Shown here: piece by piece, positions 1 to 64,000 of the stretch
Layout: the number at the start of each line of letters is the position of its first letter
Position numbering within the stretch: position 1 is the first letter of the stretch
Notes under the pieces: generated by a model
Seen by the model: only the letters and a program-made list of their open reading frames with translations
Told to the model about the DNA's origin: nothing
Databases searched by the model: none
Position numbers and translations under genes: made by a program
Assembly (NCBI RefSeq): GCF_046105845.1
Contig: NZ_CP151004.1
Origin: Escherichia coli
Lineage (GTDB): Bacteria > Pseudomonadota > Gammaproteobacteria > Enterobacterales > Enterobacteriaceae
Length of the DNA: 64,000 nucleotides
Reading direction: 5' to 3' (one strand)

Positions 1-177
1 GGTCTGGATAGTCAGCGCATTTGCCGGACAAGCACAGGCGCAGGCACCACAGGCAATACATTGGCTGGGCATCAGGTCCGGTTTCCCGCGAAAGCCTGGG
101 CTGACCTCCAGTGGCGCGAAGGGATATTTCACCGTCGCGGTTCCGGCGCGCATAATAGTTTTCAGTAACTTCAGCAT
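1..177 (-). CDS. hyfH: Hydrogenase-4 component H (HyfH), N-terminal part only; gene continues beyond window start
   Basis: Minus-strand translation from ATG at 177..175 reads [20 protein letters not shown]...[12 protein letters not shown] (4Fe-4S ferredoxin cysteine motif); begins 9 bp after hyfG stop. Confidence 0.85.
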
Positions 178-186
178 CTTCTGTCC

Positions 187-1902
187 TTACTTCAGCGGCG
201 AACGGTTACGATCAATGCCGTAGCGTTCGATCTCTTTATACGGCACGGTTTTTGACTGGCGCTTGCGCACATCAACCAGCGTCACACGGTCGGTACAGGA
301 GTAGCAGGGATCAAGGCTACCGATAATTAGCGGTGCGTCAGAAACGGTATTGCCGCGCAGCATGTAACGCAGCACTGGCCAGTTGGCGTAGGTGGCGGCA
401 CGACAGCGCCAGCGGAACAATTTTTGGTTATCACCGAGCATGCTCCAGTGCACGTCTTCACCGCGTGGCGCTTCAACAAAGCCCAGCGCGAATGCGTGAG
501 GTTTATAGCTAAAGCCTTCGGTCAGCAGTGGGGTATCCGGCATGTTGTCGAGGGCAAATTCCAGCATTGCCAGCGAATCAAACGTCTCTTTGACACGGAC
601 CATCACGCGGGAGAAGACATCGCCGCCGGTAAAGGTAAACAGCGTTTTGGGAATATTGCCGTAGTCGGCGTAGGGGTGATCAAAGCGCAAATCACGGGCA
701 AAACCACTGCCGCGGATCAGCGGCCCGACAGGGCTATAATCACGGGCGATTTGTCGGTCGAGAATGCCAATGCCCTGAGTGCGTTGTTCCATATTCGGCG
801 TGGCAAGCAGCATCTCTACCAGCTCCGACACGTCGGCGCGCATCTCGCGCACCAGTTTCAGCGTTTGCAGACGTTGCTCTTTGAGAATATCGCGGCGAAC
901 ACCACCAATCAGATTCAGACCGTAGGTTTTACGCGACCCGGTCAGCAATTCCGCCATCGTCATCGACTTTTCCCGCACGCGGAAAAATTGCATAAAGCCG
1001 GTATCAAATCCAACAAAATGGCAGGAGAGGCCAAGGTTGAGCAAATGACTATGCAGCCGTTCGACTTCCAGCAGAATCGAGCGAATAGTATGCGCTCGTT
1101 GCGGCACCTCAATCCCCAGTGCATTTTCAACCGAGTTGGTATAGGCCACACTGTGGGCAAAACCGCAAATCCCACACACGCGGTCGGATAAGAAGGTCAC
1201 TTCGTTGTAGCCCATCCGCGTTTCTGCCAGTTTCTCCATGCCGCGATGGACATAAAACAGGCGGTAATCAGCATCGACAATTTGCTCGCCATCCACAAAC
1301 AAGCGGAAGTGACCTGGTTCATCGGAGGTGATATGCAGCGGGCCGACAGGGATCACCCGCGCATCGCTGTTGCCCTCGTTGATAAACGGATACGTTTCGG
1401 TATCAGTCGTCGGTTCTGGGCGCAGTCGATAATCCATCGCGTCTTTGCGCAGCGGATGCATATCTTCCGGCCAGTCATCGGGCAACACCAGCCGACGCTG
1501 ATCCGGCAGGCCAACCGGAATCAGCCCGTACATATCGCGAATTTCTCGCTCGCCCCAGACCGCGGCAGGGACGCGCGGTGTGACTGACGGAAACTCCCGA
1601 CTGTCGGCATCGACCAGTGCCTTCACCACAATCCAGCATTTTTCGGCCCCTTCCATAGAAAGGGCGTAATAAACCGCGTAATGACCGTTAAGTGTCCGCT
1701 CGTCGTTGCCAAACAGGACCGGAAGCCAGCCATCATGTTGATAATAAAGATAATGTACAACGTCAGGCAGCAGATTGATTTTCACCGTAATGGTGACCTG
1801 TTCAGGCGTTTGTCGCTCTTCATCCAGCACCGCGCCGGGGAACTGCGTTTTCAGGGCGGCGAGAATCGCTTCGCCACGATTTGACGATGAATTAACGTTC
1901 AC
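187..1902 (-). CDS. hyfG: Hydrogenase-4 large NiFe catalytic subunit HyfG
   Basis: ORF in track (187..1947); NiFe large-subunit motifs DRVCGICG and C-terminal DPCYSCTDR; start placed at GTG 1902 preceded by GGAGA, overlapping hyfF stop; exact start uncertain. Confidence 0.88.
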
Positions 1903-3472
1903 TGTGTTTCTCCGAAACAGATGCGGTGCCTGAAGGCAAAAAATCATGCCAGGTGCTACGTTGTGCAGGCAGGTCGTGCGTCCCTGAGAGGACTATAGTG
2001 GAAGCGCCTGCCAGGATCCTGATGACAGGTTGTGGAATATGCGTTCCCATCGCCAGCATCATGACCAGCAGAATCACCATTGGCGAGGTGGTCAACCAGC
2101 CAAGTTCACCCCGGTTAACGGCCTGCGGCGGTTTCGCCATTAACACCCGCGCAGCCATCCGTACCAGGCCCGCCAGCACCAGCGTTAACAGCAATAACAG
2201 CAGGACGATAAGCAGCAGATGATTACGCGCCAGTCCGGCGGTAACGGTCATAAATTCGCTAAGAAAAATGTTGAAGGGCGGCATCCCGGCCAGCGCCAGC
2301 GCACCGCCGCCAAACAACACGGCGGTAAATGGCATGATTTTGAGCATCCCACAGACGACGTTGAGATCGCGCGTGCCGTACTTGAGCAGTACATTGCCGG
2401 AACCGCAGAACAACAGCGTTTTGGCCAGACTGTGGTTTAAGGTGTGCAGCAGCGCGGCAAAAATTCCCAGCGGCCCGCCAATGCCTAACGCCACCGCGAC
2501 CAGTCCCATGTTCTCCACGCTGGAGTACGCCAGCAGACGCTTAATGTCCCGCTGTACCAGAATGAAAAATGCCGCCACGGCAACCGACAACATGCCGAAG
2601 ATGAGCAACAACCGGTTGGGGAAATCGCTGCCGATGGCCTGGCAAATAATGATGTAATAGCGAATCAGCACCAACAGCGCGCAGTTCAGCAATACGGCGG
2701 AGAGCAGGGCGCTGACCGGACTCGGCGCTTCACTGTGAGCATCCGGCAGCCAGGCGTGCATGGGAAATAGCCCGGTTTTGGTGCCAAAGCCAATTAGCAC
2801 AAACACAAAGGCCAACAGCATTAATGTTGGGTCAAGCAAGGACGATTGCTTAAGAACCTCGCTCCAGAATATCGCCATTTCTGCCTGCGGCATAACGCTG
2901 GCGGCGTTGGCGTATACCAGCACGGTACCGAACAGACCAAAAGCGACACCAACAGTACAAATAATGATGTACTTCCATGCAGCTTCCAGCGATGAACGCT
3001 GACCGTAAATGCCTACCAGAAACGCCGAGCTTAAGGTGGTGGCTTCGATCGCCGCCCACATCACAATCAGGTTATTGCTGGTAACAACCAGCAGCATGGT
3101 GAACAAAAACAGATGGAAGAAACCGTAGTAATCGCACAGCGTAACGGGTGAAAGCTCGCCGTGCTCCACTTCATGACGCATGTAGCCAATCGAGTAAACA
3201 CCGGTGAGAAAGCCAATCACACCAAGAATGGCGAGGAACAAACCGCCCAGACCATCAATATGAAGCCACAGTCCCGCAGCGAATATTTCTCCCGCATCAG
3301 CGGCAGTTTGGACCACCCAGAGTGCCAGAATCAGCAGCAGTGTGATCCCTAAGCTATGTAATACTGTCACCGCGCAAGTCGCAGAGTGCCCCCGTTTCCG
3401 GCAGGCAAAACAGAGCAGCGAAAAAAGCAGCGGCGTGAGCAGGAGTAAAGCGAACATCACAGAATAACTCAT
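1892..3472 (-). CDS. hyfF: Hydrogenase-4 membrane subunit HyfF (complex I antiporter-like)
   Basis: 526 aa polytopic membrane ORF, position in hyf operon, NuoN/NuoM-like sequence. Confidence 0.92.
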
Positions 3473-3476
3473 CTCA

Positions 3477-4127
3477 TTATCCCTTCAGCGCGGTCAAGTT
3501 GTTCACGTCCAGCGTGCCGTGGGTACGCCATATTTTTCTTGCCAGTAACACCATCACAATGACGGCGAAGATGGCGTCGGTAGCGATACCAATTTCCACC
3601 AGTTCCGGTGCACGCCAGGCTAGAAGCGCCAGCACCAGATGGGAGCCGTTTTCCATCAGGCAGTAACCAAAGATTTGCCGCAGGATATTGCGCTGGCTGA
3701 CAATGCACAGCAGGCCAAGCAGAAAATGACCTAACGCTACCGCCAGCGCCGGTTTCAGCCCGGTAGCCATCGGTAGCTTCACGGGCTGAACGACAAATGC
3801 GCAAAGCAGGACAATTAACGCCGCGAGCAGTGCCATCATTGCCGGACCGAATAACGCTTTTTCCGGGATATTCTGGGGAATATTTCGTGCAGCGTAAGTC
3901 ATGATTAACGGTACCAGCAGCACTTTGGTGATAAAGGCGCTGGCGGACCAGATCAGCAGTTGCTCTGCGGCGAACAGGCACGAGAGAGTGGCGAAAATAG
4001 ACACCAGCACCAGCGACTGGCAGGCGTAAAATCCGCATGACAGGCGATAGCTTTTGACGCTAATCACAAACAGCGATGTCAGCATCATCAGTCCCGCCAG
4101 ATTATTTACGATCATAGAACCGGTCAT
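3477..4127 (-). CDS. hyfE: Hydrogenase-4 membrane subunit HyfE
   Basis: 216 aa hydrophobic ORF between hyfF and hyfD. Confidence 0.9.
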
Positions 4128-4138
4128 TCATCATCTCC

Positions 4139-5578
4139 TTACTGCAACCAGGTCGCGGCGATTACGCTGGAAATCAGCGACATCACAATCAGTACAATCA
4201 ACACCAGGCGCATTGATCCTGGCAGCGGTGCGGCATCGGCGACGGCCTCGCTCGGTTTGCCAGGCACGACGCGACCAAACCAGCGAATAAACCAGGCGAA
4301 ACTGGCGACCGATTCAATCATCAGCAGAATCATGGCGGGCAGCAGGATCCAGTACTCCACTGACAACGCAAAACCGGCGGCAAACAGCGGGAATTTACTG
4401 AAGAAGCCGTTGAACGGCGGTACGCCGGTAATCGCCAGCGCTGCCACGCAGAAACCCACGCCTGGCAACGGCAGGGTGTGCAATACGCCACGCAGACGCG
4501 GCAACAAGCGCGTGCCGCAGCTGTAACTCAGCGCACCTGCTACAAGGAAAAACAGGCTTTTAGCGAACGCGTGGTTGACGATGTAGGCGATGCTACCCTC
4601 CAGCGCCAGCCGCGAGCCGAAGATGGAGAGCGACAAGCCGAAGAACATCCAGCCAAGTTGAGTGATGGTCGACCAGGCCAGCAACCGCTTCATATCCTGC
4701 TGTGGCAAATACATCAGGAAGCCGTAAAGAATGGTGACCAGTGCCATAACCATGCCAACGCCGCCAATCACATGCGGGATATTGCCGCCGTCGATAATGG
4801 CACGGGCAAAAATGTAAACGCCCACTTTCACCATCGATGCGGCGTGGAGATAGGCGCTGATCGGTGTTGGCGCTTCCATTGCGTCCGGTAGCCACGCTTG
4901 CATCGGTAGCTGGGCCGATTTCCCCCACGCGGCAAACAGGATGCCGCCATAAACCAGATAACGTGCGTCGCCGTGTAACTCGCTCATCGCGCTAAGCGCA
5001 AACGTTCCGGTCTGCAAAAACAGCGTGGCGGCGGCAAGATACAACCCCAGCGAACCGATATGAGTGATAAGTAACGCTTTTAGTGCTGAACGCTGCGCTT
5101 TATCGCTCTGGTAATAACTGATCAACGCCCAGGAGCAGCCGCCCGTAATTTCAAAAAACAACAACTGACCGAGCAGCGTCGAGGAGAGTACCAGTCCCGC
5201 CATCGCGCCGATAAAAACCAGCAAAAATGCGTAATAACGATTCGTGCCGTTATGCGGGTGTTCGCGATTTTTATCCGTCAGATAACCCGTGGAGTAGATC
5301 GTGACCAGCAAACCGAGAAACACCACCACAAACAGAATCAGCGTACTCACGCGATCAATGACCAGGCCAAACAACGCCACATCCCCCACGTTGACCAACG
5401 TCAACGTGACGGCAACTTTATCGGCCTGATAAAACGCGGAGATCAGTGACAACATGCACAGCGTGGTCAGCGCGGCGAACAAAACCCCCCATTCGGCGGC
5501 CCGACGTTGTGGCGAAAACGAAACGACCAGTGCGCCGATAAAAGGCAGCATTAACGTCGTCAGAGCAAGATTTTCCAT
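4139..5578 (-). CDS. hyfD: Hydrogenase-4 membrane subunit HyfD (antiporter-like)
   Basis: 479 aa polytopic ORF with NuoL/M-like sequence (WLPDAMEAPTP). Confidence 0.92.
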   Translation of the reverse strand: MENLALTTLMLPFIGALVVSFSPQRRAAEWGVLFAALTTLCMLSLISAFYQADKVAVTLTLVNVGDVALFGLVIDRVSTLILFVVVFLGLLVTIYSTGYLTDKNREHPHNGTNRYYAFLLVFIGAMAGLVLSSTLLGQLLFFEITGGCSWALISYYQSDKAQRSALKALLITHIGSLGLYLAAATLFLQTGTFALSAMSELHGDARYLVYGGILFAAWGKSAQLPMQAWLPDAMEAPTPISAYLHAASMVKVGVYIFARAIIDGGNIPHVIGGVGMVMALVTILYGFLMYLPQQDMKRLLAWSTITQLGWMFFGLSLSIFGSRLALEGSIAYIVNHAFAKSLFFLVAGALSYSCGTRLLPRLRGVLHTLPLPGVGFCVAALAITGVPPFNGFFSKFPLFAAGFALSVEYWILLPAMILLMIESVASFAWFIRWFGRVVPGKPSEAVADAAPLPGSMRLVLIVLIVMSLISSVIAATWLQ

Positions 5579-5594
5579 ATTCCGTCAGTGCTCC

Positions 5595-6542
5595 TTACAG
5601 ACCGGTTAACCAGAAGACCCATGCAAGCGCAGCAAGGCTGAAGCCAAGCCAGGTCACATGGTGAATGAGTAAAAAACGCCCGCGTGCCAGCGTGTTTTCT
5701 GCGATTGAGGCCAGTACAAAAATCAGCAAAACCTTGAGCAGCGTAACGACAAGAGAAGTCAGCAGGCAGGCGAGAGAAAGTTCTTGCGCGCGCCCAAAGG
5801 GCAGAAACAGGGCCACAAACAGTGCTGCCATCACGACCTGTTTCAGCCCCAGCCCCCATTTCGCCAGCGCCAGCCCGGCACCGGAATATTCGGTCAGCGG
5901 GCCTTCCTGTAATTCCTGTTCTGCTTCAGCAACATCAAAGGGAATTTTTCCCATCTCAATGAAGCAGGCAAAACCACAGGCCAGTAACGCCAGTACGGTG
6001 GTTAGCGGCGAGTTCCAGCCCGTCGCCAGCGTCTTGCTGATCATCTCGATATGCGTGGAATCCGCTATCAGCGCCAATACCAGCAGTGAGAGAATGAGCA
6101 TGGGTTCGACCAGAATGCCGAGCGTCAACTCGCGACTGGCACCGACTCCCGCAAACGGGCTTCCGGTATCCAGCCCTGAAAGAGCAAAGAAAAAACGAAA
6201 CAGGGCAAGAAGATAGATAAGGGTGATCAGATCGCCGCCGCCCGCAAAAGGGGAAACGGTAATAAATAGTGGCAGGGCCATCGCCAGCACCAGCATGCTG
6301 CTGATTAATACCCACGGCATCAGGCGGAACATCAGACCTGAAGATGTCGGCGCAACTTCCTGGCGTTTAAACAGTTTGTGGATATCGCGATAATCCTGCC
6401 AGATCCCCGGTCCGCGACGGGAGTGCATTCGCGCGCGTATCTGCCGGGAAATACCCGTAAAAAGCGGGGTTAGCATCAGCAGAATCACGGCCTGTGCTAA
6501 CGCAAAAATGACCAGATATCCGTCGCAAAGAGTTTGTCTCAT
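5595..6542 (-). CDS. hyfC: Hydrogenase-4 membrane subunit HyfC (NuoH/HycD-like)
   Basis: Track ORF 5595..6563; start moved to ATG 6542 (MRQTL...), 315 aa, 11 bp after hyfB stop. Confidence 0.9.
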   Translation of the reverse strand: MRQTLCDGYLVIFALAQAVILLMLTPLFTGISRQIRARMHSRRGPGIWQDYRDIHKLFKRQEVAPTSSGLMFRLMPWVLISSMLVLAMALPLFITVSPFAGGGDLITLIYLLALFRFFFALSGLDTGSPFAGVGASRELTLGILVEPMLILSLLVLALIADSTHIEMISKTLATGWNSPLTTVLALLACGFACFIEMGKIPFDVAEAEQELQEGPLTEYSGAGLALAKWGLGLKQVVMAALFVALFLPFGRAQELSLACLLTSLVVTLLKVLLIFVLASIAENTLARGRFLLIHHVTWLGFSLAALAWVFWLTGL

Positions 6543-6552
6543 GGTGATTTCC

Positions 6553-8571
6553 TTAGACGGCAATAGCGATTAGCAGCACAACCAGTGCGGCGACCACATA
6601 CAGGCAATAGAGACGAAAGTCGCCGCTTTGCAGATGCTGTATTTCTTTGGCCAGCCGTTGGGTGGCGCTCACGATGGGGCGGATCACCCGCTCATCCCAG
6701 AAGGGTTCTGTGCTCTGAGCCCTGGCGGTGACATGCGCAAGACCTTTGTTCAGCCTCAGCGTAGGGTCGAGCTGTTGTCGTAGACGAAATAGCGCACAAA
6801 AGACCACACGCAGCGGCTGCATCACGCCATTGCCTGACGGGGCCATCGCATTTTCCCAGCCGTAGCCGCATGCCCAGGCATCTCCTGTGCGACGAAACGC
6901 TGCGCGGCGCGAACGACACCACAGCCAGTAAAGGCCAGGCAGCAAAGGCATCGCCAGTAGTAACAGCAACAGTAATGAGGGAGTGACCCGTGTATGAAAC
7001 GTGCCGGGTACAAGTGCTATTCCGCTGGCGACAGTGACGGGAGGGGTATTGGTAAACGCATGGGCAATGTGCATTATCTTCGGTGCCAGCCAACTGGCAC
7101 TAAGCGCAATTAATATGCAGAGTGCCGCGAGCAGTAGCATGGCGACGATCATCGTATTTGGCACTTCCTGTGCCTCTTCAGCGTGTGTACTGCGCGGCGC
7201 TCCACAGAAAGTAATACCGTACATTTTGACGAAGCACATTACTGCCAGCCCACCAGTGACTGCCAGCATCACCATAGCAATAGGACCCGCAAGTTGTAGC
7301 GCTACGGCTTCCACACGACTTAGTGAGAACAGCGACTGCCAGGTGTACCATTCGCTGATAAAACCATTCAGCGGAGGAATGGCTGATATCGCGAGGCAAC
7401 CAATCAGGCATGCTGCGGCTGTCCACGGCATACGTTTCGCCAGTGCCCCCATTTTTTCCATGTCGTGGGTATGCAAACGCGAAATAATCGCACCCGCGCC
7501 GAGAAACAGCAGCCCTTTGAACAGCGCATGGTTGAGCAGATGAAACAGCGCGCCGAGCAGTCCAACAACGGTGAGCAGCGGGTCGTGCAGTGACAGACCG
7601 ACCATCGCCACACCGACCGCCAGCAAAATAATGCCGACGTTTTCGACGGTACTCCAGGCCAGCAGCCGTTTGATATCCTGTTCCGCCAGCGCATACAGCA
7701 CGCCCAGGAGCGCGGAGATTGCGCCGATCGCCATCACCAGAATGCCCCACCACAGCGGCAAACCCGTTTGCGCCAGCAGGTCCATCGCTACTTTCAGGAT
7801 GCCGAAAATACCGATTTTGACCATTACGCCAGACATCAACGCCGAAGCGTGCGATGGTGCGGCAGGGTGAGCGCGTGGCAACCAGCTGTGCAACGGCATC
7901 ATCCCGGCTTTCGCGCCAAAACCGAAGAAGGCCAGCAGGAACACCGCCGACGCCAGCCCCGGAGAAAGTGAAAGCGTGCGGAAACTGGCAAAATCGAGGC
8001 TGCCGCTTTCGCGCCACATCAGCAAGAAGGCGATCATAATCAGCACCGATCCGGCGTGGGCGATAAAAAAGTAGAGCATGCCAGCGTTGATCGACGTTTT
8101 ATCCTGCCTGGCAATGACCAGAAACCAGGAAGACAGCGACATCATTTCAAACAGCACGATGAACCAAAAAGCGTTGTCCATCACCAGCAGGGCAACCATC
8201 GATGCGATGAAAATATTCATAAAGAAGCCCATCGCCGCCGCGCCTTTGCCCTCGTATTCGCGCATATAAGTCAATGAATAGAGCGAACAAACTACCACCA
8301 GCAAGGAGATAACCAGCACCATAAATGCCGAGAGGCTATCCATTCGCAGGGTTAAATCGGCAAAGTCAAAAGGGGTTGCAAAACGGGCGACTAAAGTTAC
8401 GCCTGCATGTAATTGCGTAATTCCGCTGATGATGCCAATCACGCCGCCCACCAGCGATGTGATGCCGGAAAGCTTAATAGCCAGTCTGTCCAGACCGAGT
8501 AAAAACAGCGAAGCCAGACTGGCAAACAGATAGAGAATCAGCGACCAGGTTAATAATTGCAGGGCATCCAT
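6553..8571 (-). CDS. hyfB: Hydrogenase-4 membrane subunit HyfB (NuoL/HycC-like)
   Basis: 672 aa polytopic ORF, antiporter-like motifs (WLPRAHPAAPS). Confidence 0.93.
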   Translation of the reverse strand: MDALQLLTWSLILYLFASLASLFLLGLDRLAIKLSGITSLVGGVIGIISGITQLHAGVTLVARFATPFDFADLTLRMDSLSAFMVLVISLLVVVCSLYSLTYMREYEGKGAAAMGFFMNIFIASMVALLVMDNAFWFIVLFEMMSLSSWFLVIARQDKTSINAGMLYFFIAHAGSVLIMIAFLLMWRESGSLDFASFRTLSLSPGLASAVFLLAFFGFGAKAGMMPLHSWLPRAHPAAPSHASALMSGVMVKIGIFGILKVAMDLLAQTGLPLWWGILVMAIGAISALLGVLYALAEQDIKRLLAWSTVENVGIILLAVGVAMVGLSLHDPLLTVVGLLGALFHLLNHALFKGLLFLGAGAIISRLHTHDMEKMGALAKRMPWTAAACLIGCLAISAIPPLNGFISEWYTWQSLFSLSRVEAVALQLAGPIAMVMLAVTGGLAVMCFVKMYGITFCGAPRSTHAEEAQEVPNTMIVAMLLLAALCILIALSASWLAPKIMHIAHAFTNTPPVTVASGIALVPGTFHTRVTPSLLLLLLLAMPLLPGLYWLWCRSRRAAFRRTGDAWACGYGWENAMAPSGNGVMQPLRVVFCALFRLRQQLDPTLRLNKGLAHVTARAQSTEPFWDERVIRPIVSATQRLAKEIQHLQSGDFRLYCLYVVAALVVLLIAIAV

Positions 8572-9188
8572 TAGCGTTGCTCCTGAGTGAGGGAAAGGGG
8601 ATCCTCCTCGCCATTGGCAAACCAGCTTGCGGCAAGGCGCTGTTTTTCTTTCATCTGACGTTGCAGGCTATCGTCGGTGATCAGCCGTAACGCCTGATTC
8701 GGGCAAGCGCGAACGCAGGCCGGACCTTCTGGCAAGAAATCACACAGGTCGCATTTCACCGCGACGGTCTGGACACCCGGTTCCCAGCGCAGCAAAGCAT
8801 GTTGTGTTGGCGCGTTTTCTTCGCCGTCTTTGAGTGAGCCTTCAGCCTGAAAAACATATTGCGCAGGGGCATTCACCGGACGGCTTCCTGAAGCGCTGAT
8901 TGCGCCAAATGGGCAGACCACGGCGCAAAGCTTGCAGCCAATACAGAGGCTTTCGTTGAGTTGGATCGCATCATCCCTCTGGGAGATGGCATTGACCGGG
9001 CAGACCTGCAGGCAAGGGGCTTCCTCACAGTGATGACACACGACAGGGGCAGTGAGTGTTGACGTCTTCGCCAGGGCCAGGCGCGGGTGTTGCTGTAAAC
9101 CTTGCGTTTTATGCACGTCCGAACAGGCAGCGAGACAGGTATTACATCCTGTACACCACAGTGGTTCGGCCACCACAAAGCGGTTCAT
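8571..9188 (-). CDS. hyfA: Hydrogenase-4 ferredoxin-type Fe-S subunit HyfA
   Basis: Multiple CxxCxxCxxxCP motifs (CTGCNTCLAACS, CHHCEEAPCLQVCP, CIGCKLCAVVCP); ATG 9188 preceded by AAGGAG. Confidence 0.93.
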   Translation of the reverse strand: MNRFVVAEPLWCTGCNTCLAACSDVHKTQGLQQHPRLALAKTSTLTAPVVCHHCEEAPCLQVCPVNAISQRDDAIQLNESLCIGCKLCAVVCPFGAISASGSRPVNAPAQYVFQAEGSLKDGEENAPTQHALLRWEPGVQTVAVKCDLCDFLPEGPACVRACPNQALRLITDDSLQRQMKEKQRLAASWFANGEEDPLSLTQEQR

Positions 9189-9229
9189 GTCGGCTCCTTG
9201 AAAATGATATGAAACATTGCATTTCATAT

Positions 9230-9246
9230 TGCATAAAGGATGCCAG
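9230..9246 (-). promoter_or_regulatory. Sigma-54 (-24/-12) promoter of the hyf operon
   Basis: Minus strand reads cTGGCATcctttaTGCA, matching TGGCAC-N5-TTGCA with GG and GC correctly spaced; about 40 bp upstream of hyfA ATG; hyf is known to be sigma-54 dependent. Confidence 0.7.
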
Positions 9247-9340
9247 TCTTATTAATTTAATATATTCAATAAGTTATGAATTAACTGGATTCTGAACGGT
9301 ACAAAAATGATGGTCATTAACGTTCAGCAAAAAATGGATT

Positions 9341-9385
9341 CGACACCCGTGTCGCAGGGGAAAGTGAGAATGTGATCTTGGTCAC
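9341..9385 (-). promoter_or_regulatory. Candidate upstream activator sites (two short inverted repeats) for the hyf sigma-54 promoter
   Basis: cgacacCCgtgtcg (9341..9354) and gtgaTCTTGGtcac (9372..9385), roughly 100-140 bp upstream of the -24 element; inference only. Confidence 0.3.
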
Positions 9386-9440
9386 GAGAAGTGAGGTGTG
9401 CTGACCACAAGCGCAGCCAGCACGGAATGGAGCAAAGTAA

Positions 9441-9911
9441 TCAGGCGTGTTCTTTCAGCCAGTTCAGCACAACGTCGTGGTGATTGCTGGTTTTGAAATC
9501 GTCAAAGACATGTTCGATTTTGCCATCAGCGTCAATCAGGAAGCTGATGCGATGAATACCATCGTAGGTTTTGCCCATGAAGGACTTTTCACCCCAGACG
9601 CCGAATTGTTCGCACACCTGGTGGTCCTCATCAGACAGGAGCGTAAAGTTAAGCAGCTCTTTTTCCGCAAAACGGGAGAGTTTTTCGGGTTTATCGGTGC
9701 TGATACCCAGCACATCAACGCCCGCTTTTTTCAACTCATCCATGTTATCGCGTAAGCCGCAGGCCTGTACGGTACAGCCGGGGGTCATGGCTTTCGGGTA
9801 GAAATAAACCAGAACACGCTGTCCCTGGAAGTCGGTCAAATTAACTTGTTCTCCGTCTTGATCCGGCAAGCTAAATTTCGGTGCGATATCACCGGCTTTC
9901 AGTGGATTCAT
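9441..9911 (-). CDS. bcp: Thiol peroxidase Bcp (peroxiredoxin)
   Basis: 156 aa; MNPLKAGDIAPKFSLPDQDGEQV... with peroxidatic Cys context (PGCT). Confidence 0.95.
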   Translation of the reverse strand: MNPLKAGDIAPKFSLPDQDGEQVNLTDFQGQRVLVYFYPKAMTPGCTVQACGLRDNMDELKKAGVDVLGISTDKPEKLSRFAEKELLNFTLLSDEDHQVCEQFGVWGEKSFMGKTYDGIHRISFLIDADGKIEHVFDDFKTSNHHDVVLNWLKEHA

Positions 9912-10483
9912 TACTTAACTCCATCCTGTTCATCATGTTGGGAATAATTGACGACGTTAATACTGCCTTGTGCATTGAGTTCTGTACATAGGGCTTTGAA
10001 TGCTTGCTCAATATTTGCTGAGTCCGCAGATGCGGGGCTGTGGGCGGTTATCTGAATATGCAACTGCGCAGCCCGTTTATTTTCAGCAGGTTGCGTGCGC
10101 GACACCAGCTCCGCAATGTTCATATGATGCGCGTCGAAAAGTGCTGTGAAGCGTTCAATTAAATGCGGGGAGTCTGCCACATCGACCTGAACCCAGACAG
10201 ATGCTGGCATTGGCGGACGCGGACGCGCCGTCGTGCGCTTCATCACGATTAAAAGATCCAGCTCGGCACCTTTCAACGGTAACGTTGATTCAATCAGAGT
10301 AATGGCATTCCATGAACCGGAAAGCAGCATGATAAACGTGAACTCTTCTCCCAGCATCGCCAGGCGACTGTCTTCAATATTACAGCCGCAACTACTGACA
10401 TGACGGGTGATGGTGTTCACAATTCCAGGGCGATCGGCACCCAACGCAGTGATCACCAGATAATGTTGCGATGACAGTGTCAA
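9911..10483 (-). CDS. gcvR: Glycine cleavage system transcriptional repressor GcvR
   Basis: Start placed at TTG 10483 giving 190 aa (TLSSQHYLVITALGADRPGIV...); the track ORF is an upstream extension. Confidence 0.88.
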   Translation of the reverse strand: MTLSSQHYLVITALGADRPGIVNTITRHVSSCGCNIEDSRLAMLGEEFTFIMLLSGSWNAITLIESTLPLKGAELDLLIVMKRTTARPRPPMPASVWVQVDVADSPHLIERFTALFDAHHMNIAELVSRTQPAENKRAAQLHIQITAHSPASADSANIEQAFKALCTELNAQGSINVVNYSQHDEQDGVK

Positions 10484-10628
10484 ACTGGTTATTCCTTTAA
10501 GGGGTGAGTTGTTCTTAAGGAAAGCATAAAAAAAACATGCATACAACAATCAGAACGGTTCTGTCTGCTTGCTTTTAATGCCATACCAAACGTACCATTG
10601 AGACACTTGTTTGCACAGAGGATGGCCC

Positions 10629-11507
10629 ATGTTCACGGGAAGTATTGTCGCGATTGTTACTCCGATGGATGAAAAAGGTAATGTCTGTCGGGCTAGCTTG
10701 AAAAAACTGATTGATTATCATGTCGCCAGCGGTACTTCGGCGATCGTTTCTGTTGGCACCACTGGCGAGTCCGCTACCTTAAATCATGACGAACATGCTG
10801 ATGTGGTGATGATGACGCTGGAGCTGGCTGACGGGCGCATTCCGGTGATTGCCGGGACCGGCGCTAACGCTACTGCGGAAGCCATTAGCCTGACGCAGCG
10901 CTTCAATGACAGTGGTATCGTCGGCTGCCTGACGGTAACCCCTTACTACAATCGTCCGTCGCAAGAAGGTTTGTATCAGCATTTCAAAGCCATCGCTGAA
11001 CATACTGACCTGCCGCAAATTCTGTATAATGTGCCGTCCCGGACTGGCTGCGATCTGCTCCCGGAAACGGTGGGCCGTCTGGCGAAAGTAAAAAATATTA
11101 TCGGAATCAAAGAGGCAACAGGGAACTTAACGCGTGTAAACCAGATCAAAGAGCTGGTTTCAGATGATTTTGTTCTGCTGAGCGGCGATGATGCGAGCGC
11201 GCTGGACTTCATGCAATTAGGCGGTCATGGGGTTATTTCCGTTACGGCTAACGTCGCAGCGCGTGATATGGCCCAGATGTGCAAACTGGCAGCAGAAGGG
11301 CATTTTGCCGAGGCACGCGTTATTAATCAGCGTCTGATGCCATTACACAACAAACTATTTGTCGAACCCAATCCAATCCCGGTGAAATGGGCATGTAAGG
11401 AACTGGGTCTTGTGGCGACCGATACGCTGCGCCTGCCAATGACACCAATCACCGACAGTGGTCGTGAGACGGTCAGAGCGGCGCTTAAGCATGCCGGTTT
11501 GCTGTAA
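10629..11507 (+). CDS. dapA: 4-hydroxy-tetrahydrodipicolinate synthase DapA
   Basis: 292 aa from ATG 10629 ([17 protein letters not shown]...). Confidence 0.96.
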
Positions 11508-11523
11508 AGTTTAGGGAGATTTG

Positions 11524-12558
11524 ATGGCTTACTCTGTTCAAAAGTCGCGCCTGGCAAAGGTTGCGGGTGTTTCGCTTGTTTTATTACTCGCTGCCTGTAG
11601 TTCTGACTCACGCTATAAGCGTCAGGTCAGTGGTGATGAAGCCTACCTGGAAGCGGCACCGCTTGCGGAGCTTCATGCCCCGGCTGGAATGATTTTGCCG
11701 GTGACCTCCGGTGATTATGCAATCCCGGTGACCAACGGTAGTGGTGCTGTCGGTAAGGCGCTGGACATTCGTCCACCAGCCCAGCCGCTGGCACTGGTTT
11801 CTGGCGCGCGTACCCAGTTCACGGGCGATACCGCTTCATTGCTGGTGGAAAATGGTCGTGGCAATACTCTGTGGCCGCAGGTGGTTAGCGTGCTGCAGGC
11901 GAAAAACTACACCATCACCCAACGTGATGATGCTGGTCAGACACTGACCACCGATTGGGTACAATGGAACCGTCTGGACGAAGACGAGCAGTATCGTGGT
12001 CGTTATCAAATCTCTGTTAAGCCGCAGGGTTATCAGCAGGCGGTTACGGTTAAACTGCTGAACCTGGAACAGGCGGGCAAACCGGTTGCAGACGCGGCTT
12101 CCATGCAGCGTTACAGCACGGAGATGATGAACGTTATTTCCGCCGGTCTGGATAAATCTGCCACTGACGCCGCGAACGCTGCGCAAAATCGTGCCTCCAC
12201 CACTATGGACGTACAAAGTGCAGCTGATGACACCGGTTTACCAATGCTGGTCGTACGCGGGCCGTTCAATGTGGTTTGGCAACGTCTGCCAGCGGCGCTG
12301 GAAAAAGTGGGCATGAAAGTGACCGACAGCACCCGTTCGCAGGGCAACATGGCCGTAACTTACAAGCCGCTGTCTGACAGCGACTGGCAGGAACTGGGCG
12401 CGAACGATCCAGGCCTGGCATCCGGTGACTATAAACTGCAGGTTGGCGATTTAGATAACCGCAGCAGCCTACAGTTCATCGATCCGAAAGGTCATACTCT
12501 GACTCAGAGTCAGAACGACGCGCTGGTAGCTGTCTTCCAGGCTGCGTTTAGCAAGTAA
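11524..12558 (+). CDS. bamC: Outer membrane protein assembly lipoprotein BamC (NlpB)
   Basis: 344 aa; lipoprotein signal with lipobox LLAACSS; immediately downstream of dapA. Confidence 0.95.
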
Positions 12559-12564
12559 AAATAC

Positions 12565-12591
12565 AGGGCTGGAATCATCCGGCCCTTTTTT
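12565..12591 (+). terminator. Intrinsic terminator after bamC
   Basis: agggctgg-aatcat-ccggccct hairpin followed by a six-T run. Confidence 0.65.
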
Positions 12592-12601
12592 CTGATATGA
12601 T

Positions 12602-12617
12602 ACGCAAACGTGTGCGT
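12602..12617 (+). promoter_or_regulatory. PurR operator (pur box) upstream of purC
   Basis: ACGCAAACGTGTGCGT, a 15/16 match to the palindromic pur-box ideal ACGCAAACGTTTGCGT. Confidence 0.65.
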
Positions 12618-12663
12618 CGGCAGGAAAACGCCATTTTAGCGGTAATTCGCACGAAATTTGTTT

Positions 12664-12707
<44 letters not shown>

Positions 12708-12770
12708 ACATCCAGCACACCAGACAGCAAAAGATTTTAAAACGTTAATTCACACCCAGGAGTGATAAAG

Positions 12771-13484
12771 ATGCAAAAGCAAGCTGAGTTGTATCGTGGT
12801 AAAGCGAAAACCGTATACAGCACGGAAAACCCGGACCTGTTGGTGCTCGAATTCCGCAATGATACGTCAGCAGGGGATGGCGCGCGCATTGAGCAGTTTG
12901 ATCGCAAAGGTATGGTGAACAACAAGTTCAACTACTTCATTATGAGCAAACTGGCTGAAGCGGGTATCCCGACTCAAATGGAGCGTCTGCTCTCCGATAC
13001 CGAATGTCTGGTGAAAAAGCTGGATATGGTGCCGGTTGAGTGTGTCGTGCGTAACCGTGCTGCTGGCTCTCTGGTGAAACGTCTTGGAATCGAAGAAGGT
13101 ATTGAGCTGAACCCGCCGCTGTTCGATCTGTTCCTGAAAAACGACGCCATGCACGATCCGATGGTCAACGAATCTTACTGCGAAACCTTTGGCTGGGTGA
13201 GCAAAGAGAACCTGGCGCGTATGAAAGAGCTGACCTACAAAGCGAACGACGTGCTGAAAAAACTGTTCGATGATGCTGGTCTGATTTTGGTCGACTTTAA
13301 ACTGGAGTTTGGCCTGTACAAAGGTGAAGTGGTACTGGGCGATGAGTTCTCCCCGGACGGCAGCCGCCTGTGGGACAAAGAAACGCTGGAGAAAATGGAC
13401 AAAGACCGTTTCCGCCAGAGCCTCGGTGGCCTGATCGAAGCCTATGAAGCCGTTGCCCGCCGCCTGGGTGTACAGCTGGACTGA
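12771..13484 (+). CDS. purC: Phosphoribosylaminoimidazole-succinocarboxamide synthase PurC
   Basis: 237 aa from ATG 12771 ([28 protein letters not shown]...). Confidence 0.96.
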
Positions 13485-13500
13485 TTTTTCTATTCATCAT

Positions 13501-13525
13501 CTTGCCGTGCTGCTGGCACGGCAAG
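13501..13525 (+). terminator. Stable hairpin downstream of purC (terminator-like, no U-tract)
   Basis: cttgccgtgc-tgctg-gcacggcaag, perfect 10 bp stem 17 bp after purC stop; no T-run follows. Confidence 0.4.
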
Positions 13526-13651
13526 ACAACCGCTCTCATAAGATGTGCATTGAACGCTCATTCCTCCGCCATTTCATCCCGCTTTCCTGTGGTAATCTTC
13601 CTCTGAACCACCTACGATCATTTCTATAATGAATATATTGTTGAGGTATCT

Positions 13652-14515
13652 ATGCGTTGGCAAGGGCGACGTGAAAGTGACAATGTTGAAGACAGGCGCA
13701 ACAGCTCTGGTGGTCCGTCTATGGGCGGTCCCGGTTTTCGCCTGCCAAGCGGTAAAGGCGGGCTGATTTTACTGATAGTCGTGCTGGTTGCAGGCTACTA
13801 TGGCGTTGATTTAACCGGGTTGATGACCGGACAGCCGGTTTCCCAACAGCAATCAACACGGTCAATTAGCCCAAATGAAGACGAAGCCGCAAAATTCACT
13901 TCGGTGATTCTGGCAACCACGGAAGACACCTGGGGACAGCAATTCGAGAAGATGGGTAAAACCTATCAGCAACCGAAGCTGGTCATGTACCGTGGAATGA
14001 CGCGCACCGGCTGCGGGGCGGGCCAGTCCATTATGGGACCGTTCTATTGCCCGGCGGATGGCACGGTTTATATCGATCTCTCCTTCTATGATGAAATGAA
14101 AGACAAACTTGGCGCGGATGGCGATTTTGCCCAGGGGTACGTTATCGCCCATGAAGTCGGTCATCATGTGCAGAAACTGTTAGGCATCGAGCCGAAAGTT
14201 CGTCAACTGCAACAAAACGCGACGCAGGCGGAAGTGAACCGCTTATCTGTGCGTATGGAACTCCAGGCCGACTGTTTTGCTGGTGTCTGGGGGCATAGTA
14301 TGCAGCAGCAAGGCGTTCTGGAAACCGGCGATCTGGAAGAGGCGCTGAACGCGGCGCAGGCCATCGGCGATGACCGTTTACAACAGCAAAGTCAGGGGCG
14401 AGTAGTACCAGACAGTTTCACTCATGGCACTTCTCAGCAACGCTACAGCTGGTTTAAACGTGGTTTCGACAGCGGCGATCCGGCACAATGCAATACTTTT
14501 GGTAAAAGCATTTAA
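13652..14515 (+). CDS. ypfJ: Uncharacterised putative zinc metallopeptidase YpfJ
   Basis: 287 aa; N-terminal membrane anchor; HEVGHH zinc-binding motif ([12 protein letters not shown]). Confidence 0.9.
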
Positions 14516-14529
14516 CTTCCGGGGCAGGG

Positions 14530-16545
14530 ATGGCTGAACTGACTGCGCTTCACACATTAACAGCGCAAATGAAACGTGAAGGGATCCGCCGCTTGCTGGT
14601 GTTGAGCGGGGAAGAGGGTTGGTGTTTTGATCATGCGCTTAAGTTGCGTGATGCTTTACCTGGCGACTGGCTGTGGATTTCGCCGCAGCCAGTCGCTGAA
14701 AACCACTGTTTTCCCTCGGCGCTACAAACTTTACTTGGGCGCGAGTTCCGGCATGCGGTATTCGACGCCCGCCACGGCTTTGATGCCGCTGCCTTTGCGG
14801 CACTTAGCGGAACGTTGAAAGCGGGAAGCTGGCTGGTTTTGTTACTCCCTGTATGGGAAGAGTGGGAAAACCAACCTGATGCCGACTCGCTGCGCTGGAG
14901 TGATTGCCCTGACCCTATTGCGACGCCGCATTTTGTCCAGCATCTCAAACGCGTACTTACGGCGGATAACGACGCTATTCTCTGGCGGCAAAACCAGCCG
15001 TTCTCGTTGGCGCATTTTACTCCCCGTACTGACTGGCACCCCGCGACCGGCACACCACAACCAGAACAACAGCAACTCTTACAGCAGTTACTGACCATGC
15101 CGCCGGGCGTGGCAGCGGTAACGGCTGCGCGTGGGCGCGGTAAATCGGCGTTGGCAGGGCAACTCATTTCTCGTATTGCGGGCAGTGCGATTGTCACCGC
15201 GCCCGCAAAAGCGGCAACGGATGTACTGGCACAATTTGCGGGCGAGAAGTTTCGCTTTATTGCACCGGATGCCTTGTTAGCCAGCGATGAGCAAGCCGAC
15301 TGGCTGGTGGTCGATGAAGCCGCAGCCATACCTGCGTCGTTGTTGCATCAACTGGTATCGCGTTTTCCTCGAACGTTGTTAACCACTACGGTGCAGGGCT
15401 ACGAAGGTACCGGACGTGGTTTTTTGCTGAAATTTTGCGCTCGCTTTCCGCATTTACACCGTTTTGAATTGCAACAGCCGATCCGCTGGGCACAGGGATG
15501 CCCGCTGGAAAAAATGGTTAGTAATGCACTGGTTTTTGACGATGAAAACTTCACCCATACACCACAAGGCAATATCGTCATTTCCGCATTTGAACAGACG
15601 TTATGGCGAAGCGATCCAGAAACGCCGTTAAAGGTTTATCAGTTATTGTCTGGCGCGCACTACCGGACCTCGCCGCTGGATTTACGCCGTATGATGGATG
15701 CACCAGGGCAACATTTTTTACAGGCGGCTGGCGACAACGAGATTGCCGGAGCGCTGTGGCTGGTGGATGAGGGCGGATTATCTCAAGAACTCAGTCAGGC
15801 GGTATGGGCAGGTTTTCGTCGCCCGCGGGGTAATCTGGTGGCCCAGTCGCTGGCGGCGCACGGCAGCAATCCACTGGCAGCGACATTGCGTGGACGGCGG
15901 GTAAGCCGGATAGTAGTTCATCCGGCGCGTCAGCGGGAAGGCACAGGGCGGCAACTGATTGCTGGTGCTTTGCAATATACGCAAGGCCTCGACTATCTTT
16001 CGGTGAGTTTTGGTTACACCGGGGAATTATGGCGTTTCTGGCAACGCTGCGGATTTGTGCTGGTGCGAATGGGTAATCATCGTGAAGCCAGCAGCGGTTG
16101 CTATACGGCGATGGCACTGTTACCGATGAGTGATGCGGGTAAACAGCTGGCTGAACGTGAGCATTACCGTTTACGTCGCGATGCGCAAGCTCTCGCGCAG
16201 TGGAATGGCGAAACGCTCCCTGTTGATCCACTAAACGATGCCGTCCTTTCTGACGACGACTGGCTTGAACTGGCCGGTTTTGCTTTCGCTCATCGTCCGC
16301 TATTAACATCGTTAGGTTGCTTAATGCGTCTGTTACAAACCAGCGAACTGGCATTACCGGCGCTGCGTGGGCGTTTACAGAAAAACGCCAGTGACGCGCA
16401 GTTATGTACCACACTTAAACTTTCAGGCCGTAAGCTGTTACTGGTCCGTCAACGCGAAGAAGCTGCGCAGGCGCTGTTCGCACTTAATGATGTTCGCACT
16501 GAGCGTTTGCGCGATTGCATAACGCAATGGCAATTTTTTCACTGA
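14530..16545 (+). CDS. tmcA: tRNA(Met) cytidine acetyltransferase TmcA
   Basis: 671 aa; Walker A RGRGKS; C-terminal GNAT-like region. Confidence 0.93.
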   Translation: MAELTALHTLTAQMKREGIRRLLVLSGEEGWCFDHALKLRDALPGDWLWISPQPVAENHCFPSALQTLLGREFRHAVFDARHGFDAAAFAALSGTLKAGSWLVLLLPVWEEWENQPDADSLRWSDCPDPIATPHFVQHLKRVLTADNDAILWRQNQPFSLAHFTPRTDWHPATGTPQPEQQQLLQQLLTMPPGVAAVTAARGRGKSALAGQLISRIAGSAIVTAPAKAATDVLAQFAGEKFRFIAPDALLASDEQADWLVVDEAAAIPASLLHQLVSRFPRTLLTTTVQGYEGTGRGFLLKFCARFPHLHRFELQQPIRWAQGCPLEKMVSNALVFDDENFTHTPQGNIVISAFEQTLWRSDPETPLKVYQLLSGAHYRTSPLDLRRMMDAPGQHFLQAAGDNEIAGALWLVDEGGLSQELSQAVWAGFRRPRGNLVAQSLAAHGSNPLAATLRGRRVSRIVVHPARQREGTGRQLIAGALQYTQGLDYLSVSFGYTGELWRFWQRCGFVLVRMGNHREASSGCYTAMALLPMSDAGKQLAEREHYRLRRDAQALAQWNGETLPVDPLNDAVLSDDDWLELAGFAFAHRPLLTSLGCLMRLLQTSELALPALRGRLQKNASDAQLCTTLKLSGRKLLLVRQREEAAQALFALNDVRTERLRDCITQWQFFH

Positions 16546-16618
16546 CTCCTTCAATTTTCTCCCATGGTCATTGTGAGTCAGCGGCGTAAAATTAATGACA
16601 TCAGTTAAGGAGTTCGCC

Positions 16619-17317
16619 ATGAAACATGACCATTTTGTTGTTCAAAGCCCGGATAAACCTGCGCAACAGTTGTTACTGCTTTTCCACGGTGTCGGGGATA
16701 ACCCGGTGGCAATGGGGGAAATAGGCAGCTGGTTTGCGCCGCTATTTCCTGATGCGCTGGTGGTGAGTGTCGGTGGCGCGGAGCCGAGCGGTAATCCGGC
16801 GGGGCGTCAGTGGTTTTCGGTGCAGGGTATTACGGAAGATAATCGCCAGGAGCGTGTGGATGCCATCATGCCGACGTTTATTGAAACGGTACGCTACTGG
16901 CAGAAACAGAGCGGAGTAGGGGCTAACGCCACGGCGCTAATCGGTTTCTCACAAGGCGCGATTATGGCGCTGGAGAGCATTAAAGCCGAACCGGGCCTTG
17001 CTTCGCGCGTCATTGCCTTCAACGGACGCTACGCGAGCCTGCCGGAAACTGCGTCTACAGCCACGACAATTCACCTGATTCATGGCGGTGAAGATCCGGT
17101 TATCGATCTGGCGCATGCGGTTGCGGCGCAGGAAGCGTTAATCAGTGCCGGTGGTGACGTGACGCTGGATATCGTGGAGGATTTAGGCCATGCGATCGAC
17201 AATCGCAGTATGCAATTTGCCCTGGATCACTTGCGTTATACCATTCCGAAACATTATTTCGACGAAGCGCTAAGTGGCGGTAAGCCTGGCGATGATGATG
17301 TGATTGAAATGATGTAA
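16619..17317 (+). CDS. ypfH: Esterase YpfH (phospholipase/carboxylesterase family)
   Basis: 232 aa from ATG 16619 preceded by AAGGAG; nucleophile-elbow motif GFSQG. Confidence 0.92.
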   Translation: MKHDHFVVQSPDKPAQQLLLLFHGVGDNPVAMGEIGSWFAPLFPDALVVSVGGAEPSGNPAGRQWFSVQGITEDNRQERVDAIMPTFIETVRYWQKQSGVGANATALIGFSQGAIMALESIKAEPGLASRVIAFNGRYASLPETASTATTIHLIHGGEDPVIDLAHAVAAQEALISAGGDVTLDIVEDLGHAIDNRSMQFALDHLRYTIPKHYFDEALSGGKPGDDDVIEMM

Positions 17318-17325
17318 TAATAGCC

Positions 17326-17390
17326 GGGTAGGCCTGATAAGACTGTATCAGGCATCATGGCCGGATGTGGCGTGAACGCCTTATCCGGCC
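17326..17390. repeat. Composite REP (BIME-like) element between convergent ypfH and ypfN
   Basis: gtaggcctgataagac...atcaggc followed by ggccggatgtggcgtgaacgccttatccggcc (canonical REP). Confidence 0.75.
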
Positions 17391-17397
17391 GCTCAGC

Positions 17398-17598
17398 TTA
17401 CTTCTTCGGTTGATCCTTTTTCGGCCAGTCGTCGTCATCGTCCCACTTATCGTTGAAATCACGATGCGGGGGAAGCTCCGGCTTGTTGGCGAGAAATTTC
17501 TTATGGTCGACGCGCTTGAGATCTTTAATCACGTTCAGCAGGACGCCTACCAAAAAGACAATCACCAGAATCCACCAATATTTAGCCAGCCAGTCCAT
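17398..17598 (-). CDS. ypfN: Small membrane protein YpfN
   Basis: 66 aa from ATG 17598 ([34 protein letters not shown]...); one TM helix then an acidic tail. Confidence 0.88.
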
Positions 17599-17625
17599 GC
17601 TTATTTCCTCTTGCAGAACCACTCA

Positions 17626-18753
17626 TCAGGCGACGAGCTGTTCCATGATACGTTGATACATACGGGCAAGTAGCTGCAGGTCGGCAGCGTTCACACATTC
17701 ATTAATTTTATGAATAGTGGCATTGACCGGCCCGAGTTCCACCACCTGCGCCCCCATGCGGGCAATAAAGCGCCCGTCGGACGTTCCGCCTGTGGTCAGT
17801 AGCTGCGGTTTAATTTCATTATAGTGCTCAACCGCGTTAACGACCGCATCCACCAGTTTACCTCGCGCGGTCAAAAATGGCTGCCCGGAAAGCCACCAAT
17901 CCACCGTATAGCGCAGTTGATGTTTTTCAAGCAGGGCAAGTACCTGCGCTTTGATCATCTCATCAGTCAGTTCGGTACTGAAGCGGAAGTTAAACTGCAC
18001 AAACAGTTCACCCGGAATAACGTTGTTACTGCCCGTTCCCGCCTGAATATTGGCAATCTGCATACTGGTCGCCGGGAAGAATTCATTGCCCTGATCCCAC
18101 TCAATAGCCACTAATTCATTAAGGAAAGGTGCTGCGCGATGTACCGGATTGTCAGCCAGATGTGGGTAGGCAACATGCCCCTGCACGCCATGAATGGTGA
18201 GGTTGCAGGTTAACGATCCGCGACGACCATTTTTCACCACATCACCTACCACTTCGATACTCGACGGTTCGCCGACCAGGCAGTAATCGAGACGCTCATT
18301 ACGCGCCATTAACGCTTCGACGACTTTTACCGTACCGTTGTGGGCACTGGCTTCTTCATCAGAGGTGATCAGAAATGCCAGTCGTCCCGTATGGTTGGGA
18401 TGTTGTGCGACAAAGCGTTCTGCAGCTACCACCATCGCCGCCAGCGAGCCTTTCATATCTGCCGCACCGCGCCCGAATAACATACCGTCACGAATGGTCG
18501 GTTCAAACGGCGGATTGATCCAACGATCGGCGTCGCCAGGCGGCACCACGTCGGTATGCCCGGCAAAGGCCAACGTTTCACCTTGCCCACGCCATGCCCA
18601 AAAATTCTGCGTATCGGCAAAATCCATGCGTTCAACGGTAAAACCGATCGCCTGCAAACGTTCAATCAACAAAGCCTGGCATCCTGCGTCATCAGGACTC
18701 AGGGAAGGGCGGCGAATAAGCTGTTGTGTCAGCTCAATAACCGGGCACGACAT
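17626..18753 (-). CDS. dapE: Succinyl-diaminopimelate desuccinylase DapE
   Basis: 375 aa; M20 peptidase family sequence; start 3 bp after yffB stop. Confidence 0.96.
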
Positions 18754-18756
18754 AGA

Positions 18757-19131
<375 letters not shown>

Positions 19132-19493
19132 CTATGAGAATAAATACTCATTTAAGGGTGAAAACATTTTGCCTGCAAATGATTATCAGGAAATATAACA
19201 TTATCGAAGTATTAAAATTAACAACTATTAAATAATATTAAACATTTTTAACGTAAACATTAAGAATATTCATCTTGTTATCTGTCTGTATTTTAACCAG
19301 AATTAAATCAGTATTAGATGCCGTATGAATATCTCGAAATGTTGCTGTGTATCACATACAAATCATCACCGCAGGACCATAGTATTTACATAAGGTTTGT
19401 CCCCCGGAGGTAGTCATCGCAGCAATCGAGTAAATTAGCTTCACCACGGTATATTGTTTCCGTAGAATACCCATAATTATAAGAGAGGTTGTT

Positions 19494-19553
19494 ATGATTG
19501 AACGTGAACTGGGGAACTGGAAAGACTTTATCGAAGTTATGCTTCGTAAGTAA
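19494..19553 (+). CDS. ypfM: Small protein YpfM (19 aa)
   Basis: ATG at 19494 preceded by AGAGAGG; MIERELGNWKDFIEVMLRK; below the ORF-track size cut-off. Confidence 0.7.
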   Translation: MIERELGNWKDFIEVMLRK

Positions 19554-19613
19554 TTCCTGAGACAAAGTACAAACAGCAAGAACCCGCTGAGCAGGTTCTT
19601 AATCGGAAAGTTG

Positions 19614-19648
19614 AAAAAGGCGACACATTGGCATGTCGCCTTTTTTAT
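19614..19648. terminator. Bidirectional intrinsic terminator between ypfM (+) and acrD (-)
   Basis: aaaaaggcgacacattggcatgtcgcctttttt: GC stem flanked by A-run and T-run, directly after acrD stop (19652). Confidence 0.8.
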
Positions 19649-19651
19649 TGC

Positions 19652-22600
19652 TTATTCCGGGCGCGGCTTCAGCGGGAAGCGGCGGCGCACCAGCACAAAG
19701 AACAGCGGCACGAAGTAAATAGCCAGAATAGTGGCCGAAATCATCCCGCCCATTACGCCAGTACCCACCGCATGCTGACCACCGGAACCGGCACCCGTGC
19801 TGGTTGCCATTGGCAATACGCCGAAGATAAATGCCAGCGAGGTCATCAGAATCGGGCGTAAACGCTGACGGCAGGCGTGGAGCGTCGCTTCAAACAGGTC
19901 GTGGCCTTTTTGGTTCATCTCGTTAGCAAACTCGACGATCAGGATGGCGTTTTTCGCCGATAAACCAATGACCGTTAACAGGCCCACCTGGAAGTAAACG
20001 TCGTTTTCCAGCCCGCGCATCCAGGTTGCCAGCAGCGCGCCGATAACCCCCAGCGGCACGACCAGCATTACCGAGAACGGCACCGACCAGCTTTCATACA
20101 GCGCCGCCAGACACAGGAATACCACCAGCAAGGAAATGGCGTACAGCGCCGGAGCCTGCGCGCCGGAAAGCCGCTCCTGATACGACATCGCCGTCCACTC
20201 CAGACCAAAGCCGTTTGGCAGCTGCTTCACTAACGATTCCATAATATCCATCGCCGTACCGGTACTGACCCCCGGTGCGGCTTCCCCGACAATCTCTACC
20301 GCAGAATAACCGTTATAGCGTTCCAGACGCGGCGAGCCTGTCTCCCAGCGTGAGGTCGCGAAAGCAGAGAAGGGCACCATGCCGCCATCTTTATTTCGGA
20401 CATACCAGAGATTGATGTCATCTGGCAGCATGCGATATGGCGCAGCTGCCTGCACATAGACTTTCTTCACGCGACCGCGATCCATAAAGTCATTCACATA
20501 GCTCGAACCCCAGGCGGTTTGCAGCGTGTCGTTAATATCGTCGATAGCAACGCCCAGCGCCTGAGCTTTACGCTGGTCGATATCGATCTGCAACTGCGGA
20601 CTGTCATCGAGGCCGTTATGGCGCACACGGGTTAGCTCCGGGTTTTCCGCCGCCAGCGCCAGCAACTGGTTACGTGCTGCCATCAGCGCATCGTGACCTG
20701 CCCCAGCGTGGTCCTGCAACTCCATATCAAAACCTGCAGAACTGCCAAGACCGCTAATTGCTGGCGGGCTGCTGGCGATAACGCGAGCTTCTTTAATCTT
20801 GTTAAACGCCTTCGTTGCACGCTCGATAATGGCAAACGAGGTGCCGGTCTTACTGTCGCGTTCGCTCCAGTCTTTCAGGCGGATAAACATTCGCGCCACG
20901 TTTTGCCCGTTACCCCCAGGGCCAGAACCAACGGTGGCAAACACCGACATGATGTTGTCTTTTTCATGGGTGAAGTAATATTTCTCGATTTGCTCAACGA
21001 CTTTCAGGGTCTGTTGTTGGGTTGAACCGCTGGGCAACTGTACCGAGGTAGTAAACATGCCACGGTCTTCAAGTGGCAAGAACGACGTCGGCAAACGCAG
21101 GAACAGGAACACCATGCCGCCAAGCAGCAGGACATAAATCACAATCCAGCGCAGGCTACGGTGGAGAATTTTCGCCACCCCTTTTTCGTAGCGTTCGGCG
21201 TTGCGGTTAAACATCTGGTTAAACCAGGCAAAAAAGCCTTTTTGCCCGTGATGCTCACCCTTTTTCAGTGGCTTAAGTAGCGTGGCACACAGAGCCGGAG
21301 TGAGGATCATCGCTACCAGTACTGACAGCACCATCGCCGCAACAATGGTAATAGAGAACTGGCGATAGATGGCACCGGTGGTGCCGCCGAAGAAGGCCAT
21401 TGGTACAAATACCGCCGAAAGCACCATCGCAATCCCGACCAGTGCCCCCTGGATCTGCCCCATCGATTTACGTGTGGCTTCGCGAGGAGTGAGTCCTTCC
21501 TCACTCATAATACGTTCGACGTTTTCCACCACCACGATGGCGTCATCCACCAGCAGACCGATCGCCAGCACCATCGCGAACATGGTTAAGGTGTTGACGC
21601 TGTAACCGAAGGCATAAAGTACGGAGAAGGTTCCCATCAACACCACCGGCACGGCAATAGTGGGTATCAGCGTGGCGCGGAAGTTTTGCAGGAACAGATA
21701 CATAACGAGGAAAACCAGAGCGATAGCTTCCAGCAGCGTTTTCACCACGTCTTCAATGGAGGCTTTAACAAACGAGGTGGTTTCATACGCCACCTTGTAT
21801 TCCAGTCCATGCGGGAAATACTGCGCCAGCTCGTCAAGACGATTGAGCACCAGCTCCGCTGTCGCCATTTCGTTCGCGCCGGAGGCCAGTTTTACCCCCA
21901 ACCCGGAGGCTGGCTTACCATTGAAGCGGCTAAGATAATCGTATTTCTCCGCCCCCATTTCGACGGTGGCGACATCGCCCAGCCTTACCTCTGAGCCGTC
22001 CTGATTCACCCGCAAGGTGATATCGCGGAACTGTTCTGGTGTTTGCAGCAGTGACTGGGCGTTAATGGTGGCGTTGAGCGCCTGCTTATCGACGGAAGGT
22101 GTACCACCAAGTTGCCCAACCGCAATCTGCGCGTTCTGTGACTCAATGGCATCAGTGACATCTTTAGCCGTCATCTGGAAACTGTTGAGTTTCGCCGGGT
22201 CCAGCCAGATACGCATGGAATATTGCGAACCATAGGCATCGATATCCCCGACGCCATTCACGCGGCTTAACGGATCCTGAATATTACTGGCAACGTAATC
22301 GGCAATATCCTGTTTATCCATCGAACCATCGGTAGAGACGAAGGCAATGGTCAGAATATTGGTATCGCCGGTTTTACGCACCGTCACGCCCTGATTTTGC
22401 ACCGCCTGCGGTAACTTTCGCATGGCTGATTGCAGCTGGTTTTGTACTTGCTGCACGGCTTCGTCCGGATCGGTGCCTGCTTTAAAACTTAAAGTGACAG
22501 ATGCCTGGCCGGTGCCACTGCTCTGAGACGACATATACATCAAATTATCGAGGCCGGTCATATTTTGCTCGATAACCTGGGTCACGGTGTTTTCCAGCGT

Positions 22601-22765
22601 CTGGGCCGATGCGCCGGGATAGTTAGCGGTCACTCGCACATTCGGTGGCGCGAGATCGGGGTATTGTTCAACGGGCAATGAAAAAATCGCCAGGGTCCCT
22701 GTCAGACACAACAGGATTGCCAGCACCCAGGCAAAAATGGGGCGATCAATAAAGAAATTCGCCAT
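19652..22765 (-). CDS. acrD: RND-family aminoglycoside efflux pump AcrD
   Basis: 1037 aa; N-terminus [21 protein letters not shown] typical of AcrB/AcrD. Confidence 0.96.
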
Positions 22766-22835
22766 TAAAAGAGGACCTCGTGTTTCTGCGTATCGTTGTA
22801 GGCTTGACTTGCTTCACTGTAGCGGCAAGGTACGA

Positions 22836-22853
22836 GCCAATCGTGGAGAAAAA
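22836..22853 (-). promoter_or_regulatory. BaeR box in the acrD promoter
   Basis: Minus strand reads TTTTTCTCCACGATTGGC, matching the BaeR consensus TTTTTCTCCATDATTGGC; about 70-90 bp upstream of acrD ATG. Confidence 0.65.
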
Positions 22854-22876
22854 AAGGAGTTAATGTAAATTATCAT

Positions 22877-22902
22877 GCCCTTTTATACTGAACTTTAAGG
22901 GC
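22877..22902 (-). terminator. Weak terminator-like hairpin after narQ
   Basis: gccctt-N14-aagggc stem downstream of narQ stop, followed on the minus strand by an A/U-rich stretch. Confidence 0.3.
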
Positions 22903-22928
22903 CAGTATTCTTTGGTCAGTCGGAGGCA

Positions 22929-24629
22929 TTACATCAGCTGACTTTCCTCACCCTCCGCGGAGCGAAAGCTAATACTCACTAACGTGCCGCCGCCGGAAGG
23001 TTGTGAAAAAGTCAGCGTCCCACCCAGCCGTTCCGCGCGCTCGCGCATGATATTCAGGCCATAATGACCTTCGGGTTCTTTCGGTTCACCGATGCCAATT
23101 CCGTTATCACGGATATAGACCGTGTGATTGCCGTCCGGCGCGGTGACGCAACTGACGGCGATTTCGCTGGCGTTGGCGTGCTTCATCGCATTCAGCACCG
23201 CTTCGCGAATAATTTGCAACAAATGCACCTGCATTTGCGCATCCAGCGCCAGGGTTGGCAGACGGCAGTCGAGGGTCAGTTTGGCGCTGGTTTGATTTTG
23301 TAACGTATCCAGCATTTCCCTCAACGCGGAGGGGAGATCTGCCTGCTGCAGCGTCAGGCGGAAAGTAGTCAACAGCTCGCGTAACTGCCGATAAGCATCA
23401 TTCAACGCTTGGGAAAAATCGGCCATGATACTTTGTGCGGTGGCGTTATCTTCCGGTATCGAACGCTTCAGTAACGTCAACTGGATACGTAAGTAAGAAA
23501 GTACCTGAGCCAGCGAGTCGTGCAATTCGCGGGCGATGGTCGCACGTTCTTCCATCAACAGTAACTGCTGAAAATGCTTCTGCGCCTGATTAAAGTACAA
23601 ACCGCGTCCCAGCATCGACGAAACGCTGTTAAGCAGCGGTTCTGATGATGAAACGTGACTATTTTGCCAGTGCAGTTCGCCGTAAACCGTCTCTTGCATT
23701 GTCACCGGTAAAATCTGCATCGGCAATTCCGGGTTTGGTTGCCCTTCGCTAATCCGCCAGTTTTCACCGACATTTAACTCCAGATATTCAGCCGCTTCGT
23801 TGTCGCGAACAATCTGCAAAATATGGCGGAAACAATGCACATCAATCTGGCTGGTGTTCAGTGCCTGCGAACACTGATACAACACCTCCAGGCGACGCTT
23901 GGCCTCGTGGAGGTCGCGGGTCTTTTCTTCTACTGACGCCTCCAGCGAACGGTACAATTTATGCAGCTCGCTCGACATCTGGTTAAAGGTTTTGGCAAGC
24001 AGGCCAAGCTCATTCGGCAGGCTGGTATCCAGCGGCGGCGAGTCGAACTGCCCGTGTTCAATACGCTGACTGGCGGTAACCAGCTGATTCAGCGGGGCAA
24101 CCACCTGATGGCGTATGCGGCGCAAAGTAAAAAAGACCAGCGTGAAAATACCGATGCCGCCAGCCAGGGAAATCGCCACCACCAGCAGCATTTTGCGTTC
24201 AGCGTAGTGCTGTAAAGCCAGTACGAACAGGTCTATCTGATTAACATAATTATTAATATTGGCCTGATACCACGGTAAATCGCCCTTGCTGAGCCGATTA
24301 TTCATCTCCAGCCAGTTGGCATTCAGATGCGCGTAGCGGGTTTTTACTGCCTCTGGCACATACCAGACGTTGAGATTGGTTAATACCGGTGAATGCAGTG
24401 CCTGCTGAAATAACTGCCGATGTGCATTGAGTTGTGGACTGCCACTTTGCAAGTCGTAGCCCAGGCGGTAACTCTGCATACGCAGCGATCCGGCAATATT
24501 GATAGCCTCAGCGTCGCGCAAACTGCTCGCCAGAGTTAGCAGAGCGATACCCGTGGAAAGAATCGACAGCAGCACAATGTAAAAAAAGGCCCGGGCCAGA
24601 CTGGCCGAGACGGGTCGTTTAACAATCAC
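22929..24629 (-). CDS. narQ: Nitrate/nitrite sensor histidine kinase NarQ
   Basis: 566 aa from GTG 24629 (IVKRPVSASLARAF...); H-box ELHDSLAQ; C-terminal ATPase domain. Confidence 0.95.
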   Translation of the reverse strand: MIVKRPVSASLARAFFYIVLLSILSTGIALLTLASSLRDAEAINIAGSLRMQSYRLGYDLQSGSPQLNAHRQLFQQALHSPVLTNLNVWYVPEAVKTRYAHLNANWLEMNNRLSKGDLPWYQANINNYVNQIDLFVLALQHYAERKMLLVVAISLAGGIGIFTLVFFTLRRIRHQVVAPLNQLVTASQRIEHGQFDSPPLDTSLPNELGLLAKTFNQMSSELHKLYRSLEASVEEKTRDLHEAKRRLEVLYQCSQALNTSQIDVHCFRHILQIVRDNEAAEYLELNVGENWRISEGQPNPELPMQILPVTMQETVYGELHWQNSHVSSSEPLLNSVSSMLGRGLYFNQAQKHFQQLLLMEERATIARELHDSLAQVLSYLRIQLTLLKRSIPEDNATAQSIMADFSQALNDAYRQLRELLTTFRLTLQQADLPSALREMLDTLQNQTSAKLTLDCRLPTLALDAQMQVHLLQIIREAVLNAMKHANASEIAVSCVTAPDGNHTVYIRDNGIGIGEPKEPEGHYGLNIMRERAERLGGTLTFSQPSGGGTLVSISFRSAEGEESQLM

Positions 24630-24834
24630 ACGCGTCTTCTCCACAAAAAATCATTAATGTTCCAGTTCGCTGAAACACAATTTAGTCAGTGATGGGATTA
24701 TTTGATCTGCCACAGTTTATAGCGAAATAGTTACTTATTCTGGGCACATGAACATTGCCGATTCCCCTGTAAGTCGGGTAATAACAACACTCATATAAAG
24801 AATAAGGTTTTTACAACCAAAAAAGAAGGTCGTT

Positions 24835-26814
24835 ATGAATCGTTTTATTATGGCCAACAGTCAGCAATGTCTGGGGTGTCATGCTTGTGAAATCGCCTGT
24901 GTCATGGCTCACAATGATGAACAACATGTCTTGAGCCAACACCATTTTCATCCCCGAATTACGGTTATCAAACATCAGCAGCAACGTAGTGCAGTGACCT
25001 GTCACCATTGCGAAGATGCGCCCTGCGCCCGTAGCTGCCCTAATGGCGCAATCAGCCACGTTGATGACAGCATTCAGGTCAATCAGCAAAAGTGTATTGG
25101 CTGTAAATCCTGCGTCGTGGCCTGTCCATTTGGTACGATGCAAATCGTCCTGACACCCGTCGCGGCGGGCAAAGTAAAAGCCACGGCGCATAAATGCGAC
25201 CTTTGTGCAGGGCGCGAAAACGGTCCTGCTTGTGTCGAGAATTGCCCAGCGGACGCACTGCAACTGGTCACTGACGCCGCACTCTCAGGCATGGCGAAAT
25301 CCCGCCGCTTGCGTACCGCACGTCAGGAACATCAACCGTGGCATGCCAGTACCGCGGCGCAAGAAATGCCGGTAATGAGTAAAGTCGAGCAAATGCAGGC
25401 AACGCCCGCGCGTGGCGAGCCGGACAAACTGGCGATTGAAGCGCGTAAAACCGGTTTTGATGAAATTTATCTGCCATTCCGTGCCGATCAGGCACAACGG
25501 GAAGCCTCGCGCTGCCTTAAGTGCGGCGAGCACAGCATTTGTGAATGGACCTGCCCGCTGCATAACCATATTCCGCAGTGGATTGAACTGGTGAAAGCCG
25601 GAAACATCGACGCCGCCGTCGAGCTTTCTCACCAGACCAACACCCTGCCGGAAATTACCGGACGCGTTTGTCCGCAAGACCGTTTGTGTGAAGGAGCCTG
25701 TACTATTCGCGATGAGCACGGTGCAGTAACTATCGGCAACATTGAACGCTACATTTCAGATCAGGCGTTGGCGAAAGGTTGGCGTCCTGACTTAAGCCAT
25801 GTCACCAAAGTGGACAAGCGGGTGGCGATTATCGGTGCAGGTCCGGCAGGGCTGGCCTGTGCGGATGTTCTGACCCGCAATGGCGTGGCGGTGACGGTGT
25901 ACGATCGCCATCCAGAAATTGGTGGCTTGCTCACTTTCGGCATTCCTTCTTTCAAACTGGATAAATCCCTGCTGGCACGCCGTCGGGAAATCTTCAGCGC
26001 GATGGGGATTCACTTCGAACTCAATTGTGAAGTGGGTAAAGATGTCTCTTTGGATTCGCTTTTGGAACAATACGACGCGGTCTTCGTTGGCGTAGGCACT
26101 TACCGTTCCATGAAAGCGGGTTTACCCAATGAAGATGCGCCGGGCGTTTATGACGCGCTGCCGTTCCTCATTGCCAACACTAAACAGGTGATGGGGCTCG
26201 AAGAGCTACCGGAAGAGCCGTTTATCAATACCGCCGGACTCAACGTCGTGGTACTGGGCGGCGGCGACACCGCGATGGACTGTGTGCGTACCGCGCTGCG
26301 CCACGGCGCGAGTAACGTCACCTGCGCTTATCGTCGTGATGAAGCTAACATGCCAGGCTCGAAGAAAGAGGTGAAGAACGCCCGCGAAGAGGGGGCCAAC
26401 TTTGAATTTAACGTCCAGCCGGTGGCGCTTGAGCTGAATGAGCAAGGTCACGTTTGCGGAATTCGTTTCCTGCGCACGCGTCTTGGCGAGCCGGATGCCC
26501 AGGGGCGTCAGCGTCCAGTGCCGGTGGAAGGCAGTGAATTTGTCATGCCAGCCGACGCGGTGATTATGGCGTTTGGCTTCAATCCACACGGGATGCCGTG
26601 GCTGGAGTCGCACGGTGTAACGGTAGACAAATGGGGCCGCATCATCGCGGATGTGGAAAGCCAGTACCGTTACCAGACCACGAATCCGAAAATCTTCGCC
26701 GGTGGTGACGCCGTGCGTGGTGCGGATCTGGTGGTTACCGCAATGGCAGAAGGACGTCATGCGGCACAGGGGATTATTGACTGGCTGGGGGTAAAATCAG
26801 TCAAATCTCACTGA
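24835..26814 (+). CDS. aegA: Putative oxidoreductase AegA (ferredoxin-like N-terminus plus GltD-like flavoprotein domain)
   Basis: 659 aa; N-terminal 4Fe-4S cysteine motifs; dinucleotide-binding AIIGAGPAGLACA and VVVLGGGDTAMDC. Confidence 0.94.
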   Translation: MNRFIMANSQQCLGCHACEIACVMAHNDEQHVLSQHHFHPRITVIKHQQQRSAVTCHHCEDAPCARSCPNGAISHVDDSIQVNQQKCIGCKSCVVACPFGTMQIVLTPVAAGKVKATAHKCDLCAGRENGPACVENCPADALQLVTDAALSGMAKSRRLRTARQEHQPWHASTAAQEMPVMSKVEQMQATPARGEPDKLAIEARKTGFDEIYLPFRADQAQREASRCLKCGEHSICEWTCPLHNHIPQWIELVKAGNIDAAVELSHQTNTLPEITGRVCPQDRLCEGACTIRDEHGAVTIGNIERYISDQALAKGWRPDLSHVTKVDKRVAIIGAGPAGLACADVLTRNGVAVTVYDRHPEIGGLLTFGIPSFKLDKSLLARRREIFSAMGIHFELNCEVGKDVSLDSLLEQYDAVFVGVGTYRSMKAGLPNEDAPGVYDALPFLIANTKQVMGLEELPEEPFINTAGLNVVVLGGGDTAMDCVRTALRHGASNVTCAYRRDEANMPGSKKEVKNAREEGANFEFNVQPVALELNEQGHVCGIRFLRTRLGEPDAQGRQRPVPVEGSEFVMPADAVIMAFGFNPHGMPWLESHGVTVDKWGRIIADVESQYRYQTTNPKIFAGGDAVRGADLVVTAMAEGRHAAQGIIDWLGVKSVKSH

Positions 26815-26881
26815 TAGCCTGCGCAGACAAACCCGGCTTCACAGCGTAAGATAATTGTTCATTTCGCGCTGTGGAGTCGGT

Positions 26882-27457
26882 ATGACGCAACAAATCACCC
26901 TCATTAAAGACAAAATTCTCTCCGATAACTATTTCACCCTGCACAACATTACTTACGATCTCACGCGCAAAGATGGCGAAGTTATCCGCCATAAACGTGA
27001 AGTTTACGATCGCGGTAATGGTGCAACGATCCTCCTGTACAACGCGAAGAAAAAGACCGTGGTTCTGATTCGTCAGTTCCGCGTCGCTACCTGGGTTAAT
27101 GGCAATGAAAGCGGGCAGCTGATTGAAACCTGCGCCGGGCTGCTGGATAACGACGAACCGGAAGTGTGTATTCGTAAAGAAGCGATTGAAGAGACGGGTT
27201 ATGAAGTTGGCGAAGTGCGCAAATTATTTGAACTGTATATGTCGCCAGGCGGTGTGACTGAGCTAATCCACTTCTTTATCGCCGAATACAGTGACAGCCA
27301 GCGCGCTAACGCCGGTGGTGGTGTCGAAGATGAAGATATTGAAGTGCTCGAGCTGCCGTTCAACAAGGCGCTGGAGATGATCAAAACCGGTGAGATACGT
27401 GACGGTAAGACGGTGTTATTGCTTAACTATTTGCAAATGTCACATTTAATGGACTGA
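26882..27457 (+). CDS. nudK: GDP-mannose pyrophosphatase NudK (Nudix hydrolase)
   Basis: 191 aa from ATG 26882; Nudix box [22 protein letters not shown]. Confidence 0.93.
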
Positions 27458-27582
27458 AAAATAACAATAATATTTCGTTGTTTATTATTGGCTCAATCCG
27501 ATAAATCCGATTGAGCCGCGCTACCTGCGCAACGAAGATACGACTTGTGCTGTTTGTTTGAACTTCTGGGGTCGTACCGTCC

Positions 27583-28626
27583 ATGCGCTATCGCATTTTC
27601 CTTCTCTTTTTTTTCGCTTTGTTGCCGACGTCTTTGGTGTGGGCGGCACCAGCGCAACGGGCGTTTTCCGACTGGCAGGTCACCTGTAATAACCAAAACT
27701 TCTGCGTGGCGCGTAATACGGGCGATCATAACGGACTGGTGATGACCCTGAGCCGCAGCGCCGGGGCGCATACCGATGCCGTTTTACGTATTGAGCGCGG
27801 CGGGTTGAAGTCGCCGGATGCGTCTGAAGGGGAGATAGCGCCACGGCTGCTGTTAGATGGTGAGCCGTTGGCGTTAAGTGGTGACAAGTGGCGGATTTCA
27901 CCATGGTTACTAGTAACCGATGATACGGCAACCATCACCGCGTTTTTGCAGCTGATTCAGGAAGGGAAGGCGATCACCTTACGCGATGGCAATCAGACCA
28001 TTTCTCTGAATGGCTTAAAAGCGGCGTTGTTGTTTATTGATGCTCAGCAAAAGCGCGTTGGCAGTGAAACCGCGTGGATAAAGAAAGGGGACGAACCGCC
28101 GCTCAGCGTACCGCCCGCGCCTGCGCTGAAAGAGGTCGCGGTGGTTAACCCAACGCCGACGCCACTCTCACTCGAAGAACGTAACGATTTGCTGGATTAT
28201 GGAAACTGGCGGATGAATGGTCTGCGCTGCTCGCTTGATCCGTTACGTCGTGAGGTGAATGTCACTGCGCTGACCGATGATAAAGCACTGATGATGATTA
28301 GCTGTGAGGCAGGGGCCTATAACACCATTGATTTGGCCTGGATTGTGTCGCGTAAAAAGCCACTGGCCTCGCGCCCGGTTCGGTTACGTTTGCCGTTCAA
28401 CAGCGGTCAGGAGACGAATGAACTGGAACTGATGAACGCAACATTTGATGAGAAATCGCGTGAACTGGTGACCTTAGCGAAAGGGCGCGGATTAAGCGAT
28501 TGTGGCATTCAGGCGCGCTGGCGCTTTGACGGTCAGCGTTTTCGCCTGGTGCGTTACGCCGCAGAACCCACCTGCGATAACTGGCATGGGCCAGACGCCT
28601 GGCCCACGTTGTGGATCACCCGTTAA
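27583..28626 (+). CDS. ypfG: Uncharacterised DUF1176 protein YpfG (secreted)
   Basis: 347 aa; N-terminal signal peptide (MRYRIFLLFFFALLPTSLVWA); no catalytic motif recognised. Confidence 0.9.
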   Translation: MRYRIFLLFFFALLPTSLVWAAPAQRAFSDWQVTCNNQNFCVARNTGDHNGLVMTLSRSAGAHTDAVLRIERGGLKSPDASEGEIAPRLLLDGEPLALSGDKWRISPWLLVTDDTATITAFLQLIQEGKAITLRDGNQTISLNGLKAALLFIDAQQKRVGSETAWIKKGDEPPLSVPPAPALKEVAVVNPTPTPLSLEERNDLLDYGNWRMNGLRCSLDPLRREVNVTALTDDKALMMISCEAGAYNTIDLAWIVSRKKPLASRPVRLRLPFNSGQETNELELMNATFDEKSRELVTLAKGRGLSDCGIQARWRFDGQRFRLVRYAAEPTCDNWHGPDAWPTLWITR

Positions 28627-28657
28627 ACAAAATCCCAGATGCGGCCCTAAAAAGCGC

Positions 28658-28707
28658 ACGGACCGTCCCCTCGCCCCTCTGGGGAGAGGGTTAGGGTGAG
28701 GGGAACA
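28658..28707. repeat. GC-rich palindromic intergenic repeat (non-REP family; possibly the element known as Box C)
   Basis: acggaccGTCCCCTCGCCCCTCTGGGGAGAGGGTTAGGGTGAGGGGAACA; near-identical copy at 42051..42100; contains self-complementary CCCCTCTGGGGAGAGGG. Confidence 0.6.
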
Positions 28708-28728
28708 TACAGCATCCGGCGATCACCA

Positions 28729-30732
28729 TCAGGCACCTTTCACTCCCAGCACCTTATGCGCTTTTGCCACAATATTCTCGGCGGTTAAGCCAAAGAACGG
28801 GAACAGCTTATCCGCCGGAGCAGATTCCCCATAACCTGTCATCCCGACAATTGCCCCTTTCAGGCCAACATATTTGTACCAGTAATCGGCAATACCCGCT
28901 TCCACCGCCACGCGAGCCGCAACGTTAGAAGGCAACACCGACTCGCGATATTCCTCATCCTGGGCGTCGAAAATATCGGTCGAGGGCAGGGAAACTACGC
29001 GTACATTGCGACCTTCTCCCGCTAATTTCTCTGCCGCTTGCAGGGTGATTTCCATCTCTGAACCGGTGGCAATCAAAATAATATCTGGCTTACCGCCGCT
29101 GTCTTTCAGTACATAACCGCCACGAGCAATCTCTTTAACCTGATCCGGCGTACGTTCCACCTGGGCCAGATTCTGCCTGGAGAGGATCAGTGCCGTCGGT
29201 CCGTTGTGGCGCTCAACCGCCAGCTTCCAGCCCACCGCAGCTTCCACCTGATCGCACGGTCGCCAGGTGCTGAAATTTGGCGTTAAGCGCAGACTGGCCA
29301 GTTGCTCAACAGCCTGGTGCGTAGGACCATCTTCGCCCAGACCAATTGAGTCGTGGGTATAAACCATAATCTGCCGCGCTTTCATCAGTGCCGCCATCCG
29401 CGCGGCGTTACGGGCGTATTCAACAAACATCAGGAACGTCGCGGTATACGGCACAAAGCCGCCGTGGTGCGCAATGCCGTTGGCGATAGCGGTCATGCCA
29501 AATTCACGCACCCCGTAGTGAATGTAGTTGCCCGCCGGATCTTCCTTCAGCGAAACAGAACCTTTCCAGATGGTCAGGTTGCTGGGAGCCAGATCCGCCG
29601 AACCGCCGAGCAGCTCCGGTAGCATCGGCCCGTAAGCGTTAAGCGTATTTTGCGAAGCCTTACGGGTAGCGATTTTCGCCGGATTTGCCTGTAACTCATT
29701 GATATATTTCTGAGTCGTTTTCTCCCAGTCCTTCGGTAAACCACCGCTCATCCGACGGGTAAACTCTTCTGCCAGTTGCGGATGAGCCTTTTTATAGGCG
29801 GCAAACTTCTCATTCCAGCTCTGCTGCGCTTTTTCGCCTTTTTCGCGGGCATCCCAGGCGTGATAAATCTCTTTAGGGATTTCAAATGGCGGATGGTGCC
29901 AGCCCAGTTTTTGCCGTGCCAGCGCCACTTCTTCTTCCCCCAGCGGTGCGCCGTGCGCCTCTTCCTTACCTGCTTTATTCGGCGAACCAAAGCCAATTAC
30001 CGTACGGCAGATAATCAGCGACGGCTTATCTTTCACGCTTTGCGCTTCAAGGATCGCTTCCTTCACCGCCTGCGGATCGTGACCGTCGATCTCGTGGATC
30101 ACATGCCAGTGATAGGCTTCAAAACGTTTTGCCGTATCGTCGGTAAACCAGCCTTCGGTTTCACCGTCGATGGAAATACCGTTGTGATCGTAAAAACCAA
30201 TCAGTTTGCCCAGTCCCAGCGTGCCCGCCAGCGAACAGACTTCGTGGGAAATACCTTCCATCAGGCAACCGTCGCCCATAAACACATAGGTGAAGTGATC
30301 GACAATTTCATGATCCGGCTGGTTAAACTGCGCCGCCAGTGTACGCTCTGCTATCGCCAGCCCGACGGCGTTCGCCAAACCTTGTCCAAGTGGACCGGTG
30401 GTGGTTTCAACACCTGGCGTATAACCAATCTCCGGGTGACCTGGGGTTTTTGAATGCAACTGACGGAAGTTCTTCAGCTCTTCCAGCGGCAGGTCGTAAC
30501 CGGTCAGATGCAGCAAACTGTAGAGCAGCATCGACGCGTGGCCGTTGGAAAGAATAAAGCGGTCGCGATCATACCAGGTTGGGTCGGTAGGATTATGTTT
30601 AAGAAAATCGTTCCACAGCACTTCGGCAATATCAGCCATGCCCATCGGCGCGCCGGGATGACCAGAATTGGCTTTTTGTACCGCATCCATACTGAGTGCG
30701 CGAATCGCATTGGCAAGGTCTTTTCGGGACAT
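28729..30732 (-). CDS. tktB: Transketolase 2 (TktB)
   Basis: 667 aa from ATG 30732 ([27 protein letters not shown]...); thiamine-diphosphate motif GDGCLMEG. Confidence 0.96.
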
Positions 30733-30751
30733 ATAACACTCCGTGGCTGGT

Positions 30752-31702
30752 TTATAGTTTGGCGGCAAGAAGATCTTCCAGTTTGCGTTGATCAACGGCG
30801 AACAGACGAATGCCTTCAGACAGTTTTTCTACCGCCATCGCATCCTGATTGTGCTCCCAACGGAACTCCGCTTCGCTCATGGGAGCTGGGCGTGGGAACG
30901 TCTGAGAAGGTGGGATTAATTTACGTACCACTGGCGAAACTTTTTCCTGCAGCTCCTTCAGCAAATTCGGTGCGATAGTCAGTCGATCGCAGCCGGTTAA
31001 GGCGAGGATTTGTTCGGTGCGACGGAAGCTCGCGCCCATCACAATGGTTTCATAGTGGTGTTGCTTATAGTAGTCGTAGATATTGCGCACCGATTTAACG
31101 CCCGGATCTTCTTCCACCACATACGGGTCCATCGGCTTGCGTGCCTGATACCAGTCATAAATACGCCCGACAAACGGCGAAATCAGAAATACGCCTGCTT
31201 CTGCACAGGCCCGCGCCTGTGCAAAAGAAAACAGCAGCGTCAGGTTGCAGTTAATACCTTCTTTTTCCAGCTCTTCTGCCGCGCGAATTCCTTCCCAGGT
31301 TGAAGCCAGCTTGATCAGAATGCGTGATTTCTCAACGCCTTGTTGCTGATACAAGTCCACCAGATGGCGCGCCTTCTCAATGCTCTTTTCTTTATCAAAA
31401 GAGAGGCGTGCATCAACTTCTGTTGACACGCGACCGGGTACGATTTTGAGAATTTCAGCACCGAAATTGACCGCCAGTTTGTCACATGCTGCGACCACCT
31501 GTTGTTCCTGGGTTTTGCCATTTTTTCTACCCCAGGCGATAGCATCGTCTATTAAATGCTCATATTGTGATAATCCGGCAGCCTTGAGTAACAGCGAAGG
31601 ATTGGTGGTGGCATCCTGGGGATGATAATGGCGAATGGACTCAATATCGCCGCTGTCTGCCACGACAGTGGTGAACTGTTTGATGCCGTCTAACTCGTTC
31701 AT
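30752..31702 (-). CDS. talA: Transaldolase A (TalA)
   Basis: 316 aa; immediately upstream of tktB (20 bp spacer), operon arrangement. Confidence 0.95.
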
Positions 31703-31990
31703 AGGAAATACTCCTTGAAAAGTAAAGTGTTAGATGAGTGCGTTAATTCACACTTCTGAGAAATTTCGCTAAACGCATCAAAAAAGCATAGCAGACAGGC
31801 ATGGTATTGCTGGATTAAGCAGGTAACATCAGTGTTATAGGATTATTACCAAAACATTATATTAATGGTGAGAGTTTGGACTTGCTCAAAGTCTGTAGAC
31901 TCCGGCAAGGTAATAATGTGCGCCACGTTGTGGGCAGGGGCTGTTGCCCACACACTTTATTTGTGAACGTTACGTGAAAGGAACAACCAA

Positions 31991-34270
31991 ATGGATGACC
32001 AGTTAAAACAAAGTGCACTTGATTTCCATGAATTTCCAGTTCCAGGGAAAATCCAGGTTTCTCCAACCAAGCCTCTGGCAACGCAGCGCGATCTGGCGCT
32101 GGCCTACTCACCAGGCGTTGCCGCACCTTGTCTTGAAATCGAAAAAGACCCGTTAAAAGCCTACAAATATACCGCGCGCGGTAACCTGGTGGCGGTGATC
32201 TCTAACGGTACGGCTGTGCTGGGGTTAGGCAACATTGGCGCACTGGCAGGCAAACCGGTGATGGAAGGCAAGGGCGTTCTGTTTAAGAAATTCGCCGGGA
32301 TTGATGTATTTGACATTGAAGTTGATGAACTCGACCCGGACAAATTTATTGAAGTCGTCGCCGCGCTCGAACCAACCTTCGGCGGCATCAACCTCGAAGA
32401 CATTAAAGCGCCAGAATGTTTCTATATTGAACAGAAACTGCGCGAGCGGATGAATATTCCGGTATTCCACGACGATCAGCACGGCACGGCAATTATCAGC
32501 ACTGCCGCCATCCTCAACGGCTTGCGCGTGGTGGAGAAAAACATCTCTGACGTGCGTATGGTGGTTTCCGGCGCGGGTGCTGCAGCAATCGCCTGTATGA
32601 ACCTGCTGGTCGCGCTGGGTCTGCAAAAACATAACATCGTGGTTTGCGACTCAAAAGGCGTTATCTATCAGGGCCGTGAGCCAAACATGGCGGAAACCAA
32701 AGCCGCATATGCGGTGGTGGATGACGGCAAACGTACCCTCGATGATGTGATTGAAGGCGCGGATATTTTCCTGGGATGTTCCGGCCCGAAAGTGCTGACC
32801 CAGGAAATGGTGAAGAAAATGGCCCGTGCGCCAATGATCCTGGCGCTGGCGAACCCGGAACCGGAAATTCTGCCGCCGCTGGCGAAAGAAGTGCGTCCGG
32901 ATGCCATCATCTGTACCGGCCGTTCCGACTACCCGAACCAGGTGAACAACGTTCTTTGCTTCCCGTTCATCTTCCGTGGCGCGCTGGACGTTGGCGCAAC
33001 CGCCATCAACGAAGAGATGAAACTGGCGGCGGTACGCGCGATTGCAGAACTGGCCCATGCGGAACAGAGTGAAGTGGTGGCTTCAGCTTATGGCGATCAG
33101 GATCTGAGCTTTGGTCCGGAATACATCATTCCAAAACCATTTGATCCGCGCTTGATCGTTAAGATCGCTCCTGCGGTCGCTAAAGCCGCGATGGAGTCGG
33201 GTGTGGCGACGCGTCCGATTGCTGATTTCGACGTCTACATCGACAAGCTGACGGAGTTCGTTTACAAAACCAACCTGTTTATGAAGCCGATTTTCTCCCA
33301 GGCTCGCAAAGCGCCGAAGCGCGTCGTTCTGCCGGAAGGGGAAGAGGCGCGCGTTCTGCATGCCACTCAGGAACTGGTAACGCTGGGGCTGGCGAAACCG
33401 ATCCTTATCGGTCGTCCGAACGTGATCGAAATGCGCATTCAGAAACTGGGCTTGCAGATCAAAGCGGGTGTTGATTTTGAGATCGTCAATAACGAATCCG
33501 ATCCGCGCTTTAAAGAGTACTGGACTGAATACTTCCAGATCATGAAGCGTCGCGGTGTCACTCAGGAACAGGCGCAGCGTGCATTGATCAGTAACCCGAC
33601 AGTGATCGGCGCGATCATGGTTCAGCGTGGCGAAGCCGATGCAATGATCTGCGGTACGGTGGGCGATTATCATGAACATTTTAGCGTGGTGAAAAATGTC
33701 TTTGGTTATCGCGATGGCGTTCACACCGCAGGTGCCATGAACGCGCTGCTGCTGCCGAGTGGTAACACCTTTATTGCCGATACATACGTCAATGACGAAC
33801 CAGACGCAGAAGAGCTTGCGGAGATCACCTTGATGGCGGCAGAAACTGTTCGTCGTTTTGGTATTGAGCCGCGCGTGGCTCTGTTGTCGCACTCCAACTT
33901 TGGTTCTTCTGACTGCCCGTCGTCGAGCAAAATGCGTCAGGCGCTGGAACTGGTCAGGGAACGTGCACCAGAACTGATGATTGATGGTGAAATGCACGGC
34001 GATGCAGCGCTGGTGGAAGCGATTCGCAGCGACCGTATGCCGGACAGCCCTTTGAAAGGTTCCGCCAATATTCTGGTGATGCCGAACATGGAAGCTGCCC
34101 GCATTAGTTACAACTTATTGCGCGTTTCCAGCTCGGAAGGTGTGACTGTCGGCCCGGTGCTGATGGGCGTGGCGAAACCGGTTCACGTGTTAACGCCGAT
34201 CGCATCGGTACGTCGTATCGTCAACATGGTGGCGCTAGCCGTGGTTGAAGCACAAACCCAACCGCTGTAA
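31991..34270 (+). CDS. maeB: NADP-dependent malic enzyme MaeB (malic enzyme plus PTA-like C-terminal domain)
   Basis: 759 aa; N-terminus [28 protein letters not shown]. Confidence 0.96.
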
Positions 34271-34287
34271 TTCATTCTTAACTCTCA

Positions 34288-34321
34288 CGCTTACCCTGAA
34301 TATTCAGGGTAAGCGGTTTTC
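34288..34321 (+). terminator. Intrinsic terminator of maeB
   Basis: cgcttaccctga-atat-tcagggtaagcg, perfect 12 bp stem, followed by gtttt. Confidence 0.85.
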
Positions 34322-34562
34322 CTGAAATATATTAGCAAAGTTTATTACTGAGTTTGCGAATAATAAAAAAAGCAGTATATAAATTATCTCGATATTATTT
34401 TATTTATATTCATGCCTCGCATATGAAAGTTTATTCATAACAGTAAATATCTCTCCATTCTTAGTGATCTACCTCACCTTTTAAACGCGCTTGCCGAATT
34501 TTGTTATTTACTCTGACGAAAAATTGTCACGATACACGAAAGTTTTTCACAGGCGGCGACTC

Positions 34563-34898
34563 ATGGATAAAGAACGCATCATTCAGGAATTTGTGCCCGG
34601 TAAACAGGTCACACTGGCGCATCTCATCGCGCATCCCGGCGAGGAACTGGCGAAGAAAATCGGCGTTCCTGATGCGGGCGCAATCGGCATTATGACGCTA
34701 ACTCCCGGCGAAACGGCGATGATCGCCGGTGATTTAGCACTAAAAGCCGCCGATGTGCATATCGGTTTTCTCGACCGTTTTAGCGGCGCGTTGGTGATTT
34801 ATGGCTCGGTGGGTGCAGTAGAAGAAGCGTTATCACAAACCGTCAGCGGTTTAGGGCGTTTATTAAATTATACGCTTTGTGAAATGACCAAAAGTTAA
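34563..34898 (+). CDS. eutS: Microcompartment shell protein EutS (permuted BMC domain)
   Basis: 111 aa from ATG 34563 ([28 protein letters not shown]...); first gene of eut operon. Confidence 0.93.
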
Positions 34899-34910
34899 TA
34901 CGAGGCATTC

Positions 34911-35390
34911 ATGAAACGAATTGCGTTTGTGGGTACCGTCGGGGCAGGAAAAACAACGTTATTTAATGCGTTGCAGGGAGATTATACCCTCGCCAGAAAA
35001 ACGCAGGCCGTAGAATTTAATGATAAGGGCGATATTGATACGCCGGGTGAATATTTTAGCCATCCCCGCTGGTATCACGCCTTAATTACCACGCTACAGG
35101 ATGTGGACATGCTGATCTATGTCCATGGCGCAAATGACCCGGAAAGCCGATTGCCTGCCGGGTTGCTGGATATTGGCGTCAGCAAACGGCAAATCGCCAT
35201 CATCAGTAAAACGGACATGCCGGATGCTGACGTCGCCGCAACGCGAAAGTTATTGCTTGAGACGGGCTTCGAGGAGCCGATTTTCGAGCTAAACAGCCAC
35301 GACCCGCAAAGCGTGCAGCAACTGGTGGATTATCTGGCATCTCTCACCAAACAGGAGGAAGCAGGTGAAAAAACTCATCACAGCGAATGA
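34911..35390 (+). CDS. eutP: Ethanolamine utilisation protein EutP (P-loop GTPase-like)
   Basis: 159 aa; Walker A GTVGAGKTT. Confidence 0.93.
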   Translation: MKRIAFVGTVGAGKTTLFNALQGDYTLARKTQAVEFNDKGDIDTPGEYFSHPRWYHALITTLQDVDMLIYVHGANDPESRLPAGLLDIGVSKRQIAIISKTDMPDADVAATRKLLLETGFEEPIFELNSHDPQSVQQLVDYLASLTKQEEAGEKTHHSE

Positions 35391-36066
35391 TATTCGTGAA
35401 GCACACGCGCGCGGCGAACAGGCAATGTCCGTGGTTCTGCGCGCCAGCATTATTACCCCGGAAGCCCGTGAAGTGGCAGATCTACTGGGTTTTACCATCA
35501 CTGAATGTGATGAATCGACCCCGGTAACGGCGTCCGTTCCCGCCAGCGTGCCAGCCGATAAAACCGAAAGCCAGCGCATCCGCGAAACCATCATCGCCCA
35601 GCTACCGGAAGGCCAGTTTACCGAAAGCCTGGTCGCGCAGCTGATGGAAAAAGTGATGAAGGAAAAACTGTCGCTGGAGCAGGGTGCAATGCAGCCGAGT
35701 TTCAAATCGGTGACCGGCAAAGGCGGCATCAAAGTTATTGATGGCAGCAGCGTCAAGTTTGGTCGTTTCGACGGCGCACAGCCACACTGCGTCGGATTAA
35801 CGGATCTGGTCACCGGAGACGACGGCAGCAGCATGGCCGCTGGTTTTATGCAGTGGGAGAACGCCTTCTTCCCGTGGACCCTGAACTATGACGAAATCGA
35901 CATGGTACTGGAAGGGGAACTGCACGTTCGCCACGAAGGCGAAACCATGATCGCCAAAGCAGGCGACGTGATGTTTATCCCGAAAGGCTCCAGCATCGAA
36001 TTTGGTACGACATCCAGCGTGAAATTCCTGTATGTCGCCTGGCCGGCTAACTGGCAATCCCTATGA
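35365..36066 (+). CDS. eutQ: Ethanolamine utilisation protein EutQ (cupin-type)
   Basis: 233 aa from GTG 35365; overlaps eutP by 26 bp. Confidence 0.92.
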   Translation: MKKLITANDIREAHARGEQAMSVVLRASIITPEAREVADLLGFTITECDESTPVTASVPASVPADKTESQRIRETIIAQLPEGQFTESLVAQLMEKVMKEKLSLEQGAMQPSFKSVTGKGGIKVIDGSSVKFGRFDGAQPHCVGLTDLVTGDDGSSMAAGFMQWENAFFPWTLNYDEIDMVLEGELHVRHEGETMIAKAGDVMFIPKGSSIEFGTTSSVKFLYVAWPANWQSL

Positions 36067-36866
36067 AAGATTTCATCACCGAAGCATGGCTAAGAGCGAA
36101 CCATACGCTCAGCGAAGGCGCAGAGATCCATCTCCCTGCGGACAGTCGCCTGACGCCCTCTGCCCGGGAGTTGCTGGAAAGCCGCCATCTGCGCATCAAG
36201 TTTATTGACGAGCAGGGCCGCCTGTTTGTTGACGATGAACAGCAGCAGCCGCAGCCCGTTCATGGGCTGACCAGTAGCGATGAACATCCGCAGGCGTGCT
36301 GCGAACTGTGCCGCCAGCCGGTGGCGAAAAAGCCGGATACGCTGACTCACCTGTCGGCGGAAAAAATGGTTGCCAAAAGCGATCCGCGTCTGGGTTTTCG
36401 TGCGGTTCTCGACAGCACCATTGCGCTGGCAGTGTGGCTGCAAATTGAACTGGCGGAACCGTGGCAGCCGTGGCTGGCGGATATCCGTTCGCGTCTTGGC
36501 AACATTATGCGTGCCGATGCGCTGGGGGAACCGCTGGGCGATCAAGCGATTGTCGGGCTTTCTGACGAAGATCTGCACCGGCTTTCTCATCAGCCGTTGC
36601 GTTATCTTGGTCACGATCATCTGGTGCCGGAAGCCAGCCACGGGCGCGATGCGGCGTTGCTGAATCTGCTACGCACCAAAGTGCGGGAAACCGAAACCGT
36701 AGCGGCGCAGGTGTTTATCACCCGCAGCTTTGAAGTATTACGCCCGGACATCTTGCAGGCGCTGAACCGCCTTTCCAGCACGGTCTACGTGATGATGATC
36801 CTGAGCGTAACGAAGCAGCCGCTAACGGTGAAGCAGATCCAACAACGACTGGGGGAAACGCAATGA
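36063..36866 (+). CDS. eutT: Ethanolamine utilisation corrinoid adenosyltransferase EutT
   Basis: 267 aa; start overlaps eutQ stop (ATGA). Confidence 0.92.
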
Positions 36867-37879
36867 TTATTGAACGTTGTCGTGAACTGGCGTTGCGAGC
36901 GCCCGCCACAGTGGTTTTTCCGGATGCGTTAGATCAACGTGTGCTGAAAGCTGCGCAATATTTACATCAACAAGGTCTGGCAACGCCCATTCTGGTCGCC
37001 AATCCGTTTGAACTTCGTCAGTTTGCGCTCAGTCACGGCGTGGCGATGGACGGGCTACAGGTGATAGATCCACATGGCAACCTCGCAATGCGGGAAGAAT
37101 TTGCCCATCGCTGGCTGGCCCGCGCGGGCGAAAAAACGCCGCCGGATGCGCTGGAAAAACTCACCGAACCGCTTATGTTCGCCGCAGCAATGGTCAGCGC
37201 CGGTAAAGCGGATGTCTGTATCGCGGGCAACCTCTCTTCCACGGCGAATGTGCTGCGTGCCGGATTACGCATTATCGGCTTGCAGCCAGGCTGTAAAACG
37301 CTCTCCTCCATTTTCCTGATGCTGCCACAGTACAGTGGCCCCGCATTGGGCTTTGCCGATTGCAGCGTGGTGCCACAGCCGACGGCGGCGCAGTTGGCGG
37401 ATATCGCGCTTGCCAGCGCCGAAACCTGGCGCGCCATCACCGGAGAAGAGCCGCGCGTGGCGATGTTGTCGTTTTCCAGTAACGGCAGCGCCCGTCACCC
37501 CTGCGTTGCCAATGTCCAGCAGGCGACAGAAATCGTCCGTGAGCGCGCGCCGCAGTTGGTAGTCGATGGCGAGTTGCAGTTTGACGCCGCCTTCGTGCCG
37601 GAAGTGGCGGCGCAAAAAGCGCCTGCCAGCCCGCTACAAGGCAAGGCCAATGTGATGGTTTTTCCGTCGCTGGAAGCCGGAAATATTGGCTACAAAATCG
37701 CACAACGACTCGGCGGATATCGTGCCGTCGGGCCATTGATACAAGGACTTGCCGCGCCGATGCACGATCTCTCTCGTGGTTGTAGCGTGCAGGAAATTAT
37801 CGAGCTGGCGCTGGTGGCAGCTGTGCCGCGTCAGACAGAAGTAAACCGTGAAAGCAGTTTACAAACACTGGTTGAATGA
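36863..37879 (+). CDS. eutD: Phosphotransacetylase EutD
   Basis: 338 aa PTA-family sequence; start overlaps eutT stop. Confidence 0.93.
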
Positions 37880-37917
37880 ACGGTCCCGTTCTGGACCCTG
37901 ATAAAGAGGAAAGCACA

Positions 37918-38211
37918 ATGGAAGCATTAGGAATGATCGAAACCCGGGGCCTGGTTGCACTGATTGAGGCTTCTGACGCGATGGTTAAAGCTGCGCGCGT
38001 CAAGCTGGTTGGTGTTAAGCAGATTGGCGGCGGCCTGTGTACTGCCATGGTTCGTGGTGATGTTGCAGCCTGTAAAGCCGCGACCGACGCAGGTGCTGCA
38101 GCGGCACAGCGTATCGGCGAGCTGGTATCTGTACACGTTATCCCGCGTCCGCACGGCGACCTGGAAGAAGTCTTCCCGATCGGCCTGAAAGGCGATAGCA
38201 GCAACCTGTAA
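37918..38211 (+). CDS. eutM: Major microcompartment shell protein EutM (BMC-H)
   Basis: 97 aa from ATG 37918 preceded by AAGAGGA; [28 protein letters not shown]. Confidence 0.95.
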
Positions 38212-38317
38212 TCACCCTGTGTGACGTCGATTCGGGCGTCACGCTCTCTCCTTTTTCAGTTTACCTTCCGCGGAGGGTAGGGGGAGCTTTTACCTGAAAT
38301 ACGCCACGGAGGCGGGT

Positions 38318-38605
38318 ATGAAACTGGCAGTCGTCACTGGACAAATTGTTTGTACCGTACGCCATCACGGACTGGCGCATGACAAATTGCTGATGGTGGA
38401 AATGATTGATCCACAAGGTAATCCTGACGGGCAATGTGCCGTCGCCATCGACAATATTGGCGCGGGAACCGGGGAGTGGGTGTTGCTGGTGAGTGGCAGT
38501 TCTGCCCGCCAGGCGCATAAAAGCGAAACGTCACCGGTCGATCTGTGCGTGATTGGCATCGTCGATGAGGTGGTGTCTGGCGGTCAGGTAATTTTCCACA
38601 AATAA
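38318..38605 (+). CDS. eutN: Microcompartment vertex protein EutN (BMC-V)
   Basis: 95 aa (MKLAVVTGQIVCTVRHHGLAHDKLLMVEMID...). Confidence 0.94.
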   Translation: MKLAVVTGQIVCTVRHHGLAHDKLLMVEMIDPQGNPDGQCAVAIDNIGAGTGEWVLLVSGSSARQAHKSETSPVDLCVIGIVDEVVSGGQVIFHK

Positions 38606-38616
38606 GGCAGAACATC

Positions 38617-40020
38617 ATGAATCAACAGGATATTGAACAGGTGGTGAAAGCGGTACTGCTGAAAATGCAAAGCAGTGACACGCCGCCCGCCGCCGTTCAT
38701 GAGATAGGCGTTTTCGCGTCCCTGGATGACGCCGTTGCGGCAGCCAAAATTGCCCAGCAAGGGTTAAAGAGCGTGGCAATGCGCCAGTTAGCCATTGCTG
38801 CCATTCGTGAAGCAGGCGAAAAACACGCCAGAGATTTAGCGGAACTTGCCGTCAGTGAAACCGGCATGGGCCGCATCGAAGATAAATTTGCCAAAAACGT
38901 CGCTCAGGCGCGCGGCACACCGGGCGTTGAGTGCCTCTCTCCGCAGGTGCTGACTGGCGACAACGGCCTGACTTTAATTGAAAACGCGCCCTGGGGCGTG
39001 GTGGCTTCGGTGACGCCTTCCACTAACCCGGCGGCAACCGTCATTAATAACGCCATCAGCCTGATTGCCGCGGGCAACAGCGTCATTTTTGCCCCGCATC
39101 CGGCGGCGAAAAAAGTCTCCCAGCGGGCGATCACGCTGCTCAACCAGGCGATTGTTGCCGCAGGCGGGCCGGAAAACTTACTGGTTACTGTGGCCAATCC
39201 GGATATCGAAACCGCGCAACGTTTGTTCAAGTTCCCGGGTATCGGCCTGCTGGTGGTGACCGGCGGCGAAGCGGTAGTGGAAGCGGCGCGTAAACACACC
39301 AATAAACGTCTGATTGCCGCAGGTGCTGGCAACCCGCCGGTAGTGGTGGATGAAACCGCTGACCTCGCCCGTGCAGCTCAGTCCATCGTCAAAGGCGCGT
39401 CTTTCGATAACAACATCATTTGTGCCGACGAAAAGGTACTGATTGTTGTGGATAGCGTAGCCGATGAACTGATGCGTCTGATGGAAGGCCAGCACGCGGT
39501 GAAACTGACCGCAGAGCAGGCGCAGCAGCTACAACCGGTGTTGCTGAAAAATATCGACGAGCGCGGAAAAGGCACCGTCAGCCGTGACTGGGTTGGTCGT
39601 GATGCGGCGAAAATCGCGGCGGCAATCGGCCTTACAGTTCCGGAACAAACGCGACTGCTGTTTGTAGAAACCACCGCAGAACATCCGTTTGCCGTGACCG
39701 AACTGATGATGCCGGTGCTGCCCGTCGTGCGCGTCGCCAACGTGGCGGATGCCATTGCGCTGGCGGTGAAACTGGAAGGCGGTTGCCACCACACGGCGGC
39801 AATGCACTCGCGCAATATCGAGAACATGAACCAGATGGCGAATGCCATTGATACCAGCATTTTCGTTAAGAACGGACCGTGCATTGCCGGGCTGGGGCTG
39901 GGCGGGGAAGGCTGGACCACCATGACCATCACCACGCCAACCGGTGAAGGGGTAACCAGCGCGCGTACGTTTGTCCGTCTGCGTCGCTGTGTATTAGTCG
40001 ATGCGTTTCGCATTGTTTAA
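38617..40020 (+). CDS. eutE: CoA-acylating acetaldehyde dehydrogenase EutE
   Basis: 467 aa aldehyde dehydrogenase-family sequence with active-site Cys context (NNIICADEK). Confidence 0.94.
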   Translation: MNQQDIEQVVKAVLLKMQSSDTPPAAVHEIGVFASLDDAVAAAKIAQQGLKSVAMRQLAIAAIREAGEKHARDLAELAVSETGMGRIEDKFAKNVAQARGTPGVECLSPQVLTGDNGLTLIENAPWGVVASVTPSTNPAATVINNAISLIAAGNSVIFAPHPAAKKVSQRAITLLNQAIVAAGGPENLLVTVANPDIETAQRLFKFPGIGLLVVTGGEAVVEAARKHTNKRLIAAGAGNPPVVVDETADLARAAQSIVKGASFDNNIICADEKVLIVVDSVADELMRLMEGQHAVKLTAEQAQQLQPVLLKNIDERGKGTVSRDWVGRDAAKIAAAIGLTVPEQTRLLFVETTAEHPFAVTELMMPVLPVVRVANVADAIALAVKLEGGCHHTAAMHSRNIENMNQMANAIDTSIFVKNGPCIAGLGLGGEGWTTMTITTPTGEGVTSARTFVRLRRCVLVDAFRIV

Positions 40021-40030
40021 GGAGTAACCG

Positions 40031-40867
40031 ATGGCGCACGACGAACAATGGCTCACCCCACGTCTGCACATAGCGGCAACGCTGTGTAACCAGACGCCTG
40101 CCGCGACGGAATCTCCGCTGTGGCTGGGGGTGGATTTGGGCACCTGCGATGTGGTGTCGATGGTTGTTGACCGCGACGGTCAGCCGGTGGCGGTATGCCT
40201 CGACTGGGCTGATGTGGTCCGCGACGGCATCGTCTGGGATTTCTTCGGTGCGGTCACCATTGTTCGTCGCCATCTCGACACCCTCGAGCAGCAATTCGGT
40301 CGCCGTTTTAGCCATGCGGCGACCTCTTTTCCTCCAGGTACGGACCCGCGTATTTCCATCAACGTGCTGGAGTCTGCCGGGCTGGAAGTGAGCCATGTGC
40401 TGGATGAGCCAACCGCAGTCGCGGATCTGCTGCAACTGGACAACGCCGGTGTAGTGGATATCGGCGGTGGCACTACCGGCATTGCCATCGTGAAAAAGGG
40501 CAAGGTGACGTACTCGGCAGATGAAGCCACCGGCGGACATCACATCTCTCTGACTCTCGCCGGAAATCGTCGTATTTCGCTGGAAGAGGCAGAGCAGTAC
40601 AAGCGCGGTCACGGTGAAGAGATTTGGCCCGCGGTGAAACCGGTGTACGAAAAAATGGCGGACATTGTTGCCCGGCATATTGAAGGGCAGGGCATTACTG
40701 ATTTATGGCTGGCGGGCGGCTCCTGTATGCAACCGGGCGTGGCGGAACTGTTTTGCAAACAATTCCCGGCGTTACAGGTGCATCTACCGCAGCACAGTTT
40801 GTTTATGACCCCGCTGGCGATCGCCAGTAGCGGGCGAGAGAAAGCGGAGGGGATCTATGCAAAATGA
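40031..40867 (+). CDS. eutJ: Ethanolamine utilisation chaperone-like protein EutJ (actin/Hsp70-fold ATPase)
   Basis: 278 aa; phosphate-binding loops DLGTCD and DIGGGTTG. Confidence 0.93.
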   Translation: MAHDEQWLTPRLHIAATLCNQTPAATESPLWLGVDLGTCDVVSMVVDRDGQPVAVCLDWADVVRDGIVWDFFGAVTIVRRHLDTLEQQFGRRFSHAATSFPPGTDPRISINVLESAGLEVSHVLDEPTAVADLLQLDNAGVVDIGGGTTGIAIVKKGKVTYSADEATGGHHISLTLAGNRRISLEEAEQYKRGHGEEIWPAVKPVYEKMADIVARHIEGQGITDLWLAGGSCMQPGVAELFCKQFPALQVHLPQHSLFMTPLAIASSGREKAEGIYAK

Positions 40868-42044
40868 ATTGCAGACCGCGCTCTTTCAGGCGTTCGATAC
40901 CCTGAATCTGCAACGGGTAAAAACATTTAGCGTTCCACCGGTGACGCTTTGCGGTCCGGGCGCGATGAGCAGTTGCGGGCAGCAAGCGCAAACGCGTGGG
41001 CTGAAACATCTGTTCGTGATGGCAGACAGCTTTTTGCATCAGGCGGGGATGACCGCCGGGCTGACGCGTAGCCTGGCCGTTAAAGGTATCGCCATGACGC
41101 TCTGGCCATGTCTGGTGGGCGAACCGTGCATCACCGACGTGTGTGCAGCCGTGGCGCAGTTGCGTGAATCGGGTTGCGATGGGGTGATCGCGTTTGGTGG
41201 TGGCTCGGTGCTGGATGCGGCAAAAGCCGTGGCGTTGCTGGTGACGAATCCCGATAGCACGCTGGCAGAAATGTCAGAAACCAGCATTCTGCAACCGCGC
41301 CTGCCGTTGATTGCCATTCCAACGACCGCCGGAACCGGCTCTGAAACCACCAACGTAACGGTGATTATCGACGCTGTGAGCGGGCGCAAGCAGGTGTTAG
41401 CCCACGCCTCGCTGATGCCGGATGTGGCGATTCTCGACGCTGCGCTGACCGAAGGCGTGCCGTCGCATGTCACGGCGATGACTGGCATTGATGCGTTAAC
41501 CCATGCTATTGAAGCGTACAGCGCGCTGAACGCGACACCGTTTACCGACAGCCTGGCGATTGGCGCAATCGCGATGATTGGTAAATCACTGCCGAAAGCG
41601 GTGGGCTACGGTCATGACCTTGCCGCGCGCGAGAGCATGTTGCTGGCTTCATGCATGGCGGGAATGGCGTTTTCCAGTGCGGGGCTTGGGTTATGCCACG
41701 CGATGGCGCATCAGCCGGGGGCGGCGCTGCATATTCCGCACGGTCTGGCGAACGCCATGTTGCTGCCAACGGTGATGGAATTTAACCGGATGGTTTGTCG
41801 TGAACGCTTTAGTCAGATTGGTCGGGCGCTGCGAACTAAAAAATCCGACGATCGTGACGCTATTAACGCGGTAAGTGAGCTGATTGCGGAAGTCGGGATT
41901 GGTAAACGACTGGGCGATATTGGTGCGACATCTGCGCATTACGGCGCATGGGCGCAGGCCGCGCTGGAAGATATTTGTCTGCGCAGCAACCCGCGTACCG
42001 CCAGCCTGGAGCAGATTATTGGTCTGTATGCTGCGGCGCAATAA
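40857..42044 (+). CDS. eutG: Iron-containing alcohol dehydrogenase EutG
   Basis: 395 aa Fe-ADH family (GGGSVLDAAKAVA); overlaps eutJ by 11 bp. Confidence 0.94.
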   Translation: MQNELQTALFQAFDTLNLQRVKTFSVPPVTLCGPGAMSSCGQQAQTRGLKHLFVMADSFLHQAGMTAGLTRSLAVKGIAMTLWPCLVGEPCITDVCAAVAQLRESGCDGVIAFGGGSVLDAAKAVALLVTNPDSTLAEMSETSILQPRLPLIAIPTTAGTGSETTNVTVIIDAVSGRKQVLAHASLMPDVAILDAALTEGVPSHVTAMTGIDALTHAIEAYSALNATPFTDSLAIGAIAMIGKSLPKAVGYGHDLAARESMLLASCMAGMAFSSAGLGLCHAMAHQPGAALHIPHGLANAMLLPTVMEFNRMVCRERFSQIGRALRTKKSDDRDAINAVSELIAEVGIGKRLGDIGATSAHYGAWAQAALEDICLRSNPRTASLEQIIGLYAAAQ

Positions 42045-42050
42045 AAGTGT

Positions 42051-42160
42051 ACGGACAGTCCCCTCGCCCCTTTGGGGAGAGGGTTAGGGTGAGGGGAACA
42101 GAGTCGCGCCGGTGCAAACAATTACCCTCACCCCGGCCCCTCGGCTTCCAGAGTGAGGGA
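42051..42160. repeat. Composite GC-rich palindromic repeat in the eutG-eutH spacer (two inverted units)
   Basis: Unit 1 at 42051..42100 is a near-identical copy of 28658..28707; a second unit in opposite orientation (accctcacccc...gagtgaggg) at 42124..42159. Confidence 0.6.
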
Positions 42161-42213
42161 AAAACCCACTTTCAGCATTGGCAATAAATAACAACTAACA
42201 GGGAGTAAAGGTG

Positions 42214-43440
42214 ATGGGAATTAACGAAATCATCATGTACATCATGATGTTCTTTATGCTGATAGCTGCCGTAGACAGGATCCTGTCGCAGTTCGGTGGT
42301 TCTGCTCGTTTCCTCGGTAAGTTCGGTAAAAGTATCGAAGGATCAGGCGGGCAGTTTGAAGAAGGCTTTATGGCAATGGGCGCTCTGGGCCTGGCGATGG
42401 TCGGTATGACCGCGCTGGCACCGGTACTGGCTCACGTACTCGGGCCGGTAATTATCCCGGTTTACGAAATGCTCGGTGCAAACCCGTCAATGTTCGCCGG
42501 AACACTGCTGGCGTGCGATATGGGCGGGTTCTTCCTCGCCAAAGAGCTGGCGGGCGGCGACGTAGCAGCGTGGCTATACTCTGGGTTAATTCTCGGGTCG
42601 ATGATGGGGCCAACGATTGTGTTTTCCATTCCGGTGGCGCTCGGCATTATCGAACCTTCTGACCGTCGTTATCTGGCGCTCGGCGTGCTGGCGGGCATTG
42701 TGACCATTCCGATTGGCTGTATTGCTGGTGGTCTGGTTGCTATGTACTCCGGTGTGCAGATCAACGGTCAGCCGGTGGAATTCACCTTTGCGCTGATCCT
42801 GATGAACATGATCCCGGTACTTATCGTTGCGGTGCTGGTGGCGCTGGGGCTGAAATTCATCCCGGAAAAAATGATCAACGGCTTCCAGATCTTCGCCAAA
42901 TTCCTCGTTGCATTGATCACCCTCGGTCTTGCTGCCGCGGTAGTGAAATTCCTCCTTGGCTGGGAACTGATCCCCGGTCTGGATCCTATCTTTATGGCCC
43001 CTGGCGATAAACCCGGTGAAGTGATGCGCGCCATTGAAGTTATCGGTTCTATCTCCTGCGTTCTGTTAGGGGCGTACCCGATGGTACTGCTGCTGACTCG
43101 CTGGTTTGAAAAACCGCTGATGAGCGTCGGTAAAGTGCTGAATATGAACAACATCGCGGCAGCTGGCATGGTGGCAACGCTTGCCAACAATATCCCGATG
43201 TTCGGCATGATGAAGCAGATGGATACCCGCGGCAAAGTGATCAACTGTGCCTTCGCCGTTTCCGCTGCTTTCGCCCTGGGTGACCACTTAGGCTTCGCCG
43301 CTGCCAACATGAACGCCATGATTTTCCCGATGATTGTCGGCAAGTTGATCGGCGGCGTAACGGCGATTGGCGTGGCGATGATGCTGGTGCCAAAAGAAGA
43401 CGCGACCGCGGCCAAAACCGAAGTGGAGGCACAATCGTGA
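42214..43440 (+). CDS. eutH: Ethanolamine permease EutH
   Basis: 408 aa polytopic membrane protein from ATG 42214 (MGINEIIMYIMMFFML...). Confidence 0.94.
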   Translation: MGINEIIMYIMMFFMLIAAVDRILSQFGGSARFLGKFGKSIEGSGGQFEEGFMAMGALGLAMVGMTALAPVLAHVLGPVIIPVYEMLGANPSMFAGTLLACDMGGFFLAKELAGGDVAAWLYSGLILGSMMGPTIVFSIPVALGIIEPSDRRYLALGVLAGIVTIPIGCIAGGLVAMYSGVQINGQPVEFTFALILMNMIPVLIVAVLVALGLKFIPEKMINGFQIFAKFLVALITLGLAAAVVKFLLGWELIPGLDPIFMAPGDKPGEVMRAIEVIGSISCVLLGAYPMVLLLTRWFEKPLMSVGKVLNMNNIAAAGMVATLANNIPMFGMMKQMDTRGKVINCAFAVSAAFALGDHLGFAAANMNAMIFPMIVGKLIGGVTAIGVAMMLVPKEDATAAKTEVEAQS

Positions 43441-44840
43441 ACACTCGCCAGCTACTGAGCGTCGGTATCGATATCGGCACCACCACCACCCAGGTGATCT
43501 TCTCCCACCTGGAGCTGGTTAACCGTGCGGCGGTGTCGCAGGTGCCGCGCTACGAATTCATCAAACGCGAAATTAGCTGGCAAAGCCCGGTGTTCTTTAC
43601 CCCTGTCGATAAACAGGGTGGTTTAAAAGAAGCGGAACTGAAATCGCTGATTTTAGAGCAATATCAGGCTGCGGGCATTGCGCCGGAAAGCGTTGATTCT
43701 GGTGCCATCATCATCACCGGTGAAAGCGCGAAAACCCGCAACGCTCGCCCGGCGGTGATGACGCTCTCCCAGTCGCTGGGCGATTTTGTCGTCGCCAGCG
43801 CCGGGCCGCATCTCGAATCCGTGATCGCCGGTCACGGTGCCGGGGCGCAAACCCTTTCTGAACAACGGCTGTGTCGGGTCCTGAATATCGATATCGGCGG
43901 TGGCACCGCGAACTACGCCCTGTTCGATGCCGGAAAAATCAGCGGCACCGCCTGCCTCAACGTCGGCGGTCGCCTGCTGGAAACCGACAGCCAGGGGCGC
44001 GTGGTTTACGCTCATAAACCGGGGCAGATGATTGTGGATGAGTGCTTCGGTGCAGGCACTGACGCCCGTTCGCTGACCGGCGCGCAGCTGGTGCAGGTTA
44101 CCCGGCGGATGGCAGAACTGATTGTCGAAGTGATTGACGGAACGCTCTCGCCGCTCGCGCAGGCATTGATGCAAACCGGTTTGTTGCCCGCAGGTGTTAC
44201 GCCCGAAATCATTACGCTTTCTGGCGGCGTGGGCGAATGTTATCGCCACCAGCCCGCCGACCCGTTCTGTTTTGCCGATATCGGCCCGCTGCTGGCAACG
44301 GCGCTGCATGACCATCCGAGCCTGCGTGAGATGAACGTGCAGTTTCCGGCGCAAACCGTACGCGCCACGGTGATTGGCGCGGGTGCACATACCCTTTCGC
44401 TCTCTGGCAGCACAATCTGGCTGGAGGGCGTACAACTGCCGCTGCGCAATTTGCCGGTGGCGATCCCGATTGATGAAACGGATCTGGTGAGTGCCTGGCA
44501 ACAAGCGCTAATTCAACTGGATCTTTGCCCCAAAACTGACGCGTACGTGCTGGCGCTTCCCGCCTCGCTGCCTGTGCGTTACGCCGCGGTACTGACGGTC
44601 ATCAACGCGCTGGTCGATTTCGTCGCGCGTTTTCCGAATCCGCATCCCCTGCTGGTGGTGGCCGGGCAGGACTTTGGTAAAGCTCTGGGCATGTTGTTGC
44701 GCCCACAGCTACAACAACTCCCGTTGGCAGTCATTGACGAAGTGATTGTCCGCGCGGGGGACTATATCGACATTGGTACGCCTCTTTTTGGCCGATCGGT
44801 TGTGCCGGTGACGGTGAAATCACTCGCATTTCCTTCCTGA
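43437..44840 (+). CDS. eutA: Ethanolamine ammonia-lyase reactivase EutA
   Basis: 467 aa from GTG 43437 (NTRQLLSVGIDIGTTTTQVIFS...), overlapping eutH stop. Confidence 0.94.
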   Translation: MNTRQLLSVGIDIGTTTTQVIFSHLELVNRAAVSQVPRYEFIKREISWQSPVFFTPVDKQGGLKEAELKSLILEQYQAAGIAPESVDSGAIIITGESAKTRNARPAVMTLSQSLGDFVVASAGPHLESVIAGHGAGAQTLSEQRLCRVLNIDIGGGTANYALFDAGKISGTACLNVGGRLLETDSQGRVVYAHKPGQMIVDECFGAGTDARSLTGAQLVQVTRRMAELIVEVIDGTLSPLAQALMQTGLLPAGVTPEIITLSGGVGECYRHQPADPFCFADIGPLLATALHDHPSLREMNVQFPAQTVRATVIGAGAHTLSLSGSTIWLEGVQLPLRNLPVAIPIDETDLVSAWQQALIQLDLCPKTDAYVLALPASLPVRYAAVLTVINALVDFVARFPNPHPLLVVAGQDFGKALGMLLRPQLQQLPLAVIDEVIVRAGDYIDIGTPLFGRSVVPVTVKSLAFPS

Positions 44841-44851
44841 GGGAACGACTT

Positions 44852-46213
44852 ATGAAACTAAAGACCACATTGTTCGGCAATGTATATCAGTTTAAGGATG
44901 TAAAAGAGGTGCTGGCTAAAGCCAACGAACTGCGTTCGGGGGATGTGCTGGCAGGCGTTGCAGCGGCAAGTTCACAGGAGCGCGTGGCGGCAAAGCAGGT
45001 GTTGTCGGAAATGACCGTAGCGGACATCCGCAATAATCCGGTGATTGCCTATGAAGATGACTGCGTGACGCGGCTGATTCAGGACGATGTTAACGAAACG
45101 GCCTACAACCAGATTAAAAACTGGAGCATCAGCGAACTGCGTGAGTATGTGCTAAGCGATGAAACCAGCGTGGACGACATTGCCTTTACCCGCAAAGGGC
45201 TGACCTCGGAAGTGGTCGCGGCGGTAGCGAAGATTTGCTCCAACGCGGACCTGATCTACGGCGCGAAGAAAATGCCGGTGATCAAAAAGGCCAATACCAC
45301 CATCGGTATTCCGGGCACCTTCAGCGCCCGCTTGCAGCCAAACGACACCCGTGACGACGTGCAAAGTATCGCCGCGCAAATCTACGAAGGGCTTTCCTTC
45401 GGGGTGGGCGATGCGGTGATCGGCGTTAACCCGGTGACTGACGACGTGGAAAACTTAAGCCGCGTGTTGGACACCATTTACGGCGTGATCGACAAATTCA
45501 ACATCCCAACTCAGGGCTGCGTGCTGGCGCACGTCACCACCCAGATTGAAGCGATCCGTCGTGGCGCACCAGGCGGGCTGATTTTCCAGAGTATCTGCGG
45601 CAGCGAAAAAGGGCTGAAAGAATTTGGCGTGGAGCTGGCGATGCTCGACGAAGCGCGCGCAGTGGGCGCAGAGTTCAATCGTATCGCCGGGGAAAACTGC
45701 CTCTACTTCGAAACCGGACAAGGTTCGGCGCTGTCTGCTGGCGCTAACTTCGGCGCAGACCAGGTGACGATGGAAGCGCGTAACTACGGGCTGGCGCGTC
45801 ATTACGATCCGTTTATCGTCAACACCGTGGTCGGCTTTATTGGGCCGGAGTATCTCTACAACGACCGCCAGATTATCCGTGCGGGCTTAGAAGATCACTT
45901 TATGGGTAAGCTGAGCGGCATCTCTATGGGCTGTGACTGCTGCTACACCAACCACGCTGACGCTGACCAGAACCTCAACGAAAACCTCATGATCCTGCTC
46001 GCCACCGCAGGCTGCAACTACATCATGGGGATGCCGCTGGGCGATGACATCATGCTCAACTATCAGACCACCGCATTCCACGACACTGCCACTGTGCGTC
46101 AGTTACTCAACCTGCGCCCGTCACCGGAGTTTGAACGCTGGCTGGAAAGCATGGGCATTATGGCAAACGGTCGCCTGACCAAACGGGCGGGCGATCCGTC
46201 ACTGTTCTTCTGA
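44852..46213 (+). CDS. eutB: Ethanolamine ammonia-lyase large subunit EutB
   Basis: 453 aa (MKLKTTLFGNVYQFKDVKEVLAKANELRSGD...); starts 11 bp after eutA stop with no intervening insertion. Confidence 0.96.
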   Translation: MKLKTTLFGNVYQFKDVKEVLAKANELRSGDVLAGVAAASSQERVAAKQVLSEMTVADIRNNPVIAYEDDCVTRLIQDDVNETAYNQIKNWSISELREYVLSDETSVDDIAFTRKGLTSEVVAAVAKICSNADLIYGAKKMPVIKKANTTIGIPGTFSARLQPNDTRDDVQSIAAQIYEGLSFGVGDAVIGVNPVTDDVENLSRVLDTIYGVIDKFNIPTQGCVLAHVTTQIEAIRRGAPGGLIFQSICGSEKGLKEFGVELAMLDEARAVGAEFNRIAGENCLYFETGQGSALSAGANFGADQVTMEARNYGLARHYDPFIVNTVVGFIGPEYLYNDRQIIRAGLEDHFMGKLSGISMGCDCCYTNHADADQNLNENLMILLATAGCNYIMGMPLGDDIMLNYQTTAFHDTATVRQLLNLRPSPEFERWLESMGIMANGRLTKRAGDPSLFF

Positions 46214-46233
46214 TGACGCGGAGATAACACATC

Positions 46234-47118
46234 ATGGATCAAAAACAGATTGAAGAAATTGTACGCAGCGTGATGGCGTCAATGGGACAAGCGGCCCCCG
46301 CGCCGTCAGAAGCAAAGTGCGCCACCACCTGTGCGGCACCGGTGACCTCGGAAAGCTGCGCGCTGGACTTAGGCTCTGCGGAAGCAAAAGCGTGGATTGG
46401 CGTTGAAAACCCGCATCGCGCAGACGTATTAACAGAACTGCGTCGCAGCACCGTGGCCCGCGTTTGTACCGGTCGTGCCGGTCCGCGTCCGCGTACCCAG
46501 GCGTTGCTGCGTTTCCTGGCCGATCACTCTCGTTCGAAAGATACCGTACTGAAAGAAGTGCCGGAAGAGTGGGTGAAAGCGCAGGGCTTGCTGGAAGTCC
46601 GCTCTGAAATTAGCGACAAAAATCTCTACCTGACTCGTCCGGATATGGGCCGCCGCCTGTGTGCAGAAGCTGTTGAAGCCCTGAAAGCACAGTGTGTTGC
46701 TAATCCGGACGTGCAGGTCGTTATTTCTGATGGCCTGTCAACTGATGCGATCACCGTGAACTACGAAGAGATCCTGCCACCGCTGATGGCGGGCCTGAAA
46801 CAGGCCGGGCTGAAAGTCGGTACGCCATTCTTTGTTCGTTATGGTCGCGTGAAGATTGAAGATCAGATCGGTGAGATCCTCGGCGCGAAAGTGGTGATCC
46901 TGCTGGTGGGGGAACGCCCGGGATTAGGGCAGTCAGAAAGTCTCTCCTGCTACGCCGTTTACTCGCCGCGTATGGCAACCACCGTTGAAGCCGATCGCAC
47001 CTGTATCTCTAACATTCACCAGGGCGGCACGCCGCCGGTTGAAGCCGCAGCCGTCATTGTGGATTTGGCGAAACGTATGCTGGAGCAGAAAGCATCCGGC
47101 ATCAACATGACCCGATAA
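46234..47118 (+). CDS. eutC: Ethanolamine ammonia-lyase small subunit EutC
   Basis: 294 aa; follows eutB. Confidence 0.95.
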
Positions 47119-47127
47119 GGAGGCATC

Positions 47128-47787
47128 ATGCCAGCTTTAGATTTGATTCGACCGTCGGTAACCGCCATGCGGGTGATTGCCTCCGTTAACGCCGAATTTG
47201 CGCGTGAACTGAAATTGCCGCCGCATATTCGTAGCCTTGGGCTGATTTCTGCCGACTCCGATGACGTAACCTACATTGCGGCTGACGAAGCGACCAAGCA
47301 GGCGATGGTCGAAGTGGTGTATGGCCGCTCGCTGTATGCGGGAGCTGCACACGGACCGTCACCGACTGCCGGTGAAGTGCTGATTATGCTCGGTGGGCCA
47401 AACCCGGCGGAAGTGCGTGCTGGTCTGGATGCGATGGTTGCGCATATTGAAAATGGCGCGGCTTTCCAGTGGGCTAATGATGCGCAAGATACGGCATTCC
47501 TGGCACATGTAGTTTCGCGTACCGGTTCTTATCTCTCATCAACCGCCGGGATCACGCTTGGCGATCCGATGGCGTATCTGGTGGCACCGCCGCTGGAAGC
47601 GACCTACGGCATTGATGCAGCCCTGAAATCTGCCGACGTACAGCTGGTGACCTATGTCCCGCCGCCGTCTGAAACCAACTACTCGGCAGCATTTTTAACC
47701 GGTAGCCAGGCCGCGTGTAAAGCAGCCTGTAACGCCTTTACCGATGCAGTGCTGGAAATCGCGCGTAATCCAATCCAGCGTGCGTAA
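47128..47787 (+). CDS. eutL: Microcompartment shell protein EutL (tandem BMC domain)
   Basis: 219 aa ([38 protein letters not shown]...). Confidence 0.94.
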
Positions 47788-47799
47788 CGGAGGTTGCCG

Positions 47800-48300
47800 A
47801 TGATCAATGCACTGGGATTGCTGGAAGTGGACGGCATGGTCGCCGCGATAGATGCAGCTGATGCCATGCTCAAAGCAGCTAACGTTCGTCTGCTCAGTCA
47901 CGAAGTGCTTGACCCTGGTCGCCTAACGCTGGTGGTGGAAGGCGATCTGGCGGCGTGTCGTGCGGCGCTGGACGCAGGTTGTGCTGCCGCGATGCGTACC
48001 GGGCGTGTCATCAGCCGTAAGGAGATCGGTCGGCCAGACGATGACACCCAGTGGCTGGTTACTGGCTTTAACCGCCAGCCGAAGCAACCCGTAAAGGAAC
48101 CCGACGCGCCAGTTATCGTCGCGGAATCTGCTGACGAGTTGTTGGCGCTGTTAACATCAGTACGTCAGGGAATGACGGCAGGAGAAGTGGCAGCCCACTT
48201 TGGCTGGCCGCTCGAAAAAGCCAGAAATGCGCTCGAACAGCTCTTTTCTGCCGGGACGTTACGTAAACGCAGTAGTCGTTATCGTCTCAAGCCCCATTAA
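47800..48300 (+). CDS. eutK: Microcompartment shell protein EutK (BMC domain plus C-terminal helix-turn-helix-like tail)
   Basis: 166 aa from ATG 47800 with GGAGG 6 nt upstream; MINALGLLEVDGMVAAIDAADAMLKAANV. Confidence 0.93.
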   Translation: MINALGLLEVDGMVAAIDAADAMLKAANVRLLSHEVLDPGRLTLVVEGDLAACRAALDAGCAAAMRTGRVISRKEIGRPDDDTQWLVTGFNRQPKQPVKEPDAPVIVAESADELLALLTSVRQGMTAGEVAAHFGWPLEKARNALEQLFSAGTLRKRSSRYRLKPH

Positions 48301-48311
48301 CCTGTCGGAGG

Positions 48312-48337
48312 TGCCGGGTGTCCTACAACACCCGGCA
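48312..48337 (+). promoter_or_regulatory. Perfect 10 bp stem-loop in the eutR translation initiation region
   Basis: tgccgggtgt-cctaca-acacccggca; GGAGG immediately upstream (48307..48311) and eutR ATG 8 nt downstream (48346). Confidence 0.55.
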
Positions 48338-48345
48338 TTAACATC

Positions 48346-49398
48346 ATGAAAAAGACCCGTACAGCCAATTTGCACCATCTTTATCATGAACCCTTACCCG
48401 AAAACCTGAAGCTCACGCCGAAGGTCGAAGTGGATAATGTTCATCAACGACAGACAACGGATGTCTATGAACATGCTTTGACGATTACCGCCTGGCAGCA
48501 GATTTACGATCAGCTGCATCCGGGCAAGTTTCATGGTGAATTTACGGAAATTCTACTCGATGATATTCAGGTTTTTCGTGAATACACCGGTCTGGCGCTG
48601 CGTCAGTCGTGCCTGGTCTGGCCGAACTCGTTCTGGTTTGGCATTCCGGCGACGCGCGGTGAGCAGGGATTTATCGGTTCGCAATGTTTGGGAAGCGCAG
48701 AAATTGCGACGCGCCCTGGCGGCACCGAGTTTGAATTAAGTACGCCGGACGATTACACGATCCTGGGCGTAGTGCTTTCTGAAGATGTCATCACCCGTCA
48801 GGCTAACTTTTTGCATAATCCGGATCGGGTATTACATATGCTGCGTAGCCAGTCGGCGCTGGAAGTGAAAGAACAGCATAAAGCCGCGCTGTGGGGCTTT
48901 GTCCAACAGGCGCTGGCGACATTTTGCGAGAACCCGGAAAATCTTCATCAGCCTGCTGTGCGTAAAGTGCTGGGGGATAATTTGCTAATGGCGATGGGGG
49001 CGATGCTGGAAGAAGCGCAGCCAATGGTGACGGCGGAAAGCATCAGTCATCAGAGTTACCGTAGATTACTTTCCCGCGCCCGTGAATATGTGCTGGAAAA
49101 TATGTCTGAGCCGGTGACGGTGCTGGACTTGTGTAATCAACTGCATGTCAGCCGCCGCACGCTACAAAACGCGTTTCACGCTATTTTAGGCATTGGCCCA
49201 AATGCGTGGCTGAAACGCATTCGCCTGAACGCCGTACGCCGCGAACTGATAAGCCCTTGGTCGCAAAGCACAACGGTAAAAGACGCAGCCATGCAGTGGG
49301 GATTCTGGCATCTGGGGCAATTCGCCACGGATTATCAGCAACTGTTTGCCGAGAAGCCGTCACTGACGCTGCATCAGCGGATGCGGGAATGGGGGTGA
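48346..49398 (+). CDS. eutR: AraC-family transcriptional activator of the eut operon, EutR
   Basis: 350 aa; C-terminal AraC-type helix-turn-helix region. Confidence 0.94.
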
Positions 49399-49403
49399 GG
49401 GAG

Positions 49404-50306
<903 letters not shown>

Positions 50307-51176
50307 TTACCGCTTTCTCGAGTGTGCTTTCTGGTTGTCAAACCAGTGAAAATAACTGATCACGCCTTCGGCAATCGCTGTGGCGATTTTCTGGCGAAAT
50401 GCCGCCGTGCCTAACAGCCGCTCTTCTTCCGGATTGGTGATAAACGAGGTTTCCACCAGCACCGAAGGAACCGACGGCGATTTCAACACCACAAACGCGG
50501 CTTGTTCGGTGTTGCGGCTGTGCAGTTTATGCACCGGCTTAATCTTTTTCAGAATATGCGAGCCAAGCGTCAGGCTGTTTTTAATAGTATCGGTTTGCAC
50601 CAGATCAAACAGCACTTGCTGCAATAGGTGATCCTTGTCAGTCGCCTTTTTACCAGCAACTTCATCGGCGCGGTTTTCGCGTTCAGACAGGTATTTCGCC
50701 ATTGCGCTACTTGCACCGCGGTTAGAGAGGGCAAATACCGAAGCACCGGCAGCTTTCGGGTTGGTAAAGCCGTCGGCATGAATTGACATAAACAGATCTG
50801 CGCCATGTTTATGGGCGATTTCAACGCGATCGTAAAGTGGGATAAACGTATCGCCAGAACGCGTTAAACGCGCATCAATGCCATGATTACGCAAAATGGA
50901 ACGGACGTTTTTAGCAATCGCCAGCACCACATGTTTTTCTTTCGAACCGTTGCGTCCGATCGCTCCGGTATCAATCCCTCCGTGGCCTGGATCGAGAACA
51001 ACGACACGTTTGCCGCCAGATTTTTTTGCTTTCGGCTTGCTGTGTCCGTTGCTGGTTTTTAAAGGTTCTTCTTTGGCGATGGCTTGCGACATTCCTGACA
51101 ACGTCAGCGCTGCAAGTCCTGCTTTCAGCACCTGGCGGCGCGAAGTGAGTGTTTTTAGTGGTTTAAAAGTGCTCAT
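50307..51176 (-). CDS. amiA: N-acetylmuramoyl-L-alanine amidase AmiA (Tat-exported)
   Basis: 289 aa; twin-arginine signal SRRQVLKAGLAALTL; amidase_3 sequence; stop 3 bp before hemF start. Confidence 0.95.
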   Translation of the reverse strand: MSTFKPLKTLTSRRQVLKAGLAALTLSGMSQAIAKEEPLKTSNGHSKPKAKKSGGKRVVVLDPGHGGIDTGAIGRNGSKEKHVVLAIAKNVRSILRNHGIDARLTRSGDTFIPLYDRVEIAHKHGADLFMSIHADGFTNPKAAGASVFALSNRGASSAMAKYLSERENRADEVAGKKATDKDHLLQQVLFDLVQTDTIKNSLTLGSHILKKIKPVHKLHSRNTEQAAFVVLKSPSVPSVLVETSFITNPEEERLLGTAAFRQKIATAIAEGVISYFHWFDNQKAHSRKR

Positions 51177-51389
51177 ACGGCCTGAGTTGTAATAATAAAG
51201 TTCCAGATGTTATATCGTATCGCGTAATCCGTTACGACCGTTTGCTGTTGAGAATTGTTTTACTTTTCATTTCAATAGTTGACAACTCCCCATTATGCCA
51301 CTTTTTCAACCGATTTTCGTCAGATATTGGCTAATTCGACCGTTCACGCCATAATCAGCCTTTTAACCCGCAAAAAGGTAACGAATACC

Positions 51390-51815
51390 ATGGAGATACG
51401 CGTATTTCGCCAGGAAGATTTCGAAGAGGTCATCACCCTTTGGGAGCGTTGCGACTTGCTGCGTCCGTGGAACGATCCGGAAATGGACATCGAGCGTAAG
51501 ATGAACCATGACGTCAGTTTGTTTCTGGTCGCTGAGGTAAACGGTGAAGTGGTCGGCACGGTGATGGGCGGTTATGACGGGCATCGCGGGTCTGCTTATT
51601 ATCTTGGCGTGCATCCAGAGTTTCGTGGGCGTGGGATTGCCAATGCGTTGCTTAATCGGTTGGAGAAAAAGCTGATTGCTCGCGGCTGCCCGAAAATTCA
51701 GATCAACGTGCCGGAAGATAACGACATGGTGCTCGGAATGTATGAACGCCTGGGATATGAACACGCCGACGTGCTGAGTTTGGGTAAGCGTTTGATTGAA
51801 GATGAAGAGTACTGA
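51390..51815 (+). CDS. ypeA: GNAT-family acetyltransferase YpeA
   Basis: 141 aa from ATG 51390 ([29 protein letters not shown]...); the track ORF is an upstream extension. Confidence 0.9.
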
Positions 51816-52251
51816 GTTTCATCCTGTCCATTATGATGCGCACGGTCGCCTGCGTTTACCCTTGCTCTTCTGGCTTGTGCTATTGCTTCAGGCGCGAACC
51901 TGGGTGCTGTTTGTCATTGCCGGTGCGTCGCGCGAGCAGGGTACTGCACTGCTAAATCTGTTTTATCCCGATCACGATAATTTCTGGCTGGGGTTGATTC
52001 CCGGCATTCCGGCGGTGCTGGCGTTTTTGCTGAGTGGTCGGCGGGCTTCATTTCCCCGTATCTGGCATGTGCTCTATTTTCTGTTGCTGTTGGCGCAAGT
52101 GGTTTTACTTTGCTGGCAACCGTGGCTGTGGCTGAACGGTGAATCCGTTAGCGGTATCGGTCTGTCGCTGGTAGTGGCGGATATTGTGGCGTTAATCTGG
52201 CTGCTGACCAATCGACGTTTACGCGCTTGTTTTAATGAAGAAAAAGAATAA
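51802..52251 (+). CDS. yfeZ: Inner membrane protein YfeZ
   Basis: 149 aa hydrophobic ORF from ATG 51802, overlapping ypeA 3-prime end by 14 bp. Confidence 0.88.
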
Positions 52252-52311
52252 CGGCACTTTTTGGTGAATTTGCACTCCAAGCAACGTTATTGAATAACCA
52301 AAGGAAGTGAC

Positions 52312-52887
52312 ATGAAATCGCTGCGTTTAATGTTATGCGCTATGCCGCTGATGCTGACCGGCTGTTCCACGATGTCGTCAGTTAACTGGTCTGCCGCTAA
52401 CCCGTGGAACTGGTTTGGGTCGTCCACCAAAGTGAGCGAGCAGGGCGTTGGTGAATTAACGGCGTCCACACCACTGCAAGAACAACCCATTGCCGATGCG
52501 CTTGATGGCGATTATCGCCTGCGCAGCGGAATGAAAACCGCGAACGGCAACGTGGTGCGCTTTTTTGAAGTGATGAAAGGCGACAACGTGGCGATGGTGA
52601 TTAACGGCGATCAGGGTACGATCAGCCGCATTGATGTGCTGGATAGCGATATTCCTGCTGACACCGGTGTTAAAATCGGTACACCGTTTAGCGACCTTTA
52701 CAGCAAAGCATTTGGCAATTGCCAAAAAGCTGATGGTGATGATAATCGTGCCGTCGAATGTAAAGCCGAAGGCAGTCAACATATTAGCTACCAGTTCAGC
52801 GGGGAATGGAGTGGTCCTGAAGGGTTAATGCCTTCGGACGATACCCTGAAAAACTGGAAAGTCAGTAAAATTATCTGGCGGCGTTAA
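52312..52887 (+). CDS. yfeY: Lipoprotein YfeY
   Basis: 191 aa; signal peptide with lipobox LTGCS; AAGGAAG ribosome-binding site. Confidence 0.9.
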   Translation: MKSLRLMLCAMPLMLTGCSTMSSVNWSAANPWNWFGSSTKVSEQGVGELTASTPLQEQPIADALDGDYRLRSGMKTANGNVVRFFEVMKGDNVAMVINGDQGTISRIDVLDSDIPADTGVKIGTPFSDLYSKAFGNCQKADGDDNRAVECKAEGSQHISYQFSGEWSGPEGLMPSDDTLKNWKVSKIIWRR

Positions 52888-52898
52888 TTTGCGTCTGA

Positions 52899-53882
<984 letters not shown>

Positions 53883-53906
53883 GCGTTTCTGATTCGATGA
53901 TGAAAG

Positions 53907-53938
53907 GCCAGCCAGTAACATTACTGACTGGCTTTTTT
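53907..53938. terminator. Intrinsic terminator between convergent yfeX and yfeW
   Basis: 9 bp stem with one mismatch (ggccagccag / ctgactggc) followed by a six-T run; 25 bp after yfeX stop. Confidence 0.75.
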
Positions 53939-53939
53939 A

Positions 53940-55241
53940 TTACTGCTTTAACGCCGCATACACCTGATCAACCACCCAACCATAAGTTGCAATCGGTAGC
54001 TGACCGCTTTCGAACATATTGGGATTTTTTTGTGGATCGGCAACTGGCGAATGTGGCTTGTTGCTTAACATCACAATCGCCATATGATTCACCGGATCGA
54101 TAACGGTCACCGTCCCGGTCCAGCCAGTGTGACCGTAGGTTTGCGGGCTTGCCAGCGTGCCAAACGTCGGTGTCATGGTGGCATTACCATTCACGCGCCA
54201 GCCGAGGCCAAAAGTGGCATCTTCCTTAGAGCTGGTGGTGAACATCTTCACCGTTTCTGCATTGAACAGCTGCACATCACCATAGCCACCGCCGTTCAGC
54301 ATCGTTTGCATTAACACCGCAATATCGCCGGTATTGGAAAACAAACCTGCGTGCCCGGAAACGCCGCCCATCGAATAAAAGGCTTTTTCATCGTGCACCT
54401 GACCCCAGAGAGTGGAGGTGCGGATATTCGGGAAATGGATCACGCCATCGCGGGTATTGCCGTTGAGTTCCGTGGCGGCAATTTGTTGCGGTTTAAAGCC
54501 TTTCAGTAGCGGATTAAACACCGTATGCGTCAGGCCGAGCGGGCGATAAATCGACTCTTCAACATAGCGGTCAAGTGGCTGACCGGTAACCGACTCGACG
54601 ATAAATCCAAGCAGCATATAATCGACATCGCTGTAGATATGCTTGCTGCCGGGCTGATACTCCAGCGGCGTGCGCTTGATCATCTCCAGCGTCTGGCCTT
54701 TATCCTGGGAATATAACGCGCCCGCGACCGCTTTATTCGGATATTGTGGGTCCGCCGGGAAACCGCCGCTGTGATGCAGCAGGTCAGAAATCCGCAGCGT
54801 GTTTTTGCCTTTGATGGTGTCATTTGGACTATCGGCAAATCCCGGAATATATTTCGCAATCCGATCGTCAGGATGCAGCTTGCCTTCGCTCATTAGCTTT
54901 TGCAGAGCAAAGTTAGTGGCGTACATCTTGGTATTGGAAGCCAGGTCATACAGCGTCCCGGTGGTGGCTTTGACAGGCTGTTCCATCAATACGCTGCCAT
55001 CGTACTTTTTCGCCGCTCCCCAGGCTTTGCGATACACAATCTGATTATCTTTTATAATCAGCAGGTTTACGCCGGGATAACCGGCGTCCACTTGCTGGCT
55101 AATCCAGCGATCCATCTGGTTAAGCCGTTCGACGTTGAACCCTGCTTTCTCTGGCGAACTTTCTGTCAGTACAGGGTATTTTGCGGCGCTGACGCTACAA
55201 CTAACAGCCAGCAGAGAAAGATAGAGCATTGTCCGTTTCAT
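53940..55241 (-). CDS. yfeW: Penicillin-binding protein 4B (YfeW, beta-lactamase fold)
   Basis: Start placed at ATG 55241 (MKRTMLYLSLLAVSCSVSAA signal peptide); SxxK motif ASNTK; the track ORF is an upstream extension. Confidence 0.9.
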   Translation of the reverse strand: MKRTMLYLSLLAVSCSVSAAKYPVLTESSPEKAGFNVERLNQMDRWISQQVDAGYPGVNLLIIKDNQIVYRKAWGAAKKYDGSVLMEQPVKATTGTLYDLASNTKMYATNFALQKLMSEGKLHPDDRIAKYIPGFADSPNDTIKGKNTLRISDLLHHSGGFPADPQYPNKAVAGALYSQDKGQTLEMIKRTPLEYQPGSKHIYSDVDYMLLGFIVESVTGQPLDRYVEESIYRPLGLTHTVFNPLLKGFKPQQIAATELNGNTRDGVIHFPNIRTSTLWGQVHDEKAFYSMGGVSGHAGLFSNTGDIAVLMQTMLNGGGYGDVQLFNAETVKMFTTSSKEDATFGLGWRVNGNATMTPTFGTLASPQTYGHTGWTGTVTVIDPVNHMAIVMLSNKPHSPVADPQKNPNMFESGQLPIATYGWVVDQVYAALKQ

Positions 55242-55245
55242 GATA

Positions 55246-56670
<1,425 letters not shown>

Positions 56671-56673
56671 GGG

Positions 56674-57570
56674 TTATTCCTTGTCTAAAACCTGACGAAT
56701 AAAGCCGCCGTGTTGATCCAGGCGTTTTTTAGCTTCTGCGGCATCGAGATTTTTCAGCACCATCACAATGGCCGTTTTACAGTTGCGCTCGCAGGCAACC
56801 AATGCCGCTTCCGCTTGCTCTGCGCTACATCCGGTAGCGTTTTTGACGATATTGACCTGGCGCACATGCAGTTTTTCGTTGGTGGCGACCACATCGACCA
56901 TCAGGTTGCCGAACACTTTGCCGGATTTAATCATCAGCCCGGTGGAAAGCATATTGAGCACCAGTTTCTGCGCCGTGCCTGCTTTCATTCGCGAAGAACC
57001 GGTGACTACTTCGGCACCTACAATCGGTGTAATGGCAAACTCTGCGGTGGTTGAAACGGCGCTCCCCGGATTACAGGAAATTCCCACTGTGCGGCAGCCG
57101 AGCTGGCGCGCGTATTCCAGTCCGGCAATCACATACGGCGTACGACCGCTGGCGGCAATACCGACCACCACATCCTGCGCGGTTAAGCCGATATTTTTCA
57201 GATCATTAATACCACCTTCCCGGCTATCTTCCGCGCCTTCCACCGCGTGCTGAATGGCATATTCGCCGCCAGCAATCAAACCAACCACCAGACCCGGTTT
57301 CACGCCGTAGGTCGGCGGGCATTCGCTGGCATCCAGAATCCCCAGACGACCTGATGTTCCCGCACCGAGATAAATCAGACGCCCACCGCCGCTTACCTGG
57401 GCGTGGATAACATCGATCGCCGCGGCGATATCCGGCAGTACGCGCTCAACGGCAAGCGGCACGGTTTTATCTTCATCGTTGATAATCCGGCACATTTCCA
57501 GCGTCGATACGCGGTCAATTTCAGCCGAGGCGGCGTTCGAGCCTTCAGTAATCATCTTTTCAAGTTGCAT
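56674..57570 (-). CDS. murQ: N-acetylmuramic acid 6-phosphate etherase MurQ (SIS domain)
   Basis: 298 aa ([35 protein letters not shown]...). Confidence 0.95.
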
Positions 57571-57662
57571 CGGTGGTGACCTTACTATTTACGATCAAAT
57601 AATTGCAGATGTATGGAATCATATATCCCGAATTGACAGACTTAAAGGAATCATTGAGTCTA

Positions 57663-57689
57663 CACTCGCAGAGTGTGAAGAGCGTCATA
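57663..57689. promoter_or_regulatory. Candidate CRP site and overlapping inverted repeat (possible MurR operator) in the murQ-murR divergent region
   Basis: TGTGAagagcgTCATA (57674..57689) matches the CRP consensus TGTGA-N6-TCACA with one mismatch; overlapping palindrome acactCGCAGagtgt (57663..57677). Confidence 0.45.
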
Positions 57690-57733
57690 AGAACTTAAGC
57701 GGAATTTTTGCTGCCAGCCCAGGAGAGTGGAAG

Positions 57734-58591
57734 ATGTTGTACCTGACGAAAATACGCAATGCGGAAAGTGAATTTACCGGGAACGAGCAAAAAATTGCTG
57801 ACTTTCTGCGGGCCAACGTGAGTGAGCTGAAATCTGTCTCTTCGCGCAAGATGGCGAAACAGCTCGGCATCAGTCAGTCGAGTATTGTGAAGTTTGCTCA
57901 GAAGCTCGGCGCTCAAGGATTTACTGAATTGCGTATGGCGTTAATTGGCGAATACAGTGCCAGCCGGGAGAAAACGAATGCCACGGCGCTGCACCTGCAC
58001 AGTTCGATTACCAGTGATGATTCGCTGGAAGTGATTGCCCGCAAACTGAATCGCGAAAAAGAGCTGGCGCTGGAGCAAACCTGCGCGTTGTTCGACTACG
58101 CGCGGCTGCAAAAAATCATTGAGGTCATCAGTAAAGCGCCATTTATCCAGATAACGGGCCTGGGCGGGTCGGCGTTGGTGGGGCGCGATCTTTCATTCAA
58201 ACTGATGAAAATTGGTTATCGTGTGGCCTGTGAAGCTGACACGCATGTACAAGCCACCGTTTCCCAGGCGCTAAAAAAAGGCGATGTACAAATCGCTATC
58301 TCTTACAGCGGCAGTAAAAAAGAGATTGTCTTGTGCGCCGAGGCAGCACGAAAGCAGGGGGCAACGGTGATTGCCATTACCTCGTTAACCGATTCCCCGC
58401 TGCGGCGGCTGGCGCATTACACCCTCGATACCGTTTCTGGCGAAACCGAATGGCGTAGCTCGTCGATGTCCACCCGCACGGCGCAAAATTCTGTTACCGA
58501 TTTACTGTTTGTTGGCCTTGTGCAACTCAATGATGTGGAGTCATTGAAAATGATTGAGCGCAGCAGTGAGCTAACACAACGCCTGAAATGA
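57734..58591 (+). CDS. murR: RpiR-family transcriptional repressor MurR
   Basis: 285 aa from ATG 57734 preceded by AGGAGAG; N-terminal helix-turn-helix, C-terminal SIS domain. Confidence 0.92.
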
Positions 58592-58719
58592 TGCATAAAG
58601 CAGCGACTGGATTGAGATTTTCCTGAATTAGTGAGCTGATCCGCAGCAATATTTTGTTTATCCTGTATTTTCAGAGGGAATGGAGTGTAACGCTCTGTAT
58701 TAACAAGGAGAGCATTAAA

Positions 58720-59511
58720 ATGGGTAAACTCACGGGCAAGACAGCACTGATTACGGGCGCATTGCAGGGAATTGGCGAAGGAATTGCCAGAACTTTTGCG
58801 CGTCATGGCGCAAACCTAATCTTGCTGGATATCTCCCCTGAGATCGAAAAGCTGGCGGACGAACTGTGTGGTCGTGGTCATCGCTGTACGGCGGTTGTCG
58901 CCGATGTGCGTGACCCGGCGTCGGTAGCCGCAGCTATCAAACGCGCGAAGGAAAAAGAAGGGCGCATTGATATCCTGGTGAATAACGCAGGCGTTTGTCG
59001 TCTGGGCAGTTTCCTCGATATGAGCGATGAAGATCGCGATTTCCATATTGATATCAATATTAAAGGTGTATGGAACGTCACGAAGGCGGTGCTGCCGGAG
59101 ATGATTGCCCGCAAAGATGGTCGCATTGTGATGATGTCTTCAGTCACTGGCGATATGGTGGCCGATCCGGGTGAAACGGCGTACGCTTTAACGAAAGCGG
59201 CGATTGTTGGCCTGACTAAATCGCTGGCGGTGGAGTACGCGCAGTCGGGGATTCGCGTTAACGCCATCTGCCCGGGATACGTCCGCACGCCAATGGCGGA
59301 AAGCATTGCCCGCCAGTCGAACCCGGAAGATCCAGAATCGGTGCTGACTGAAATGGCAAAAGCAATCCCGATGCGTCGCCTCGCCGATCCGCTGGAAGTC
59401 GGCGAACTGGCAGCCTTCCTCGCATCGGATGAATCAAGTTATTTAACCGGTACACAGAATGTGATTGATGGCGGCAGCACACTGCCGGAGACGGTTAGCG
59501 TCGGCATCTGA
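58720..59511 (+). CDS. ucpA: Short-chain dehydrogenase/reductase UcpA
   Basis: 263 aa from ATG 58720; Rossmann motif TGALQGIGEG; catalytic YALTK. Confidence 0.93.
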   Translation: MGKLTGKTALITGALQGIGEGIARTFARHGANLILLDISPEIEKLADELCGRGHRCTAVVADVRDPASVAAAIKRAKEKEGRIDILVNNAGVCRLGSFLDMSDEDRDFHIDINIKGVWNVTKAVLPEMIARKDGRIVMMSSVTGDMVADPGETAYALTKAAIVGLTKSLAVEYAQSGIRVNAICPGYVRTPMAESIARQSNPEDPESVLTEMAKAIPMRRLADPLEVGELAAFLASDESSYLTGTQNVIDGGSTLPETVSVGI

Positions 59512-59523
59512 TTCACCTCTGTT

Positions 59524-59555
59524 TCCTCCCTGCATTTGTGGGGAGGATTTCGTCT
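59524..59555 (+). terminator. Probable intrinsic terminator after ucpA
   Basis: tcctccc-tgcatttgtg-gggagga hairpin followed by a T-rich tract. Confidence 0.5.
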
Positions 59556-59681
59556 TGAACTAAGTTCTTATTCCCTTTTCAACTTCCAAATCACCAAACG
59601 GTATATAAAACCGTTACTCCTTTCACGTCCGTTATAAATATGATGGCTATTAGAAAGTCATTAAATTTATAAGGGTGCGCA

Positions 59682-60698
59682 ATGGCCGTTAACTTACTGA
59701 AAAAGAACTCACTCGCGCTGGTCGCTTCTCTGCTGCTGGCGGGCCATGTACAGGCAACGGAACTGCTGAACAGTTCTTATGACGTCTCTCGCGAGCTGTT
59801 TGCAGCCCTTAATCCGCCGTTTGAGCAACAATGGGCAAAAGATAACGGCGGCGACAAACTGACGATAAAACAATCTCATGCCGGGTCATCAAAACAGGCG
59901 CTGGCGATTTTGCAGGGCTTAAAAGCAGACGTTGTCACTTATAACCAGGTGACCGACGTACAAATCCTGCATGACAAAGGCAAGCTGATCCCGGCCGACT
60001 GGCAGTCGCGCCTGCCGAATAACAGCTCGCCGTTCTACTCCACCATGGGCTTCCTGGTGCGTAAGGGCAACCCGAAGAATATTCACGACTGGAACGACCT
60101 CGTGCGCTCCGACGTGAAGCTGATTTTCCCGAACCCGAAAACGTCGGGTAACGCACGTTATACCTATCTGGCGGCATGGGGTGCAGCGGATAAAGCTGAC
60201 GGTGGCGACAAAGCCAAAACCGAACAGTTTATGACCCAGTTCCTGAAAAACGTTGAAGTGTTCGATACCGGTGGCCGTGGCGCGACCACCACCTTTGCCG
60301 AGCGCGGGCTGGGCGATGTGCTGATTAGCTTCGAATCGGAAGTGAACAACATCCGCAAACAGTATGAAGCGCAGGGCTTTGAAGTGGTGATTCCGAAAAC
60401 CAATATTCTGGCGGAATTCCCGGTGGCGTGGGTCGATAAAAACGTGCAGGCCAACGGTACGGAAAAAGCAGCAAAAGCTTACCTGAACTGGCTCTACAGC
60501 CCGCAGGCGCAAACCATCATCACCGACTATTACTACCGCGTAAATAACCCGGAAGTCATGGACAAACTGAAAGACAAATTCCCGCAGACCGAACTGTTCC
60601 GCGTGGAAGACAAATTTGGCTCCTGGCCGGAAGTGATGAAAACCCACTTCACCAGCGGCGGCGAGTTAGACAAGCTGTTAGCGGCGGGGCGTAATTAA
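59682..60698 (+). CDS. cysP: Thiosulfate-binding periplasmic protein CysP
   Basis: 338 aa with signal peptide ([25 protein letters not shown]). Confidence 0.95.
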
Positions 60699-61531
60699 TG
60701 TTTGCAGTTTCATCAAGACGCGTGCTGCCGGGCTTTACCTTAAGCCTCGGCACCAGTCTGCTGTTTGTGTGCCTGATTTTGCTGCTGCCGCTCTCCGCGC
60801 TGGTGATGCAGCTAGCTCAGATGAGCTGGGCGCAGTACTGGGAGGTGATCACCAACCCGCAGGTGGTCGCGGCCTACAAAGTGACGCTGCTGTCAGCGTT
60901 TGTGGCATCAATTTTTAACGGCGTTTTCGGTTTGCTGATGGCGTGGATCTTAACCCGCTATCGCTTTCCGGGCCGCACGCTGCTTGATGCGCTGATGGAT
61001 TTACCCTTTGCGCTGCCAACGGCAGTCGCCGGTTTGACGCTGGCCTCGCTCTTTTCCGTGAACGGTTTTTACGGTGAATGGCTGGCGAAGTTTGATATCA
61101 AAGTTACCTATACCTGGCTGGGGATTGCGGTGGCGATGGCTTTTACCAGTATTCCGTTTGTGGTGCGTACCGTGCAGCCGGTGCTGGAAGAGTTAGGCCC
61201 GGAATATGAAGAAGCGGCAGAAACGCTCGGCGCAACGCGCTGGCAGAGTTTCTGCAAAGTGGTGCTGCCGGAGCTTTCTCCGGCGCTGGTGGCGGGCGTG
61301 GCGCTGTCGTTTACCCGCAGCCTCGGTGAGTTTGGCGCGGTGATTTTTATCGCCGGAAACATCGCCTGGAAGACGGAAGTGACGTCGCTGATGATTTTTG
61401 TTCGCTTACAGGAGTTTGATTACCCGGCGGCGAGCGCGATTGCTTCGGTGATCCTCGCGGCATCCCTGCTGCTGCTGTTCTCAATTAACACTCTGCAAAG
61501 TCGCTTTGGTCGGCGTGTGGTAGGTCATTAA
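60698..61531 (+). CDS. cysU: Sulfate/thiosulfate ABC transporter permease CysU (CysT)
   Basis: 277 aa membrane protein; start overlaps cysP stop. Confidence 0.95.
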   Translation: MFAVSSRRVLPGFTLSLGTSLLFVCLILLLPLSALVMQLAQMSWAQYWEVITNPQVVAAYKVTLLSAFVASIFNGVFGLLMAWILTRYRFPGRTLLDALMDLPFALPTAVAGLTLASLFSVNGFYGEWLAKFDIKVTYTWLGIAVAMAFTSIPFVVRTVQPVLEELGPEYEEAAETLGATRWQSFCKVVLPELSPALVAGVALSFTRSLGEFGAVIFIAGNIAWKTEVTSLMIFVRLQEFDYPAASAIASVILAASLLLLFSINTLQSRFGRRVVGH

Positions 61532-62406
61532 TGGCGGAAGTGACACAGTTGAAGCGTTATGACGCGCGCCCGATTAACTGGGGCAAATGGTTTCTGATTG
61601 GCATCGGGATGCTGGTATCGGCGTTCATCCTGCTGGTGCCGATGATTTATATCTTCGTACAGGCATTCAGCAAAGGGCTGATGCCGGTTTTACAGAATCT
61701 GGCCGATCCGGACATGCTGCACGCCATTTGGCTGACGGTGATGATTGCGCTGATTGCCGTACCGGTGAACCTGGTGTTCGGCATTCTGCTGGCGTGGCTG
61801 GTGACGCGCTTTAACTTCCCCGGACGCCAGTTACTGCTGACGCTACTGGACATTCCGTTTGCCGTATCGCCGGTGGTTGCCGGTCTGGTGTATCTGCTGT
61901 TCTACGGCTCTAACGGCCCGCTCGGCGGCTGGCTGGATGAGCATAACCTGCAAATTATGTTCTCCTGGCCGGGAATGGTGCTGGTCACCATCTTTGTGAC
62001 ATGTCCGTTTGTGGTGCGCGAGCTGGTGCCGGTGATGTTAAGCCAGGGCAGCCAGGAAGACGAAGCGGCGATTTTGCTTGGCGCGTCCGGCTGGCAGATG
62101 TTCCGTCGCGTCACATTGCCGAATATTCGCTGGGCGCTGCTGTATGGCGTGGTGCTGACCAACGCCCGCGCGATTGGCGAGTTTGGCGCGGTATCGGTGG
62201 TTTCCGGCTCGATTCGCGGCGAAACACTTTCGCTGCCGTTACAGATTGAATTGCTGGAGCAGGACTACAACACCGTCGGCTCCTTTACCGCCGCCGCGTT
62301 GTTGACGCTGATGGCGATTATTACCCTGTTTTTAAAGAGTATGTTGCAGTGGCGCCTGGAGAATCAGGAAAAACGCGCGCAGCAGGAGGAACATCATGAG
62401 CATTGA
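61531..62406 (+). CDS. cysW: Sulfate/thiosulfate ABC transporter permease CysW
   Basis: 291 aa membrane protein; start overlaps cysU stop. Confidence 0.95.
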
Positions 62407-63493
62407 GATTGCCAATATTAAGAAGTCTTTTGGTCGCACCCAGGTGCTGAATGATATCTCACTGGATATTCCCTCTGGTCAGATGGTCGCGCTGCTGGGG
62501 CCGTCCGGTTCCGGGAAAACCACGCTGCTGCGCATTATCGCCGGGCTGGAGCATCAAACCAGCGGGCATATTCGCTTCCACGGCACCGACGTCAGCCGCC
62601 TGCATGCGCGCGATCGTAAAGTCGGTTTCGTGTTTCAGCATTACGCGCTGTTCCGCCATATGACGGTGTTCGACAATATCGCTTTCGGCCTGACGGTGCT
62701 GCCGCGTCGCGAGCGCCCGAATGCCGCAGCCATCAAAGCGAAAGTGACAAAATTGCTGGAGATGGTGCAGCTTGCGCATCTGGCGGATCGTTATCCAGCA
62801 CAGCTTTCCGGCGGCCAGAAACAGCGTGTGGCACTGGCGCGCGCGCTGGCTGTAGAACCGCAAATTCTGCTGCTTGATGAACCGTTTGGCGCGCTGGATG
62901 CGCAGGTGCGTAAAGAGTTGCGTCGCTGGCTGCGTCAGTTACATGAAGAGCTGAAATTCACCAGCGTGTTTGTGACCCATGATCAGGAAGAAGCGACCGA
63001 AGTAGCCGATCGTGTAGTGGTGATGAGCCAGGGCAATATCGAGCAGGCTGATGCACCGGACCAGGTATGGCGCGAACCAGCGACCCGTTTTGTACTCGAA
63101 TTTATGGGCGAAGTGAACCGCCTGCAGGGAACCATTCGCGGCGGGCAGTTCCATGTTGGCGCACATCGCTGGCCGCTGGGCTATACACCTGCGTATCAGG
63201 GGCCGGTGGATCTCTTCCTTCGTCCGTGGGAAGTGGATATCAGCCGCCGTACCAGCCTCGATTCGCCGCTGCCGGTACAGGTACTGGAAGCCAGCCCGAA
63301 AGGCCACTACACCCAATTAGTCGTGCAGCCGCTGGGGTGGTACAACGAAGCGCTGACGGTCGTGATGCACGGCGACGACGCCCCGCAACGTGGCGAGCGT
63401 TTATTCGTTGGTCTGCAACATGCGCGGCTGTATAACGGCGACGAGCGTATTGAAACCCGCGATGAGGAACTTGCTCTCGCACAAAGCGCCTGA
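62396..63493 (+). CDS. cysA: Sulfate/thiosulfate ABC transporter ATP-binding protein CysA
   Basis: 365 aa; Walker [10 protein letters not shown]; ABC signature LSGGQKQR. Confidence 0.96.
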
Positions 63494-63514
63494 TAGGTTG
63501 AGTGAATGTTAAAC

Positions 63515-63548
63515 GCCCGGAGGCGCTTCCCGCGATCCGGGCTTTTTA
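63515..63548 (+). terminator. Intrinsic terminator after cysA
   Basis: gcccgga-N14-tccgggc hairpin followed by ttttt. Confidence 0.7.
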
Positions 63549-63567
63549 ATGGCAAGGTTTGTAATCT

Positions 63568-63603
63568 GTAGGCCTGATAAGACGCGCAAGCGTCGCATCA
63601 GGC
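63568..63603. repeat. REP element between cysA and cysM
   Basis: gtaggcctgataagacgcgcaagcgtcgcatcaggc, canonical REP palindrome. Confidence 0.75.
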
Positions 63604-63626
63604 AACACCACGTATGGACAGAGATC

Positions 63627-64000
63627 GTGAGTACATTAGAACAAACAATTGGCAATACGCCTCTGGTGAAGTTGCAGCGAATGGGGCCGAATAACGGCAG
63701 TGAAGTCTGGTTGAAACTGGAAGGCAATAACCCGGCAGGTTCGGTGAAAGATCGTGCGGCGCTTTCGATGATCGTCGAGGCGGAAAAGCGCGGGGAAATT
63801 AAACCGGGTGATGTCTTAATCGAAGCCACCAGTGGTAACACCGGCATTGCGCTGGCAATGATTGCCGCGCTTAAAGGCTATCGCATGAAATTGCTGATGC
63901 CCGACAACATGAGCCAGGAACGCCGTGCGGCGATGCGTGCTTATGGTGCGGAACTGATTCTTGTCACCAAAGAGCAGGGCATGGAAGGTGCGCGCGATCT
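63627..64000 (+). CDS. cysM: Cysteine synthase B (O-acetylserine sulfhydrylase B) CysM, N-terminal part; runs off window end
   Basis: GTG 63627 then STLEQTIGNTPLVKLQRMGPNNGSEVWLKLEGNNPAGSVKDRAA (PLP-binding lysine context). Confidence 0.92.
   Translation, partial: MSTLEQTIGNTPLVKLQRMGPNNGSEVWLKLEGNNPAGSVKDRAALSMIVEAEKRGEIKPGDVLIEATSGNTGIALAMIAALKGYRMKLLMPDNMSQERRAAMRAYGAELILVTKEQGMEGARD

Follow-up and report, generated by a model that had tools for sequence, protein, structure and literature searches.

The genes eutR and hemF of Escherichia coli form a tight convergent junction. Our preferred reading, to which we give a probability of roughly 70%, is that it has no dedicated terminator and that the mutual read-through is ended by Rho inside the partner gene. 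Polymerases leaving eutR and hemF would each transcribe the 3' end of the partner, and ribosome stops would expose untranslated, C-rich, G-poor RNA, right after the eutR stop on the one side and some 360 nt beyond that of hemF on the other. Rho would then load on this untranslated RNA and end transcription a few hundred nt inside the partner gene. With little transcription leaving eutR and the antisense RNA cut short by Rho, neither gene is likely to affect the expression of the other by much. The layout itself is an ordinary tight convergent junction that was already known, since it is annotated in K-12, is common genome-wide and is accounted for by established mechanisms.

The eutR-hemF junction in E. 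coli

The DNA analysed, here called the window, is a 64,000-nt stretch of an E. coli genome (contig NZ_CP151004.1). In it eutR, the final gene of the eut operon, occupies 48346..49398 on the plus strand, with a 350-aa product and a TGA stop at 49396-49398 in the list of open reading frames. The product matches NCBIfam NF007522 (EutR) over residues 1-350 at 790 bits (cut-off 319), and the assignment agrees with the RefSeq annotation of homologous loci. On the minus strand hemF, which encodes oxygen-dependent coproporphyrinogen III oxidase, spans 49404..50303 (NF003727, 473.5 bits, cut-off 297); its TAA stop lies at 49404-49406 and reads TTA on the plus strand. The annotated ATG of hemF corresponds to position 50303, the ORF tool extends the frame to a GTG at 50306, and the K-12 annotation gives a gene of 900 nt. 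Immediately upstream of hemF on the same strand is amiA (50307..51176, minus strand; NF007652 AmiA, 580.2 bits, cut-off 400), with 3 bp from the amiA stop to the hemF start; in K-12, amiA is at 2552352..2553221 and hemF runs from 2553225. All three scores far exceed the equivalog cut-offs, and on these family assignments the names eutR, hemF and amiA can be regarded as secure.

Only the five bases GGGAG (49399-49403) separate the two stop codons. That the genes converge with 5 bp between their stops, as the original prediction had it, is borne out by the sequence, the open reading frames, the NCBIfam families and the RefSeq annotation: these are two real genes on opposite strands, with facing stops and a gap below the size of a terminator. 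The gap is identical in K-12 MG1655 (RefSeq hemF 2553225..2554124, eutR 2554130..2555182), and the RefSeq annotation of the closest strain, NRZ14408, has a 5-bp gap too. Among 5,426 complete E. coli genomes, 5,425 matched a 2.1-kb stretch, for the most part with 95-99% identity, and 5,424 matched a junction-centred query of 301 nt. When 39 full-length rows were taken evenly down the ranking of matches to the 301-nt query, every one (39/39) covered exactly 301 bases in one piece, so the length of the gap looks fixed within E. coli.

The 301 nt at the junction (window 49250-49550) show only 90-95% identity to 4,414 E. coli genomes, and 93.7% to K-12; relative to the 2.1-kb surroundings, diversity is locally raised at the 3' ends of eutR and hemF. 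Farther upstream, the open reading frame in the place of eutA (43437..44840) lies next to the one in the place of eutB (44852..46213), and the eut operon therefore looks uninterrupted in the window. The K-12 eut operon carries the CPZ-55 prophage insertion, which would affect P1-driven transcription reaching eutR.

The original prediction also implied that such a layout is special, but it is common in E. coli. The full K-12 annotation has about 704 convergent pairs. In a sample of four arbitrary 50-kb stretches of it (200 kb, 27 convergent pairs), seven pairs (26%, Wilson 95% interval about 13-45%) are no more than 5 bp apart, namely dkgB/yafC (-4), yafS/rnhA (-4), yafJ/dpaA (-30), pnuC/zitB (-4), modC/ybhA (0), lysR/ygeA (-14) and rhaR/rhaT (-4). 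Six of the seven overlap, and galR/lysA falls just outside the limit at 6 bp. Overlap has also been published as the norm, with complementary 3' ends in 276 of 370 convergent E. coli operons and a mean overlap of 286 nt by transcriptomics.

Transcript overlap and read-through

Since each mRNA must hold its own stop codon, 11 nt is the minimum overlap of the eutR and hemF transcripts, and the actual overlap is much longer. The 5-bp spacer is too short for a terminator, so polymerases from either gene must enter the other. This much of the original prediction, that each transcript necessarily reads into the partner as antisense RNA, stands: five bases hold no terminator, the hemF side is represented by a Rho termination region antisense to eutR in K-12, and the eutR side by a lacZ reporter. 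The further proposal that read-through from the eut operon and from amiA-hemF interferes with the other transcript is speculation, possible but unsupported, for reasons taken up below.

In E. coli 536 the reporter, which immediately follows the eutR stop, is turned on by ethanolamine, and transcription must therefore cross the eutR stop in this strain. Even under induction the output is low (37 Miller units). In LB the eut operon is silent. In Salmonella eutR is additionally served by P2, a weak constitutive promoter. Neither hemF nor eutR is mentioned in the SMRT-Cappable-seq supplements. One practical consequence of the overlap is that inserts in the 'eutR-hemF intergenic region', such as the E. 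coli 536 reporters, sit within both transcription units.

Probable Rho-dependent termination

Rho loads on untranslated RNA that is rich in C and poor in G, and Rho-dependent suppression of antisense read-through was reportedly described by Peters et al. in 2012. RNA of this composition is present on both strands of the junction, each time with at least about 70-80 nt of untranslated C-rich, G-poor sequence upstream of the proposed termination zone. On the plus strand a candidate rut site for eutR read-through lies at 49406..49483 (28 C and 10 G in 78 nt, C/G 2.8); it begins 7 nt past the eutR stop, is antisense to the last 80 nt of hemF and ranks within the top ~0.2% when 78-nt windows from both strands of the 64 kb are compared, and its C/G in K-12 is 2.6. 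Of the 47 long open reading frames in the window, hemF has the highest antisense C/G over its last 100 nt; antisense C-richness is partly generic to coding sequence there (median C/G 1.12 antisense, 0.89 sense). On the minus strand the candidate rut for hemF read-through is at 48963..49040 (32 C, 11 G, C/G 2.91), 363-441 nt past the hemF stop and antisense to eutR, in the top ~0.1% of windows; its K-12 equivalent has a C/G of 2.5 at +364.

In Supplementary file 2 of Adams et al. 2021 (PMC7815308), K-12 2554640 (+) is given as a Rho termination region of the class 'antisense eutR' (Rho score 4.5, p 8.9e-8), with 78 reads upstream and 18 downstream without bicyclomycin and 102 and 106 in its presence. 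By way of the collinear eutR gene, the peak corresponds to window position 48888 on the minus strand, at a resolution of hundreds of nt; from the hemF stop it is about 515 nt away, and from the C-rich tract 75-150 nt in the downstream direction. The region was called from 800-nt coverage windows, so that hemF read-through cannot be separated there from a possible antisense promoter inside eutR, and it fits hemF read-through that is stopped by Rho inside eutR. Antisense regions are the largest class of Rho termination regions in that study, which among the Term-seq 3' ends that it lists has none at K-12 2553600-2554799 on either strand.

In the published K-12 data bicyclomycin raises read-through on the hemF strand. 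Termination of hemF-strand read-through by Rho is shown, at low resolution, in K-12. For eutR read-through, the C-rich tract after the stop suggests that it is probably ended by Rho about 100-300 nt into hemF.

The same supplement holds a far stronger Rho region antisense to eutB, at K-12 NC_000913.3 2558053 (+), with a Rho score of 23 and p 3e-86 (Adams et al. 2021). It corresponds to about 45.4-45.5 kb of the window on the minus strand.

Intrinsic terminators and the hairpin at the stop codons

Consensus scanning and folding gave no convincing intrinsic terminator within about 600 nt of the junction on either side, and at the junction itself there is no G+C-rich hairpin with a U tract past the stop. 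Chance alone would give 9.0 +/- 3.4 terminator-like consensus sites in the 7 kb scanned, and 12 were counted. One such match inside hemF (49940..49964, plus strand, about 540 nt past the eutR stop) was rejected, its predicted fold being without the proposed stem (z -1.2), and another inside eutR (48863..48892, minus strand, about 510 nt past the hemF stop) was unconvincing (fold z +0.39). Rfam returned no family in 48300-51300 at E <= 1, save a spurious 5.8S match.

That these two embedded sites are intrinsic terminators which end both transcripts inside the partner coding sequence is very improbable. Both were picked up by the consensus scan, the minus-strand site coincides with the Rho region peak at 48888, and TransTermHP predicts overlapping terminators at 146 of 165 convergent excludons of E. 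coli (PMC12288877). The number of matches, however, is at the chance level, the proposed stems are absent from the predicted folds, termination on the hemF strand is sensitive to bicyclomycin, and a dsRNA duplex lies beyond the plus-strand site.

RNA folding did find an imperfect hairpin across both stop codons, at 49385..49417, with no U tract after it on either strand. On the plus strand its energy is -16.6 kcal/mol (z -1.9), equalled by 9 of 200 shuffles, and on the minus strand -13.4 kcal/mol (z -0.75). In a 101-nt context on the plus strand the minimum-energy fold does not contain it, and a search for inverted repeats with a 6-base seed did not find it. The hairpin arises from the similar 3' codons of the two genes (eutR ..REWG*, hemF ..RDWV*), and it is weak and probably incidental.

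A stem-loop at this place brings to mind the collision-driven bidirectional termination of Ju et al. 2019 and Wang et al. 2022, in which the hairpin would position converging polymerases and allow release without Rho or a U tract. Members of the class sit between convergent genes, lack intrinsic features and need a stem-loop, and the hairpin at 49385-49417 does cover both stop codons. We nevertheless consider this mechanism decidedly unlikely at eutR-hemF. The hairpin is no better than shuffles on the minus strand, marginal on the plus strand and lost in the 101-nt context, and it derives from conserved C-terminal residues, the Trp codon keeping the same position where the genes are 50-900 bp apart. 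The class is defined as Rho-independent, yet hemF read-through responds to bicyclomycin; collisions require both genes to be highly expressed, and eutR output is low; and the 3' ends listed by Adams et al. include no defined Term-seq end at the junction (K-12 2553600-2554799). Termination by Rho inside the partner gene remains the preferred reading.

RNA antisense to hemF

A 21-bp sense/antisense duplex generated by RNase III has been recovered from hemF of K-12 (PMC7373196, supplementary file 7, consistent with the paper's description of Table S3; 354 and 767 reads). Its equivalent was located with 1 mismatch at 49983..50003 in the window, 585-605 nt past the eutR stop. The duplex shows that RNA antisense to hemF exists in K-12, and its position means that this RNA either outreaches the predicted termination zone of 100-300 nt or starts elsewhere. 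It is not specific evidence, because dsRNA reads come from 87% of E. coli genes (PMC7373196).

The duplex bears on the idea of an excludon, in which read-through from eut would lower hemF and read-through from hemF would lower eutR, so that expression becomes mutually exclusive through head-on collisions of polymerases and RNase III cleavage of the sense/antisense duplex. The overlap of the two transcripts is obligatory and an RNase III-type duplex maps inside hemF, as such coupling would have it. In addition, a 2025 catalogue holds 165 convergent excludons of E. coli MG1655, and excludon pairs have shorter intergenic distances (PMC12288877). The hemF-eutR pair, however, is missing from the MG1655 core list of these 165, which comprises excludons present in at least 50% of 58 MG1655 transcriptomes. 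Transcription out of eutR is weak even on induction, as the reporter shows, the duplex in hemF is unspecific, and in Citrobacter, Klebsiella and Salmonella the genes lie 54-910 bp apart with REP palindromes between them, so that the tight coupling is not conserved. Ethanolamine use is not known to us to be functionally connected with aerobic haem synthesis. Excludon-type coupling is therefore unlikely: interference is unsupported because the pair is absent from the core excludome, flux through eutR is low, Rho limits the antisense RNA and tight coupling is not conserved outside Escherichia.

The junction in other genera

A EutR scan of species-representative genomes yielded 63 loci. The convergent adjacency of eutR and hemF was found in Escherichia, Citrobacter, the Klebsiella oxytoca group, Salmonella arizonae, Pseudocitrobacter, a Pluralibacter MAG and Intestinirhabdus, while in Hafnia, Morganella, Dickeya, Pectobacterium and other distant genera there was no hemF within 2.5 kb of eutR. 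Among the loci scanned the 5-bp gap is confined to Escherichia, with spacers of constant length that read GGGAG, ATAAA or GGTAA; the Pluralibacter MAG has a gap of 8 bp and Intestinirhabdus one of 19 bp. At 22 loci of other genera REP-type palindromes make up a gap of 54-150 bp, and their folds are strong on either strand (-0.30 to -0.59 kcal/mol per nt for the plus strand), and two Citrobacter loci (L025:3554-3978 and L027:3554-4463) carry tandem REP/BIME arrays of 425 and 910 bp at the junction. No palindrome of the GCCGGATG...ATCCGGC type stands between the stops in the window, where the spacer is GGGAG.

Between convergent genes, REPs are regarded as bidirectional terminators or blocks to decay, and are present in about 30% of E. 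coli convergent intergenic regions. The eutR-hemF junction looks like a hot spot where REPs expand and insertions occur, and the REP arrays or the toxin-antitoxin module that relatives carry there would make a handy natural comparison for the role of REPs between convergent genes.

Several individual loci deserve mention. In Pseudocitrobacter (L029:3548-4520) the junction holds a REP and a 226-aa open reading frame with a signal-peptide-like N-terminus. In Escherichia whittamii (L006:3560-5343) an insertion of 1,784 bp lies exactly between the stop codons of eutR and hemF; its open reading frames encode a 223-aa product with no Pfam match, a 171-aa GNAT-like product (PF13508, 21 bits, below the cut-off) and a 97-aa TacA-like antitoxin (PF08681, 88.6 bits), and from these matches the insertion resembles a toxin-antitoxin module of the TacAT type. 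The EutR of one MAG labelled Citrobacter sp. is 100% identical to that of the window, and E. coli-like eutR fragments (95-98%) occur on contigs of 411-457 bp in assemblies labelled Bacillus hominis and Prolixibacteraceae; these oddly labelled loci (L003, L059, L060 and L061, the Citrobacter sp. MAG among them) are probably due to mis-binning or contamination.

Codon usage at the 3' end of hemF

In the last 30 codons of hemF (window 49407-49496, minus strand) Escherichia uses C-poor and partly rare synonyms (AGG for Arg, TTA for Leu, AGT for Ser). Third-position C occurs 3-4 times there in Escherichia and 8-9 times in Citrobacter, Klebsiella and Salmonella. This makes the eutR read-through RNA unusually G-poor, and over the first 90 nt the antisense C/G is 2.1-2.3 in Escherichia and 1.2-1.7 elsewhere.

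A Rho loading site embedded in hemF and shaped by synonymous selection might have replaced a lost extragenic terminator in Escherichia, but the chance of this is small. An effect of lineage explains the codon trait equally well as compensation by a stronger Rho site. A C-rich hemF antisense is also found in E. whittamii, with its 1.8-kb insertion, and in one Pseudocitrobacter with a REP spacer, and it is absent from Pluralibacter (8-bp gap) and Intestinirhabdus (19-bp gap). Because of these four cases the notion that C-rich antisense tracks a short gap across genera was rejected; the distribution follows lineage and not gap length. If the embedded site were real, a conditional excludon tying ethanolamine induction to the level of HemF could be a side effect.

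Comparison with known systems

The collision-type terminators (Ju et al. 2019; Wang et al. 2022 preprint) resemble the eutR-hemF junction in their place between convergent genes and in having a stem-loop that lacks a U tract. They differ in that the hairpin at eutR-hemF is statistically weak, hemF read-through is Rho-dependent and no sharp 3' ends have been reported. With the REP/BIME junctions the relation is one of homologous position, since Citrobacter, Klebsiella (oxytoca group), Salmonella arizonae and Pseudocitrobacter carry REP-type palindromes at eutR-hemF, whereas the window and all other Escherichia loci with the 5-bp gap are without REPs. Convergent excludons (Sesto et al. 2013; ExcludonFinder, PMC12288877) share with eutR-hemF neighbours on opposite strands and transcripts that overlap at their 3' ends, but eutR-hemF stands outside the MG1655 core excludome.

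There is also a likeness to the antisense read-through suppressed by Rho (Adams et al. 2021), through the untranslated, C-rich, G-poor antisense RNA and the bicyclomycin-sensitive region on the hemF strand; the exact termination points and rut sites at eutR-hemF are predictions. The tight convergent pairs of K-12 (the dnaQ/rnhA type, the ilvA/ilvY type, dkgB/yafC, yafS/rnhA, pnuC/zitB and rhaR/rhaT) likewise have opposite strands and facing stops, leave no place for a terminator between the genes and give transcripts with complementary 3' ends. From these pairs nothing essential sets eutR-hemF apart, its stops being 5 bp apart in place of a 4-bp overlap.

Follow-up and report, generated by a model that had tools for sequence, protein, structure and literature searches.

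The murQP promoter of Escherichia coli resembles class I CRP-dependent promoters, of which malT, with a site near -70.5/-71.5, is an example: like these it has one CRP site only, located some 70-71 bp ahead of the start, a weak -35 and a conserved helical phasing. It differs from them in that candidate repressor operators are placed between the CRP site and the -10, and the contact with the alpha C-terminal domain is one that we infer. With RpiR-family (HTH_6-SIS) repressors, such as HexR and RpiR, the system shares the palindromic 15-bp operator type (here the candidate GGAATCAnTGATTCC), two candidate operators on one helical face and a repressor that is tetrameric and responds to a sugar phosphate, yet the candidate operator sequence is specific to MurR orthologues. 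The closest design with truly overlapping sites is that of Vibrio cholerae, where the CRP and HapR sites of the murQP promoter overlap with their centres offset by 1 bp, and where a class II CRP complex has been modelled (eLife 2023, PMC10328515). The operon is of the same type, is activated by CRP and has a second factor that represses it from nearby the CRP site, but in E. coli the candidate repressor boxes lie at least 12 bp from the CRP core, and the only palindrome that overlaps this core is not conserved. The nearest relative is the murQP/murR control region of E. coli K-12 itself, which is the same locus, with the same curated CRP site and the same divergent repressor MurR (HTH_6 + SIS). 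Nothing of substance differs between the two; the allele described here deviates at positions 57640 and 57708 of the spacer, and the body of its murR gene is divergent. That murQP is controlled jointly by MurR and by CRP at this site is already known, having been published in 2008 (Jaeger & Mayer, J Bacteriol 190:6598) and curated in RegulonDB. In the passages of PMC9177960 that cite Jaeger & Mayer 2008, MurR represses murQP and itself, its tetramer binds two adjacent or neighbouring repeats in the murR-murQ spacer, and MurNAc-6-phosphate releases it. Passages of the citing literature likewise credit Jaeger & Mayer 2008 with cAMP-CRP binding and crp-dependent activation on murQP control DNA.

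In the segment studied here we recognize the known region from which E. coli controls its MurNAc catabolic divergon, composed of the divergent murQP and murR. The window, i.e., the whole 64,000-nucleotide stretch of E. coli DNA that was analysed, exhibits the gene order yfeW, murP, murQ, spacer, murR, ucpA, cysP, as established from a list of its ORFs and from BLAST searches of complete E. coli genomes, and the gene context proposed by an earlier sequence-only reading, with murQ and murR diverging around the spacer, is thereby correct. The main elements are:

55246-56670, minus strand: murP
56674-57570, minus strand: murQ, CDS of the MurNAc-6-phosphate etherase
57571-57733: murQ-murR spacer, 163 bp
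57734-58591, plus strand: murR, CDS of the RpiR-family repressor, with HTH_6 and SIS domains

The spacer differs from that of E. coli K-12 at two positions only, 57640 (A/G) and 57708 (T in the window, A in K-12), and experiments performed in K-12 thus apply directly to it; the corresponding MG1655 coordinate is 2603343 minus the window position. The body of murR (57800-58500) is unusually divergent, being only about 93-98% identical to most E. coli murR genes next to a spacer that is nearly that of K-12. Identity falls between 90 and 95% in 3475 of 4379 E. coli records, and the best record reaches 98.4%.

For comparison, species-representative genomes were scanned for MurR, which provided 22 loci, 14 of them (L004-L017) enterobacterial and from seven genera. 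The sample comprises five Escherichia, four Citrobacter, S. enterica arizonae, Pluralibacter, Enterobacter, Lelliottia and Huaxiibacter, the last four genera having MurR homologues that are 54-56% identical. Thirteen enterobacterial loci were used; L004, a metagenome bin labelled Citrobacter sp., has a MurR 100% identical to that of the window and was omitted from the alignments. Three conserved islands emerge from the aligned spacers: TGGAATCATATAT at 57614-57626, GAATCATTGAGTCT at 57648-57661, and GAGTGTGA...TCA at 57671-57687.

The last of these islands contains the CRP site, which is considered here together with the murQP promoter:

57674-57689, centre 57681.5: CRP binding site core TGTGAAGAGCGTCATA, class I activator site of murQP (curated match, PWM and conservation)
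57611, minus strand: murQP transcription start, from SMRT-Cappable-seq (PMC6131387, Supplementary Data 2; entry b2428|b2429, 2545732, forward)
57618-57623, minus strand: predicted -10, TATGAT, of the main promoter of murQ, at a distance of 7 nt from the start at 57611 on its upstream side
57641-57646, minus strand: predicted weak -35, TTTAAG, with a 17-bp spacer to the -10
57650, minus strand: second start, of a murQ-murP-yfeW transcript, from SMRT-Cappable-seq (PMC6131387; 2545693, forward)
57662..57657, minus strand: possible -10, TAGACT, for the start at 57650

The sequence-only reading had described a CRP-like 16-mer with one mismatch to TGTGA-N6-TCACA, and TGTGAAGAGCGTCATA is found exactly at 57674-57689 with that single mismatch. 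Sites with at most one mismatch to this consensus number 5 in the 64-kb window against 1.64 expected; scaled from the window, the chance expectation for the 163-bp spacer is about 0.004, i.e., roughly a 0.4% event. In a CRP PWM built from 67 other RegulonDB CRP sites, TGTGAAGAGCGTCATA scores 10.07 bits, ranks 8 of 63,985 window positions and exceeds 75% of the curated sites used in the matrix. The CRP dependence of murQP, which the same reading had named, is borne out by the RegulonDB CRP sites in Table S4 of Shimada et al. 2011 (PMC3105977), where murQP is listed with an activator site at -71.5 and -79.5 and the core TATGACGCTCTTCACA. This core is the exact reverse complement of 57674-57689, and the site is therefore the curated murQP activator site. 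In ten aligned Enterobacteriaceae taxa TGTGA-N6-TCA[A/T]A is invariant and the central N6 varies freely; a footprint of this kind, with fixed half-sites around a drifting centre, is classical for CRP sites.

The position of the site is equally characteristic. From the cap-selected start at 57611 (the transcription start being column 2 of Supplementary Data 2) the CRP centre lies at -70.5, and the -71.5 of RegulonDB implies a start at 57610; both values fall on the class I spacing (near -61.5, -71.5, -82.5 or -92.5). The two hexamers were assigned from the letters of the spacer alone. A weak -35 such as TTTAAG is typical of activator-dependent promoters. In the original abstract of 2008 the promoter of murQ is reportedly said to have a "class I site" upstream of it, and the -70.5 position agrees with this wording. 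In all 12 relatives with an exact GAATCAT in the first conserved island, TGTGA follows this first GAATCAT at a distance of 57-59 bp; this near-constancy is consistent with a constraint from class I helical phasing, for which it would be expected. Counted from the other start, 57650, the CRP centre would fall at -31.5, a position that our preferred model does not explain, and this cap-selected start and the second promoter of RegulonDB (-79.5) disagree in position. The Cappable-seq supplements of 2016 contain no entry for the murQ-murR spacer region.

Two further observations concern the activation of murQP. The chitobiose operon chbBCARFG has a curated CRP site, TGTGAAGAGGGTCATA at -83.5, that is identical to TGTGAAGAGCGTCATA in 15 of 16 positions, and the likeness extends into the normally free central six bases; both operons are involved in amino-sugar catabolism. 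A Shigella flexneri RNA-seq study describes murQP as induced anaerobically in an FNR-dependent manner. The spacer (57571-57733) contains no FNR-like site, TTGAT-N4-ATCAA, with two or fewer mismatches, and the FNR effect on murQP may thus be indirect.

The other two islands overlap candidate MurR operator boxes, which are located by conservation and a PWM:

57615-57629, centre 57622, at about -12: candidate MurR box 1, GGAATCATATATCCC, containing the murQ -10
57647-57661, centre 57654, at about -44: candidate MurR box 2, GGAATCATTGAGTCT, just upstream of the murQ -35

The centres of the boxes are 32 bp apart, and box 2 ends 12 bp before the CRP core. In box 1 TGGAATCATATAT and in box 2 GAATCATTGAGTCT are invariant in Escherichia and Citrobacter. 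As a palindrome, box 1 is poor in E. coli, with 4 of 7 pairs, and perfect in S. enterica arizonae, where it forms the 15-bp palindrome GGAATCATATATTCC. In relatives the two boxes come close to perfect 15-bp symmetry or reach it. Perfect GGAAT-N5-ATTCC palindromes occur in Salmonella and Citrobacter, where an extra GGAATTTTTGATTCC or GGAATTAATGATTCC is found near murR. A MurR-box PWM derived from Citrobacter and Salmonella boxes only (consensus GGAATCAaTGATTCC) ranks box 2 first (18.1 bits) and box 1 second (14.9 bits) of 63,986 window positions, a test that is partly independent, since boxes 1 and 2 of the relatives are orthologous to those of the window and only the third boxes near murR form its independent part. 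The third-best match in the window, GGAATACATCATTCC (13.8 bits), lies at 33118-33132 inside a 759-aa ORF on the plus strand (31991-34270) and is probably due to chance. Boxes 1 and 2 are thus conserved, dyad-symmetric, in phase with one another and overlapping the murQ promoter. Judging from conservation, motif and geometry, the MurR operators are most likely these two conserved GGAATCAT boxes at 57615-57629 and 57647-57661, an assignment consistent with the statement on two neighbouring repeats in the relevant passages of PMC9177960.

In S. enterica arizonae a CRP site and candidate MurR boxes, arranged as in the window, directly adjoin a 361-aa ORF between murR and murQ (L011, 1213-2298, minus strand). 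It has a signal-peptide-like N-terminus and ends in ...YEF, and it has no match in Pfam or NCBIfam. By eye, its sequence looks like that of an outer-membrane beta-barrel protein, and it may represent a MurNAc-related porin under MurR/CRP control. The same gap of roughly 1.9 kb between murQ and murR is seen in a Citrobacter (L012) and in Enterobacter chuandaensis (L014).

Taken as a whole, the explanation that we hold to be highly probable is that CRP acts at 57674-57689, that MurR acts at the two 15-bp boxes, and that the palindrome noted by the sequence-only reading is a by-product. In the mechanism that we propose, cAMP-CRP bound at 57674-57689, some 70.5-71.5 bp upstream of the start at 57610/57611, is the activator of murQP, as curated, and would recruit RNA polymerase in the class I manner by way of the alpha C-terminal domain; the promoter so activated has a good predicted -10 (TATGAT) but a poor predicted -35 (TTTAAG). 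Repression would proceed through the two imperfect 15-bp palindromes of the GGAATCAnTGATTCC type rather than through the palindrome of the earlier reading. MurR at box 1 would cover the -10, and MurR at box 2 would sit directly upstream of the -35, where the alpha C-terminal domain would dock. As 32 bp corresponds to three helical turns, one tetramer could hold both boxes; a single MurR tetramer bridging them on one face of the helix would block the promoter and uncouple it from CRP, until the inducer MurNAc-6-phosphate releases the repressor. The compact switch suggested earlier is retained in that activator and repressor sites are close together, but these would be adjacent rather than overlapping, because 12 bp separates box 2 from the CRP core.

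Control of murR offers another possible role for the CRP site. Its candidate elements are less certain:

57576-57603, plus strand: candidate murR promoter by consensus only, GTGACC-16-AATAAT, from a promoter scan; it would face the murQ promoter
57701-57715: weak and uncertain third MurR-box-like sequence, GGAATTTTTGCTGCC (PWM 9.1 bits, rank 10 of 63,986)

In the abstract of Jaeger & Mayer 2008 the murQ and murR promoters are reportedly face to face, a layout that the candidate promoter at 57576-57603 fits; the published start data searched contain no transcription start for murR. The third box-like sequence is absent from the other Escherichia clades, and the GGAAT-N5-ATTCC near murR in Citrobacter and Salmonella is at a different position. 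This third sequence and a conserved TATGCTGC-like block at 57707-57714 overlap; the letters of the block in the window are TTTGCTGC. Position 57708 is T in the window and in Escherichia sp. MOD1-EC7003, and A in K-12, other Escherichia, Citrobacter and Salmonella. The surrounding TAT(G/C)CTGC block resembles a -10 just upstream of murR, and if it is the murR promoter, the T at 57708 would weaken it.

The CRP site might chiefly control murR, either as a roadblock to a rightward murR transcript or because it overlaps the -35 region of a murR promoter that employs the TATGCT block (57707-57712 in K-12). The conservation of TAT(G/C)CTGC in Escherichia, Citrobacter and Salmonella speaks for such a promoter, as does the location of the CRP centre about 38-40 bp upstream of the start predicted from the block, and a roadblock effect of CRP on murR was reportedly proposed in 2008. 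A distance of -38 to -40 is, however, not the canonical class II position, the block reads TTTGCT in the window and thus lacks its key A, and in RegulonDB the site is entered for the activation of murQP. As its principal function, control of murR by this site is therefore unlikely; a secondary effect of CRP on murR is compatible with the two-box explanation, alongside which it fits without replacing it.

A different role was proposed by the sequence-only reading for the palindrome, whose pairing varies among the aligned relatives as follows:

57662-57676: palindrome ACACTC-GCA-GAGTGT (6+3+6), judged to be a chance feature of the K-12-type allele
K-12-type allele: 6/6 pairs
One Escherichia strain: 5/6 pairs
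E. coli SCPM-O-B-8794, Escherichia sp. E1V33 and E. whittamii (MurR 96-98% identical): 3/6 pairs
Citrobacter, Salmonella and four other genera: 0-2/6 pairs

The palindrome is present, one base away from where it had been placed (57662-57676, not 57663-57677), and it overlaps the CRP core, with which it shares the 3 bp TGT (57674-57676). It had been put forward as a candidate MurR operator, so that MurR and CRP would compete directly for DNA. Its perfect 6+3+6 symmetry and its abutment on box 2 are in favor of such a role, and the "two adjacent/neighbouring" repeats in the passages of PMC9177960, taken literally, could be box 2 plus the palindrome. The comparative data argue against it. Every change falls in the left arm, whose loss extends from Escherichia strains that have a 96-98% identical MurR to every other genus, and no compensatory substitution is seen among the aligned taxa; the right arm, GAGTGT, is constant because it forms part of the CRP flank and half-site. 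The palindrome scores -7.5 bits with the MurR-box PWM and bears no likeness to GGAAT-N5-ATTCC. Its dyad symmetry is also not beyond chance, as judged from dinucleotide shuffles of the 163-bp spacer: inverted repeats with arms of at least 5 bp and loops of 0-10 occur 1.57 times per shuffle, at least one being present in 72% of shuffles, and arms of at least 6 bp are found in 27% of shuffled spacers, overlapping the fixed CRP site in 3.5%. A literature full-text search for the sequences of the site, the boxes or the palindrome found nothing relevant. The operator role must be considered very improbable. We judge instead that the palindrome merely occupies the 12-bp gap from box 2 to the CRP core, where in K-12-type alleles the CRP flank would happen to complement a spacer sequence that is not conserved.

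A composite, overlapping CRP/repressor site of the V. cholerae kind was likewise rejected, as the candidate MurR boxes and the CRP site are centred 27.5 and 59.5 bp apart and the sole overlapping dyad is not conserved. The perfect dyad could also represent a recent extra contact, confined to K-12-type alleles, that lengthens the footprint of the MurR tetramer, taking it past box 2 and into the CRP half-site, or that serves another factor. We give this even less credence than the conserved operator role; if true, it would imply direct repressor-activator competition in K-12-type strains that is absent from other Escherichia. Least credible of all is an RNA hairpin in the murR 5' leader, transcribed from a promoter facing murQ and affecting the stability or translation of murR mRNA, a reading that was rejected although the 6-bp hairpin lies within the MFE fold of 57610-57745 and murR reportedly starts upstream of the palindrome region, since the leader folds no better than shuffled sequences (z = +0.45), the stem is unconserved and devoid of compensatory changes, and Rfam gives no match.

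The retention of the two candidate boxes can also be followed in strains that have lost the repressor gene. A murR match is missing from 1048 of 5426 complete E. coli genomes, about one fifth, and a single deletion-junction allele accounts for 1047 genomes, being at least 99% identical in 1035 of them (window 57661-58545; L002/L003 2601-2879). The carriers include ST131, Seattle 1946, O127:H6 and APEC O2:K1:H4, which we take to be B2-type strains. In the two murR-less loci L002 and L003, only a short pseudogene fragment is found between murP and yfeX, at the place of yfeW in the window. The allele retains both GGAATCAT boxes and the murQ promoter while murR is gone, and the candidate operators are thus orphaned. 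It also carries a TGTGA at the exact offset of the CRP half-site from box 2 (L002 2691-2725, compared with window 57661-57695). This TGTGA appears to derive from degenerate codons of the murR 3' end (window 58521-58560) and not from the original site. The resulting TGTGATGTCACTGAAA has 7.84 bits by the CRP PWM, above the median of the curated sites; a CRP site may have formed here anew, or the likeness may be coincidental.

The comparative data presented here give a site order for the control region of murQP, with CRP at -71, box 2 at -44 and box 1 at -12, the latter two being candidate operators of the GGAATCAnTGATTCC type. Annotations of the spacer should not label the palindrome a MurR operator. 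The loss of murR with retention of the boxes may be of interest for research on cell-wall recycling in pathogenic E. coli.
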